Below are positions 1 through 64,000 of a stretch of DNA of 64,000 nucleotides, piece by piece. This DNA comes from Escherichia coli. Lineage in GTDB: Bacteria; Pseudomonadota; Gammaproteobacteria; Enterobacterales; Enterobacteriaceae. The DNA lies in NCBI RefSeq assembly GCF_003790525.1, contig NZ_CP033635.1, one strand, 5' to 3'. Under the pieces are notes generated by a model that ran no database searches, was not told the origin of the DNA, and worked only from the letters and a program-made list of their open reading frames with translations. A program made the position numbers and the translations under genes. The first letter of the stretch is position 1; the number at the start of each line of letters is the position of its first letter.

Positions 1-1053
1 GGCAAGTAATCCCGCCGCTTCAGCAGCCAGCGTACCGCCGGTATACAAACCGCAAATAAATCCGCTGCTGACAGGCGCTATCGCGTTACGTCGCGCAGTG
101 ACGCGTGAAAGCAGACAAGCCAGGCGTGCGGCCTCATCCAGCGAGGAGGCAAACCAGACATTCTCGTCGCGGGCCACCGCCGGGGTATAACCTAAAAACA
201 ACGCCACCGTCGGTTTGCCAGTTGCTTTCATGGCATTAACAATTTTCAGACGCACAGCTTCGGCAGGTGGTTTTGAAACAAATGCCAGCACTTCGCTTTT
301 CTCGTCTGCACTAAGCATTTCCAGCGCCGTTAGCGCACTGATGCCGCCCACTTCACGGCTGAGGTCGCGCCCGCCAAGGCCAATCGCATGAGTAATTCCC
401 TCCCCTGCCAGCGCAATCTGTGAGCACAGCTCCTGAATCCCGGTACCGGAAGCGCCAATGACGCCAATGTTGCCTTCCGGCATCACGTTAGCAAAAGCCA
501 GCGGCGTGGCGGCAATCATCGACGTACCGCAGTCCGGCCCCATCACCAGCAAGCCTTTTTCCCGCGCGCGGGTTTTAAGTTGGATTTCATCTTCCAGCGT
601 GACGTTATCGGAGAACATCATCACGTTGAGGTTGCGATCCAGCGCCTGGTTCGCCAGCTCCGCCGCATACTCGCCAGCCACTGAAATCAGCGCCAGACTG
701 GCATCGGGTAATTTCTGACAGGCACTGTCCCAACGACGCACCTGCGTCAACGCCTGGCTGCTGCCTGAACCCTGCGCCAGTTGTTTTAGCGCCTCTTCAA
801 GCTGCTGCATAACCGCCTGCGCGATCCCCGCATCTGCCGCTTCGCTACGAATTGCCACGCAAATATCGTTCGGCGTGGCGTGATTAAAATCGTCATGCCA
901 GAAACCTGTGGTATCTAATAACGCTTTATTGGCGGGCGTACCCATCATTACGGAAACATCATCAACATTTTCTGATTCGCTGAGTTTTCGTGAAATAATC
1001 ATTAAACTGACCGAATCCTGAAAACACCCTTTTTTAATAAAGGCGTGGATCAT
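1..1053 (-). CDS. fdrA: FdrA-like CoA-binding protein (succinyl-CoA synthetase alpha-like); N-terminal part only, gene runs off the left edge
   Basis: Open minus-strand frame from ATG at 1051-1053 (MIHAFIKKGCFQDS...) to position 1 with no stop; sits divergent from allD as in the E. coli allantoin region; absent from ORF track because it has no stop in the window. Confidence 0.8.
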   Translation of the reverse strand, partial: MIHAFIKKGCFQDSVSLMIISRKLSESENVDDVSVMMGTPANKALLDTTGFWHDDFNHATPNDICVAIRSEAADAGIAQAVMQQLEEALKQLAQGSGSSQALTQVRRWDSACQKLPDASLALISVAGEYAAELANQALDRNLNVMMFSDNVTLEDEIQLKTRAREKGLLVMGPDCGTSMIAATPLAFANVMPEGNIGVIGASGTGIQELCSQIALAGEGITHAIGLGGRDLSREVGGISALTALEMLSADEKSEVLAFVSKPPAEAVRLKIVNAMKATGKPTVALFLGYTPAVARDENVWFASSLDEAARLACLLSRVTARRNAIAPVSSGFICGLYTGGTLAAEAAGLLA

Positions 1054-1290
1054 AACAACTCCTTAAAAATTGCACCCATGGCAATTGCACGAGCAGTGTT
1101 AATGTGGCGATTACGGTATCGATGACAACGAGTAAATAAGGTGATGAATATCACACAGGGATTATTAACAAAAGAATTCAAATAACCGCCGGGCTATTAC
1201 GCGTTATTTTTTAATAAGCGTGATTGTTTTAAAAACCAGGTTAAAAGCGAGCGGATTATCAAATAAATTCTAACTATATTTTTTTGCCTG

Positions 1291-1310
1291 TCTGGATCAC
1301 ATAATCCAGA
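1291..1310. promoter_or_regulatory. Inverted repeat TCTGGAT-N6-ATCCAGA about 60 bp upstream of allD; candidate activator (AllS-type LysR) site
   Basis: Perfect 7-bp arms read directly in the sequence; assignment to AllS is inference from position in the fdrA-allD divergent region. Confidence 0.3.
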
Positions 1311-1369
1311 TATTTTCCCTGTATGTTAATTGCAGTCATGCTTCACATCGTCGTTAAAAAGGAAGACAG

Positions 1370-2419
1370 ATGAAAATCAGTCGGGAAACACTCCACCAGC
1401 TAATTGAGAATAAACTCTGCCAGGCTGGGTTAAAACGTGAGCACGCTGCAACCGTGGCTGAAGTATTGGTTTACGCCGATGCCAGAGGGATCCACTCTCA
1501 TGGCGCGGTGCGCGTGGAATACTACGCCGAACGCATTTCAAAAGGCGGCACCAACCGTGAACCGGAATTTCGTCTTGAAGAAACCGGACCGTGCTCGGCA
1601 ATTTTACATGCCGACAATGCCGCCGGACAGGTCGCGGCGAAAATGGGTATGGAACATGCCATCAAAACCGCCCAGCAAAATGGCGTTGCGGTGGTCGGTA
1701 TCAGCCGGATGGGTCACAGCGGCGCAATCTCTTATTTTGTACAGCAGGCAGCTCGCGCCGGGTTAATTGGCATTTCGATGTGCCAGTCCGATCCAATGGT
1801 GGTGCCGTTTGGCGGCGCGGAAATTTACTACGGTACTAACCCACTGGCCTTTGCCGCGCCGGGAGAAGGCGACGAGATCCTTACCTTTGATATGGCGACT
1901 ACCGTACAGGCATGGGGAAAAGTGCTCGACGCCCGTTCGCGTAATATGTCTATCCCGGATACCTGGGCGGTCGATAAAAACGGTGCACCAACAACCGATC
2001 CGTTCGCGGTACATGCTCTGCTCCCCGCCGCTGGGCCGAAAGGGTATGGCCTGATGATGATGATTGACGTCCTCTCAGGCGTCTTACTCGGCTTACCGTT
2101 TGGGCGACAGGTTAGTTCGATGTATGACGATTTACACGCCGGGCGTAATTTGGGGCAATTACATATCGTTATTAACCCGAACTTTTTCTCCTCCAGCGAA
2201 TTATTCCGTCAACATCTTAGCCAGACCATGCGCGAATTAAATGCCATTACCCCCGCGCCCGGTTTTAATCAGGTTTATTATCCCGGACAGGATCAGGATA
2301 TTAAACAACGCAAAGCCGCCGTCGAAGGCATCGAAATTGTTGATGATATTTACCAGTATTTGATTTCCGACGCGCTTTATAACACGTCATACGAAACGAA
2401 AAATCCCTTTGCGCAATAA
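1370..2419 (+). CDS. allD: Ureidoglycolate dehydrogenase
   Basis: ORF track, 349 aa; translation recognised as AllD; synteny with allC/allE. Confidence 0.9.
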   Translation: MKISRETLHQLIENKLCQAGLKREHAATVAEVLVYADARGIHSHGAVRVEYYAERISKGGTNREPEFRLEETGPCSAILHADNAAGQVAAKMGMEHAIKTAQQNGVAVVGISRMGHSGAISYFVQQAARAGLIGISMCQSDPMVVPFGGAEIYYGTNPLAFAAPGEGDEILTFDMATTVQAWGKVLDARSRNMSIPDTWAVDKNGAPTTDPFAVHALLPAAGPKGYGLMMMIDVLSGVLLGLPFGRQVSSMYDDLHAGRNLGQLHIVINPNFFSSSELFRQHLSQTMRELNAITPAPGFNQVYYPGQDQDIKQRKAAVEGIEIVDDIYQYLISDALYNTSYETKNPFAQ

Positions 2420-2440
2420 TTATTGAGACAGGACTTTCTT

Positions 2441-3676
2441 ATGATTACACATTTCCGTCAAGCTATAGAAGAAACGCTGCCCTGGCTTTCCTCTTTTGGC
2501 TCTGACCCAACGGGTGGAATGACCCGTTTACTTTATTCGCCGGAATGGTTGGAAACCCAGCAGCAATTTAAAAAAAGAATGGCAGCAAGCGGGCTGGAAA
2601 CACGTTTCGATGAAGTGGGGAATTTATACGGTCGCCTGAGTGGCACCGAATATCCACAGGAAGTGGTTCTGAGCGGTTCGCATATCGATACCGTGGTTAA
2701 CGGCGGTAACCTCGACGGACAATTCGGCGCACTGGCGGCGTGGCTGGCAATTGACTGGTTGAAAACGCAATACGGCGCGCCGTTACGTACGGTCGAAGTG
2801 GTGGCGATGGCAGAAGAAGAAGGCAGCCGCTTCCCGTATGTCTTCTGGGGCAGTAAAAATATCTTTGGGCTGGCGAATCCTGACGACGTGCGGAATATCT
2901 GTGATGCCAAAGGAAATAGTTTTGTCGATGCGATGAAGGCTTGCGGATTTACTCTGCCGAACGCCCCACTAACTCCGCGTCAGGATATTAAAGCCTTTGT
3001 CGAACTGCATATCGAACAGGGCTGTGTGCTGGAAAGTAATGGGCAATCAATTGGCGTGGTGAATGCAATTGTCGGGCAACGTCGCTATACGGTGACGCTG
3101 AATGGCGAATCAAACCATGCAGGCACCACGCCGATGGGTTATCGTCGTGATACGGTTTACGCTTTCAGTCGCATTTGCCATCAGTCGATCGAAAAAGCGA
3201 AAAAGATGGGCGACCCGCTGGTGCTGACCTTTGGCAAGGTGGAACCGCGCCCGAATACGGTAAATGTGGTGCCGGGGAAAACCACGTTCACCATTGATTG
3301 TCGTCATACCGACGCCGCCGTGCTGCGCAATTTCACCCAACAGTTAGAAAACGACATGCGGGCGATTTGCGATGAAATGGACATTGGTATTGATATCGAT
3401 TTATGGATGGACGAAGAACCGGTGCCGATGAATAAGGAGCTGGTCGCCACCCTGACAGAATTGTGTGAAAGCGAAAAACTGAATTACCGGGTAATGCACA
3501 GTGGTGCCGGGCACGACGCACAAATTTTCGCGCCTCGCGTGCCGACCTGCATGATTTTCATTCCCAGCATCAACGGGATCAGCCATAACCCGGCGGAACG
3601 CACCAATATTACCGACCTTGCCGAAGGGGTCAAAACGTTGGCACTCATGCTTTATCAACTTGCCTGGCAGAAATAA
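2441..3676 (+). CDS. allC: Allantoate amidohydrolase
   Basis: ORF track 2423..3676; recognised AllC; start moved to internal Met (MITHFRQAIEE...) to match the known ~411 aa protein. Confidence 0.9.
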   Translation: MITHFRQAIEETLPWLSSFGSDPTGGMTRLLYSPEWLETQQQFKKRMAASGLETRFDEVGNLYGRLSGTEYPQEVVLSGSHIDTVVNGGNLDGQFGALAAWLAIDWLKTQYGAPLRTVEVVAMAEEEGSRFPYVFWGSKNIFGLANPDDVRNICDAKGNSFVDAMKACGFTLPNAPLTPRQDIKAFVELHIEQGCVLESNGQSIGVVNAIVGQRRYTVTLNGESNHAGTTPMGYRRDTVYAFSRICHQSIEKAKKMGDPLVLTFGKVEPRPNTVNVVPGKTTFTIDCRHTDAAVLRNFTQQLENDMRAICDEMDIGIDIDLWMDEEPVPMNKELVATLTELCESEKLNYRVMHSGAGHDAQIFAPRVPTCMIFIPSINGISHNPAERTNITDLAEGVKTLALMLYQLAWQK

Positions 3677-3686
3677 GGAGTCATAA

Positions 3687-4472
3687 ATGGGATATTTAAA
3701 TAACGTCACCGGTTACCGCGATGATTTACTGGCTAACCGTGCGATTGTGAAACACGGTAATTTCGCGCTGTTAACCCCGGACGGCCTGGTAAAAAATATT
3801 ATTCCGGGCTTTGAAAATTGTGACGCGACAATCCTCTCCACGCCAAAACTGGGTGCCTCTTTTGTTGATTATCTGGTCACACTGCATCAAAACGGCGGCA
3901 ACCAACAGGGCTTCGGTGGCGAAGGCATTGAAACGTTCCTGTATGTGATCTCTGGAAATATCACTGCCAAAGCCGAAGGTAAAACATTTGCCTTAAGCGA
4001 AGGTGGCTATCTTTATTGCCCGCCAGGCTCCTTAATGACGTTTGTTAACGTCCAGGCCGAAGACAGCCAAATCTTTTTATATAAGCGTCGCTATATTCCG
4101 GTAGAAGGTCATGCGCCGTGGCTGGTTTCTGGCAATGCCAGCGAACTGGAACGCATTCATTATGAAGGCATGGACGATGTTATTCTGCTGGATTTTCTGC
4201 CCAAAGAGTTAGGTTTTGATATGAACATGCATATCCTCTCTTTTGCACCAGGTGCCAGCCACGGTTATATCGAAACCCACGTTCAGGAACACGGTGCCTA
4301 TATTCTTTCCGGTCAGGGGGTTTATAACCTCGACAATAACTGGATCCCGGTGAAAAAAGGCGATTACATCTTTATGGGCGCTTATTCTTTACAGGCTGGT
4401 TATGGCGTAGGGCGTGGTGAAGCGTTCAGCTATATTTACTCGAAAGATTGCAACCGCGACGTAGAGATTTAA
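3687..4472 (+). CDS. allE: (S)-ureidoglycine aminohydrolase (cupin)
   Basis: ORF track, 261 aa; recognised YlbA/AllE; 10-nt spacing after allC. Confidence 0.88.
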   Translation: MGYLNNVTGYRDDLLANRAIVKHGNFALLTPDGLVKNIIPGFENCDATILSTPKLGASFVDYLVTLHQNGGNQQGFGGEGIETFLYVISGNITAKAEGKTFALSEGGYLYCPPGSLMTFVNVQAEDSQIFLYKRRYIPVEGHAPWLVSGNASELERIHYEGMDDVILLDFLPKELGFDMNMHILSFAPGASHGYIETHVQEHGAYILSGQGVYNLDNNWIPVKKGDYIFMGAYSLQAGYGVGRGEAFSYIYSKDCNRDVEI

Positions 4473-4514
4473 GTCATACCACTCGCCTGATTATTTTTAG
4501 CTATGTTGGATTTT

Positions 4515-4541
4515 GCCACGGTTTATTCCGTGGCTTTTTTT
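4515..4541 (+). terminator. Rho-independent terminator downstream of allE
   Basis: GCCACGG / CCGTGGC stem followed by a T7 run. Confidence 0.5.
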
Positions 4542-4554
4542 GCGGTAAATTCAG

Positions 4555-4587
4555 GTAAAAAACGGATGCGATATAAATCGCATCCGC
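4555..4587 (-). terminator. Rho-independent terminator downstream of glxK
   Basis: CGGATGCGAT / ATCGCATCCG stem; on the minus strand it is followed by a U-run (plus-strand A-run 4557-4562). Confidence 0.5.
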
Positions 4588-4601
4588 TTTAAAGGTAATA
4601 G

Positions 4602-5747
4602 TCAGTTTTTAATTCCCTGACCTATTTTAATGGCGCAGGCAATATTTCGTGCGCTGTTGAAGAGATTGGTTTCACCGCTGGCGAGCACTTCGGCTAAAGG
4701 TGCCAGACGTGGCAAAATGCTGAACACCGCGTCAATGCCGTACTGGTGCACCACTTCCACGCCATCACCCAATACGCCAGCAATCCCAATCACCGGGACA
4801 TTAAACTGCTTCGCCACCGACGCCACGCCCAGCGGCGCTTTACCACCTGCCGTTTGCGAATCGATGCGCCCTTCCCCGGTGATCACCAGCGCTGCACCCT
4901 GCACCGCCTGCTCCAGGTTGACCGCCCGCAGTACAATCTCAATACCCGGTTTAATATCCGCATTGAGGAATACCGCCGCCGCAATGCCCATACCGCCCGC
5001 CGCGCCGCCACCCGCCATCTGGCAGACGTTGATTTCAGTTAGCTGTTGTAAAACACGGGCGTAATTTTGCAGCCCCTGTTCCAGTTCTTCGACCATTTCC
5101 GGCGTTGCCCCTTTTTGCGGACCAAACACCGCCGCCGCGCCGCGTGCCCCTACCAGCGGGTTATCAACGTCACATGCTACTTCAATATGACAGTTCGCCA
5201 GACGCGGATCGCATTCATTCATCTCAATACTTGCCACCCGCGCTAAATTGCCGCCGTTAGCCGCCAGCGGCTGACCGTCGGCATCAAGGAAACGCACACC
5301 GAGCGCCTGCGCCATGCCCATACCGCCGTCGACCGTCGCACTGCCGCCAATGCCGAGAATAATATGGCGAATGCCGTTATCCAGCGCATGGCGAATTAAC
5401 TCCCCCGTACCAAAACTGGAGGCCAGCAACGGATTACGCTTTTCAGGCGCGACCAGCATCAGGCCACTTGCTGCCGCCATCTCAATCACTGCCGTTTTCC
5501 CGTCGCCGGTAAGTCCATAAAAAGCATTCACTTTTTCGCCCATCGGCCCGCAGACTTCAAGCTTCACGATGTTACCGCCCGTCGCGGCGACCATCGCCTC
5601 CACCGTCCCTTCGCCGCCATCCGCTATCGGCAAACAGATATAGTGCGCATCGGGAAATATGGTCGAAAACCCGGCTTTAATTGCCTGACAACATTTTTCT
5701 GCACTTAAGCTCTCTTTAAAAGAGTCTGGCGCAATGACAATCTTCAT
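4602..5747 (-). CDS. glxK: Glycerate 2-kinase (glycerate kinase II)
   Basis: ORF track 4602..5753; recognised GlxK; start placed at [11 protein letters not shown] to match the ~381 aa protein. Confidence 0.9.
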
Positions 5748-6019
5748 TATCAATCCTTTTTCAACAAATTATTCGATGCGTTCCCACGGAATAAGATTAT
5801 CCATAAGAACAGCCAGTAAAATTCCGACCAGTAAGCCGTTACTGAGCAGAGGACGAAGCGTTAATGGAAGGTCTTGCAGATACACAGGCGGTAATGCCAT
5901 TAAAAATATGCCGACAAATAACGGCAATGCGAGTCGATAAATATTGCGAGCGGTAAACGTTATTTGCTGGCTAAACACCAGCGCGGAAAAGAGTAAAGGC
6001 AGATGGTAATGACTCCAAC

Positions 6020-6523
6020 TTACTGATAGTGTTTTATGTTCAGATAATGCCCGATGACCTTGTCATGCAGCTCCACCGATTTTGAGAACGACAGTGACTT
6101 CCGTCCCAGCCTTGCCAGATGTTGTCTCAGATTCAGGTTATGCCGCTCAATTCGCTGAGTGTAACGCTTGCTGATTACGTGCAGCTTTCCCTTCAGGCGG
6201 GATTCATACAGCGGCCAGCCATCCGTCATCCATACCACGACCTCAAAGGCCGACAGCAGGCTTAGAAGACGCTCCAGTGTGGCCAGAGTGCGTTCACCGA
6301 ATACGTGCGCAACAACCGTCTTCCGGAGCCTGTCATACGCGTAAAACAGCCAGCGCTGGCGCGATTTAGCCCCGACGTATCCCCACTGTTCGTCCATTTC
6401 CGCGCAGACGATGACGTCACTGCCCGGCTGTATGCGCGAGGTTACCGACTGCGGCCTGAGTTTTTTAAATGGCGGAAAATCGTGTTGAGGCCAACGCCCA
6501 TAATGCGGGCGGTTGCCCGGCAT
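6020..6523 (-). CDS. insB: IS1 InsB (C-terminal part of InsAB' transposase)
   Basis: ORF track, 167 aa, recognised InsB. Confidence 0.95.
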
Positions 6524-6717
6524 CCAACGCCATTCATGGCCATATCAATGATTTTCTGGTGCGTACCGGGTTGAGAAGCGGTGTAAGTGAACTGCAGTTG
6601 CCATGTTTTACGGCAGTGAGAGCAGAGATAGCGCTGATGTCCGGCGGTGCTTTTGCCGTTACGCACCACCCCGTCAGTAGCTGAACAGGAGGGACAGCTG
6701 ATAGAAACAGAAGCCAC
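6442..6717 (-). CDS. insA: IS1 InsA (transposition repressor / N-terminal part of InsAB' transposase)
   Basis: ORF track, 91 aa, [23 protein letters not shown]... recognised; A6C slippery motif lies at plus-strand 6460-6466. Confidence 0.95.
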
Positions 6718-7902
6718 TGGAGCACCTCAAAAACACCATCATACACTAAATCAGTAAGTTGGCAGCATCACCAAGGCAGATAAGAAACCAACATGACCGC
6801 GCTACTCACCGGTAAAGGGATACTGCAAAACAGTCGTGTGAGTGCCGGAACCAGTGCCACCAGCAGGCAAATAACGCTGCCATAAATAAACGATCGTCGC
6901 GTGTAATCGCCAGTCTGGGTTAATAAACCAATGGATGAAACAAACGGTGAAAATGGAATTACCGCCAGCGGCACGGTTATCAGCGTCATAAATCCGGTCG
7001 CCACAAAGCTGCGACGATAACGCGTATTCCCCGCGCCCTGTTGCGGATAAAAAACATCCGTGCCACGAATCGCACCGTAGGTATTGCTGATATTTACCAG
7101 ACCTGTAATCACCGCCGTCAGAATAATCCCCGGCGACAAAGCACCGCCACTGCCGAGCGGGAACCACTGCCAGTGCAACTCACCGGAGAGCGAATGCGAA
7201 GAAGGAAAGCAAAAGTACCACAACAACCAGCCGGTTATCGTACCGACCAGCAGGCCATAACGGGCAAAACGTTGCGGCAGGAAGATAATCATCGCCAGTA
7301 CCAGGCACATCACCGCCACCGAGAGCGCGAACGGCGGTAACTGAATTTTAAAATTCGGGTCGGCTATGCCAAACGGCAGCCCGAGCATACCTTTGAAAAA
7401 GATAGTGGTCAGCTGCGCGCCCAGCATCAACATAAACAAGACCATCACCGACGGCGTAAATAACCGCGCCAGACGATGACCTAATCCGCTAAAACCAATC
7501 AACATCGTCAGCACGCCAGAGAGCGCAATTCCCACCGCCAGGCTGGTAGCGATATCGTTGATCGGTGTCCCGCGCGATGCTTCGCCAAGGGTGATAGTCA
7601 GGATGGTTCCCCACCACAGGCCACCCGGCCCTTCCATAATAGCGCGACGATGACCGCAGAACGCCTGAGCGAAGCAGGCCAGTGCGGTAGCAAGAAAAGC
7701 ATATTGCGTGAGCGTAAGCAGGCTACTTTGCGGCAACTGAAAAGCAGAAAGTAGCGTAGGAGGAACCACAACCGTGTTGCAAAAAATAAAGAAAAACCAC
7801 TGAAATCCTGATAACAGGCTTTCGCGGCCCACTGCAAAATTGAACATAAACACACCTTAACCGGAGAATGCCCGCCACAAGGACGGGCATTGCAGGGCCA
7901 GA

Positions 7903-9264
7903 TTACTGCTGATGTTTAAGGATAAATTGACCTTTCGGCGCAACAGGGAAGCCCTGTTCGATGTCGTAAATCACATCACCACGTAAGATGGTTTTCGTGA
8001 TACGCGCGCCAATAGTACGGCCAACATACGGGCTGACTTTGTGGCGATATTCCAGATCGTCATTGGTAAGAACATAGCTGCTATTCGGCTGAATGAAGAC
8101 GAAGTCGGCATCTTTTCCTGGGGCGATACGGCCTTTTTGCTGCAGACCGAAAATATCTGCTGCGTTAGTCGCCATTAATTTGCCGAACATTGGCAGAGAC
8201 ATTCCGCGTTTCTGTACCGCTTCATCGAACATCACGTCCATGCAGCTTTGCAGACCAGCGATACCGCCCCACGCTTTCATGATGTTACCGGCTTTCATTT
8301 CCGGCGGGCATGGAGAGTGGTCGGAAACCAGGCAGTCTATTTCACCGTTAAACAGTTTTTCCCACATGCCTTTCTGGTTTTCCAGATCGCGGATCGGCGG
8401 TGAACACTTCGCCAGGGTGCCAATTTCTTCGAACTGATCGGTATCCAGCACAAAGTAATGCGGGCAGGATTCACAGGTAACATCCTGGCCTTCCTGACGT
8501 GCACGAGTCACTTCTTCAACACCTTCCGGGCTGCTGATATGGCAAACGTGCAGACGGCAACCGGCAACTTTCGCCAGGTACAGCACGCGGCGAATCGCTT
8601 CCACTTCGGTAAATACCGGACGCGAAGCCACATAGTCATGTGCGGTTACGCGACCTTCACGTTTCGCTTCTTCGCCAAGTTCGTCACAGATCAGCGCGTT
8701 TTCGCAGTGCACCAGCACCGGCTGTCCCAGTTCGCCCAGCTTCTGCGCACCTTTGAAGAACTGCCAGTCATTGACGTCACGGAAGTCGTTGTCGATACCG
8801 CGATCGCCACAGGTCGCAACGAAGCATTTGAAGCCGACAACGCCCACTTCATCCAGCTCATGCAGACGGTCGATGTTGTAAGACACCAGGCCACCGAGTT
8901 GCGCCGCATCGATAGTCAGCTTGCCTTTGGCGGCATCAAACTTCAGTTCAATCGATGCGCGGTCAACCGTTGCAGGCAGCTGGTTGAGCGGCATTTCGAT
9001 CATGGTGGTGATACCACCTTTTGCTGCTGCGCGAGTACCGGTTTCATAACCTTCCCAGTGGCTGCGACCCGGTTCAGAAATATGGGTGTGCGCATCAACC
9101 ATGCCTGGCGAAACCACCAGACCAGACGCATCCATAACTTCTTTTGCATCGCCCAGATCCTGACCGATAGCAGCAATTTTTCCGCCTTTAACGGCGACAT
9201 CCACTACGCGAGCTTCGTTTTCTAAAATAACGGTGCCGTTTTTAATGATTAAATCAAAAGACAT
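7903..9264 (-). CDS. allB: Allantoinase
   Basis: ORF track 7903..9312; recognised AllB; start placed at [12 protein letters not shown] to match the ~453 aa protein. Confidence 0.9.
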
Positions 9265-9324
9265 AACAAACTCCTTGTAAAATACAGATTGGTTTTTTAA
9301 CTCAATGTTCAATATCGGGATTAA

Positions 9325-10779
9325 TTAACCTGTGACTTTTTGTTCTCCTGTTTTTTCTGCTGCAGTACGCTTCTTTAATAAGGCGTAGGCCGCAAAGGCG
9401 ACAATAACGCCGACAAACCATGAAACGCGTGATAAAGGCTCCATGAACGGAATAAATTTACCACCGAGAGATAAAATAACGGCGACCAAAGTTACTGAGA
9501 ACGCGGTAAGGTTAAAGCCGTTATCGTAATATTTGAAATCCCCTGCTGCGGTATACAGTTCATCAAGATTAATTTGTCCGCGCATCACCACAAAATAATG
9601 CGCCATCATGACACCAATTACCGGACCCAGCATTCCGCCGATAATATCGAGGAACAGATAAATGCTGTCCTGATTTTCCATTAATTTCCACGGGCAGATC
9701 AGCAAGCTGATAATACTGGCAATCAGTACGCCGTTTTTATAGGTCAGTTTCGTCGGTGCAATAGCGGCTATCTGATAACCAGCCGGAATAATATTACCGG
9801 TGGCGTTAGTGGAGATAGTCGTCATCAGAATAACCAGTACCGCAAAGAACGAGGCAAACAGGCTGTCCCAACGCTGAACAATATCCAGCACGTTCCAGGT
9901 GTCCGCGCCGTAGTGAATACTGGCTCCGGCAATAATACATACCCCGGCGACCGCAAACAGAATATAGGCCACAACTAAACCCAGCGTTTGCCCCAGCGCC
10001 TGCTCACGAAACGAGTGGGCGTTTTGCGTAAAGTCGGATGCGCTCACCGCCGGTGCCGCCCAGACCGCAACTACCGCGTTAATCACCACCAGGAACAGGA
10101 AGCCACCGTTTTCTGCTTTCTGAATACCGCCCGGAATATAGTCAAAGATTGGACCGATCCCGACCAGCGAAATCGCCCAAATCGCCATACCGCCGAAAAC
10201 GATATAGATGCACGGGTTAAGAATGGCAGTGAATTTATTTAAAACTTTGCCATCACCGAAACCGATTCCGACGTTCACCAGCCAGAAGAGTAAGAAAGTG
10301 ATTAAACCCGGTAGAGAAAGCCCTAACAGGGTAAAATCACCACCGAGAGTTAAAAATCCCGGCCAGATTTTGCCAATCAGGATCAAGCAGGCCAGCGATC
10401 CAGCGTAACATTGCAGGCCAAACCACATAATGGCAGCAATCCCGCCTCTTAATAATCCGGGAAACAGTGCACCACGTACGCCGTAAGAAGCACGCAGGAT
10501 CATGGCAAAAGGCACACCGTATTTACTGCCCGCAGCACCGTTTAATACCATTACCGCGGCAATGAAAAAGGCGCTGAGGATAATTGCCAGCATAATACTA
10601 AAGGTAGACAAGCCGAGAATAAAAAAGCCGCCGACCATCACATAATTGGGAACGTTATGAACCGAACCCATCCATAAGGTAAAATAGTTAAATGTTTTCC
10701 AGGTCCGCTGGCTTTGCGTTTTCGGCAATAGATCTTCGCTATAGCCGCGTTGCTGGAATAGTTTTCTCTGATGTTCCAT
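9325..10779 (-). CDS. ybbW: Allantoin permease (NCS1 family)
   Basis: ORF track, 484 aa, polytopic membrane protein recognised as YbbW. Confidence 0.88.
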   Translation of the reverse strand: MEHQRKLFQQRGYSEDLLPKTQSQRTWKTFNYFTLWMGSVHNVPNYVMVGGFFILGLSTFSIMLAIILSAFFIAAVMVLNGAAGSKYGVPFAMILRASYGVRGALFPGLLRGGIAAIMWFGLQCYAGSLACLILIGKIWPGFLTLGGDFTLLGLSLPGLITFLLFWLVNVGIGFGDGKVLNKFTAILNPCIYIVFGGMAIWAISLVGIGPIFDYIPGGIQKAENGGFLFLVVINAVVAVWAAPAVSASDFTQNAHSFREQALGQTLGLVVAYILFAVAGVCIIAGASIHYGADTWNVLDIVQRWDSLFASFFAVLVILMTTISTNATGNIIPAGYQIAAIAPTKLTYKNGVLIASIISLLICPWKLMENQDSIYLFLDIIGGMLGPVIGVMMAHYFVVMRGQINLDELYTAAGDFKYYDNGFNLTAFSVTLVAVILSLGGKFIPFMEPLSRVSWFVGVIVAFAAYALLKKRTAAEKTGEQKVTG

Positions 10780-10948
10780 AAATCCCTCTTAATTTCACGT
10801 ATCGAATAACGTCTTTTTAATCTAGCTATGAGGAACAAATAAAATAAAAATATTATTTTTAATACTGAAGCAACATCTTTGGCTGCTTTCTTTTTTTAAT
10901 ATTGCTGGCCGATTCATTTTCTGATATCGGCCATTTTTATTGCGGGTA

Positions 10949-11827
10949 TCAGGCCAGTTTATGGTTAGCCATTAATTCCAGCGCCTGCACTAACGCAGAG
11001 TGATCCAACTGGCTACCACCGTTTGCCGCACAGGTATTAAACAATTCCTGGCAGGTCGCGGTGTTTGGCAGATTCAGCGCCAGTGCTTTCGCACTTTGCA
11101 GTGCCAGGTTGAGATCTTTCTGGTGCAGCGCAATTTTAAAACCTGGATTAAAGGTGCGTTTAATCATGCGCTCACCGTGAACTTCCAGAATACGTGAGGA
11201 AGCAAAGCCGCCCATCAGCGCCTGGCGCACACGTACCGGATCCGCTCCGGCTTTTGAAGCAAATAGCAGGGCTTCAGAAACCGCTTCAATATTGAGCGCC
11301 ACGATAATCTGATTTGCCACTTTGCAGGTTTGACCGTCGCCGTTACCGCCCACGAGGGTGATATTTTTACCGAGCAGTTCAAACAGCGGTTTAACACGTT
11401 CAAATACCGCTTCGTCACCGCCAACCATAATCGACAACGTCCCTTCACGCGCGCCGATTTCACCGCCGGAGACGGGCGCATCGAGATAATCGCCGCCCAG
11501 TTCATTCACCTGACGAGCGAAACGTTTAGTTTCGATCGGGGAAATGGAGCTCATATCAACAATGGTTTTGCCCTTCAGCGAGGCTTTGGTACAACCATTT
11601 TCACCAAACAGAACGTCTTCAACCTGTGGCGTATCCGGCACCATAATAAAAATGATGTCCGATGCTTCCGTTACCTGGCGCGCAGTTTCAACACTGACGG
11701 CACCCAGTGACAGTAATTCATCAGCAACCGGACCAATGGTTGTGACATGCAGTTGATGACCGGCACGCGCCAGATTAATGGCCATCGGAGTACCCATAAT
11801 GCCTAAGCCAATAAATCCCAGTTTCAT
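10949..11827 (-). CDS. glxR: Tartronate semialdehyde reductase
   Basis: ORF track, 292 aa; N-terminal GxGxxG NAD-binding motif; recognised GlxR. Confidence 0.9.
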   Translation of the reverse strand: MKLGFIGLGIMGTPMAINLARAGHQLHVTTIGPVADELLSLGAVSVETARQVTEASDIIFIMVPDTPQVEDVLFGENGCTKASLKGKTIVDMSSISPIETKRFARQVNELGGDYLDAPVSGGEIGAREGTLSIMVGGDEAVFERVKPLFELLGKNITLVGGNGDGQTCKVANQIIVALNIEAVSEALLFASKAGADPVRVRQALMGGFASSRILEVHGERMIKRTFNPGFKIALHQKDLNLALQSAKALALNLPNTATCQELFNTCAANGGSQLDHSALVQALELMANHKLA

Positions 11828-11926
11828 AATTAACCTCTTTTAAATTTCGCTTTTCCTGAATTCAGACAACACGATCCCCTGCCGACTTAGCGACCTAAAA
11901 AAGCATTGTCTGAATAGCGTTACGTT

Positions 11927-12703
11927 TTAACGGTACGGATCCATCCAGCGTAAACCAGCTTCCGTGGTGGTTTGGGGTTTATATTCACAGCCAATCCAAC
12001 CGTTGTAGTCAGAATTTTCAATTACCGTAAAGAGATATTCGTAATTAATTTCTCCGGTTCCCGGTTCGCCGCGATGCGGATTATCAGCGATTTGCAGGTG
12101 ACCAATTTTATCGGCCCATTGCGTCATAGTGTTGGTTAATTCACCCTCCATCCGCTGCATGTGATAAATGTCATACTGAATTTTCAAATTGCAGCAACCA
12201 ACATCATCAATCAATTTCAGCGCCTGCCGAGTTCCGGTGAGATGGAAACCAGGAATATCAAAATGGTTGATAGGTTCAATCAGTAATAAAATATCTTCTT
12301 TCATCAGCATATTCGCGGCATAACGCAGGTTTTCTACAAGCGTTGCGTGAATCTGTTCACTGCTGAAACCAGCCGGCGTTTTACCGACCAGACAGTTAAT
12401 TTTTTTATTACCCAGCGCACGAGCATAACGAATCGCTGCTGCTACGCCATCCCGAAACTCTTCTTCACGGCCAGGAATACAGGCAATACCCCGCTCGCCC
12501 GCCGCCCAGTCACCTGCCGGTAAATTGTGCAGCGTATGTTCGAGTTTATTACTCGCCAGCACCTGTTTTAATTCTTCAATGTCGTAGTCATAAGGGAACA
12601 TAAATTCAACGCCGCGAAAACCACACTGCGCAGCTTTCTCAAAACGGGCGAGAAAATCATATTCACCAAATAACATCGATAAATTAGCAGAGAAACGTAA
12701 CAT
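11927..12703 (-). CDS. hyi: Hydroxypyruvate isomerase
   Basis: ORF track, 258 aa; recognised Hyi. Confidence 0.9.
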   Translation of the reverse strand: MLRFSANLSMLFGEYDFLARFEKAAQCGFRGVEFMFPYDYDIEELKQVLASNKLEHTLHNLPAGDWAAGERGIACIPGREEEFRDGVAAAIRYARALGNKKINCLVGKTPAGFSSEQIHATLVENLRYAANMLMKEDILLLIEPINHFDIPGFHLTGTRQALKLIDDVGCCNLKIQYDIYHMQRMEGELTNTMTQWADKIGHLQIADNPHRGEPGTGEINYEYLFTVIENSDYNGWIGCEYKPQTTTEAGLRWMDPYR

Positions 12704-12715
12704 TATTTATCTCCC

Positions 12716-14497
12716 TTATTCATAGTGCATGAAACAGGTTTCAGTCGGTGCGTCCGCTGCGTTATCGGCGATATCTTCAAATTCCATGACGTTATCCAGT
12801 TCACTGCCCATCGAAATATTGGTCACACGCTCGAGAATAACTTCCACGACTACAGGTACCCGATATTGCGCTATTAAGACTTTCGCCTGTTCAAAGGCTG
12901 GTGCAATATCTTCCGGTTTGAAAACGCGAATTGCTTTACAACCTAAACCTTCCGCTACTTTTACGTGGTCGACGCCATAACCGTTCACTTCGCTGGAGTT
13001 AATATTTTCGAAAGCGAGCTGTACGCAGTAATCCATATCAAACGCGCGCTGCGACTGGCGAATCAGCCCCAGATAAGCGTTGTTCACCAGTACATGGATG
13101 TACGGAATATTGAACTGTGCGCCAACGGCTAATTCTTCAATCAGGAACTGGAAGTCGAAGTCACCGGAAATCGCCACCACATTGCGCTCTGGATCAGCGG
13201 CACACACGCCCAGCGCCGCCGGAATGGTCCAGCCCAACGGGCCTGCCTGCCCACAGTTGATCCAGTGGCGGTCTTTAAAGACATGCAGCATTTGTGCCGC
13301 AGCGATTTGTGACAGACCAATGGTGGTGACATAACAAACATCGCGACCAAAGGCTTTGTTCATCTCTTCATACACGCGCTGCGGTTTCACCGGCACATTG
13401 TCGAAGTGGGTTTTGCGCAGCAAAGTGCGTTTGCGCTGCTGGCAGTCGGCGACCCATTCTTTACGACACGGCAGACGACCCGCTTTTTGCATCTCCTGCG
13501 CCACTTCAACCAGCAGCGTCAGCGCTGCTTTAGCATCAGAGACAATGCCGAGATCCGGACACAGCACGCGGCCAATTTGCGTCGGCTCAATATCGATATG
13601 AACGATTTTGCGCCCTTCGGTGTATTTCTCTACCGAACCGGTATGACGGTTAGCAAAACGGTTACCGATACCAAACACCATGTCGGACGCCAGCAGCGTT
13701 GCGTTACCGTAACGATGCGCGGTTTGCAGACCCACCATCCCGGCCATCAGTTCATGATCGTCGGGAATACAGCCCCAGCCCATCAGCGTTGGGATCACCG
13801 GAACGCTGGTCAGTTCAGCAAACTGTTGTAACAGTGCAGCAGCGTCAGCATTGATTACCCCGCCCCCGGCAACAATCACCGGACGTTCGGCCTGAATTAA
13901 CATTTCTACAGCTTTTTCGATCTGCATACGGCTGGCAGCAGGTTTGTAGACCGGCAGCGGTTCGTACATGTCAGGATCAAACTCGATTTCCGCAACCTGA
14001 ACGTCGAACGGTAAATCCACCAGTACCGGACCCGGGCGACCAGAACGCATCAGGTGAAACGCCTGTTGCAGCACACGAGGCACCAGCGCCGCTTCACGAA
14101 CTGTAACCGCCATTTTGCTGACCGGTTTAGCAATTGCTTCAATATCAACGGCCTGGAAATCTTCTTTATGCAGACGGGCGCGCGGAACCTGGCCGGTAAT
14201 ACACAGAATAGGAATGGAATCAGCAGAAGCAGAATAGAGCGCGGTGATCATGTCCGTGCCCGCAGGACCGGAAGTCCCCAGACATACGCCGATATTCCCT
14301 GCCGTTGCGCGGGTATAACCTTCCGCCATGTGCGAAGCACCTTCCACATGACGCGCCAGAATGTGACGAATACCGCCGTGCTTACGCATCGCTGAGTAGA
14401 ACGGATTGATTGCAGCTCCCGGAACGCCGAAGGCGGTGATGATACCTTCTTTCTCCAGCACATACATTGCCGCGTCAACGGCTCTCATTTTTGCCAT
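12716..14497 (-). CDS. gcl: Glyoxylate carboligase (tartronate-semialdehyde synthase)
   Basis: ORF track 12716..14587 (623 aa) is an over-extension; start placed at [13 protein letters not shown] giving the ~593 aa ThDP enzyme. Confidence 0.9.
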
Positions 14498-14517
14498 TTT
14501 ATTCCTACCTCTATTAA

Positions 14518-14534
14518 TTGGAAAAATTTTCCAA
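14518..14534. promoter_or_regulatory. AllR operator palindrome in the gcl upstream region
   Basis: TTGGAAAAATTTTCCAA near-perfect palindrome read directly; matches the AllR operator as I recall it. Confidence 0.6.
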
Positions 14535-14586
14535 CTTTCAAATTTTGTCAAAAAAACCCGCTCCGCAGAGCGGGATGCGACAGACA

Positions 14587-15402
14587 CTATGGATGTGCTT
14601 TCAGTCCCAACGCCGTGCTGATATCGCGGGCGGTGTCTCTGACCAGCTCACCCTGACTGACAAAACGATCTTCTGTCAGTCTTGATGAAGGCCCGGAGAT
14701 GGAGATAGCGGCAACAACACTACCTACATCATCGTAAATTGCTGAAGCTATGCAATTCAGGCCAACAACATGCTCTTCTTTATCTACGGTATAGCCCAGT
14801 TCACGCGCTTGTTCCAGGTCCTTCAGCAAGGTGGGCATATCCACAAGCGTCGTTGGCGTAAACTGCTGCAAACCGGTTTGCAGAATGATGCTCATCAGCT
14901 CCTCTTCCGCCAGCGGATAAAGCAGCGCCTTGCCCGCACCGGAAGCATGCAGCGGCAGACGACTGCCCAGCGGCGCACACATCCTGACCATCGATTTACA
15001 CTCTAACTGACCAATTAATACCGCTTCATTGCCGTTACGGATCGCGACATTGACCGTTTCGCCGGAAAGTAACATCAGGCGGCGCATAAACGGCCCGGCG
15101 ACGGAGAGGACATCGCGGTTATGGATGTACGCTGCACCGACGTTAAAGACACCTAATCCTATATGCCACCAGCCTAACTGACTGTCCTGATAGACAAAAT
15201 CCGCTGCCTGTAAAACCTTCAGCAAGCGAAAGGTCGTGGAGAGCGGCAAATCCAGATTGAGAGAAATATCGCTAACCGATGAACTTCCCCCACTTTTTTC
15301 CAGATATTGCAGAATCGCAATTCCCCGCTCTAACGCCTGTGCGCCCTTCTGTGCCACAGGCTCCGCCTGTCCTGGCCTGCCGCGCCGTCTAACTTCCGTC
15401 AT
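14587..15402 (-). CDS. allR: IclR-family repressor of the allantoin regulon
   Basis: ORF track, 271 aa; recognised AllR. Confidence 0.9.
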
Positions 15403-15479
15403 ACCTACGTTAACTCCGACCTACAAGTGAGCATAAACAATGAACAATTCGTTTATCTTATGCAAGTCGGTTGCAGGCG

Positions 15480-15962
15480 TCACGCAAAACAGAGTTCCTG
15501 TTCAGGAATACTTTCAACATCACAGTTGTCACTGCCGCCGCGATCGATGGTCAAGAAATCGGTGACGCGCTGCCAGGCGAAAAGTGGATGATGCCAGACG
15601 TTACGATGGTAATTCACCCCCTGTTCGCCGTTGGTAATAAACGCCCGCAGAGTTGACAGGTCTGGTTTGTCGTCACCTAACGCCACGACCACCACAAACA
15701 CTTCCCCTTTCATCGGGATAAAGGCCTGAGTACCCAGCGGATGACGTTCGAGTTCGTGAAGGGTCAGCGGCAGATTCGCCGGTTGCGCGCGGTTAATGCT
15801 GATAAGCGTACGGTCTTGCTCAAGAATCTCAACCAGCGCCAAATCGTGGTAACGCTCCACCAGTCCATTGTTAATATGGAAAAAATCCCGTTGCTGCGTT
15901 TCGATTACGTCGCCATAAGCACTAAAGGCTTCCTGACTTAACGGTAATACCTGAAGTTTCAT
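15480..15962 (-). CDS. allA: Ureidoglycolate lyase
   Basis: ORF track, 160 aa; recognised AllA. Confidence 0.9.
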
Positions 15963-16067
15963 CTTTTTGTCCTTGTAACATAATTCCGTTCAACCACCGC
16001 CGACCGGTCAGCTTGGTTTCAATAACAGGCAATCTAAAACCTTAAGAGAACAACATCAACACAAAAG

Positions 16068-16084
16068 TTGGAATATTTTTCCAA
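16068..16084. promoter_or_regulatory. AllR operator palindrome in the allA-allS divergent intergenic region
   Basis: TTGGAATATTTTTCCAA, same half-sites as the gcl site. Confidence 0.55.
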
Positions 16085-16191
16085 AACTAGATTTAGTCCA
16101 CAAATTGAACAGGGTTATCATGTAAAAATACTGATAAATCAGAGGATAAGAAAATCACGCAACTTGCGGATTTAAAAGGGGATACCTGAAG

Positions 16192-17118
16192 ATGTTCGAT
16201 CCAGAAACCTTGCGGACTTTCATTGCGGTTGCTGAAACAGGTAGTTTTTCAAAAGCGGCAGAACGATTATGTAAAACCACGGCGACGATCAGTTATCGCA
16301 TTAAACTTCTGGAAGAGAATACCGGAGTAGCGCTGTTTTTCCGTACGACTCGTAGCGTAACGTTGACAGCGGCTGGCGAGCATCTACTTTCCCAGGCCAG
16401 AGACTGGCTGAGCTGGCTGGAAAGTATGCCAAGCGAGCTGCAACAGGTGAATGATGGCGTGGAACGCCAGGTGAATATTGTCATCAACAACCTGCTCTAT
16501 AACCCCCAGGCCGTTGCCCAGTTGCTGGCGTGGCTGAATGAGCGTTACCCCTTTACCCAGTTTCACATCTCCCGACAAATCTATATGGGCGTCTGGGACT
16601 CGCTATTGTACGAAGGTTTTTCGCTGGCTATCGGCGTCACGGGAACTGAGGCGCTGGCAAATACCTTTAGTCTTGATCCCTTAGGATCGGTGCAATGGCG
16701 CTTTGTCATGGCGGCGGATCATCCGCTGGCGAACGTTGAAGAGCCGCTAACAGAAGCGCAGTTGCGGCGCTTTCCGGCGGTCAATATTGAAGACAGCGCC
16801 CGCACACTAACCAAACGCGTCGCCTGGCGATTGCCGGGGCAAAAAGAGATTATTGTTCCCGATATGGAAACGAAAATCGCCGCCCATCTGGCGGGCGTTG
16901 GCATTGGTTTTTTGCCAAAATCACTTTGCCAGTCAATGATCGATAATCAACAACTGGTCAGCCGGGTAATCCCAACGATGCGCCCTCCTTCACCATTGAG
17001 TCTGGCATGGCGCAAATTTGGCAGCGGCAAAGCGATAGAAGATATTGTGACCTTGTTTACCCAGCGCAGGCCGGAAATCAGCGGATTTTTAGAAATTTTC
17101 GGCAACCCACGCAGTTAA
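16192..17118 (+). CDS. allS: LysR-family activator of allD
   Basis: ORF track, 308 aa; N-terminal HTH; recognised AllS. Confidence 0.88.
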
Positions 17119-17171
17119 AAATCAAGTTTCCTTGCGCGTTGGCGCGTAAAATAGCGCGCAAGCTGATTTGA

Positions 17172-18281
<1,110 letters not shown>

Positions 18282-18309
18282 TAGGCGGTATTCTGTGCAC
18301 GCTGTTCAT

Positions 18310-18396
18310 GCCGGATGCGGCGTGAACGCCTTATCCGGCCTACGGTTAAGTGCAGTTTTGTAGGCCTGATAAGACGCGCCAGCGTCGCATCAGGCA
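18310..18396. repeat. REP/BIME: pair of inverted REP palindromes
   Basis: GCCGGATGCGGCGTGAACGCCTTATCCGGCCTAC and TAGGCCTGATAAGACGCGCCAGCGTCGCATCAGGC motifs. Confidence 0.85.
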
Positions 18397-18411
18397 ATCT
18401 AACGCCTGTCA

Positions 18412-20826
18412 TCATCCCGCAAACTGCCTGAACAGCGCCTTACCCTTAACCAGTCGCGCACCCAGCCAGCCGCCGCAAAGCGACAGCAGCAGCGCACCGC
18501 TGCACGGCAGCACAATCCACAATCGCCAGTCTGGCTCCCACGGGAAATCAAACACTTTCGCCTGCAACACTGCCAGCGCCGTTTCCGCACCAATTGCGGC
18601 CACCAGGCCAGAAACAAACCCAAGCATGGCGAACTCACACCACAATGTCGTGCGCAGCAGCTTTTTCCCCGCACCGAGTGTGCGCCACACCACCAGCTCC
18701 TGATGACGCTGACGCATTCCCACCTGCACCTGTGCCAGCAACAGCAACATACCGCAGGCGGTGACCAGCACCACCATCACCTCCAGCGCCCGACTTACCT
18801 GCTCCAGCACCTGACCGACCTGTTTTAAAATCGCGCCAATGTCTAACAGGCTAATGGTCGGGAACTGGCGGTTGAGTTGCGTCAACATGCCGTTGCCATT
18901 CTCCCAGCGGAAACTGGTAAGCCAGCTCTGCGGTTGCCCGTCTAATGCCCCTTCAGGGAAAATAAAATAGAAATTAGGCCGCAGACTTTCCCAGTCCACT
19001 TTGCGCAGGCTGGTCACTTTAGCGCGGAACTCCTGGGTATCGCCCATAAAAGTCACGGTATCACCGAGGGCAACGTTTAAGCGTTTCGCCAGCCCCTCTT
19101 CCATCGACACTTCATCGGCTTTTGGCGGCCAGTTACCGGCGACAATCGGATTATGATCGGGCCGCGTATTTTGCCAGGTAAGATTGAGTTCGCGATTGAG
19201 CGCCTCATCTTCATTGCCTTCTGTCGGCTTGCCGTTAATCGCCGTCAGTCTCGCCCGCACCACCGGATAAAACGATTCCGGGACTATCTGATGTTCCGCG
19301 AGGAACGCTTTTAGCGGTGCTACCTGTTCTGTGGCGATGTTAATTAAAAAGTAGTTCGGGCTTTCTGGAGGTAGCTGCTGCTGCCAGCGGTCGAGCAGAT
19401 CGCCACGCAACACCAGCAGCAGTGCCAGCAGCATAAAGGAGAGCGAAAATGCCGAAAGCTGGCTTAACGTTGACCACGGCTGACGTAACAGGCGGCTAAC
19501 CGCCAGGCGCAGAGGCAGCGATTTCAGCGTCATGCGGCGAAGTACATTCAGCAGCATCCAGCCCAGCACACCGCACAGCAAAGCCAGTACTACCGCGCCC
19601 GCCAGCACCGCCCAAAGCAGCATGCTGCCACCCATTAATCCGGCGAGCAGCAGCACAACCACTACACTGACAATCGGCAGATAAAACTTCAGCGGCCAGA
19701 CGTTCGCTACCACATCATTACGTAATACGCGTAAAGGCTGCGTTGCCAGCAACAAGCGGTATGGTCGTAGCCCCACCAGCAGCGAGATAACCGTCATGGT
19801 GCCGAGCGCCCACAGCCACGGCCAGAGGCTGGCTGGCGGTAGTGCGGCAGGCAGAACGGGCTTGAGCAGCACCATCAACACGTTTTCGAACAACAGGCCT
19901 ATCGCCCCACCGGTAACGGCTGAAAGCGTCAGCACCATCAACCACTGACCGACGATTAGCTTACGCAGTTGCGCTCGCCCTGCCCCCAGCGTTTTGAGGA
20001 TCGCCACCAGATCGTAGCGACTGCGACAGTAATGATTCATCGCCACCGCCACCGCTGCCACTGCCAGCAGCAAGGTCAGAAGCGCAGAAAGCAGCAGGAA
20101 CTGTTGCGAGCGTTCCATCGAGCGCCCCAGCGCGCCTTCGTCCTGTTCCAGACCGTACCAGCGTTGTTCGGGTTTAAGCTGGGGTAACAACCATTTCTCA
20201 TAGCCGTCGAGCTGGTTCTCGTTGCCGCCGAATTTATAGCGCCAGGTGACCCGACTTCCCGGCTGCACGGCTCCGGTTTTATCGACATCCGCCAGATTCA
20301 TCATCAGACGCGGAGCCATCTGGAAGGGGTTAAAACCGGAATCCGGTTCCTGAATCACTTCTCCGGCAATCCGCAAGGTGGCATCGCCCACGTCAATGGT
20401 GTCGCCCGTTTTCAGGTTAAGCAGTGCCATCAGGCGTGGGGCCAGCAATACGCTGCCCGCCTGCGGTTTCAGGCCTGGGGGATTGGTTTGCAGATCGCCA
20501 TACATCGGGTAGATATCATCCACCGCTTTGACGTTCGCCAGCTGCGGTGTGTCGCCTGCAAATGTCATGGTGGCGAAAGTCAGCTGCTTGCCGACTTTCA
20601 GGCCGCGCTTTTGCGCTTCCTCCAGCCACGCTTGCGGCACTTCGCGCGAACTGCGCAACGCCCGATCGCCCGCCATAAACTCCCGGCTTTGCTGGCTTAA
20701 GCCCTTCTCCATGCGATCGCTGATATTGCCCAGCGCCAGCACGCAGGCCACCGCCAGGCTTAGCGCCAGCCAGACAATTAATAGCGACGGCGAGCGCCAT
20801 TCGCGCCAGAACCAACGTGCAATCAT
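18412..20826 (-). CDS. ybbP: ABC transporter permease (FtsX-like, two domains)
   Basis: ORF track, 804 aa; recognised YbbP; 4-nt overlap with ybbA. Confidence 0.88.
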   Translation of the reverse strand: MIARWFWREWRSPSLLIVWLALSLAVACVLALGNISDRMEKGLSQQSREFMAGDRALRSSREVPQAWLEEAQKRGLKVGKQLTFATMTFAGDTPQLANVKAVDDIYPMYGDLQTNPPGLKPQAGSVLLAPRLMALLNLKTGDTIDVGDATLRIAGEVIQEPDSGFNPFQMAPRLMMNLADVDKTGAVQPGSRVTWRYKFGGNENQLDGYEKWLLPQLKPEQRWYGLEQDEGALGRSMERSQQFLLLSALLTLLLAVAAVAVAMNHYCRSRYDLVAILKTLGAGRAQLRKLIVGQWLMVLTLSAVTGGAIGLLFENVLMVLLKPVLPAALPPASLWPWLWALGTMTVISLLVGLRPYRLLLATQPLRVLRNDVVANVWPLKFYLPIVSVVVVLLLAGLMGGSMLLWAVLAGAVVLALLCGVLGWMLLNVLRRMTLKSLPLRLAVSRLLRQPWSTLSQLSAFSLSFMLLALLLVLRGDLLDRWQQQLPPESPNYFLINIATEQVAPLKAFLAEHQIVPESFYPVVRARLTAINGKPTEGNEDEALNRELNLTWQNTRPDHNPIVAGNWPPKADEVSMEEGLAKRLNVALGDTVTFMGDTQEFRAKVTSLRKVDWESLRPNFYFIFPEGALDGQPQSWLTSFRWENGNGMLTQLNRQFPTISLLDIGAILKQVGQVLEQVSRALEVMVVLVTACGMLLLLAQVQVGMRQRHQELVVWRTLGAGKKLLRTTLWCEFAMLGFVSGLVAAIGAETALAVLQAKVFDFPWEPDWRLWIVLPCSGALLLSLCGGWLGARLVKGKALFRQFAG

Positions 20827-21509
20827 GTTTCCTCCTGCAACTGCCCGTTCACCAGCCGTAAGCAGCGGTCGCAGCGTGCCGCCAGTTGCAGGTCGTGGGT
20901 CACCATAATCAACGTGGTGCCATGTTCACGGTTGAGGGAAAACAGCAGGTCGGCAATTTTATCGCCCGTCTGGCGGTCAAGATTGCCGGTGGGTTCGTCG
21001 GCAAACAGCACATCAGGCCGACCATTAAAAGCTCGCGCCAGCGCCACTCGTTGCTGTTCGCCGCCGGAAAGCTGTGCCGGAAGATGATCCAGACGTTTAC
21101 CCAGTCCTAACTGTTCGAGCAACGCTTTTGCCCCGTTACGACTTTCTGCGCTACTCTCACCACGCAGCAGCGCCGGAAGCTCGACGTTTTCCAGCGCGTT
21201 AAGGGTAGGAATTAACATAAATGACTGAAAAACAAAGCCTACGTGCTTCGCGCGCAACTTTGCCCGCGCTTCTTCGTCCATATTATGTAGCGGTTGTCCC
21301 ACCAGACTCACTTCGCCACTGCTGCCGTCATCCAGCCCGGCGAGGATCGCCAGCAAGGTTGACTTACCCGATCCCGACTCGCCCACCAGCGCGATGGTCT
21401 CGCCACGTTTGACAACCAGCTCAACTCCGGTGAGGATGGAGAGTTCATGCTCCCCCTGACCGACGGACTTCTTAAGATGATGAACTTCAACAATGTTTTC
21501 CGCTGGCAT
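20823..21509 (-). CDS. ybbA: ABC transporter ATP-binding protein
   Basis: ORF track, 228 aa; Walker A GESGSGKST and signature LSGGEQQR. Confidence 0.9.
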   Translation of the reverse strand: MPAENIVEVHHLKKSVGQGEHELSILTGVELVVKRGETIALVGESGSGKSTLLAILAGLDDGSSGEVSLVGQPLHNMDEEARAKLRAKHVGFVFQSFMLIPTLNALENVELPALLRGESSAESRNGAKALLEQLGLGKRLDHLPAQLSGGEQQRVALARAFNGRPDVLFADEPTGNLDRQTGDKIADLLFSLNREHGTTLIMVTHDLQLAARCDRCLRLVNGQLQEET

Positions 21510-22103
21510 TTGCCCTTCCTGTTCCTGGTCCTGTTAACCTTCCGTGCCGCTGCAGCGGACACGTTATTGATTCTGGGTGATAGCCTGAGCGCCGGGTATC
21601 GAATGTCTGCCAGCGCGGCCTGGCCTGCCTTGTTGAATGATAAGTGGCAGAGTAAAACGTCGGTAGTCAATGCCAGCATCAGCGGCGACACCTCGCAACA
21701 AGGGCTGGCGCGCCTTCCGGCTCTGCTGAAACAGCATCAGCCGCGCTGGGTGCTGGTAGAACTGGGCGGCAATGACGGTTTGCGTGGTTTTCAGCCACAA
21801 CAAACCGAGCAAACGCTGCGCCAGATTTTGCAGGATGTCAAAGCCGCCAACGCTGAACCATTGTTAATGCAAATACGTCTGCCTGCAAACTATGGTCGCC
21901 GTTATAATGAAGCCTTTAGCGCCATTTACCCCAAACTCGCCAAAGAGTTTGATGTTCCGCTGCTGCCCTTTTTTATGGAAGAGGTCTACCTCAAACCACA
22001 ATGGATGCAGGATGACGGTATTCATCCCAACCGCGACGCCCAGCCGTTTATTGCCGACTGGATGGCGAAGCAGTTGCAGCCTTTAGTAAATCATGACTCA
22101 TAA
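21477..22103 (+). CDS. tesA: Acyl-CoA thioesterase I / lysophospholipase L1 (SGNH hydrolase, periplasmic)
   Basis: ORF track 21447..22103; start placed at MMNFNNV (signal peptide, GDSLS motif); 5' end overlaps the ybbA 5' end on the opposite strand. Confidence 0.88.
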   Translation: MMNFNNVFRWHLPFLFLVLLTFRAAAADTLLILGDSLSAGYRMSASAAWPALLNDKWQSKTSVVNASISGDTSQQGLARLPALLKQHQPRWVLVELGGNDGLRGFQPQQTEQTLRQILQDVKAANAEPLLMQIRLPANYGRRYNEAFSAIYPKLAKEFDVPLLPFFMEEVYLKPQWMQDDGIHPNRDAQPFIADWMAKQLQPLVNHDS

Positions 22104-22902
22104 AGCAACGGAGATCCTGACAGGTAAAGTTATGCAAAAATCGGTCTTAATTACCGGATGTTCCAGTGGAATTGGCCTGGAAAGCGCGCTCGAATTAAAA
22201 CGCCAGGGTTTTCATGTGCTGGCAGGTTGCCGGAAAGCGGATGATGTTGAGCGCATGAACAGCATGGGATTTACCGGCGTGTTGATCGATCTGGATTCAC
22301 CAGAAAGTGTTGATCGCGCAGCCGACGAAGTGATCGCCCTGACCGATAATTGTCTGTATGGGATCTTTAACAATGCCGGATTCGGCATGTATGGCCCCCT
22401 TTCCACCATCAGCCGTGTGCAGATGGAACAGCAGTTTTCCGCCAACTTTTTCGGCGCACACCAGCTCACCATGCGCCTGTTACCCGTGATGTTACCGCAC
22501 GGTGAAGGACGTATTGTGATGACCTCATCGGTGATGGGATTAATCTCCACGCCGGGTCGTGGCGCTTACGCGGCCAGTAAATATGCGCTGGAGGCGTGGT
22601 CAGACGCACTGCGCATGGAGCTACGTCACAGCGGAATTAAAGTTAGCCTGATCGAACCCGGTCCCATTCGTACTCGCTTCACCGACAACGTCAACCAGAC
22701 GCAAAGTGATAAACCTGTCGAAAATCCCGGCATCGCCGCCCGCTTTACGTTGGGACCGGAAGCGGTGGTCGACAAAGTGCGCCATGCTTTTATTAGCGAG
22801 AAGCCGAAGATGCGCTATCCAGTAACGCTGGTGACCTGGGCAGTAATGGTGCTTAAGCGCCTGCTGCCGGGGCGCGTGATGGACAAAATATTGCAGGGGT
22901 GA
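22093..22902 (+). CDS. ybbO: Short-chain dehydrogenase/reductase
   Basis: ORF track, 269 aa; TGCSSGIG Rossmann motif; recognised YbbO; exact start uncertain. Confidence 0.85.
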   Translation: MTHKATEILTGKVMQKSVLITGCSSGIGLESALELKRQGFHVLAGCRKADDVERMNSMGFTGVLIDLDSPESVDRAADEVIALTDNCLYGIFNNAGFGMYGPLSTISRVQMEQQFSANFFGAHQLTMRLLPVMLPHGEGRIVMTSSVMGLISTPGRGAYAASKYALEAWSDALRMELRHSGIKVSLIEPGPIRTRFTDNVNQTQSDKPVENPGIAARFTLGPEAVVDKVRHAFISEKPKMRYPVTLVTWAVMVLKRLLPGRVMDKILQG

Positions 22903-22920
22903 GTTGAAGCGCGCGCTTAA

Positions 22921-23817
<897 letters not shown>

Positions 23818-23846
23818 GTTTCCGTTGAAATGCGATGTGCTGGTTT

Positions 23847-23996
23847 GTAGGCCTGATAAGACGCGCCAGCGTCGCATCAGGCATCCGCGCATAGCCGCCG
23901 GATGCGGCGTGAACGCCTTATCCGGCCTACCAAACCGTGCTAATTCAATACATTGCAGGTGCCATGTAGGTCTGATAAGACGCATCAGGCATCGCA
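23847..23996. repeat. REP/BIME cluster (three REP units)
   Basis: Repeated GCCTGATAAGACGCG...CGCATCAGGC and GCCGGATGCGGCGTGAACGCCTTATCCGGCCTAC motifs. Confidence 0.85.
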
Positions 23997-24776
23997 TTAT
24001 TTCTTCTTCAATTGCGTCACCACCAACTGGTGGCGCGAATTATAAAATTTACGATAGGTTAAATAGCAGGCAATAATGGTCGACAGGCTGGCAGTTGAGA
24101 GCAGCATAAAGGTCACCATAATCTGATATTTAATCGCCTTCACCGGATCAATCCCGGCAAATATCAGCCCGGACATCATTCCTGGTAAACTCACTAAGCC
24201 AACCGTTTTTGCTGAATCGACCGTCGGAATTAAAGCCGCGCGAATACTGTCGCGAATCAATATCGCTGAAGCCTGTTTCGGCGTCGCGCCAAGACTCAGT
24301 TTCTCCTGAATCTGTTGCTGTTCGCTAATCACGCGTTGCCCTAAATTGTTGTAACACAACCCCACCGCTACCATGGCGTTACCGGCTATCATCCCGGCGA
24401 TAGGGATCACCTGCATCGGGATAAATTCAATCGACCCTGAGAGAATCAGCACCGCCAGGGTAATTCCCGCCCCGACCGTAATGGCAATAAACGATGAGAT
24501 AAAAGCTTTAGCAATATATTTACTGCGTTTTTGCGCATTCCACGCCGCATTAAAGCAGATAAATAACACCATCAATAATGTCAGGCTGGCATCATCCACG
24601 CTGAAAATATACTTCAGCACATAGCCGACAATAATCAGCTGAATTATCGCGCGCCCGACGCTCCAGAGAATATCTTTCTCCAGCGCCAGTTTTTCTTTAT
24701 GGCTAATTAAGATTGCCACCACCACCAGCATTAATGCCAGTGCCAATGATTCGTTAGTAATATTATGCGAGTTCAT
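23997..24776 (-). CDS. fetB: Iron export ABC transporter permease
   Basis: ORF track 23997..24803; start placed at MNSHNITNESL to match the ~259 aa YbbM/FetB. Confidence 0.85.
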   Translation of the reverse strand: MNSHNITNESLALALMLVVVAILISHKEKLALEKDILWSVGRAIIQLIIVGYVLKYIFSVDDASLTLLMVLFICFNAAWNAQKRSKYIAKAFISSFIAITVGAGITLAVLILSGSIEFIPMQVIPIAGMIAGNAMVAVGLCYNNLGQRVISEQQQIQEKLSLGATPKQASAILIRDSIRAALIPTVDSAKTVGLVSLPGMMSGLIFAGIDPVKAIKYQIMVTFMLLSTASLSTIIACYLTYRKFYNSRHQLVVTQLKKK

Positions 24777-25443
24777 AGCGTGCTTCCTGCATTTCTCCGG
24801 CATGCGGTTGCAGTGTAATCACCTTATCCGCATGATTAATTTCGTCTTTATCGTGTGTCACCCACAGCACGGCAATATTTTGCTCGTGCACATAACGATG
24901 GATCATCTCATTAACGTTATGTTTATTACTTTCATCCAGCGCACTGGTGATTTCATCCAGCAATAAAACCTTCGGCATAAATTGAAGATTACGAATCAAT
25001 GAGATGCGTTGTTTTTCACCACCAGATAGCTCGGCGATATTTTTCGTCAAAATGGTGTCCGGCAAAGCGAAGCGTTCGAGAAAATCGAGAAAAATGGCTG
25101 GTTCAGGCTGCTGGTTACGGATCTGCCAGGGAAAGATCAGATTATCGTATACCGTATCGCCAAACAGCGTCGGCGTCTGGGCGCAGTAAGACACTTGCTG
25201 GCGGTAGATTTCTGGCTTTAGTGTGCTGACATCCTCACCTTCAAACAGTAACGTTCCGCTGGTTGGGCTGATCAATGAAGCAACTATTTTTAGCAGCGTA
25301 CTTTTGCCACAACCAGAAGGACCGGTAATTAACTTAAATTCGCCAGCACGCAGCGAAAAATTGATGTTATTAAGAATCTTCGCATCACTCGCCAGATATC
25401 CTACGTTTTGTAGCTGAAGCAAAGGACTATTTTCCTGCATCAC
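24763..25443 (-). CDS. fetA: Iron export ABC transporter ATP-binding protein
   Basis: ORF track, 226 aa; Walker A GPSGCGKST; overlaps fetB start. Confidence 0.88.
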   Translation of the reverse strand: MMQENSPLLQLQNVGYLASDAKILNNINFSLRAGEFKLITGPSGCGKSTLLKIVASLISPTSGTLLFEGEDVSTLKPEIYRQQVSYCAQTPTLFGDTVYDNLIFPWQIRNQQPEPAIFLDFLERFALPDTILTKNIAELSGGEKQRISLIRNLQFMPKVLLLDEITSALDESNKHNVNEMIHRYVHEQNIAVLWVTHDKDEINHADKVITLQPHAGEMQEARYELA

Positions 25444-25585
25444 TGTTCCCTTTTTCTGATTTTTACTAAAAACAGTTTATCCTTCGCAGGAATAAGGGGG
25501 AACTCTCTTTCAGTAATCAGGTATAATTTGTTTAATCAAGCAGCAATTTTGCTGATTATGGACGGTACAACAGGAGGTTTTTCCG

Positions 25586-26503
25586 ATGCTTATCTTTATC
25601 CCTATTCTCATTTTTGTCGCGCTGGTCATTGTCGGCGCGGGCGTCAAAATCGTGCCGCAGGGCTATCAATGGACGGTAGAGCGTTTTGGTCGCTATACCA
25701 AAACGTTACAGCCAGGTCTAAGCCTAGTGGTGCCCTTTATGGATCGCATTGGTCGCAAGATCAATATGATGGAGCAAGTGCTCGACATCCCTTCCCAGGA
25801 AGTTATCTCGAAAGATAACGCCAACGTTACCATCGACGCCGTGTGCTTTATTCAGGTGATTGATGCCCCGCGCGCCGCTTATGAAGTCAGCAATCTGGAG
25901 CTGGCGATCATCAACCTGACCATGACTAACATCCGTACCGTGCTGGGTTCAATGGAACTTGATGAAATGCTCTCTCAGCGCGACAGCATCAACTCACGCC
26001 TGCTGCGTATTGTCGATGAGGCCACCAACCCGTGGGGGATTAAAGTCACCCGTATTGAAATTCGCGACGTGCGCCCACCGGCAGAGCTTATCTCTTCAAT
26101 GAACGCGCAGATGAAAGCGGAACGTACCAAACGCGCTTACATCCTTGAAGCGGAAGGGATCCGTCAGGCGGAAATCCTCAAAGCCGAAGGTGAAAAACAG
26201 TCGCAAATCCTGAAAGCGGAAGGTGAACGTCAGTCGGCATTCTTACAGGCCGAAGCGCGTGAACGTTCTGCCGAAGCGGAAGCCCGCGCCACCAAAATGG
26301 TGTCTGAAGCCATTGCCTCCGGCGATATTCAGGCGGTGAACTACTTCGTCGCACAGAAATACACCGAAGCGTTACAGCAGATCGGTTCCTCCAGTAACAG
26401 CAAAGTAGTGATGATGCCATTAGAGGCCAGCAGCCTGATGGGGTCGATTGCCGGGATTGCCGAGCTGGTGAAAGACAGCGCCAACAAACGGACTCAGCCA
26501 TGA
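25586..26503 (+). CDS. qmcA: SPFH/band-7 (stomatin-like) membrane protease modulator
   Basis: ORF track, 305 aa; recognised YbbK/QmcA. Confidence 0.88.
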
Positions 26504-26958
26504 TGGAGTTAATGGTCGTTCATCCACATATTTTCTGGCTCAGTCTCGGCGGGTTGCTGCTGGCAGCCGAGATGCTGGGCGGAAATGGTTATTTGTTGTG
26601 GAGCGGCGTGGCAGCGGTGATTACCGGCCTGGTGGTCTGGCTGGTGCCGCTGGGTTGGGAGTGGCAAGGGGTGATGTTTGCCATCCTGACGCTGCTCGCC
26701 GCCTGGCTGTGGTGGAAATGGTTGTCGCGGCGGGTGCGCGAACAAAAGCACAGCGACAGTCATTTAAACCAGCGCGGGCAGCAGCTGATTGGCCGACGTT
26801 TTGTGCTGGAATCTCCGCTGGTCAACGGGCGCGGTCATATGCGCGTCGGCGACAGTTCATGGCCTGTCAGCGCCAGCGAGGATCTCGGTGCAGGTACGCA
26901 TGTTGAAGTCATTGCGATAGAAGGGATAACGCTGATCATCCGTGCGGTCATCGCCTGA
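26500..26958 (+). CDS. ybbJ: NfeD-like membrane protein, partner of QmcA
   Basis: ORF track, 152 aa; 4-nt overlap with qmcA. Confidence 0.85.
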
Positions 26959-27045
26959 TGCGACGCTGACGCGTCTTATCATGCCTACAAAATATGCCCG
27001 AATCGTAGGCCAGATAAGGCGCTTGCGCCGCATCCGGCATATAGC
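26954..27045. repeat. REP/BIME element at the left edge of the accessory insert
   Basis: GCCTGATGCGACGCTGACGCGTCTTATCATGCCTAC ... GTAGGCCAGATAAGGCGC...CGCATCCGGC motifs. Confidence 0.8.
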
Positions 27046-27060
27046 CGAGTAGAGGCAAAA

Positions 27061-27423
27061 TTACTCTTCCCGGCCTTTACCCATACTTTTTTGGTCTTCA
27101 TCCGGATAGTGTTTTTTTAGATATTCCAGGACGTTTTTATTGACCTTGTGTTGGGTATACACCCACCCTTTCCAGTAATCAGGTTGGTCCAGGTAAACTT
27201 CTGGCGGAATGGTGAAATCAGAAAGCGTTAACCATTCGGCTAACAGATCGGGGTTTCGTTTCTGGATCAACTGCAACAGCATGATCAGCGACATGGCAGA
27301 GGCAGGAGCCGTACTATCGCCGCTTAAATACTTCCACACTGTCGACCGGTTCGAACGAAAAAGGATCGGTAGCAATGCCCGGTCCAGATTCATTTCATTA
27401 AAAATCTTCTCAAATTCATTCAT
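27061..27423 (-). CDS. Hypothetical protein, 120 aa, no signal peptide; function unknown
   Basis: ORF track; not recognised; divergent from the adhesin gene across an AT-rich intergenic region; not present at this position in my recollection of K-12. Confidence 0.5.
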   Translation of the reverse strand: MNEFEKIFNEMNLDRALLPILFRSNRSTVWKYLSGDSTAPASAMSLIMLLQLIQKRNPDLLAEWLTLSDFTIPPEVYLDQPDYWKGWVYTQHKVNKNVLEYLKKHYPDEDQKSMGKGREE

Positions 27424-27788
27424 TTAAATTTCCTGCCTGGCGTAAACCTCTTAAAAATTGAGATTTATCAAAGAAACGCATTTTAGCACACATCAGGAAC
27501 CGCTTCACGTTTAGTCCAGAAACAGAATTTATTTCGCTTATCAAAACAAGTCTTTACTCTTTTTTACATTGAAAGAGCACGAAATAATTTCCTTTTTTAT
27601 TTATATAAGAAACTATTTTTGTTCCTTATTGGTGGTGTTTACGCTTACACAAGACAAAAATGCGCTTTACATCACACAAATGGCGGCGTAGATTTCGATC
27701 AAATTGCAACGCAGTTTATTTCTTAAAACAATATTATTTGTTTCTTATAGAAACATTAATGCGACTTATTTTGAACAAGAGAAAATGA

Positions 27789-28805
27789 ATGAAAACTGTA
27801 AACGTAGCTTTACTGGCACTCATAATTTCAGCAATATCCAGCCCTGTTGTTTTAGCTGGTGATACCATTGAAGCGGCGGCAACAGAGCTTTCAGCCATTA
27901 ACTCTGGCATGTCGCAATCGGAGATTGAGCAGAAGATTACCCGCTTTTTAGAACGCACAGACAACAGCCCCGCTGCGTATACCTATTTGACTGAACATCA
28001 CTACATCCCTTCTGAAACACCTGATACCACTCAGACTCCCACTGTCCAGACAGATCCTGACGCAGGACAAAAAACCGTTGCCGCTACAGGTGATGTACAG
28101 ACAACCGCCCGTTATCAGAGCATGATCAACGCCCGACAGTCTGCGGTAACTGATGCCCAGCAAACGCAAATTACAGAGCAACAGGCGCAGATCGTAGCCA
28201 CACAAAAAACGCTCGCCGCGACTGGAGATACGCAAAATACCGCGCATTATCAGGAGATGATTAATGCCAGACTGGCGGCTCAAAATGAGGCTAATCAGCG
28301 CACTACCACGGAACAAGGGCAGAAAATGAATGCACTGACAACCGATGTGGCAGCACAACAGCAAAAAGAAAGGGCTCAATACGATAAACAAATGCAAAGT
28401 CTGGCGCAGAAGTCTGTCCAGGCACATGAGCAAATTGAAAGTCTGAGACAAGATTCCGCACAAACGCAGCAACAGTTAACCAACACGCAAAAACGGGTCG
28501 CAGATAACAGCCAACAAATTAACACGCTCAATAACCATTTCGATTCTCTGAAAAACGAAGTTGAGGACAATCGTAAAGAAGCCAATGCGGGAACTGCATC
28601 TGCCATTGCTATCGCCTCACAACCACAGGTGAAAACCGGTGACGTGATGATGGTGTCAGCGGGAGCGGGAACGTTCAACGGTGAATCTGCGGTGTCTGTA
28701 GGAACATCTTTTAATGCCGGAACGCATACGGTACTTAAAGCAGGTATTTCTGCGGATACACAATCTGATTTCGGTGCGGGTGTCGGCGTGGGATATTCGT
28801 TCTAA
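27789..28805 (+). CDS. Miniature trimeric autotransporter adhesin-like protein: signal peptide, Gln-rich coiled-coil stalk, YadA-type C-terminal beta-barrel anchor
   Basis: ORF track, 338 aa; N-terminal signal-like MKTVNVALLALIISAISSPVVLAG; stalk-anchor junction KEANAGTASAIAIASQPQ; anchor GDVMMVSAGAGTFNGESAVSVGTSF...VLKAGIS...GAGVGVGYSF with terminal aromatic; purine-rich RBS-like AAGAGA upstream. Confidence 0.8.
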   Translation: MKTVNVALLALIISAISSPVVLAGDTIEAAATELSAINSGMSQSEIEQKITRFLERTDNSPAAYTYLTEHHYIPSETPDTTQTPTVQTDPDAGQKTVAATGDVQTTARYQSMINARQSAVTDAQQTQITEQQAQIVATQKTLAATGDTQNTAHYQEMINARLAAQNEANQRTTTEQGQKMNALTTDVAAQQQKERAQYDKQMQSLAQKSVQAHEQIESLRQDSAQTQQQLTNTQKRVADNSQQINTLNNHFDSLKNEVEDNRKEANAGTASAIAIASQPQVKTGDVMMVSAGAGTFNGESAVSVGTSFNAGTHTVLKAGISADTQSDFGAGVGVGYSF

Positions 28806-28858
28806 TTTTAACAGCAATTTCTTATTCGCAATTTTCCGCACATTATTTAAGGTTAACA

Positions 28859-29281
28859 ATGATGAATAGCTCCATTAAATCGTTTTCCCTGCTGGCGGTT
28901 ATATTACTGGCTGGCTGTAGTTCACCCACTTCCCGCATCGCAGATTGCCAGGCGCAGGGCGTCAGCCATGACACCTGTTATCTCGCAGAACAGCAGCGTC
29001 AGACGGCTATTTTAAGTGCATCCGAGGCGCAGGCATTTAAAAATGCAGAAGCCGCACAACATGCCCAGGCGGCAAAGAAAGCCATTTATAAAGGATTTGG
29101 CATGACCTTTAGAATGAGCAGTAAGAACTTTGCTTATCTCAATGATTCATTATGTGCAATTGATGAAGACAATAAAGATGCCACTGTTTATCAGTCAGGT
29201 CTTTATAACGTCATTGTTTATCACCACACGGGAAAAGTCGCCTTAATGAAGGAAGGTCAGTTTGTGGGTTATTTAAAATGA
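28859..29281 (+). CDS. Putative lipoprotein, 140 aa
   Basis: ORF track; signal peptide with lipobox LLAGC (Cys20); immediately downstream of the adhesin gene. Confidence 0.6.
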   Translation: MMNSSIKSFSLLAVILLAGCSSPTSRIADCQAQGVSHDTCYLAEQQRQTAILSASEAQAFKNAEAAQHAQAAKKAIYKGFGMTFRMSSKNFAYLNDSLCAIDEDNKDATVYQSGLYNVIVYHHTGKVALMKEGQFVGYLK

Positions 29282-29481
29282 AGGAGCAAAGGAAAATCCC
29301 CCTGACGCATATTATGATTATCGGTGCGTTTATTTTTGCCTTCTTGCAAGTGGTGTTATTAGCCTCCCTGGTTCACGCTGTGAATGTTAACAACGAAATC
29401 CAGGAAGGCTTATTTCAGTCGGGGCGCATTATGGTAGAAAGTTTGCAGCATATTCTTTCGGTGCAAACGGGGATTAACTGA
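29278..29481 (+). CDS. Putative small single-pass membrane protein, 67 aa
   Basis: ORF track; start overlaps the lipoprotein stop (ATGA); one hydrophobic helix IMIIGAFIFAFLQVVLLASLV. Confidence 0.4.
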   Translation: MKEQRKIPLTHIMIIGAFIFAFLQVVLLASLVHAVNVNNEIQEGLFQSGRIMVESLQHILSVQTGIN

Positions 29482-29484
29482 TTT

Positions 29485-29892
29485 TCACCCCGCCCGATGA
29501 TGACAGCAGCCGGAGAGATTTTCGATAATCGGGCAGTCGGCGCTGTCATCACCGGGGCAGGCATTCGCCAGCGCCAGTAGCTGGTTGCGCATGGATTGCA
29601 GTTCTTCGATATGCCGTTCGATCTCCGCTACCTTCTCCAACGTACGACGTTTGACGTCGGCACTGTGACGCTGCGGATCGTTAAACAGATTCACCAGCTC
29701 GCCGCTCTCTTCCAGGTTAAAGCCCACCTGGCGTGCCTGCCGCAGTAAGGTCAGTTCGTTGAGATGCTGCTGCGTGTAGGTTCGATAACCATTTTCGCTG
29801 CGCATCGGCGGCGTCACCAGCCCCTTCTCTTCATAGAAGCGGATTGCTTTGCTGGTCAGGCCGGTAATTTTTGCTACATCGCTAATGTTCAT
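29485..29892 (-). CDS. cueR: MerR-family copper-responsive regulator
   Basis: ORF track, 135 aa; C-terminal metal-binding CCHH; recognised CueR. Confidence 0.92.
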
Positions 29893-30016
29893 CGTTCGCG
29901 CAACGCCTCCTGTGCTTTGTTAAAGGGTTTCAACAAATATTCAAGCACGTTTTTTTGCCAGTGCGAATATCGACCGCCACCACAATAATACAGGAAGTAC
30001 TGCGCACAGAGAGGTG

Positions 30017-31309
30017 TTATACGGTTTTATTGCGCTTCATGACCATTGCCACAATAAGGCTGAGTAAGATTGCGCCAATAATCCATATCAACGCACGGCT
30101 GCCCTGGGACCACAGGCTGTAGATAAAGCCAACGATCACCAACAACATCACCGACGTACCAACGATAAGAATCGGCAACGAGGCGTGAATATCATGACGC
30201 AGGCGGATCGCCACCACAAACACCGCCAGATAGCAGATCAAAAAGGTGGCGCTGGCAACGCTGGCGAGTGAGCCTAAATTCAGCGCCGCCGTCATCAGCA
30301 TAATCAGCACCACGACAATGATGTTGCCCCAGGTACTCTGCCGCCACAGGGATTTATTCATTAGCTTCGGCAGTTCGCGTTCGCTGCCCATGTTGTCCAT
30401 GATGTTAAACACGGCGAACAGGTTCGCGTTGATGGCTGAAGCCGTCGCCAGTAAAGCGCCGATGACGACGATCACATAACCCACATGCCCGAGCAGCGGA
30501 GAAGCAGCCTGCGCTACGGCGGTATCGGCATATTTTTCTAACTCTAATGCCGATACATCGCTAAGCAAAACCAGCGCCAGCGAGATATAAAGCAACGTGG
30601 TAACGCCAATCGCCACCAGAAACGCCCGTGGCATAATGATCTGCGGATCTTTCACTTTATCCGCCGCGTTCGCCATCATGCCAAAGCCCGCATAGGCAAG
30701 GAAGGTTATCCCAATACAGGAGAAGAACGCACCGGAGCTGGGGGGCGCAGAGACGGAAATATGTGCCGGTTGCAGCGACCAGACACCTGCAATGATCAGC
30801 AATAACAGGATCATCATTTTAATGCCGACGAGGATCACTTCCAGCCGCCCTACCGCATGGTTGCTTAAGGAGTTGAAAAGCGTCATCACCGCAATGATCC
30901 CCAACGCGTAGAGCAATATAAGGTGCTCCTCCTGACTGCCTTCATGCAAAAACTGCACGGCATAAGCGCCAAAAGCACGGGCGACCATGGCGATGCTCAC
31001 CGCCAGCGTCAACAGGTACAATAACGAGAGTGCCAGCGAAAAGACGCCGTTGCCTAATCCGCGACGAAAGAAGTCGATAATACCGCCATTGCTGGGATAG
31101 CTCGCCCCCAGGCGCGCATAGGCATAACCGGAAAACATCGCCACAATACCGCCAAAAGCAAAGGCGACCCAGGTCGAGGCTTCCATTAGCAACGCAGCCT
31201 GCCCCAGCAGCGCGAAGATCCCCGCCCCCACCATTGCCCCAATGCCGATGGAAACGACGTTCCATAGACCGAGGGGTTTGTTACCGTTATTACCTTCCGT
31301 GTTCATCAT
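30017..31309 (-). CDS. ybaT: Amino-acid permease (APC family)
   Basis: ORF track, 430 aa; recognised YbaT. Confidence 0.88.
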   Translation of the reverse strand: MMNTEGNNGNKPLGLWNVVSIGIGAMVGAGIFALLGQAALLMEASTWVAFAFGGIVAMFSGYAYARLGASYPSNGGIIDFFRRGLGNGVFSLALSLLYLLTLAVSIAMVARAFGAYAVQFLHEGSQEEHLILLYALGIIAVMTLFNSLSNHAVGRLEVILVGIKMMILLLLIIAGVWSLQPAHISVSAPPSSGAFFSCIGITFLAYAGFGMMANAADKVKDPQIIMPRAFLVAIGVTTLLYISLALVLLSDVSALELEKYADTAVAQAASPLLGHVGYVIVVIGALLATASAINANLFAVFNIMDNMGSERELPKLMNKSLWRQSTWGNIIVVVLIMLMTAALNLGSLASVASATFLICYLAVFVVAIRLRHDIHASLPILIVGTSVMLLVIVGFIYSLWSQGSRALIWIIGAILLSLIVAMVMKRNKTV

Positions 31310-31311
31310 GA

Positions 31312-32244
31312 TCAGCCCTTAAACACGTTATAGCCGAGTTGCTTAGCGACCGATGCCACCATTTTTTGACCGCGAACACTGTTGCCTTCTTCGTCCAGCG
31401 GTGGTGAGAACGCGGCAATTCCCATCACGCCAGGGACGACCGCCAGAATACCGCCACCTACACCGCTTTTGCCCGGTAAACCAACGCGATACGCCCAGTC
31501 ACCGGAGCGACCATACAGCCCTTCCATCATCATTTCGGCCAGAATGTACGGCACGTTGTCGGCCTGAAGAACGCGTTTATGCGTCAGCGGATTCACTCCC
31601 CCCGCCGCCAGCGTCGCGCCAAGCGTTGCCAGTTCAACAGTATTGATGAGCGTGGAGCACTGACGGGTGTACACGTCACAGGCTTCCATTGCATCACAAT
31701 AGAGATATCCGGCGGAGTACAGCAGCCAGGCAATGGCCCGGTTATGGAAGTTGGTTGTTTGTTCCGACTGGTTGACTTCATCAGAGAGCGCTACCTGCTC
31801 ACCAGCCAGTTGTTGTTGGATATGTAAAATTCGCTGCCAGCGTTGTTCGGCATTTTCAGCGTTAATCAGGCTGGTGGTGGCAATAGCGCCAGCATTTACC
31901 AGTGGCGACAGCGGTTTGCCGCCATGCAACTCTAAGGCGATAACTGAATTAAAGGGCAATCCGGTCGGGTCAGCGCCAATTTTGTCCTGTACCGCCTGCG
32001 GGCCGACATCTTCTAACGCAAGGGCTAACGTACAGACTTTCGAGATGGATTCCAGCGCAAAGCGGTAATCACAGTCACCCGCACTATAGACGTTGCCATC
32101 GCTGGTCACGATAGCCACTGCCGCCAGTTGACCAGGTACATTCGCCAGAAAGGGAATGTAATCGGCATTTTGTCCGCCGTTAAGTGAGTGAAATTGGGTG
32201 TAAGCCTGATCCACTGCCTGCTGTAATTTGTTTGCATCTAACAT
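31312..32244 (-). CDS. glsA: Glutaminase 1
   Basis: ORF track, 310 aa; recognised YbaS/GlsA. Confidence 0.9.
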   Translation of the reverse strand: MLDANKLQQAVDQAYTQFHSLNGGQNADYIPFLANVPGQLAAVAIVTSDGNVYSAGDCDYRFALESISKVCTLALALEDVGPQAVQDKIGADPTGLPFNSVIALELHGGKPLSPLVNAGAIATTSLINAENAEQRWQRILHIQQQLAGEQVALSDEVNQSEQTTNFHNRAIAWLLYSAGYLYCDAMEACDVYTRQCSTLINTVELATLGATLAAGGVNPLTHKRVLQADNVPYILAEMMMEGLYGRSGDWAYRVGLPGKSGVGGGILAVVPGVMGIAAFSPPLDEEGNSVRGQKMVASVAKQLGYNVFKG

Positions 32245-32435
32245 CTTTTGTTAACTCCTTTTTATAGATGCGGGAGGTAATTCCTCACCCCGGTGCCGAT
32301 TTTCAGGCATCCTGATTTAACTTAGCACCCGCAACTTAACTACAGGAAAACAAAGAGATAAATGTCTAATCCTGATGCAAATCGAGCCGATTTTTTAATC
32401 TTTACGGACTTTTACCCGCCTGGTTTATTAATTTC

Positions 32436-32466
32436 TTGACCTTCCCCTTGCTGGAAGGTTTAACCT
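32436..32466 (+). promoter_or_regulatory. copA promoter with CueR operator dyad in an extended spacer
   Basis: -35 TTGACC, dyad ACCTTCC-N7-GGAAGGT, -10-like TAACCT; the 19-bp spacer is typical of MerR-family activated promoters. Confidence 0.75.
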
Positions 32467-32506
32467 TTATCACAGCCAGTCAAAACTGTCTTAAAAGGAG
32501 TGTTTT

Positions 32507-35011
32507 ATGTCACAAACTATCGACCTGACCCTGGACGGCCTGTCCTGCGGTCACTGCGTTAAACGCGTGAAAGAAAGTCTCGAACAGCGCCCGGATGTTG
32601 AGCAGGCGGATGTGTCTGTCACTGAAGCGCACGTTACCGGGACTGCCAGTGCAGAACAGCTGATCGAAACCATCAAACAAGCGGGTTATGACGCATCTGT
32701 AAGCCACCCAAAGGCTAAACCGCTGGCGGAGTCATCAATCCCGTCGGAAGCACTGACAGCGGTTTCTGAGGCGCTTCCGGCAGCGACCGCCGATGACGAT
32801 GACAGCCAGCAGTTGCTGCTGAGCGGCATGAGCTGCGCCAGCTGTGTCACCCGCGTACAAAATGCGCTGCAAAGCGTACCGGGCGTCACTCAGGCACGGG
32901 TAAACCTGGCGGAGCGTACTGCGCTGGTGATGGGCAGTGCCTCCCCACAAGATTTAGTGCAGGCGGTGGAAAAAGCGGGCTACGGTGCGGAAGCGATTGA
33001 AGATGACGCGAAACGCCGTGAGCGCCAGCAAGAAACCGCCGTCGCTACGATGAAGCGCTTCCGCTGGCAGGCGATTGTCGCACTGGCGGTGGGTATCCCG
33101 GTGATGGTCTGGGGGATGATCGGCGATAACATGATGGTCACCGCCGACAACCGCAGCCTGTGGTTGGTTATCGGCCTGATAACCCTGGCGGTAATGTTTT
33201 TCGCCGGCGGGCATTTTTACCGCAGCGCATGGAAAAGCCTGCTGAACGGTGCAGCGACGATGGATACGCTGGTGGCGCTGGGTACTGGCGTGGCGTGGCT
33301 CTATTCGATGAGCGTCAACCTGTGGCCGCAGTGGTTCCCGATGGAAGCGCGACATCTTTACTATGAAGCCAGTGCGATGATTATCGGTCTGATCAATCTC
33401 GGCCATATGCTGGAAGCGCGCGCACGTCAGCGTTCTTCTAAGGCGCTGGAGAAATTACTCGATTTAACCCCACCGACGGCGCGCCTGGTCACCGACGAAG
33501 GTGAAAAAAACGTGCCGCTGGCAGATGTTCAGCCAGGTATGTTACTGCGCCTGACGACCGGCGACCGTGTGCCGGTAGATGGTGAGATTACTCAAGGCGA
33601 AGCGTGGCTGGATGAAGCGATGCTGACGGGCGAACCTATCCCGCAGCAAAAAGGCGAAGGCGATAGCGTCCATGCCGGGACAGTGGTACAGGACGGCAGT
33701 GTGCTGTTTCGTGCCAGTGCGGTCGGCAGCCATACTACGCTGTCACGGATCATTCGCATGGTGCGCCAGGCCCAGAGCAGCAAGCCTGAAATCGGCCAAC
33801 TGGCGGATAAAATCTCAGCCGTATTTGTGCCGGTAGTAGTGGTTATTGCGCTTGTCAGTGCGGCAATCTGGTATTTCTTTGGTCCGGCACCGCAGATTGT
33901 CTATACCCTGGTGATTGCCACCACGGTGCTGATTATTGCCTGTCCGTGTGCGCTGGGACTGGCGACGCCGATGTCGATTATTTCGGGCGTCGGGCGGGCG
34001 GCTGAGTTTGGCGTGCTGGTACGGGACGCCGACGCGCTGCAACGCGCCAGTACGCTCGATACCGTAGTGTTCGATAAAACCGGGACGCTGACCGAAGGTA
34101 AACCGCAGGTTGTCGCAGTGAAAACGTTTGCTGATGTTGATGAAGCGCAGGCATTGCGTCTGGCGGCGGCACTGGAGCAAGGTTCCAGCCATCCGCTGGC
34201 ACGAGCGATCCTCGATAAAGCAGGCGATATGCAGCTGCCGCAGGTCAACGGTTTCCGCACATTGCGCGGGCTGGGCGTGAGCGGTGAAGCTGAAGGTCAT
34301 GCGTTATTGCTGGGCAATCAGGCGCTGTTAAATGAGCAACAGGTTGATACCAAAGCTATCGAAGCGGAGATTACTGCTCAGGCATCGCAAGGGGCAACGC
34401 CTGTGCTGCTGGCGGTTGACGGGAAAGCGGTAGCCCTGCTGGCTGTACGCGATCCATTGCGTAGTGATAGCGTGGCGGCGCTGCAACGCCTGCATAAAGC
34501 GGGATATCGTCTGGTGATGTTGACCGGGGATAACCCAACCACCGCCAATGCGATCGCCAAAGAAGCCGGGATTGATGAGGTGATCGCCGGGGTGCTGCCG
34601 GACGGTAAAGCCGAAGCGATTAAACGCCTGCAAAGTGAAGGACGTCAGGTGGCAATGGTGGGCGACGGCATTAACGACGCGCCAGCGCTGGCTCAGGCGG
34701 ATGTCGGTATTGCGATGGGTGGCGGCAGTGATGTTGCCATTGAAACCGCGGCGATTACCCTGATGCGCCATAGCCTGATGGGTGTTGCGGATGCGCTCGC
34801 GATTTCCCGCGCAACGCTGCGCAATATGAAGCAGAACCTGCTCGGTGCGTTTATCTACAACAGCATTGGTATTCCGGTCGCCGCCGGTATTTTGTGGCCG
34901 TTCACCGGTACGCTGCTTAACCCGGTGGTTGCCGGAGCGGCAATGGCGCTCTCGTCGATTACCGTAGTGAGTAACGCCAACCGGTTGCTGCGGTTTAAAC
35001 CGAAGGAATAA
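32507..35011 (+). CDS. copA: Cu(I)-translocating P1B-type ATPase
   Basis: ORF track, 834 aa; two N-terminal GLSCGHC / GMSCASC metal-binding domains, CPC, DKTGT. Confidence 0.95.
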
Positions 35012-35039
35012 GTATGTCATTGCGGATGCGCTGCTTTAG

Positions 35040-35200
35040 GGTGGCGCATCTGGCATCGACGCATGCCTGCCGGATGCGGCATAAACGCCTTATCCGGCCT
35101 ACGATTCAGGCACAGGGTTGTAGGCCTGATAAGACGCGTAAGCGTCGCATCAGGCAATGGTGCTCGGATGCCGGATGCCGGATGCGGCGATGTTTTGGCA
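35040..35200. repeat. REP/BIME cluster filling the copA-ybaP intergenic region
   Basis: Multiple GCCGGATGCGGC...GCCTTATCCGGCCTAC and TAGGCCTGATAAGACGCG...CGCATCAGGC units. Confidence 0.85.
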
Positions 35201-35314
35201 TTACGCGACCTTTTTGCACGTTTTCCCCGGCGTGCCAAATATTTAATCCGTCCCAACTCCATTTGCGCCATCCCTCACCGCGCGCTAGCATGATATTTCA
35301 CAAAGGGAGGTCGT

Positions 35315-36109
35315 ATGGATCTGTTGTACCGGGTAAAAACGCTTTGGGCCGCGCTGCGCGGTAATCATTACACCTGGCCTGCTATCGATATCTCTCTTCC
35401 CGGCAATCGCCATTTTCATCTGATCGGCAGTATTCATATGGGTAGCCACGATATGGCTCCCCTGCCCACCCGTTTGCTCAAAAAGCTCAAAAACGCCGAT
35501 GCGCTGATCGTCGAGGCGGATGTTTCCACCAGCGATACGCCTTTTGCTAATTTGCCTGCCTGCGAGGCGCTGGAAGAGCGCATTAGCGAGGAGCAACTCC
35601 AAAACCTGCAGCACATTAGCCAGGAGATGGGCATTTCTACCTCACTCTTTTCTACCCAACCGCTGTGGCAAATCGCGATGGTTCTTCAGGCGACGCAGGC
35701 ACAAAAACTGGGGCTCCGGGCAGAATATGGTATCGATTACCAGCTATTGCAGGCGGCGAAGCAACAACATAAACCCGTGATTGAACTGGAAGGGGCAGAA
35801 AACCAGATTGCCATGTTGCTCCAGCTCCCTGACAAAGGACTGGCACTGCTGGACGATACGCTGACCCACTGGCACACCAATGCACGGTTGCTGCAACAAA
35901 TGATGAGCTGGTGGCTGAATGCACCGCCGCAAAATAATGAAATAACGCTGCCCAATACGTTCAGTCAGTCGCTGTACGATGTGCTGATGCATCAGCGAAA
36001 TCTCGCCTGGCGGGATAAATTACGCGCCATGCCGCCGGGGCGATATGTGGTCGCGGTCGGTGCACTACACCTGTATGGAGAAGGGAATTTGCCGCAAATG
36101 TTGCGCTAA
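35315..36109 (+). CDS. ybaP: TraB/GumN-family protein
   Basis: ORF track, 264 aa; recognised YbaP. Confidence 0.85.
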   Translation: MDLLYRVKTLWAALRGNHYTWPAIDISLPGNRHFHLIGSIHMGSHDMAPLPTRLLKKLKNADALIVEADVSTSDTPFANLPACEALEERISEEQLQNLQHISQEMGISTSLFSTQPLWQIAMVLQATQAQKLGLRAEYGIDYQLLQAAKQQHKPVIELEGAENQIAMLLQLPDKGLALLDDTLTHWHTNARLLQQMMSWWLNAPPQNNEITLPNTFSQSLYDVLMHQRNLAWRDKLRAMPPGRYVVAVGALHLYGEGNLPQMLR

Positions 36110-36191
36110 AAAAATGGCCAATATCGCTATTGGCCCGTCAAAGAGGAATTTCATTTTTTTATTATTATGCCGTCACTTTAAGCGACGGTGT
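36108..36191 (-). ncRNA. chiX: ChiX (MicM/SroB/RybC) Hfq-dependent small RNA
   Basis: Minus-strand sequence ACACCGTCGCTTAAAGTGACGGCATAATAATAAAAAAATGAAATTCCTCTTTGACGGGCCAATAGCGATATTGGCCATTTTTTT matches ChiX as I recall it, ending in a GGCCAATAGCGATATTGGCC hairpin plus U-run; lies in the ybaP-ybaK spacer as in K-12. Confidence 0.8.
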
Positions 36192-36297
36192 AACTCGATT
36201 GTCGCTCAATCTCACCATCCTGCCAATACTCTTAGGCAAGATGACTCTTTTTTTTGGACCGCCATCAGGCGTATGCTTGCTTCGTTTTTTTGTTTAA

Positions 36298-36792
<495 letters not shown>

Positions 36793-36828
36793 GCATTGTG
36801 CCGGATGCAAATATCCGGCACTTTCGGA

Positions 36829-38481
36829 TTACTGCCAGCTCACCTCACCTTTCGGTTCATAAACACTCACATCCAGCGGCGAGCTTTTCTGGATATACGC
36901 TTTAAGCACTTCGGCATCAATAAAGCCGGTATTCACATAGCCCGGTTTGTTATCAAGGCGCGGATAGCCATCACCGCCGGTGGCATTGAAGTTTAATGTC
37001 GCCATACGATAAGTTTTCGCCGGATCGACCGGTTCGCCTTTGATTTTAAGGTCGTCCAGTTTGCCGCCTTTCGCCACAAAGCTAACGTTAGCAAATTGCG
37101 GGTAGGCACCTGAATCTGGCTTCATCTGCGCGACGGCGGTCAGGTAATCAATCACCTCTTTCCCGGTCATGTCGGCATACACCACCACATTGCCGAATGG
37201 CTGCACTTTCAGCACGTTTTTATAGCTGATATCGCCTGCTTCGATAGAATCACGAATTCCGCCTCCACTCATCACCGCAAAGTCAGCACCAGTGCGATCC
37301 ATTTGGGCTGCCAGAATTAACCGCCCCATATTGGTCTGTACAAAACGCACTTTGTCACGATCGCCTTCCAGACGACCATTGGTTTCGCCTATTTTCACTT
37401 CCAGCTGCGCTTTGCCTTTGTTCTGGAACGGCGATAACAGCGAGATCATTTGCTGGTTTTCAGCGATTTCAGGAGTGTAAAGCACGCGCTCGCTTTTCCC
37501 GTCTTCCCAGGTCACTTTCTTCTTCAGGTTCACCGGAATCAGCTGGTAGTTAACCATTTTCATTTCGCCATTACGAAACTCAAAATCAGCCCGTCCCACG
37601 TATTTGCCCCACTCATGCGCCTGCACAATCCAGATGCCGTTTTGTTGATCCGGTTTGCATGGCGTACCTGGCACGTAATCGACCTGTTTTTTGTTTTCTG
37701 CCGCCATGCAGACCGGATCTTGCGAGTGACCACCAACGATCATCGCCAGCGATCCGGCAGGCAGCGCGCGCGCCATCTCCACATCGCCCGGTGCGTTAGA
37801 GCCGTGCTCACCATTGTCGTAATGCCCCATATGGGTCGCCGCGATAATAATGTCTGGCTTTTCTGTCTGTTGCAGCTCCTGAATCACCAGCTTCGCTTCA
37901 TCGGCGGGCTTACGGAACTCAATATCGGTGAAGTTTTCTGGGTTGCCTAACTTCGCTGTATCATCCGTCGTCAGGCCAATAACGGCAATTTTCAGATCCT
38001 GACGCTTAAACAGCGCCCATGGTTTAAACAGGCGCTCGCCGGTACTTTTCTGGTAGATATTGGCAGAAAGTAACGGGAACTTTGCCCACTTTTCCTGCTG
38101 GCGTAATACGGTGAGCGGGTTATCAAATTCATGATTACCGATTGCCATCGCATCGTAGCCCACCAGATTCATGCCGCGAAAATCAGGTTCGGCATCCTGT
38201 AAGTCAGACTCGGGCACGCCAGTGTTAATGTCACCACCGGAAAGTAGCAGCACGCTACCGCCTTCAGCCGCAACCTCTTTGCGGATACCATCTACCAGCG
38301 TTTTTTGCGCCGCCAGACCATATTCGCCATATTCATTGCGCCAAAAATGCCCATGATGATCATTGGTATGCAGAACTGTAATTTTGTAGGTTTTATCCTG
38401 CTCATACGCCAGAGCAGCTTCACTCGCCAGTGTAAATGTGGTTAACAGTGCTAACGCCACGCCCCGCTGCAATAATTTCAT
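36829..38481 (-). CDS. ushA: Periplasmic UDP-sugar hydrolase / 5'-nucleotidase
   Basis: ORF track, 550 aa; signal peptide; recognised UshA. Confidence 0.92.
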   Translation of the reverse strand: MKLLQRGVALALLTTFTLASEAALAYEQDKTYKITVLHTNDHHGHFWRNEYGEYGLAAQKTLVDGIRKEVAAEGGSVLLLSGGDINTGVPESDLQDAEPDFRGMNLVGYDAMAIGNHEFDNPLTVLRQQEKWAKFPLLSANIYQKSTGERLFKPWALFKRQDLKIAVIGLTTDDTAKLGNPENFTDIEFRKPADEAKLVIQELQQTEKPDIIIAATHMGHYDNGEHGSNAPGDVEMARALPAGSLAMIVGGHSQDPVCMAAENKKQVDYVPGTPCKPDQQNGIWIVQAHEWGKYVGRADFEFRNGEMKMVNYQLIPVNLKKKVTWEDGKSERVLYTPEIAENQQMISLLSPFQNKGKAQLEVKIGETNGRLEGDRDKVRFVQTNMGRLILAAQMDRTGADFAVMSGGGIRDSIEAGDISYKNVLKVQPFGNVVVYADMTGKEVIDYLTAVAQMKPDSGAYPQFANVSFVAKGGKLDDLKIKGEPVDPAKTYRMATLNFNATGGDGYPRLDNKPGYVNTGFIDAEVLKAYIQKSSPLDVSVYEPKGEVSWQ

Positions 38482-38698
38482 ACTTCTCTCCCTGACCTGA
38501 TTTCAACGTGTTGAAAAATAGTATGACGCGACATCATAGACAAGTCTGCGTCCGGTGAAGATAAATCTGCATCCAGATTAGAAATTCTGTATTCAGCGTT
38601 GAGACTTCCTTCAGGCGACGCATACAGGTATGTTAGTCGGGTAATAATCACAAATAAGATCATTCTTTACATCGCAACCCTGAAAAAGTGACTTTCCT

Positions 38699-39919
38699 AT
38701 GGCAATGAGTGAACAAACCCAGCCTGTGGCGGGCGCGGCTGCGTCAACGACCAAGGCCCGAACATCGTTTGGTATTTTAGGTGCTATCAGCCTCTCACAT
38801 CTGCTGAACGACATGATCCAATCGCTGATTCTGGCGATTTATCCGCTGCTTCAGTCAGAGTTTTCTCTGACATTTATGCAGATTGGCATGATAACCCTCA
38901 CCTTCCAGCTCGCCTCTTCGCTACTGCAACCGGTGGTCGGTTACTGGACCGATAAATATCCGATGCCGTGGTCGTTGCCAATTGGCATGTGCTTTACCTT
39001 AAGTGGTCTGGTGCTGCTTGCGCTGGCGGGCAGTTTTGGCGCAGTTCTGCTGGCGGCGGCGCTGGTCGGTACCGGTTCATCGGTCTTTCATCCGGAATCT
39101 TCTCGCGTGGCCCGTATGGCTTCCGGCGGGCGGCATGGCCTGGCGCAATCTATCTTTCAGGTCGGCGGCAACTTTGGCAGTTCCCTGGGCCCCTTGCTGG
39201 CGGCGGTGATTATCGCGCCTTATGGTAAAGGCAACGTTGCCTGGTTTGTGCTTGCGGCACTGCTGGCGATCGTGGTGTTGGCGCAAATCAGCCGTTGGTA
39301 CTCGGCACAGCACCGAATGAATAAAGGAAAACCCAAAGCGACGATTATCAATCCACTGCCGCGTAACAAAGTGGTACTGGCGGTCAGCATTCTGTTAATC
39401 CTCATTTTCTCGAAATATTTCTATATGGCGAGCATCAGCAGCTATTACACCTTTTATCTGATGCAAAAATTCGGATTATCTATCCAGAATGCTCAGCTTC
39501 ATCTGTTTGCCTTCCTGTTTGCCGTTGCGGCAGGTACGGTGATCGGCGGGCCTGTAGGGGATAAAATTGGGCGGAAATATGTGATTTGGGGCTCTATCCT
39601 CGGCGTTGCGCCGTTTACGCTGATTTTACCCTACGCCAGCCTGCACTGGACGGGGGTTTTAACGGTGATTATTGGATTTATCCTCGCTTCGGCATTCTCT
39701 GCCATTCTGGTCTACGCTCAGGAGCTGCTTCCGGGACGTATCGGTATGGTTTCTGGACTCTTTTTCGGTTTTGCTTTTGGCATGGGAGGTCTGGGAGCGG
39801 CAGTTCTGGGGCTTATCGCCGATCACACCAGCATCGAGTTAGTCTATAAAATCTGTGCTTTCCTGCCACTATTGGGGATGTTGACCATATTCCTGCCTGA
39901 TAACCGGCATAAAGACTGA
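38699..39919 (+). CDS. fsr: Fosmidomycin resistance MFS transporter
   Basis: ORF track, 406 aa; recognised Fsr. Confidence 0.88.
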   Translation: MAMSEQTQPVAGAAASTTKARTSFGILGAISLSHLLNDMIQSLILAIYPLLQSEFSLTFMQIGMITLTFQLASSLLQPVVGYWTDKYPMPWSLPIGMCFTLSGLVLLALAGSFGAVLLAAALVGTGSSVFHPESSRVARMASGGRHGLAQSIFQVGGNFGSSLGPLLAAVIIAPYGKGNVAWFVLAALLAIVVLAQISRWYSAQHRMNKGKPKATIINPLPRNKVVLAVSILLILIFSKYFYMASISSYYTFYLMQKFGLSIQNAQLHLFAFLFAVAAGTVIGGPVGDKIGRKYVIWGSILGVAPFTLILPYASLHWTGVLTVIIGFILASAFSAILVYAQELLPGRIGMVSGLFFGFAFGMGGLGAAVLGLIADHTSIELVYKICAFLPLLGMLTIFLPDNRHKD

Positions 39920-39925
39920 TTTCAT

Positions 39926-39960
39926 TGCAGCCAAAGGCAAACTTTGGCTGCATCGTTTTA
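39926..39960 (+). terminator. Hairpin terminator after fsr
   Basis: TGCAGCCAAAG / CTTTGGCTGCA stem followed by a short T-rich tract. Confidence 0.4.
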
Positions 39961-40156
39961 CAGTCGCCATAAGCCTTTCCTCTGTTAAACCGCCTTCAGT
40001 TTTCCGATCCGTGCTTTTTTTGCAGCTAATTCCATTTTTCTGCAAAATTCAACAATTATTCATAAACATCATCAATGAAATTGTCATAAACTATTACCTG
40101 TAATTTTGGTTTTCCCGGCCAAAAATGGACAATAACCACCAGGAAAAGGAGACGGA

Positions 40157-41833
40157 ATGCATCACGCCACCCCGCTTATCACCACCATTGTTGGCGGCCT
40201 TGTGCTCGCCTTTATCCTCGGCATGCTGGCCAATAAACTACGTATTTCTCCTCTGGTGGGATATCTGTTAGCGGGTGTGCTGGCAGGACCATTCACTCCG
40301 GGCTTTGTTGCCGATACCAAGCTTGCGCCGGAACTGGCTGAACTGGGCGTCATTCTGTTGATGTTTGGCGTGGGTCTGCACTTTTCGCTGAAGGATTTGA
40401 TGGCGGTAAAGGCCATCGCCATTCCCGGTGCGATCGCCCAGATAGCCGTGGCGACGCTGCTGGGTATGGCGCTCTCCGCCGTGCTGGGCTGGTCGTTAAT
40501 GACCGGTATCGTGTTCGGCTTATGCCTTTCCACCGCCAGTACCGTGGTGTTACTGCGCGCACTTGAAGAACGGCAATTAATAGACAGTCAGCGTGGGCAA
40601 ATCGCCATCGGTTGGTTGATTGTGGAAGACCTGGTAATGGTTCTGACGCTGGTGTTGCTGCCCGCAGTGGCAGGAATGATGGAACAAGGCGATGTGGGCT
40701 TTGCCACTCTTGCTGTCGATATGGGGATCACCATCGGCAAGGTGATCGCATTTATCGCCATTATGATGCTGGTAGGTCGCCGTCTGGTGCCGTGGATTAT
40801 GGCACGTAGCGCAGCAACCGGTTCCCGTGAGCTGTTTACCCTGTCGGTGCTGGCGCTGGCGTTAGGGATTGCCTTTGGTGCGGTGGAGCTGTTTGATGTC
40901 TCCTTTGCACTCGGTGCGTTCTTTGCCGGGATGGTACTGAACGAGTCTGAACTGAGTCACCGTGCCGCCCACGATACGCTGCCATTGCGCGACGCGTTTG
41001 CGGTGCTGTTTTTTGTCTCCGTCGGGATGTTGTTTGATCCGTTAATTCTGATTCAGCAACCGCTGGCAGTGCTGGCGACGCTGGCGATTATTCTGTTTGG
41101 TAAGTCGTTAGCCGCGTTTTTCCTGGTGCGACTGTTTGGTCACTCCCAACGTACGGCATTAACTATCGCCGCCAGCCTGGCGCAAATTGGTGAGTTCGCG
41201 TTTATCCTGGCGGGACTGGGCATGGCGCTGGATCTGTTGCCGCAAGCCGGGCAGAACCTGGTACTGGCAGGGGCGATTTTGTCGATTATGCTCAACCCGG
41301 TCCTGTTTGCGCTGCTGGAGAAATATCTGGCGAAGACCGAAACGCTGGAAGAGCAGACGCTGGAAGAGGCTATCGAAGAAGAGAAGCAGATCCCAGTGGA
41401 TATTTGCAACCATGCGCTACTGGTAGGTTACGGTCGTGTAGGCAGCCTGCTGGGGGAGAAATTGCTCGCCTCTGATATTCCGCTGGTGGTGATTGAGACG
41501 TCACGAACCCGTGTTGATGAACTGCGAGAGCGCGGGGTCCGCGCAGTATTGGGCAATGCGGCGAACGAAGAAATTATGCAACTGGCGCATCTGGAATGTG
41601 CAAAATGGCTGATCCTGACGATTCCCAACGGTTATGAAGCGGGCGAGATTGTGGCATCTGCCCGCGCGAAAAATCCGGATATTGAGATTATCGCCCGCGC
41701 CCATTATGACGATGAAGTGGCGTATATCACGGAACGTGGTGCGAATCAGGTAGTGATGGGTGAGCGTGAAATTGCTCGTACTATGCTGGAACTGCTGGAA
41801 ACACCACCGGCGGGTAAAGTGGTGACGGGGTAA
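40157..41833 (+). CDS. ybaL: CPA2-family cation:proton antiporter with C-terminal TrkA-N (KefB-like)
   Basis: ORF track, 558 aa; recognised YbaL. Confidence 0.88.
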   Translation: MHHATPLITTIVGGLVLAFILGMLANKLRISPLVGYLLAGVLAGPFTPGFVADTKLAPELAELGVILLMFGVGLHFSLKDLMAVKAIAIPGAIAQIAVATLLGMALSAVLGWSLMTGIVFGLCLSTASTVVLLRALEERQLIDSQRGQIAIGWLIVEDLVMVLTLVLLPAVAGMMEQGDVGFATLAVDMGITIGKVIAFIAIMMLVGRRLVPWIMARSAATGSRELFTLSVLALALGIAFGAVELFDVSFALGAFFAGMVLNESELSHRAAHDTLPLRDAFAVLFFVSVGMLFDPLILIQQPLAVLATLAIILFGKSLAAFFLVRLFGHSQRTALTIAASLAQIGEFAFILAGLGMALDLLPQAGQNLVLAGAILSIMLNPVLFALLEKYLAKTETLEEQTLEEAIEEEKQIPVDICNHALLVGYGRVGSLLGEKLLASDIPLVVIETSRTRVDELRERGVRAVLGNAANEEIMQLAHLECAKWLILTIPNGYEAGEIVASARAKNPDIEIIARAHYDDEVAYITERGANQVVMGEREIARTMLELLETPPAGKVVTG

Positions 41834-41864
41834 ACGGTGGTTGCCGGATAATAGGCGCGGATAT

Positions 41865-41949
41865 GTAGGCCTGATAAGACGCGCCAGCGTCGCATCAGGC
41901 ATTGAGAGCAAAATGCCAGATGCGGCGTGAACGCCTTATCTGGCCTACG
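41865..41949. repeat. REP/BIME pair
   Basis: TAGGCCTGATAAGACGCGCCAGCGTCGCATCAGGC and GCCAGATGCGGCGTGAACGCCTTATCTGGCCTAC. Confidence 0.85.
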
Positions 41950-41962
41950 AACCGACGATAAC

Positions 41963-43267
41963 TTAACGATCCCAGTAAGACTCTTCCAGGCTGTCTTCAC
42001 GCTCCGGCAAGCCGCGCGTTAAACGAGGTGAATGCTGGTTCAGTACCTGATAGCTCACACGGTTAGCATATTTACACACCTGCGCTAACGATGAATAAGT
42101 TAACCAGGTGAATTTATGTTTGCTGGAGTTTGGTACGTTGCTACGGTGGTAGCTGTTGGCGGTAATGTCATGCAGCAACGCTGCCAGTGCGCCATCTCCT
42201 GCTCCGTTGGTATTCATGATTTTTTCCGGCCCGCCCATGTACGGCGCAATGTGCGAATAGACACGCAGCGGATTCTGGCAATCCTTGTGGCGCATGGCGC
42301 GGCTAAACTCATACTGGTTAAATTCCGCTATAGCACCCGGCAGCAGCGGATGCTGGGTTTTACGTTTCGCTTCGTCTTCGGTAAAGCCCGCCATATACAA
42401 GCCGATTGGCCCGGCGGTGCACAGCACCAGATCAACCCAGTCCAGCGCCTTGTCAGATGCCAACAACGGATCGCTTTCTCCGGTCAACGCTTCGGCTTCA
42501 TCTTCGTTCATCGCAAGGATAGAGACGTGGTCTTTGAGGAATTGCTGCCACCACTGCGGATTCTCGGCAATGACAAACTTGGTGCCCAGCGTCAGCACCA
42601 CCGGTACGTTATATTTCTTCGCGTACTCAATGGCTTTCATAGTTGCTTCCGGCATGGGTTCACCCGGCTTGCAACGCACCAGATAAGAGGTGAGAACCAG
42701 AGCCGAGGCTCCGGCAATCACATCTTCCGGAATACTTTCAGCCCGCAGCTGGTTCATGTGGCCGGGGCTGATAGCAAAGGTACGTTCCCCGGACTCGCCA
42801 ATCAGCGTAAAGCAACGACCAATCGGGCCATCCACGCCTTGTAGATAGTTAAGATCGGTACGGCTGGAGGTATTACACAGGTAACGATAGGCATAGCTGC
42901 CAATTTCAATATTGCTGCACATCACACCCAGCAGCACCGAACGGTCGTCCGCGAGCACCGAGTAGTTGTGCATGGTGTTGCCAATGGTGCCACCCGCAAA
43001 CTGATGGGTAATCAGGTTTTTCTGTTTTAGTTCCTGATAAAGCGCTTCGGCTACGTCATCCTCAATCACCAGTGAATGCCCGGCGCTTAATCCATAACGC
43101 TCAATGAATTCATCATCCACTTTCGCTTCAATATCGACCAGCGTTTGATCGATACCCACTACCCAGGCAGCGCTGGTTTCGTTTTCTGGCTGGAATTGCT
43201 GAAGCAGCGGATCGCGTGCATTTACGGGGAAGTAATGTTTGGATTTACGTTTACCGGGAAATTTCAT
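41963..43267 (-). CDS. gsk: Inosine-guanosine kinase
   Basis: ORF track, 434 aa; recognised Gsk. Confidence 0.9.
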   Translation of the reverse strand: MKFPGKRKSKHYFPVNARDPLLQQFQPENETSAAWVVGIDQTLVDIEAKVDDEFIERYGLSAGHSLVIEDDVAEALYQELKQKNLITHQFAGGTIGNTMHNYSVLADDRSVLLGVMCSNIEIGSYAYRYLCNTSSRTDLNYLQGVDGPIGRCFTLIGESGERTFAISPGHMNQLRAESIPEDVIAGASALVLTSYLVRCKPGEPMPEATMKAIEYAKKYNVPVVLTLGTKFVIAENPQWWQQFLKDHVSILAMNEDEAEALTGESDPLLASDKALDWVDLVLCTAGPIGLYMAGFTEDEAKRKTQHPLLPGAIAEFNQYEFSRAMRHKDCQNPLRVYSHIAPYMGGPEKIMNTNGAGDGALAALLHDITANSYHRSNVPNSSKHKFTWLTYSSLAQVCKYANRVSYQVLNQHSPRLTRGLPEREDSLEESYWDR

Positions 43268-43418
43268 GGTTGTTTTTACGGGTGGTTAACTGAGCGGCGA
43301 ATGTTAACACAATCTGACGGGAGCGCGCGAGATGCAGCCAGTTTCAATATCAGCAGGCGGGATCGCATTTTCATGGCAGTGGTTCCTTACAATGACGTAA
43401 TTTGAAAGGAGTTTTTGC

Positions 43419-44378
43419 ATGAAGCCGGAAAACAAATTACCCGTTCTGGACCTTATTTCTGCTGAAATGAAGACCGTTGTGAATACTCTTCAGCCGGATT
43501 TACCGCCCTGGCCCGCAACGGGAACGATTGCTGAGCAACGACAGTATTACACGCTTGAGCGCCGATTCTGGAATGCGGGCGCTCCAGAAATGGCAACCAG
43601 AGCTTACATGGTTCCAACAAAATATGGGCAGGTGGAAACACGTCTCTTTTGTCCGCAGCCAGATAGTCCGGCGACGCTATTTTATTTGCATGGCGGCGGT
43701 TTTATTCTCGGCAATCTCGATACCCACGATCGCATCATGCGCCTGCTGGCAAGCTACAGCCAATGTACGGTGATTGGCATTGATTACACCCTTTCACCTG
43801 AAGCGCGTTTTCCGCAAGCGATAGAGGAAATTGTGGCTGCCTGTTGTTATTTCCACCAGCAGGCGGAGGATTATCAAATCAATATGTCCCGCATTGGCTT
43901 TGCCGGTGATTCCGCAGGTGCCATGCTGGCGCTCGCCAGTGCGTTGTGGTTGCGTGATAAACAGATCGATTGCGGTAAAGTTGCGGGCGTTTTGCTGTGG
44001 TATGGGCTTTACGGATTACGGGATTCCGTGACTCGTCGTCTGTTGGGCGGTGTCTGGGATGGCTTAACGCAACAGGATTTACAGATGTATGAAGAGGCGT
44101 ATTTAAGCAACGACGCGGACCGCGAGTCGCCGTATTACTGCCTGTTTAATAATGATCTCACTCGCGAAGTCCCGCCCTGTTTTATTGCCGGGGCGGAGTT
44201 CGATCCGCTGCTGGATGACAGCCGTCTGCTTTACCAGACGTTAGCGGCGCATCAGCAGCCCTGCGAGTTCAAACTCTACCCAGGCACGCTGCACGCCTTT
44301 TTGCATTATTCACGGATGATGAAAACCGCCGACGAGGCTCTTCGCGACGGCGCTCAGTTCTTTACCGCTCAGCTTTAG
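43419..44378 (+). CDS. aes: Acetyl esterase (HSL family)
   Basis: ORF track, 319 aa; HGGGF and GDSAG motifs. Confidence 0.9.
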
Positions 44379-45337
44379 CGATACGCGGCAACAAGATTAG
44401 CCATCATTTCGATATGTTCTGGCGTGGCATTAAGCGCCGGAATATATTCATATTTTTTCCCGCCCGCACCGAGGAAGACCTCACGGTTTTGCTCGGCAAT
44501 CTCTTCCAGCGTCTCCAGACAATCCGCAGCAAAGCCCGGGCACATCACCTGAATATGACCTACGCCTTTTTCTCCGAGCATTTTCAGCGTTTCGTCGGTA
44601 TAAGGCATCAGCCAGGGTTCCCGCCCAAAGCGCGACTGAAAGGTCATCATCACTTTTTCCGGTGCCATCTCCAGTGCGGAAGCCAGTTCGCGAGTCGTTG
44701 TGCGGCAATGTTGCGGATAATCATCGCCTTCATCTGCATAACGCTGGGGAATGCCATGATAAGAGAGCAACAGCAGATCCGGTTCGCCATGTTTGGCAAA
44801 AGAAGCGCGTACGCTGTTCGCCAGTGCATTAATATAATCGTGGTTATCGGCGTAATCACGAATAAACGATATCCCCGGAATGCTACGTTTGCGCGCCAGA
44901 ATTCGCGCCAGTTCATCCCATACCGCACCGACAGTTGAACAGGAGTATTGCGGATAAAGCGGCAGCACCACAATATGATCTACATGCTCTGCCAGAAGTT
45001 CATCTACGGCGCTTTCCAGTGATGGCGAGCCGTAGCTCATTCCCAGCGCTACGGGCGTCTCCGGTAAACGTTGTGCCAGCGCCTGCTGTTGCTGGCGGCT
45101 GTAAACCATCAGCGGCGAGCCACCTTCCATCCAGACAGAGGCATACAGCTTCGCCACACGCGGCGAGCGCAGCGGCAAAATCACGCCGCGCAGCAACGGC
45201 CACCATAACAACCGTGAGGTATCAACCACGCGTCTGTCGCTTAAAAATTGTTTCAGATAGCGTTTTACCGCTTCAGGTGTGGGGGCATCGGGCGTACCCA
45301 GGTTTGCCAGCAGGATACCGGTTTTAGTCTGACGCAT
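44375..45337 (-). CDS. hemH: Ferrochelatase
   Basis: ORF track, 320 aa; recognised HemH; 3' end overlaps aes 3' end by 4 nt (convergent). Confidence 0.92.
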
Positions 45338-45468
45338 TACCGCCTCTTATCGATTCAACTTGTTGATAATTGTAGCGGAAAAGTGAAGAAGAAGAACTAA
45401 TTGCTGTGAGAGGTATTGCCTGAGGAGGATGAGCAGACCTGCCCGAAAGCAGATCTGCTGCGGCTTGA

Positions 45469-46185
<717 letters not shown>

Positions 46186-46249
46186 TCAAGAAAGGCACCT
46201 GGGGCTGAAACGGTTAATGGCGAGATAATTTGCGGAAAGTGCAGATGAT

Positions 46250-46289
46250 GAAAAGAAAAATGCCGGATGACACAAAGGTCATCCGGCAT
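46250..46289 (-). terminator. Rho-independent terminator downstream of htpG
   Basis: Minus-strand hairpin GCCGGATGACC...GTCATCCGGC followed by a U-rich tract. Confidence 0.5.
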
Positions 46290-46293
46290 GACA

Positions 46294-48168
46294 TCAGGAA
46301 ACCAGCAGCTGGTTCATACGACGAATAAACAGGTTCGGATCTTCCAGCGTGCCGCGTTCTGCCAGCAGCGCCTGATCCAGCAGCAGTTCTACCCACTCGC
46401 TGAACTTGGCTTCATCTTCAGTATCTGCCGCACGTTTCACCAGTACGTGATCCGGGTTCAGTTCGAAGATGTATTTCACTTCCGGCACTTTCTGGCCCGC
46501 TGCGGCAAACAGTTTCGCTATCTGGGTGCTCATTTCGTCCGCGTCGGTAGAGACAATCGCTGGCGTATCGGTCAGACGGTGAGTCAGACGGACATCTTTC
46601 ACGCGCTCGCCGAGCAGGGCTTTCACACGGTCGATGAACGGAGTCAGTGCTTTCTCCGCTTCTTTCGCGCTCTCATCAACTTCGTCAGCCAGTTTTTCCA
46701 GCGACTCGTCAACTTTAGACACAGACTGGAACGGTTTACCGTCGAACTCAGTCAGATAGTTCATCATCCACTCATCGATGCGGTCGGAAAGCAGCAGAAC
46801 TTCGATGCCTTTCTTACGCAGCAGTTCCAGGTGCGGGCTGCTCTTCGCTGCCGCATAGCTGTCTGCGGTGATGTAGTAGATTTTCTCCTGCCCTTCTTTC
46901 ATGCGGGAAACGTAGTCTTCCAGAGATACGGTCTGCGCAGAAGAATCGGTATGGGTAGAAGCAAAACGCAGCAATTTGGCGATCGCTTCCTGGTTAGCGA
47001 AATCTTCCGCCGGACCTTCTTTCAGTACCAGGCCAAACTGTTGCCAGAAGGTCTGGTATTTTTCCGCGTCGTCTTTCGCCAGTTTTTCCAGCATTTGCAG
47101 CACACGCTTGGTCAGCGCATTGCGCAGGTTACGCGTTACCGTGCTGTCCTGGAGGATTTCACGGGAAACGTTCAGCGGCAGATCGCTGGAGTCAATCAGA
47201 CCACGCACGAAGCGCAGATAGTTCGGCATGAACTGTTCTGCGTCGTCCATGATGAACACACGCTGGACGTACAGTTTCAGTCCGTGTTTATGATCGCGGT
47301 TCCACATATCCCACGGAGCCTGGGACGGAATGTACAGCAGGCTGGTGTACTCCTGCTTACCTTCAACGCGGTTGTGGCTCCAGGTCAGCGGATCGTTAAA
47401 GTCGTGGGCGATGTGTTTGTAGAACTCTTTGTACTCTTCATCGGTGATTTCCGACTTGTTACGAGTCCACAGCGCCTGCGCTTTGTTGATTTTCTCCCAG
47501 GAGATAACGGTTTCGCCGTCTTTCTCTTCGCGTTTTTCGATCTCTACCGGCAGCGCGATATGGTCGGAGTATTTGCTGATGATGGAACGCACGCGCCAGT
47601 CATCGAGGAACTCGTCTTCGCCTTCACGCAGATGCAGGGTGATTTCAGTACCACGATCTTCTTTGGTGATATCGGCAACGGTGTATTCACCTTCGCCAGC
47701 CGATTCCCAGAAGACGCCATTTTCTGGTTTTTCGCCTGCCGCGCGAGTACGCACGGTCACTTTGTCGGCCACGATAAACGCAGAGTAGAAACCAACACCA
47801 AACTGACCGATCAGCTGGCTGTCTTTCGCCTGGTCAGAACCCAGGGATTCGAGGAATGATTTGGTGCCGGATTTAGCGATAGTCCCCAGATGGTCAATCA
47901 CTTCGTCGCGGGTCATCCCCACGCCGTTATCGGAGATGGTCAGCGTGCGCTTGTCTTTATCGAAAGAGACACGAACGCGCAGTTCGCCATCACCTTCGTA
48001 CAGGTCCGGGTTAGAGAGCGCGCGGAAACGCAGCTTGTCCGCCGCATCGGAGGCGTTAGAGATAAGCTCACGCAGGAAGATTTCTTTATTGGAATAGAGA
48101 GAATGGATCATCAGGTGCAGAAGCTGTTTCACTTCTGACTGAAAACCACGAGTTTCTTGTCCTTTCAT
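46294..48168 (-). CDS. htpG: Hsp90-family molecular chaperone
   Basis: ORF track, 624 aa; recognised HtpG. Confidence 0.95.
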
Positions 48169-48277
48169 GTAGGTCTACCTCAATAATGCCATTTTAAGGT
48201 TAAAAACAGGATGAGGGAGAGATGGGGACAAGGGAGAATAATTTCAAGCGAGAGCAGGTGATCCTGCTCTCGTTTGC

Positions 48278-48882
48278 TTAAAAACGAATCTTATGACGCC
48301 CGGCAAGGGAGTGTGACAGCGTGGTGCCATCGACCATTTCCAGTTCGCCGCCAACCGGTACGCCATGAGCGATTCGGCTGGCTTCCACGTCATATTGCGC
48401 ACAAAGCTCGGCAATGTAGTTAGCGGTAGCTTCACCTTCAACCGTGGGATTGGTGGCGAGGATCACTTCAGTGATTTTTTCCTCTGCCAGACGCTGTTCC
48501 AGACGATCAAGGCCGATATCATCCGGACCGATGCCGTCCAGCGGTGACAGATGCCCCATCAACACAAAATAACGACCTGAAAACTGCCCCGTCTGCTCAA
48601 TGGCGTAAATGTCCGCCGGACTCTCCACCACGCAGATTTGACCGTTTTCCTGACGACGCGGATTCGAACAGATGTTACAGACTTCCTGTTCGGTGAAGGT
48701 GCGGCAATCGGCGCAGTGGCCGATTTCCGACATCGCCCGGGTGAGCGCCTGCGCCAGACGCATCCCGCCGCTACGATCGCGCTGAAGCAGCGTGAACGCC
48801 ATACGCTGCGCCGACTTCGGGCCAACGCCCGGCAGACAGCGCAGTGCTTCCATAAGCTGTGTTAACAGCGGGCTGGTTTGCA

Positions 48883-48883
<1 letters not shown>
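48278..48883 (-). CDS. recR: Recombination protein RecR
   Basis: ORF track, 201 aa; Cys4 zinc finger and Toprim; recognised. Confidence 0.93.
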
Positions 48884-49227
<344 letters not shown>

Positions 49228-49264
49228 TCACGTTAAGGATGACGAACGTAAGCTGTGCTTACGA

Positions 49265-51196
49265 TCAAATGGGGCGGATACTTTCTTCATCCAGCTCCGC
49301 ATCGAAGAATCGACGCAGGGTCTGAATATTATTATCCGCAATAATGGACTCGCGCGCCTGCGCAAGTTTTTCTTCGTATATCGCCTGACGCCATTCCAGC
49401 GGCGTACGCACCGCGGGATTATCATCTTCAACGATAGTCAGTTCAACCGTTGAACCTTTTAACGTGCTCAACGCTTCAGCCAGTTTTTGCTGTGCGCCGC
49501 GGTTGTTCAAATGCCGCTGAGAGGAGCGCAAATGCAGACATACTGCGTTGTCGCTCTCCTCTTTCCAGGCATTTAACGCCACCTGTTCGACCAGTTTTGG
49601 TAGCGAAAGTTGACTCACCTGAGCCGCCCACGGGTCGCGCTCAATGGCTTCTGCCGCCAGCTTCGCCGCCAGTTCCGGCGTTTTTTCATGTTCCAGCGCT
49701 TTTTTCAGCGCCTTCGGCGTGGCGACCACTTCTTTTTGCTGCATCACTGGAGTGGTCGCCTTCCAGCGATACGCTTCTTTTTTGGCTGGCGCTTTTTCCA
49801 GCGCCGATGGCACCGGGCGCGCCTGAACGCGATCGGTGACCGAAGCCAGTCTTTCCAGCGCAGCGTTATTCACCGGCCGCGCGCGGGTAGCGGCTGCCGG
49901 TTCACTCTTTTTTGCTTTGGTTGCTCCCTGCACGCGCTGCAACTGCTGGCGCGCCGCCAGCACCTGGCTGGTGGTTTCCGGGAGCGGTACAGTCGGTGCC
50001 TGCTGCGGCGCTGATTGCGGTTGCGGCGGCACCTGGGTTGGCGTCATTACTGCCGTTGGCGCAACGGGCGCAAAGGACTGGCGTGGCACTTCTGGCTCAG
50101 GCAGAGGCATACGCGGATGGAACGCCAGCGCGCGCAGCAGCGTCATCTCAACGCCCATGCGGCGGTCCGGCGCATACGGTAATTCTTTGCGACCAATCAA
50201 CAGCGTTTGATAGTAAAGCTGAATATCCGTCGGCGGTATGGTACGCGCCAGTTCACGCATCCGCAGCTCGATGGCGGCCATGTCGTTGCCAAGTGCAGCA
50301 GGCGAAAGTTGTACCATCGCAATACGATGCAACAAACCGAGCATTTCCACCAGCAACGCTTCCCACTCGATACCACGGGCAGCAGCTTCATTAATTAGCG
50401 CCATTACGCGCTCGCCGTTGGCCTCGACCATCGCTTCAACCAGCGACAACGCCTGATCGTCGTCAAGCGTACCCAGCATCGCACTGACGGCCTGGGTTGA
50501 AACCTGGCCGTCACCGCTGGCAATCGCCTGGTCGGTCAGACTTAAGGCATCTCGCAAGCTGCCTTCAGCGGCGCGCGCCAGTAATTGCAACGCCCGCGGC
50601 TCGTGAGCGATATGTTCTTCGTTGAGGATGTGCTCAAGCTGATGGCGAATTTGCTCGACATCCAGCGCCTTGAGATGGAATTGCAGACAGCGCGACAAAA
50701 TCGTCACCGGCAATTTCTGCGGATCGGTCGTCGCCAGCAGAAACTTAACGTGCTCCGGCGGCTCTTCAAGGGTTTTTAACAGTGCGTTAAAGCTGTGGCG
50801 CGACAGCATATGCACTTCGTCGATGAGATAAACTTTGAAACGACCACGCGCCGGAGCGTACTGGACGTTATCCAGCAGGTCGCGAGTGTCTTCAACTTTA
50901 GTACGCGAGGCGGCGTCGATTTCAATCAGATCGACAAAGCGCCCCTGCTCGATTTCACGACAGTTATCGCACACGCCGCACGGCGTCGCGGTAATGCCGG
51001 TTTCGCAGTTTAGCCCCTTCGCCAGCAGTCGGGCGATAGAGGTTTTTCCGACGCCACGGGTACCGGAAAAAAGATAAGCATGATGAATACGCCCTAACGA
51101 CAAGCCGTTCGCCAGTGCGGTCAGCACATGTTCCTGGCCGACGACGTCAGCAAAGGTTTGTGGGCGCCATTTTCGGGCTAAGACCTGATAACTCAT
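49265..51196 (-). CDS. dnaX: DNA polymerase III tau subunit (gamma made by -1 frameshift)
   Basis: ORF track, 643 aa; recognised DnaX. Confidence 0.95.
   Translation of the reverse strand: MSYQVLARKWRPQTFADVVGQEHVLTALANGLSLGRIHHAYLFSGTRGVGKTSIARLLAKGLNCETGITATPCGVCDNCREIEQGRFVDLIEIDAASRTKVEDTRDLLDNVQYAPARGRFKVYLIDEVHMLSRHSFNALLKTLEEPPEHVKFLLATTDPQKLPVTILSRCLQFHLKALDVEQIRHQLEHILNEEHIAHEPRALQLLARAAEGSLRDALSLTDQAIASGDGQVSTQAVSAMLGTLDDDQALSLVEAMVEANGERVMALINEAAARGIEWEALLVEMLGLLHRIAMVQLSPAALGNDMAAIELRMRELARTIPPTDIQLYYQTLLIGRKELPYAPDRRMGVEMTLLRALAFHPRMPLPEPEVPRQSFAPVAPTAVMTPTQVPPQPQSAPQQAPTVPLPETTSQVLAARQQLQRVQGATKAKKSEPAAATRARPVNNAALERLASVTDRVQARPVPSALEKAPAKKEAYRWKATTPVMQQKEVVATPKALKKALEHEKTPELAAKLAAEAIERDPWAAQVSQLSLPKLVEQVALNAWKEESDNAVCLHLRSSQRHLNNRGAQQKLAEALSTLKGSTVELTIVEDDNPAVRTPLEWRQAIYEEKLAQARESIIADNNIQTLRRFFDAELDEESIRPI
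49870..49914 (-). other. dnaX programmed -1 ribosomal frameshift signal: slippery heptamer A_AAA_AAG plus downstream stem-loop
   Basis: Minus-strand GCA AAA AAG AGU GAA CCGGCAGCCGCUACCCGCGCGCGGCCGG; heptamer at plus-strand 49908-49914, GC-rich palindrome at about 49872-49900. Confidence 0.8.
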
Positions 51197-51324
51197 TGGC
51201 AGGCTCTGAAACGCTGGAAGGTGGATTCACGAGGGGGTAATGCTAACACAGCCCCGTCAGAACGGCGAGGCTGAATGCACATCTTGTGCTGTCCGTAGCG
51301 TGGGCAGCACAAGACTGGCGATAA

Positions 51325-51876
51325 TTAATGGCCCGGGAACGGGACAAGGCTGTAGCTGGTAATGCCCTGTTTTTCGAGACGCTGCTCGCCGCCGAGATCG
51401 AACAGGTTGATAATGAACGCAGCGTCAGCTACTTCACCACCCAGACGACGGATCAGTTTAACGGTCGCTTCGATAGTGCCGCCGGTTGCCAGCAGATCGT
51501 CCACCACCAGAACTTTGTCGCCCGGTTTGATGGCATCAACGTGGATTTCCAGCTGATCGGTGCCGTATTCCAGGTCGTAAGTTTCACTGATGGTTTCACG
51601 CGGCAGTTTGCCCGGTTTACGGACCGGTACAAAGCCAACGCCCAGACCCAGAGCTACCGGAGCGCCAAACAAGAAGCCACGCGCTTCGGTGCCGACAACT
51701 TTGGTAATGCCCGCATTTTTGTAACGCTCAACCAGCAAGTCGATGCTGAGAGCGTAAGCTTTCGGGTCTTCCAGTAAGCTGGTGACATCACGGAAAAGAA
51801 TGCCGGGTTTTGGGTAGTCCTGAATGCTTTTGATGCTATTTTTGAGATACTCAAGCTGCTGTGCAGTCGCGGTCAT
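51325..51876 (-). CDS. apt: Adenine phosphoribosyltransferase
   Basis: ORF track 51325..51930; start placed at [15 protein letters not shown] (~183 aa). Confidence 0.9.
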
Positions 51877-52028
51877 AAGTGTATGCCTGCTTGTTACGGT
51901 GGTACTCACGGCGCGTTTTAAACGTATCAAAAGTAACAGTTGTTTAACCTTTGACCGCCTGCGCCTGTGCTCGAAAACGCCAGAATGTACTGGCTGTACG
52001 CAATAATTGCAACTGCGATTGTTGTGCT

Positions 52029-52406
52029 TCAGTGCTTTTCTTGCTTTTCATCAATCACCGGAATTCGCCACATATAAAAAAGCAAACAGGCGAGAATTAC
52101 CAGCAACATGATGCGCACCCATGGCATCTGGACGAACCACAGAGAAATGGCAAACGTGAGCAAAATAAGCAAAATCGCCCGCGGTTTGACGCCGCGCGGC
52201 ATCGCATGATGTTTCTGCCAGAAACGTAGATAGCTGCCAAACCATGAGCGGTACAGCAACCAGGCGTGAAAGCGCGGGGAAGAACGGGCAAAGCACCAGG
52301 CCGCCAGCAGGATAAACGGCGTCGTCGGTAATACCGGTAATACCACGCCCAGCGTACCCAGCACTACCGCCAGCCAGCCAATGATGATTAAAATGATTCG
52401 TTGCAT
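52029..52406 (-). CDS. ybaN: DUF454 inner-membrane protein
   Basis: ORF track, 125 aa; recognised YbaN. Confidence 0.8.
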
Positions 52407-52475
52407 ATTGAGTGTTGTCAGCTTACAGAGTTGCTACTTTAGCATAACAATTATCATTTTCATTGAGGTCTTATC

Positions 52476-53003
52476 GTGAAAACCGCCCTGCTGCTGGAAA
52501 AACTGGAAGGACAGCTCGCCACGCTGCGTCAGCGTTGTGCCCCGGTAGCGCAATTTGCCACGCTAAGTGCCCGTTTTGACAGGCACCTTTTTCAGACCCG
52601 TGCGACAACACTACAGGCTTGTCTCGATGAGGCGGGCGATAATCTGTCTGCGCTTCGTCATGCCGTTGAGCAACAGCAACTGCCGCAAGTGGCCTGGCTG
52701 GCGGAACATCTGGCGGCGCAACTGGAGGCTATAGCGCGTGAAGCCACAGCCTGGTCGCTACGCGAGTGGGACAGTGCGCCACCGAAAATTGCCCGCTGGC
52801 AGCGTAAACGTATTCAGCATCAGGATTTTGAGCGGCGGCTACGTGAGATGGTTGCCGAACGTCGAGCCCGCCTGGCGCGGGTGACCGATCTCGTGGAACA
52901 GCAAACGCTGCATCGTGAAGTGGAAGCCTATGAAGCGCGCCTGGCACGCTGCCGCCATGCGCTGGATAAAATCGAAAACAGGCTAGCGCGTTTAACCCGC
53001 TAG
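52476..53003 (+). CDS. priC: Primosomal replication protein N''
   Basis: ORF track, 175 aa; recognised PriC. Confidence 0.88.
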
Positions 53004-53016
53004 CAATGGAGAAAGT

Positions 53017-53178
53017 ATGTCACTGGAAAATGCCCCTGACGATGTCAAACTGGCTGTCGATTTGATTGTACTGCTGGAAGAAAATCAGATCCCAGCCCGC
53101 ACCGTGCTGCGCGCGCTGGATATTGTAAAGCGTGATTATGAAAAGAAGTTACAGAGCGATGATGAGGCGGAAAAGTGA
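53017..53178 (+). CDS. ybaM: Small protein YbaM (DUF2496), 53 aa
   Basis: Hand-translated ORF below the track's 60-aa cutoff: [53 protein letters not shown]; 13 nt downstream of priC. Confidence 0.7.
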
Positions 53179-53229
53179 GAAATAAATGGGGTCGCTAAAT
53201 GTCCCCTAAGATTGCGGGCAAACGCAAAA

Positions 53230-53330
53230 CTGCCTGATGCGCTACGCTTATCAGGCCTACACCGCTCCTGCAATATATTGAATTCTTGCGGTTTCGTAGG
53301 CCGGATAAGGCGGTCACGCCGCATCCGGCA
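53230..53330. repeat. REP/BIME pair
   Basis: GCCTGATGCGCTACGCTTATCAGGCCTAC and GTAGGCCGGATAAGGCGGTCACGCCGCATCCGGC. Confidence 0.85.
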
Positions 53331-53389
53331 TGAACAACGCGCACTTTGTCAGTAATCTCGGGGCAACTAAATGTCGCCCCCTTTGGTTA

Positions 53390-56300
53390 TTACCCTACCG
53401 CTGGTGTCGGATCGTCGCCTTTGTAGTCGCGTTTGACTTCCGTCACCTCATCGCCCTTCTCGTTGTGCAGATGCACTTCAAGCTGGTTAAAGGCAATGTT
53501 GATGTCGTTTTCACGGCACAGCTGATCGATAGTACGGTTCAGCTCATCGACAGTACGGCTACGGTCACGCAGTTCACGCACATACAGACGCAGCTCATGA
53601 TCCAACGTGCTGGCACCAAACGCCGTAAAGAAGACTTCCGGCATTGGTTCGTGCATCACCCTTGGGTGCTCAGTCGCCGCCTTCAGTAATACTTTACGCA
53701 CTTTTTCCAGATCGGAGCCATAGGCCACGCCGAGACGGATCACCAGACGCGTAGTCGTGTCAGTCAACGACCAGTTGATCAGACGCTCGGTAACAAACGC
53801 TTTGTTCGGGATGATCACTTCTTTGCGATCGAAATCGGTAATCGTTGTCGCACGAATACGGATCTTACTTACCGTCCCCGAGAAGCTACCAATGGTTACC
53901 GTATCGCCAATGCGCACCGGACGTTCGAACAGAATGATCAAACCGGAGACGAAGTTACCGAAAATTTCTTGTAAACCAAAACCAAGACCTACGGATAATG
54001 CTGCCGCCAGCCACTGGAGTTTATCCCAAGAGACGCCCAGCGATCCGAACACCGTCATCGCACCAACGGCAATAATGATGTAGTTAAGGATGGTAGTAAT
54101 GGCATACGACGCGCCCTGGCGCATATTCAATCGCGAGAGCACCAGCACTTCCAGCAAACCAGGCAGGTTGCGAATCAACGCCCAGGCCACCATTGAGGCG
54201 ATAATCGCAAACAACAGACTGCCCATGGTGACGTTTTTCACCACCGCAGCACCAGCTTCAGTACCGTTGTAATGCCAGAGCGTAATGCTGTCGAGATAGC
54301 TGAACACGGTGATCAAATCGGACCAAATTGCCCAGAACATGACACCGAACAGCGCAAACATCAGCAACATGGTAATACGCAGCGTCTGCTGGTTAACTTG
54401 CTCCAGTGCAATGGTGGGTTCTTCCGGCGGTTCGGCACCTTCTGCGCCCTCTTTCACCAGATTCTGCCGACGCGCCAGCGCACGACGCCAGGCGATACGC
54501 CGCGCCGCTACGCTTAAGCCGCGCAATACCGTCTGGTACAGCAGGTTCCAGATGATCACCAAATAAACGGTTTCAATCCAACGCCCGGAGAGGCGCAGCG
54601 TGGTGTAGAAATAACCCGTGGCGGTCAGCACCATCAACGCAATCGGGATAATCGACAGTACGGTAATGGTGACCAGTCGCATGGTGTGCGACTCTTTATC
54701 ACGCCAGCTTTCGCGGCACATCGGCCACACCAGGAAGGCAATCAGCAGCAAGTTGAAGAAAATCATCGCCTGCCCCAGCACATCATCCATCAGATGCAGC
54801 GGGGAAAGTTCTGCCACCACAGACCAGAAATGGATAGGCAGCAATGCGAGACTGATGCGGACAATTTGCCGACGCCAGTGGCTGGTCTGCTGTTCCGGCA
54901 TGCCGAAGTGACGCACGGCAACGCCGTTTTTCTCCAACACTTTCCAGCACAGGCCAAACACCAGCCAGAAAATCGCCAGTTTTTTACTGAACGACCATAG
55001 CAGTTCGCTGATGTTGAGCTGCATGGTCAACAGAATCAGGCCAACCGCGAGAATAATCAGGCACACCGGCAGCGCACGGATCAGGTCGATAAGGATCGCT
55101 TTTGGTGTGTTGAGCTGGCTGTCGTTACGCAGGGAACCCACAGCGGAAGCCAGTTTTTGTTGATACGCTTTCAGCCAGCCCAGACGCCAGTGGATCAGCC
55201 CGGCAATCAACAGCAGCGGCAAACCAGCGAGGAAAGCGATAAAAACGGCAGGCCAGGCTTTTTCCCAGTTCACCGTGATTTTCATCGACTTAAATTCATC
55301 TTTCAGGCTTTGCGGGAACGCTTTGATCCAGTTCCAGTCCATTGGACGGTTACTGTTCACCCAAAAGATTTGCTGAGTCAGGATGGATTTCAGGTTTTTC
55401 GACACACTCATTAACTGCTGCTGGTTGATTTGCAGGTTAATGGCCATCATCAATTGGTTACCCAACTGTTTGTTAAGCTGATCCAGCAATTCGCGACGCA
55501 TATCAACCACTTGCAATAATGCATCGTGAACTTCGCTGTTGACTTCGTTGGTGTGACCTTCTTCCAGTTTGTTGACGAACGCATCGCTCTGGAAGAGTGC
55601 ATCACGCTGCTGGTTAACTTCAAACTGTTCGAGACGCAAATCCGCGATGCGGTTGGTCATGTTTTCCAGTTCATCCGCCGAGGGCAGCGTTTGTTGTTGC
55701 TGGTAAAGGATACGAGACAACAGCAGGCTGCCCTTCAGGACGGCAATCTGCTCTTTAATATTGCGTTCCGATTGCAGCGCCCGCTCCAGCCAGTTTTTGA
55801 CTTTAATGTTTTGCTGCATCAACTGATTACCGTTTTCAGTCGCGGTAATCAGACGCTGACTTAACTGCTGGTTAATTTCCAGTTCCTGCTTCACCAGCGG
55901 ATTAGCCTGAATACGCGCGGCTTCATCCGGGGAGACGGCCTCCTGCGCCGTTTGTTCGGTTAAAGTCAGGCGCTTGCTGTTTACCGCTTCTTGCAACAGC
56001 TGCAACTGGTGCTCCAGACGGGCGCTGTTCGCCGTCACGTAATCCCGTTGCTTTTGCAAGGTATCCTGTAAGACTGTGTTTCCTTCCAGGCTTTTACGCT
56101 GCTGGTCAATCTCCGCATTCAGCAACGCCTGCTGGGCCTGCATTAACACTTTCTGGCTGGGACGTAAGGCAGTCTCGCCGACATCAGTCCCATCCAGACG
56201 ACTGCGAATTTGTTGCAGCTGCTGCGAAGCGTTATACATCGCATTTTGCACGCGTTCGGGCTGCGTCTGTAACGAAACCAGCTGGCTGTTATAAGACGCC

Positions 56301-56752
56301 AGATCGTTTTGTGCGTTTTGCAAATCGTCCAGCGCCTGGGCAACGCGAGTTTCCAGCTGGCGCAACGAAAGCGTGCTCAGAATTTTGCGCGTTTCTTCGT
56401 CATTATCGACATCGCTAAGTGCTGTTAACGCTGCGGTCGCCTGACGCATTTTTTCCGGCGCTTCAGCGACTTTTTGCCGTAGCTGAACTGTCTCTTCTTT
56501 TACGCGATCGATTTTATCGAGGGTGGCTAATGTATCTGTCAGATCCTGCTGCACCAGTTTGTCCTGAGCAGAAAGATCTTTTTGTTTATTCAGTGAGTCA
56601 AGTTGTGCCTGCAGGTCCGCTTTTGTCGGCAGATCACCATTCGATGACGCCCGCGCAAACGCCGTGTTCTGGCATAACAAGACAAAAACAAAAGCAATAA
56701 ATGCTGAAAAAACAAAATGCCGTGATCGTTTGTAATACTGGAACATAGTCAT
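53390..56752 (-). CDS. mscK: Potassium-dependent mechanosensitive channel (MscS family, large periplasmic N-domain)
   Basis: ORF track, 1120 aa; recognised MscK/KefA. Confidence 0.92.
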   Translation of the reverse strand: MTMFQYYKRSRHFVFSAFIAFVFVLLCQNTAFARASSNGDLPTKADLQAQLDSLNKQKDLSAQDKLVQQDLTDTLATLDKIDRVKEETVQLRQKVAEAPEKMRQATAALTALSDVDNDEETRKILSTLSLRQLETRVAQALDDLQNAQNDLASYNSQLVSLQTQPERVQNAMYNASQQLQQIRSRLDGTDVGETALRPSQKVLMQAQQALLNAEIDQQRKSLEGNTVLQDTLQKQRDYVTANSARLEHQLQLLQEAVNSKRLTLTEQTAQEAVSPDEAARIQANPLVKQELEINQQLSQRLITATENGNQLMQQNIKVKNWLERALQSERNIKEQIAVLKGSLLLSRILYQQQQTLPSADELENMTNRIADLRLEQFEVNQQRDALFQSDAFVNKLEEGHTNEVNSEVHDALLQVVDMRRELLDQLNKQLGNQLMMAINLQINQQQLMSVSKNLKSILTQQIFWVNSNRPMDWNWIKAFPQSLKDEFKSMKITVNWEKAWPAVFIAFLAGLPLLLIAGLIHWRLGWLKAYQQKLASAVGSLRNDSQLNTPKAILIDLIRALPVCLIILAVGLILLTMQLNISELLWSFSKKLAIFWLVFGLCWKVLEKNGVAVRHFGMPEQQTSHWRRQIVRISLALLPIHFWSVVAELSPLHLMDDVLGQAMIFFNLLLIAFLVWPMCRESWRDKESHTMRLVTITVLSIIPIALMVLTATGYFYTTLRLSGRWIETVYLVIIWNLLYQTVLRGLSVAARRIAWRRALARRQNLVKEGAEGAEPPEEPTIALEQVNQQTLRITMLLMFALFGVMFWAIWSDLITVFSYLDSITLWHYNGTEAGAAVVKNVTMGSLLFAIIASMVAWALIRNLPGLLEVLVLSRLNMRQGASYAITTILNYIIIAVGAMTVFGSLGVSWDKLQWLAAALSVGLGFGLQEIFGNFVSGLIILFERPVRIGDTVTIGSFSGTVSKIRIRATTITDFDRKEVIIPNKAFVTERLINWSLTDTTTRLVIRLGVAYGSDLEKVRKVLLKAATEHPRVMHEPMPEVFFTAFGASTLDHELRLYVRELRDRSRTVDELNRTIDQLCRENDINIAFNQLEVHLHNEKGDEVTEVKRDYKGDDPTPAVG

Positions 56753-56879
56753 GATGAATGAAGGTTTCTGAACCTGAAGAACGACCTGAAAAAGTCAAAC
56801 CGCAAGAATATCACGACGCAGTGAACCAGAATAGCAACGACGAAAATGTCCAGGAAAAATCCTGGAGTCAGATTCAGGG

Positions 56880-57527
56880 TTATTCGTTAGTGGCAGGATT
56901 ACGAAGCGTGGGGCACAGGAGATACATCTCCAGTAAGATGGCGACGTAATCGCGGGCTTCTTTTTTAAGATCAAAAGATTGCGGGGCAAAGAGCCAGTTT
57001 TCCATCAGGCCGGAAATATAGCCGCGCATAATAATTGCTGCGCGACGCGTCATTAAATCCGCAGGCAACATTTTCGCTTCAATACAATGTTTTAACGTTT
57101 GTTCTATACGGTCATAACTTTCCAGACAGAGATTACGTTGTGCCTGTTGCACAACAGCCATTTCTCCGACAAATTCGCATTTGTGGAATATAATCTCCAT
57201 CAATAATCGACGCCGTTCTTCTGTCACCGTGGATTCAAGAACATGAATTAATATCTCTCTTAATACTGAGAGTGGATCGCCAGGGAATTTTGCCTGATAC
57301 TCAAGCTCTAGTTCACCAATATTGGATTCTGACAGTTCCCAGATCTCACTGAACAAATCCGACTTGTCTTTAAAATGCCAGTAGATTGCACCGCGCGTAA
57401 CGCCAGCTGCTTTTGCAATCTCGCCCAGCGAGGTGGATGATACCCCCTGCTGTGAGAAAAGACGTAGAGCCACATCGAGGATGTGTTGGCGCGTTTCTTG
57501 CGCTTCTTGTTTGGTTTTTCGTGCCAT
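56880..57527 (-). CDS. acrR: TetR-family repressor of acrAB
   Basis: ORF track, 215 aa; recognised AcrR. Confidence 0.93.
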
Positions 57528-57554
57528 ATGTTCGTGAATTTACAGGCGTTAGAT

Positions 57555-57578
57555 TTACATACATTTGTGAATGTATGT
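57555..57578. promoter_or_regulatory. AcrR operator (24-bp palindrome) in the acrR-acrA divergent promoter region
   Basis: TACATACATTTGTGAATGTATGTA read directly. Confidence 0.85.
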
Positions 57579-57668
57579 ACCATAGCACGACGATAATATA
57601 AACGCAGCAATGGGTTTATTAACTTTTGACCATTGACCAATTTGAAATCGGACACTCGAGGTTTACAT

Positions 57669-58862
57669 ATGAACAAAAACAGAGGGTTTACGCCTCTGGC
57701 GGTCGTTCTGATGCTCTCAGGCAGCTTAGCCCTAACAGGATGTGACGACAAACAGGCCCAACAAGGTGGCCAGCAGATGCCCGCCGTTGGCGTAGTAACA
57801 GTCAAAACTGAACCTCTGCAGATCACAACCGAGCTTCCGGGTCGCACCAGTGCCTACCGGATCGCAGAAGTTCGTCCTCAAGTTAGCGGGATTATCCTGA
57901 AGCGTAATTTCAAAGAAGGTAGCGACATCGAAGCAGGTGTCTCTCTCTATCAGATTGATCCTGCGACCTATCAGGCGGCATACGACAGTGCGAAAGGTGA
58001 TCTGGCGAAAGCCCAGGCTGCAGCCAATATCGCGCAATTGACGGTGAATCGTTATCAGAAATTGCTCGGTACTCAGTACATCAGTAAGCAAGAGTACGAT
58101 CAGGCTCTGGCTGATGCGCAACAGGCGAATGCTGCGGTCACTGCGGCGAAAGCTGCCGTTGAAACTGCGCGGATCAATCTGGCTTACACCAAAGTCACCT
58201 CGCCGATTAGCGGTCGCATTGGTAAGTCGAACGTGACAGAAGGCGCATTGGTACAGAACGGTCAGGCGACTGCGCTGGCAACCGTGCAGCAACTTGATCC
58301 GATCTACGTTGATGTGACCCAGTCCAGCAACGACTTCCTGCGCCTGAAACAGGAACTGGCAAATGGCACGCTGAAACAAGAGAACGGCAAAGCCAAAGTG
58401 TCGCTGATCACCAGTGACGGCATTAAGTTCCCGCAGGACGGTACGCTGGAATTCTCTGACGTTACCGTTGATCAGACCACCGGGTCTATCACCCTACGCG
58501 CTATCTTCCCGAACCCGGATCACACTCTGCTGCCGGGTATGTTCGTACGTGCGCGTCTGGAAGAAGGGCTTAATCCAAACGCTATTTTAGTCCCGCAACA
58601 GGGCGTAACCCGTACGCCGCGTGGCGATGCCACCGTACTGGTGGTTGGCGCGGATGACAAAGTGGAAACCCGTCCGATCGTTGCAAGCCAGGCTATCGGC
58701 GATAAGTGGCTGGTGACAGAAGGTCTGAAAGCAGGCGATCGCGTAGTAATAAGTGGGCTGCAGAAAGTGCGTCCTGGTGTCCAGGTAAAAGCACAAGAAG
58801 TTACCGCTGATAATAACCAGCAAGCCGCAAGCGGTGCTCAGCCTGAACAGTCCAAGTCTTAA
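57669..58862 (+). CDS. acrA: Multidrug efflux periplasmic adaptor (membrane fusion lipoprotein)
   Basis: ORF track 57633..58862; start placed at MNKNRGFTPLAVVLMLSGSLALTGC (lipobox), ~397 aa. Confidence 0.95.
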   Translation: MNKNRGFTPLAVVLMLSGSLALTGCDDKQAQQGGQQMPAVGVVTVKTEPLQITTELPGRTSAYRIAEVRPQVSGIILKRNFKEGSDIEAGVSLYQIDPATYQAAYDSAKGDLAKAQAAANIAQLTVNRYQKLLGTQYISKQEYDQALADAQQANAAVTAAKAAVETARINLAYTKVTSPISGRIGKSNVTEGALVQNGQATALATVQQLDPIYVDVTQSSNDFLRLKQELANGTLKQENGKAKVSLITSDGIKFPQDGTLEFSDVTVDQTTGSITLRAIFPNPDHTLLPGMFVRARLEEGLNPNAILVPQQGVTRTPRGDATVLVVGADDKVETRPIVASQAIGDKWLVTEGLKAGDRVVISGLQKVRPGVQVKAQEVTADNNQQAASGAQPEQSKS

Positions 58863-58881
58863 CTTAAACAGGAGCCGTTAA

Positions 58882-62034
<3,153 letters not shown>

Positions 62035-62052
62035 TACAACGTGTAATCACTA

Positions 62053-62076
62053 AGGCCGCGCAAGCGGCCTTTTTTA
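62053..62076 (+). terminator. Rho-independent terminator of acrAB
   Basis: GGCCGC-GCAA-GCGGCC hairpin followed by T6. Confidence 0.7.
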
Positions 62077-62579
62077 TGCATAACCTACGAACATTAAGGA
62101 GTCATTGAACCACCAACTCAGGATCTCATACGAAAACCAGTATTAAACACGTATAAAATTCATAAAAAATACTGATTGTTAGTTAATTTATATTAAGTAG
62201 CGCTAATAGATTTAATAATCCATAATCATTTAGAGGCTATTCTTAATTATTTGCGGTAATTCTTTATTCATTCCTCGGTTATTACGTCATATTCAGAGCA
62301 ATCCTGGTATTAGTGTTACCAATTTCATCTGGCGATAATCCTGAAATGTTATGAACAGTTCGAGCAAACTGCTTTTACCTGCTGCGGGTTAGTGCTAGTA
62401 TGAAAAAGTAAGTCCTGTCCCGCTTCCTTCCTAATTGTAATTTTTCGTAATAATGCGATGAAAACCTGCAAAGAGTGGCTTATAGTTAAGCTAACAAACG
62501 AGAGGGCAAGTCCAGGTCAGTAAGTTTTTTCCATCCCGAAAGGTGTCCGTTAGTTCAACCGCTAAGAAGGGGACGAGTT

Positions 62580-62954
62580 ATGGATGAATACTCACCCAAA
62601 AGACATGATATCGCACAGCTTAAGTTTCTCTGTGAAACCCTGTATCATGACTGTCTTGCAAACCTTGAAGAAAGCAATCATGGCTGGGTTAACGACCCAA
62701 CCTCGGCGATCAACCTCCAGTTGAATGAACTGATTGAGCATATTGCGACTTTCGCACTTAATTACAAAATTAAGTATAATGAAGACAATAAGCTCATTGA
62801 GCAGATCGACGAATATCTGGATGACACCTTTATGTTGTTCAGCAGTTATGGTATTAATATGCAGGATCTCCAAAAATGGCGGAAGTCAGGTAATCGACTA
62901 TTCCGTTGTTTTGTCAATGCGACGAAAGAGAATCCTGCGAGTTTATCTTGTTAG
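62580..62954 (+). CDS. tomB: Hha toxicity modulator TomB (YbaJ)
   Basis: ORF track, 124 aa; recognised TomB. Confidence 0.9.
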
Positions 62955-62979
62955 AATTATTACAACCATGGGTAGAAGT

Positions 62980-63198
62980 ATGTCCGAAAAACCTTTAACG
63001 AAAACCGATTATTTAATGCGTTTACGTCGTTGCCAGACAATTGACACGCTGGAGCGTGTTATCGAGAAAAATAAATACGAATTATCAGATAATGAACTGG
63101 CGGTATTTTACTCAGCCGCAGATCACCGCCTCGCCGAATTGACTATGAATAAACTGTACGACAAGATCCCTTCCTCAGTATGGAAATTTATTCGCTAA
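62980..63198 (+). CDS. hha: Haemolysin expression-modulating protein Hha (H-NS co-regulator)
   Basis: In-frame within track ORF 62734..63198; start placed at [20 protein letters not shown] (72 aa). Confidence 0.92.
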
Positions 63199-63369
63199 TA
63201 AATAATTGGCTTTCGGAGCTATAACCAGCTGTTTATTAAGAATTTTATACTTTATCGCCATGAAGGCATACCCTATGTGATCTTCATCACACAGACGTAA
63301 TGGGAACGTTCTCTTCACTGACTTTTCGTCTTACTGTGTTGCCGCATTTTCAGCAACCGGAGGTCAGTA

Positions 63370-63921
63370 ATGAGCACAGAAAAAGAAAAGATGATTGCTG
63401 GTGAGTTGTATCGCTCGGCAGATGAGACGTTATCTCGCGATCGCCTGCGCGCTCGTCAGCTTATTCACCGATACAATCATTCCCTGGCGGAAGAGCACAC
63501 ATTACGCCAGCAAATTCTCGCTGATTTATTCGGTCAGGTGACAGAGGCTTATATTGAGCCAACGTTTCGCTGTGATTATGGCTATAACATTTTTCTCGGC
63601 AATAATTTTTTCGCCAACTTCGATTGCGTGATGCTTGATGTCTGCCCTATTCGCATCGGTGATAACTGTATGTTGGCACCAGGCGTTCATATCTACACGG
63701 CAACACATCCCATCGACCCTGTAGCACGTAATAGCGGTGCTGAACTGGGGAAACCCGTCACCATCGGTAATAACGTCTGGATTGGCGGACGCGCGATCAT
63801 TAACCCTGGTGTGACCATTGGTGATAACGTCGTGGTAGCCTCAGGTGCAGTTGTCACAAAAGATGTCCCGGACAACGTTGTCGTGGGCGGTAATCCAGCC
63901 AGAATAATTAAAAAATTGTAA
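63370..63921 (+). CDS. maa: Maltose O-acetyltransferase (hexapeptide-repeat)
   Basis: ORF track, 183 aa; recognised Maa. Confidence 0.9.
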
Positions 63922-64000
63922 CCAGTTTTTCGCAACTGTTATGCAAAATCGTGGCAAATCTGTTACTTTCCCTCTACTATTCCCACGTTAAAATAGGGTG

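Follow-up and report, generated by a model that had tools for sequence, protein, structure and literature searches.

The canonical dnaX −1 ribosomal frameshift cassette in an Escherichia coli genome and its conservation across Enterobacterales

In E. coli, the production of the tau and gamma subunits from dnaX by −1 frameshifting has been shown experimentally (PMC5009743, PMC5389563). Three signals take part, namely a slippery sequence, a Shine-Dalgarno (SD)-like sequence and a hairpin, and mutation of each of them reduces frameshifting (PMC5389563). In vitro, the frameshifting of the wild type was reported as 84%, versus 2% for G_AAG_AAG, 20% without the hairpin and 50% with a mutated SD (PMC5389563). 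About 50% of ribosomes change frame in vivo and end one codon later, and tau and gamma are made at about 1:1 (PMC5009743). The hairpin slows the EF-G-driven translocation of two tRNA-Lys, and, as the only tRNA-Lys of E. coli has a stronger pairing with AAA than with AAG, the return to pairing in the −1 frame is favoured (PMC5009743). The cassette is among the best-studied recoding signals, and knowledge of it is not extended by the present analysis; it is useful here as a positive control, being a real recoding signal that is recognisable from raw sequence.

The dnaX gene and its frameshift cassette

The cassette lies in the minus-strand dnaX gene of a 64-kb stretch of E. coli DNA, hereafter the window. 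Its features, with the evidence for each given in brackets, are as follows:

51196..49265, minus: dnaX zero-frame open reading frame (ORF), encoding tau, 643 aa with a calculated mass of 71.1 kDa (ORF list, NCBIfam, Pfam)
49902..51196, minus: gamma coding region, consisting of frame-0 codons 1-430, a −1 slip, GAG (Glu) and TGA
49932..49868 (gene positions 1265-1329), minus: full DnaX ribosomal frameshifting element, Rfam RF00382 (covariance model)
49929..49924, minus: internal Shine-Dalgarno-like AGGGAG within the RF00382 match (sequence and spacing; stimulator role from PMC5389563 and PMC5009743)
49913..49907, minus: slippery heptamer A_AAA_AAG, formed by the Lys429-Lys430 codons and the preceding A
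49907..49902, minus: codons read after the −1 shift, GAG (Glu431 of gamma) and TGA, the latter at 49904..49902
49901..49872, minus: 3' stimulatory stem-loop (fold, Rfam structure line and conservation across Enterobacterales)

The identity of the host gene is given by the NCBIfam model NF005942 ('DNA polymerase III subunit gamma/tau'), which matches the full-length product with 982.5 bits (cut-off 613), and by the Pfam gamma/tau domains I-V (PF13177, PF22608, PF12169, PF12168 and PF12170), that is, the clamp-loader ATPase, the lid and gamma/tau domain III, followed by tau domains IV and V. In the Pfam assignments, the DnaB-binding domain IV covers residues 417-498 and the alpha-interacting domain V residues 500-640. 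Since the shift site (codons 429-430) falls at the start of domain IV, gamma would lack both the DnaB-binding and the alpha-binding domains. The predicted gamma has 431 aa, a calculated mass of 47.5 kDa and the C-terminus ...TKAKKE, and in MG1655 the counterpart of its coding region is the joined CDS YP_009518751.1 ('DNA polymerase III subunit gamma').

Read on the minus strand, 49940..49860 begins with ...GUG CAG GGA GCA ACC AAA GCA AAA AAG AGU GAA and continues with CCG GCA GCC GCU ACC CGC GCG CGG CCG GUG AAU AAC.... The heptamer begins with the last base of codon 428 (gene position 1284), within the zero frame GCA AAA AAG, and its phase is the one required for tandem −1 re-pairing. When the whole gene was checked, this was the sole X_XXY_YYZ heptamer in the correct phase; two further copies of AAAAAAG in dnaX, at 49783..49777 and 49705..49699, have the phase AAA_AAA_G and were discarded as tandem-slip sites. 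In the −1 frame the sequence reads ...AAA AAA GAG TGA, a single sense codon followed by a stop. The bare AAAAAAG is not rare in the window (24 observed versus 15.4 expected), and so the heptamer by itself is uninformative; a chance occurrence was ruled out only by its phase, the stop, the spacing, the hairpin and the Rfam score jointly.

Upstream, the AGGGAG is separated from the heptamer by a spacer of exactly 10 nt. Against the 3' end of 16S rRNA, which we take to be 3'-AUUCCUCC-5', it could form six pairs, one of them G-U. Downstream, the stem-loop consists of CCGGCAGCCGCUACCCGCGCGCGGCCGG and a closing A-U pair, with 11 bp, an internal A/G mismatch, a bulged C and the loop UACCC; it begins 5-6 nt after the heptamer, and its CCGG arm lies 6 nt 3' of the latter. 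In its 42-nt context the hairpin folds with −19.7 kcal/mol, and 3 of 200 dinucleotide shuffles were as stable (z = −2.63, which is only moderate and has to be kept in mind as a caveat). The canonical hairpin is retained in the minimum free energy (MFE) structure of a 150-nt context that includes upstream sequence, as it is in the local folds. In a 120-nt context containing downstream sequence only, the MFE structure prefers a longer-range alternative, where the 5' arm is partly re-paired with distal sequence; we regard this alternative as an artefact of folding the sequence globally in silico.

The whole arrangement is recovered by the covariance model RF00382, which places the element inside dnaX, on the coding strand, with 96.8 bits over model positions 1-65 of 65 (E = 3.6e-21; gathering score 35 bits). 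A further hit in the gene, STnc460 at 49325..49414, scores 26 bits (gathering score 70; E = 0.087) and, being below the threshold, was treated as chance.

An initial annotation of the window, made from the letters, had described an intact cassette with this heptamer and a downstream GC-rich stem-loop on the minus strand, and both are found there, at 49913..49907 and 49901..49872. The two checks it proposed gave the expected outcome, translation of the −1 frame yielding GAG and then an immediate TGA, and folding of the 3' stem-loop yielding the stable structure described above. The span it assigned, 49870-49914, takes in heptamer, stop and hairpin but leaves out the AGGGAG, a third element that it did not mention. 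Its view that ORF-based annotation misses the signal is right for mechanical ORF lists, plain ORF calling giving only the 643-aa tau ORF and omitting the 431-aa gamma; it does not hold for RefSeq/PGAP annotation, in which a 'DnaX frameshifting element' is marked. In the RefSeq record of E. coli SMS-3-5 (NC_010498.1) that element is already annotated over exactly the same span, and in MG1655 (NC_000913.3) gamma has an annotated joined CDS in two pieces. The cassette is known and already annotated, and it is no discovery.

Identity within E. coli and conservation across Enterobacterales

Read in reverse complement, the whole window corresponds to positions 507601-571600 of E. coli SMS-3-5 NC_010498.1, with five substitutions in 64 kb, and its dnaX is 100% identical to that of SMS-3-5. 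The DNA thus comes either from a strain very closely related to SMS-3-5 or from a second sequencing of SMS-3-5 itself. The five differences are at window positions 59269, 46519, 45981, 36497 and 3755; three change the protein (acrB V129I, htpG M550I and ybaK V62A) and two, in adk (L45) and allE (H23), are synonymous. In comparison with K-12 MG1655, dnaX has 36 differences in 1909 compared sites, 35 of them synonymous, and the sole non-synonymous one is at codon 578, with Thr in the window and Met in K-12. Zero differences from MG1655 were found in the region from gene position 1134 to 1380, which includes the cassette (1265-1329).

An 81-nt query covering the cassette has a 100% identical match in the K-12 derivative RP437. 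Among 5426 complete E. coli genomes, the cassette region is present once in 5424, with at least 99% identity over the aligned part in 5315 of these, and all E. coli matches listed carry the annotation 'DnaX frameshifting element'. About 109 genomes are below 99% identity; the lowest-ranked match sampled (H42) is 100% identical over query positions 1-70, and its alignment ends just beyond the hairpin. Two of the 5426 genomes have no dnaX match, and in two others the record with the match carries a plasmid label; both observations probably reflect assembly or labelling issues.

For a wider survey, the pattern AGGGAG-N10-AAAAAAGAGTGA, with the hairpin left unconstrained, was searched in one species-representative genome per species, and at least 120 matches were obtained. 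Among the 120 matches listed, 75 are complete Enterobacterales dnaX cassettes, with a taxonomic range that is to be read as a lower bound. The genera include Escherichia, Citrobacter, Enterobacter, Kosakonia, Pluralibacter, Klebsiella, Buttiauxella, Pantoea, Erwinia, Mixta and Serratia. The 75 listed loci have 56 distinct downstream sequences, each with a hairpin at the same offset and predicted energies of −17 to −23 kcal/mol.

Covariation was scored in an alignment of 34 distinct sequences, using the eight pairs common to all variants. Across these pairs 98.9% of cells are paired; when the register is displaced by 1-3 columns, the figure is 20-57%. At the closing position 20 sequences have A-U and 13 have G-C, and in Mixta one G-C of the stem is replaced by A-U, with both sides changed. 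Five of the eight common pairs, and most pairs of the lower stem, are invariant and hence uninformative for structure, and the covariation evidence rests mainly on one pair. The apical helix is always paired; its register and loop size differ between the E. coli/Citrobacter type and the Enterobacter/Pantoea types.

The remaining 45 of the 120 listed matches contain no usable dnaX cassette. Most of them are a Collinsella gene start, with AGGGAG followed by the GTG start codon and CCA AAA AAG AGT GAG..., and were rejected as a recoding site because the AGGGAG there is a genuine initiation SD; the rest comprise isolated matches scattered over unrelated phyla, together with two dnaX loci truncated at contig ends. 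In the Collinsella loci (L005, L006, L015 and about 35 others), a gene start conserved in many species of the genus, where the codon after GAG is AGC, the heptamer occupies codons 2-4 in the A_AAA_AAG phase and is followed by UGA in the −1 frame, most likely by coincidence.

Some single loci deserve mention in their own right. In Candidatus Pantoea persica (L055, cassette at 3006-3033, minus), the AGGGAG, the heptamer and GAG-UGA are retained, and the usual hairpin is disrupted and reads GAGCCGGCAGCGUCGGCUAACUCC, as though the stem-loop had been partly deleted; only a different, longer-range fold is predicted, and this cassette may have a weakened frameshift stimulator. Two other records are probably cases of contamination or mislabelling, namely 'Chryseobacterium sp. 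18061' (L068), which has a dnaX cassette of the Citrobacter type, and 'Enterobacter ludwigii' EnVs2 (L084), with one of the Pantoea type, the same as in L062 and L066.

Interpretation and alternative explanations

Taken together, the dnaX site is almost certainly the canonical E. coli −1 programmed ribosomal frameshift cassette, and nothing was found in the sequence that would speak against it. By its identity with the experimentally characterised cassette of K-12, it is to be regarded as functional. From the literature and this identity we infer the slippage itself and its kinetics, as well as an efficiency near 50%, with values of up to about 80% in some assays. The reading of the initial annotation, that both tau and a shorter gamma would be produced, is supported by the MG1655-identical cassette and by the joined gamma CDS of K-12.

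On this basis, ribosomes translating dnaX would arrive at A_AAA_AAG with two tRNA-Lys on AAA and AAG, while the upstream AGGGAG would be paired to the 3' end of 16S rRNA and the GC-rich hairpin would be located at the mRNA entrance channel. Translocation would be impeded at the heptamer, and in about half of the ribosomes both tRNAs would re-pair one base back, on AAA_AAA. The slipped ribosomes would then read GAG and stop at UGA, giving gamma (431 aa), and the non-slipping ones would carry on to give tau (643 aa).

Three other readings have to be considered, the last two of them rivals of the canonical cassette. The first leaves the cassette in place and has a factor outside it shift the tau:gamma ratio relative to K-12, candidates being Thr578 of tau and a different modification status of tRNA-Lys; it is very improbable. 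There is no hint of an altered ratio in the data, and the cassette itself is identical.

The second, that gamma arises through transcriptional slippage of RNA polymerase on the A run, is less probable still and close to negligible. It draws on the homopolymeric A run of the site and on Thermus thermophilus dnaX, where gamma does arise in this way (PMC5009743). However, the run here has only 6 A, whereas productive transcriptional slippage has been described on runs of 9 A or T (PMC5009743). Moreover, transcriptional slippage leaves no role for the SD-like element and the hairpin, ribosomal stimulators that are conserved and placed at precise distances, and either the synonymous G_AAG_AAG or removal of the hairpin lowers E. 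coli frameshifting in in-vitro translation (PMC5389563).

Equally close to negligible is the third, in which heptamer, stop and hairpin are a chance assembly or a decayed relic and tau alone is made, any gamma being generated by proteolysis as in Caulobacter crescentus (PMC5009743): the bare AAAAAAG is common in the window (24 versus about 15 expected), but the RF00382 match is full-length (E = 3.6e-21), the cassette does not differ from the one validated experimentally in K-12, with no substitutions against 35 synonymous and 1 non-synonymous in the surrounding gene, and many Enterobacterales genera have kept all three elements together with the immediate stop.

Other features of the window and comparison with known systems

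A second −1 programmed frameshift is present in the window, in an IS1 family transposase (6020..6717, minus) whose slippery site is at 6466..6460. The heptamer is A_AAA_AAC, in the context UUUAAAAAACUCAGG, and in the SMS-3-5 annotation the gene is a two-piece join labelled 'programmed frameshift'. A uracil/xanthine transporter gene is split by the IS1 copy into two pseudogene fragments. In addition, Rfam matches above the gathering score were obtained at 23850..23927, 41868..41945, 36108..36191 and 4479..4545 (all minus), their identities being two naRNA4 (REP-derived nucleoid-associated RNA), the sroB (ChiX) sRNA and STnc480. A small non-core block is located between cueR and ybbJ, at about 27060..29480 of the window (record 542120-544540), and contains, according to the SMS-3-5 annotation, a YadA-family autotransporter adhesin and three hypothetical proteins.

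Regarding known systems, the dnaX genes of Thermus thermophilus and Caulobacter are alike in that tau and a shorter gamma come from one gene (PMC5009743). They differ in mechanism, which is transcriptional slippage in the former and proteolysis in the latter; in the present dnaX the A run is not long enough for transcriptional slippage to be efficient, and there are ribosomal stimulators. Closer in mechanism are the insertion sequences (IS1 insA/insB, with A_AAA_AAC, and the IS3 family), which share the A_AAA_AAN tandem-slippage heptamer and often have an upstream SD-like stimulator (PMC5009743). In those elements the shift extends the protein into a fusion transposase at low efficiency, whereas in dnaX it leads to truncation after one codon, at about 50%. 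With the K-12 dnaX element, the cassette shares the AGGGAG, the 10-nt spacer, A_AAA_AAG, the −1 frame GAG-UGA, the 6-nt spacer and the stem-loop of 28-30 nt; within the cassette the two are the same throughout, and all differences between them are in the surrounding dnaX.

Follow-up and report, generated by a model that had tools for sequence, protein, structure and literature searches.

The long acrB-tomB spacer of Escherichia coli as the probable transcriptional control region of tomB-hha

The silencing by H-NS of virulence genes and of genes acquired horizontally is modulated by Hha, which TomB counteracts; how tomB-hha is switched is therefore important for biofilm, persistence and the control of virulence. 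The closest described system is the same locus in E. coli K-12, for which Kim et al. (2012) mapped the transcription start to position 480019 (NC_000913.2) with 53 reads, giving a 5' UTR of 87 nt (PMC3415461, supplementary file 2); for Klebsiella pneumoniae ybaJ, the same study mapped a start site that follows the same promoter and gives a leader of 97 nt. Table 2 of Shimada et al. (2014) gives hexamers for tomB-hha that are identical to those of the DNA analyzed here, and the RpoD holoenzyme bound the acrB-tomB spacer in vitro in a SELEX-chip experiment (PMC3946193). The spacer is flagged 'HNS' by genomic SELEX in that publication, with no coordinates given, and a sigma-S/RNA polymerase ChIP-seq peak has been assigned to tomB (PMC4447067). 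In Yersinia pseudotuberculosis, the ymoBA operon has a CpxR motif 56 bp upstream of its proximal start site, TSS2 (Mol Microbiol 2026; PMC13353760). Phosphorylated CpxR binds to this site in gel shifts, and the activity of the ymoBA promoter is higher in Cpx-activated cpxA mutants and in cpxR-D51E mutants (PMC13353760). RegulonDB, as tabulated in PMC7657598, has tomB and hha among the targets of CpxR, and tomB is a member of the CpxR iModulon; it is absent from the direct targets determined by ChIP-exo of E. coli CpxR (PMC7657598). The promoter, the start site, the Cpx regulon membership and the H-NS binding of the spacer are already found in the literature and in RegulonDB. Our additions are the description of an upstream part of the spacer with neither a mapped transcript nor a sign of a product, a few conserved islands within it, including an RcsB-like box, and a promoter-plus-CpxR-box module that, based on sequence alignments, is near-invariant across about 20 enterobacterial genera.

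The spacer was analyzed within a 64-kb stretch of E. coli DNA (hereafter the window), in which acrB, tomB, hha and maa follow each other in this order on the plus strand. The stop codon of acrB ends at position 62034 and the ATG of tomB lies at 62580; the spacer in between (62035-62579) measures 545 bp with a GC content of 37.4%, and the stretch from the end of the acrB terminator to tomB (62077-62579) measures 503 bp with a GC content of 36.6%. We consider it highly probable that this spacer constitutes the transcriptional control region of tomB-hha, combining a sigma-70 promoter with its start site at 62493, activation by CpxR, binding of H-NS, and upstream DNA serving as a platform. The following features were recognized in it and at its edges:

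62052-62077, plus strand: intrinsic terminator of acrB, with an 8-bp stem (6 G-C pairs), a 4-nt loop and a T run; left edge.
62078-62150, no strand assigned: lineage-specific filler of about 70 bp, with a column conservation of about 0.
62155-62270, no strand assigned: most AT-rich part, with partly conserved islands (alignment and repeat search).
62293-62306, plus strand: RcsB-box-like pseudo-palindrome TCAGAGCAATCCTG, in agreement with TN(G/A)GAN4TC(T/C)NA at 7 of its 8 specified positions.
62346-62356, plus strand: conserved island TA...ATGAA, with ATGAA at 62351-62355 (alignment).
62393-62401, plus strand: candidate extended -10 element TGcTAGTAT, with a predicted start near 62408 and a leader of about 172 nt.
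62437-62451, plus strand: putative CpxR box GTAAT-TTTTC-GTAAT, formed by two tandem pentamers with their centre near -49 and located immediately 5' of the -35 element.
62458-62486, plus strand: sigma-70 promoter of tomB-hha, with -35 ATGAAA (62458-62463), a 17-bp spacer and -10 TATAGT (62481-62486).
62493-62579, plus strand: 5' leader of tomB, 87 nt, with the invariant CCATCCC (62531-62537) and the Shine-Dalgarno sequence AAGGGGA (62567-62573).
62580-62954, plus strand: tomB coding sequence, first gene of the tomB-hha operon; right edge.

When intergenic gaps are counted from the RefSeq annotation of SMS-3-5 over the 64 kb, the acrB-tomB spacer is the longest of 49 (median 124 bp, runner-up 365 bp). 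The first-pass annotation had pointed out a long, AT-rich non-coding gap of 503 bp between the acrB terminator and tomB, which is indeed what is found there, and had called it unusually long and AT-rich; the first of these two attributes stands, but the second does not set it apart, because the other gaps have GC contents of 30 to 56% and the AT-richness of the spacer is therefore ordinary for intergenic DNA. It is by length, not by AT-richness, that this spacer differs from the other gaps of the window. Its GC content is 29-38% over positions 62100-62500 versus 52% for the window, with the lowest value (29%) at 62100-62299, and the annotations of K-12, SMS-3-5 and the sampled complete E. coli genomes leave it empty. 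At its left edge, the acrB terminator is kept in all aligned genera and shows compensatory changes in the stem (e.g., GGCCGCG/CGCGGCC versus GGTCGCG/CGCGACC).

Positions 61900-62700 are 100% identical to E. coli SMS-3-5. K-12 differs from the window across the spacer by 8 substitutions and no indel, and the position of the K-12 start site can therefore be transferred exactly. The spacer was found in 5423 of the 5426 complete E. coli genomes, 15 of these 5423 having less than 80% of it in one piece. In E. coli TUM13773 (NZ_CP128912.1), the match is split, with an IS1 annotated beneath. Elsewhere in the window, an IS1 at about 6020-6720 splits a uracil/xanthine transporter gene in the allantoin cluster (SMS-3-5 annotation), and a strain-specific block with a YadA-family adhesin and hypothetical genes lies between cueR and ybbJ (about 27060-29480). 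When one genome per species was searched with TomB, 80 loci were obtained, which represent about 20 genera of Enterobacteriaceae and in which the upstream neighbour of tomB is acrB wherever the flank is long enough. Of the 76 loci in which the distance from acrB to tomB could be measured, 75 have a value of 439-563 bp, the exception being a locus with a partial acrB match; the long spacer is thus inherited and not an accident of one strain, and this comparison of sequences marks it as an old, maintained feature. In an alignment of 77 distinct spacer sequences, positions 62432-62490 are almost invariant and form the best-conserved non-coding stretch, conservation is moderate from 62490 to the ATG of tomB, and 62155-62430 are weakly conserved, short islands excepted. 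The filler of about 70 bp that follows the acrB terminator is found in Escherichia only, and cannot be aligned between E. coli and the other Escherichia species.

A promoter scan of 1.5 kb gave 4 promoter-like sites, versus 4.3 expected, and only one of them lies in the spacer, ATGAAA-17-TATAGT, which matches the consensus at 9 of 12 positions. As the number of sites equals the chance expectation, the hexamer match alone is no evidence for a promoter. The identity of the promoter is fixed by the agreement of three independent published results, namely the hexamers together with the RpoD binding, the ChIP-seq peak (PMC4447067), which corresponds to 62397-62592 of the window after coordinate conversion, and the mapped start site. 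The 51-nt sequence given for the K-12 start in PMC3415461 is identical to positions 62443-62493, which locates the start of tomB transcription at the A at 62493, 7 nt past TATAGT. This -10 element is present in 78 of 78 loci with enough upstream sequence. The spacer therefore does hold the tomB-hha promoter, as had been proposed from the sequence. No second E. coli start site appears in the spacer, nor between tomB and acrA, in the table of PMC3415461, which stems from one study with few growth conditions and from which weak or conditional starts could escape. A single promoter has thus been mapped close to tomB, but the corollary that the spacer would hold no further sites does not follow, given the CpxR box and the H-NS binding discussed below. 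Within the operon, hha has start sites of its own, 115 and 16 nt before its ATG in K-12 (PMC3415461, supplement), and transcription of hha is therefore possible without tomB. These sites map to about 62865 and 62964, inside tomB or just upstream of hha, and a promoter-like TTCGCA-18-TATAAT lies inside tomB at 62751-62780. Control by PdhR from the spacer was considered and rejected: the site cited for it in the literature, AAcgGaatcgACCAgcT, is located at about 61564-61580, inside acrB. Some 920 nt separate it from the tomB start site downstream.

The putative CpxR box begins 56 nt upstream of the start site. Among Cpx promoters, those of cpxP, degP and spy carry tandem GTAAA-N5-GTAAA boxes, and this is also reportedly the CpxR consensus, as attributed to work by De Wulf from 2002. 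The sequence found here, GTAATTTTTCGTAAT at 62437-62451, agrees with 8 of the 10 bases of this consensus and has the correct spacing, both of its pentamers being GTAAT and not the canonical GTAAA. The bare pattern GTAA-N6-GTAA occurs in four copies in the window, with about one expected and four reached in 1 of 100 shuffles; such a loose pattern is not rare, and the weight of the argument for a CpxR box therefore lies in its conservation. A CpxR-type box was detected in 76 of 78 loci, and in 75 it keeps a constant distance to the -10 element, exactly 56 nt before the inferred start. Considering this conservation and the analogous site of Yersinia, it is most likely that CpxR activates E. coli tomB-hha from the site near -49.

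The spacer is part of a 1.3-kb AT-rich islet (62035-63369) that comprises tomB, hha and both flanking spacers, with a GC content of 39% versus 52% for the window. The islet sits between acrB and maa, which are GC-normal, and its composition is of the kind that H-NS prefers; it surrounds hha, the gene for an H-NS partner. The high-affinity nucleation motif of H-NS is TCGATAAATT. A search of the spacer for this motif with up to 2 mismatches gave no close match and a lone site with 2 mismatches on the minus strand (62439-62448), which overlaps the CpxR box. The composition of the spacer fits binding by H-NS, and the link to H-NS that the first-pass annotation had drawn agrees with the published binding (PMC3946193).

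Upstream of the promoter and the CpxR box, the most AT-rich part of the spacer contains islands consisting of CTGATTGT (62172-62179), a TATAAT-like AATAAT (62214-62219) and two 19-nt direct repeats (62230-62268), and this part is probably protein-binding DNA. The AATAAT was evaluated as a promoter element on either strand and discarded, no consistent -35 element being found in any genus. A search of the spacer for tandem and inverted repeats yielded nothing beyond weak AT-rich pairs. Among the conserved islands, the pseudo-palindrome at 62293-62306 resembles the RcsB box, whose consensus has been given as TN(G/A)GAN4TC(T/C)NA in a publication that does not mention tomB or hha (PMC7913699). In E. 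coli, TCAGAGCAATCCTG fails this consensus at the last base. Most other genera carry TA(A/G)GAATATTCCT(A/G) at the corresponding position, 194-252 nt (median 222) before the start of tomB transcription, and the E. coli sequence is a degenerate version of it; the counterpart in Salmonella, Klebsiella or Kluyvera reads TAAGAATATTCCT(G/A). In its strict form, the consensus was matched in 36 of 78 loci, versus 0.9% of shuffles, and with the last base left free it was matched in 69 of 78, versus 4% of shuffles. We regard it as rather unlikely, but conceivable, that TA(A/G)GAATATTCCT(A/G) acts as a working site for RcsB or an RcsB partner, with tomB-hha integrating a proximal Cpx and a distal Rcs input of which the latter would be in the process of being lost in Escherichia. 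If this reading were true, two envelope-stress pathways would set the level of the H-NS co-repressor Hha. As it stands, the conserved RcsB-like box far upstream is an only mildly new element, defined by a resemblance in sequence.

The leader of tomB had been expected to be long. As the start maps to 62493, about 415 of the 503 bp are promoter-upstream DNA and not leader, and the leader itself is limited to 87 nt, within the range of lengths inferred among relatives (81-101 nt). It could still be regulatory, with CCATCCC pairing to the Shine-Dalgarno sequence and limiting the translation of tomB, or serving as a docking site for a trans-acting RNA or protein. This motif is nearly invariant in 32 genus-level sequences in which its flanks vary, and the sole long-range helix predicted by RNAalifold from these sequences is formed by 3 bp between the CCC of the motif and the GGG of the Shine-Dalgarno sequence. 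In partition-function folding, the Shine-Dalgarno bases are paired with a mean probability of 0.77, of which the pairing specifically with CCATCCC reaches 0.34. Yet the CCC-GGG contact shows no covariation in the RNAalifold prediction, both of its sides being invariant, and the folding energy of the leader is no better than that of shuffled sequence (z = 0.57). CCATCCC is complementary to a Shine-Dalgarno region reading GGGGAT(G), and in Escherichia, where this region reads GGGGAC, the pairing is weakened with no compensating change. Among the titles and abstracts retrieved by a full-text literature search, none dealt with an sRNA acting on tomB. We thus find a regulatory role of the leader rather improbable, and retain the predicted contact between CCATCCC and the Shine-Dalgarno sequence as a lead for translational control, nothing more.

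Less probable still, and in our view doubtful, is a second promoter at 62393-62401 that would produce the leader of about 172 nt in some conditions, with CpxR bound downstream of it blocking this upstream promoter while activating the proximal one. E. coli, Citrobacter, Klebsiella and Raoultella have an extended -10 (TGnTAnAAT) or a perfect TATAAT at a distance of 41-45 nt from the CpxR box, on its upstream side, and the ymoB gene of Yersinia has start sites at both 188 and 106 nt upstream of it, the upstream TSS1 being located just 5' of the CpxR motif (PMC13353760). However, E. coli and these three other genera are the only ones with such an element, which is not seen in Enterobacter, Kosakonia or Kluyvera and of which the other Escherichia species have a weak form; no start was recorded at that site in E. 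coli or K. pneumoniae (PMC3415461), and the element comes with no recognizable -35, as even with TTTACC, at a spacing of 16 bp, only 8 of 12 positions match, under the threshold of the scan. In E. coli only, an inverted pair (62396-62410 and 62438-62452) joins the candidate upstream -10 to the CpxR box.

The spacer had also been said to have room for an unannotated small ORF or sRNA. It contains no ORF of at least 60 aa, and in multi-genus alignments none of its 13 ORFs of at least 8 aa is preserved in frame or in length beyond E. coli. An Rfam scan of 61800-63400 (E <= 10) gave no match near the gathering score (best 22.9 bits versus a cutoff of 66.8), the sub-threshold matches being rejected for their location on the acrB terminator, and a terminator scan found none in the spacer besides that of acrB; overall, the searches of the spacer brought to light no conserved small ORF, no RNA structure of significance, and neither an Rfam family nor a further terminator. 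That the spacer, long enough as it is, would hide a small protein gene or an independent sRNA is therefore very improbable, since each of the ORFs that could speak for it has its own flaw (a 13-codon TTG ORF at 62105-62146, preceded by AAGGAG, belongs to the filler, for which alignment fails even against the other species of Escherichia, has a Shine-Dalgarno-to-start spacing of only 3 nt and is judged to be due to chance; a 21-codon ATG ORF at 62458-62523 begins within the -35 hexamer, and hence before the one start site that has been mapped, and measures 6 codons in other genera; a 13-codon ORF that begins with the conserved ATGAA at 62351 lacks a Shine-Dalgarno sequence, and its length across genera ranges from 5 to over 40 codons), and there is no Rfam match near threshold, second terminator, start site other than 62493, or annotation in the sampled complete genomes.

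We therefore retain the reading of the spacer as the transcriptional control region of tomB-hha, which may be pictured as follows. Transcription of acrAB ends at the conserved intrinsic terminator, and sigma-70 RNA polymerase starts that of tomB-hha at 62493, producing the 87-nt leader with its strong Shine-Dalgarno sequence. Phosphorylated CpxR would bind to GTAAT-N5-GTAAT near -49 and activate the promoter, as suggested by sequence, conservation and the experiments on the orthologous operon, such that envelope stress would lead to more of the H-NS co-regulator Hha and of its modulator TomB. H-NS, whose binding to the AT-rich DNA of the spacer is reported but not positioned, would probably dampen the promoter. 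The approximately 360 bp upstream of the CpxR box evolve fast save for short islands and have no mapped transcript, and are therefore most likely a platform for nucleoid proteins and further regulators that encodes no product. The tomB-hha spacer opens no new question of wide interest.

When compared to the K-12 tomB-hha promoter (Kim et al., 2012; Shimada et al., 2014), that of the window is alike in its hexamers, its 17-bp spacer and its 87-nt leader, without any substantive difference, the two being one locus in different strains, the window belonging to SMS-3-5 or a close relative. The ymoB-ymoA operon of Yersinia is orthologous (TomB/YmoB and Hha/YmoA) and displays the same 56-bp geometry of the CpxR motif, but differs from E. 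coli tomB-hha by a second mapped start 82 nt further upstream and by a leader of 106 nt versus 87 nt. With promoters of the cpxP, degP and spy type, tomB shares a repeat of pentamers spaced by 5 bp upstream of the -35 element as well as a listing in the CpxR regulon, whereas its pentamers are GTAAT and ChIP-exo did not score it as a direct target. Finally, the tomB spacer resembles the other long AT-rich spacers flagged 'HNS' (Shimada et al., 2014) in its low GC content (29-38%), its length and its reported H-NS binding, and it likewise adjoins a constitutive sigma-70 promoter. It stands apart from them in having no positioned H-NS site and no close match to the high-affinity motif, and in that the regulated product, Hha, is itself a partner of H-NS.
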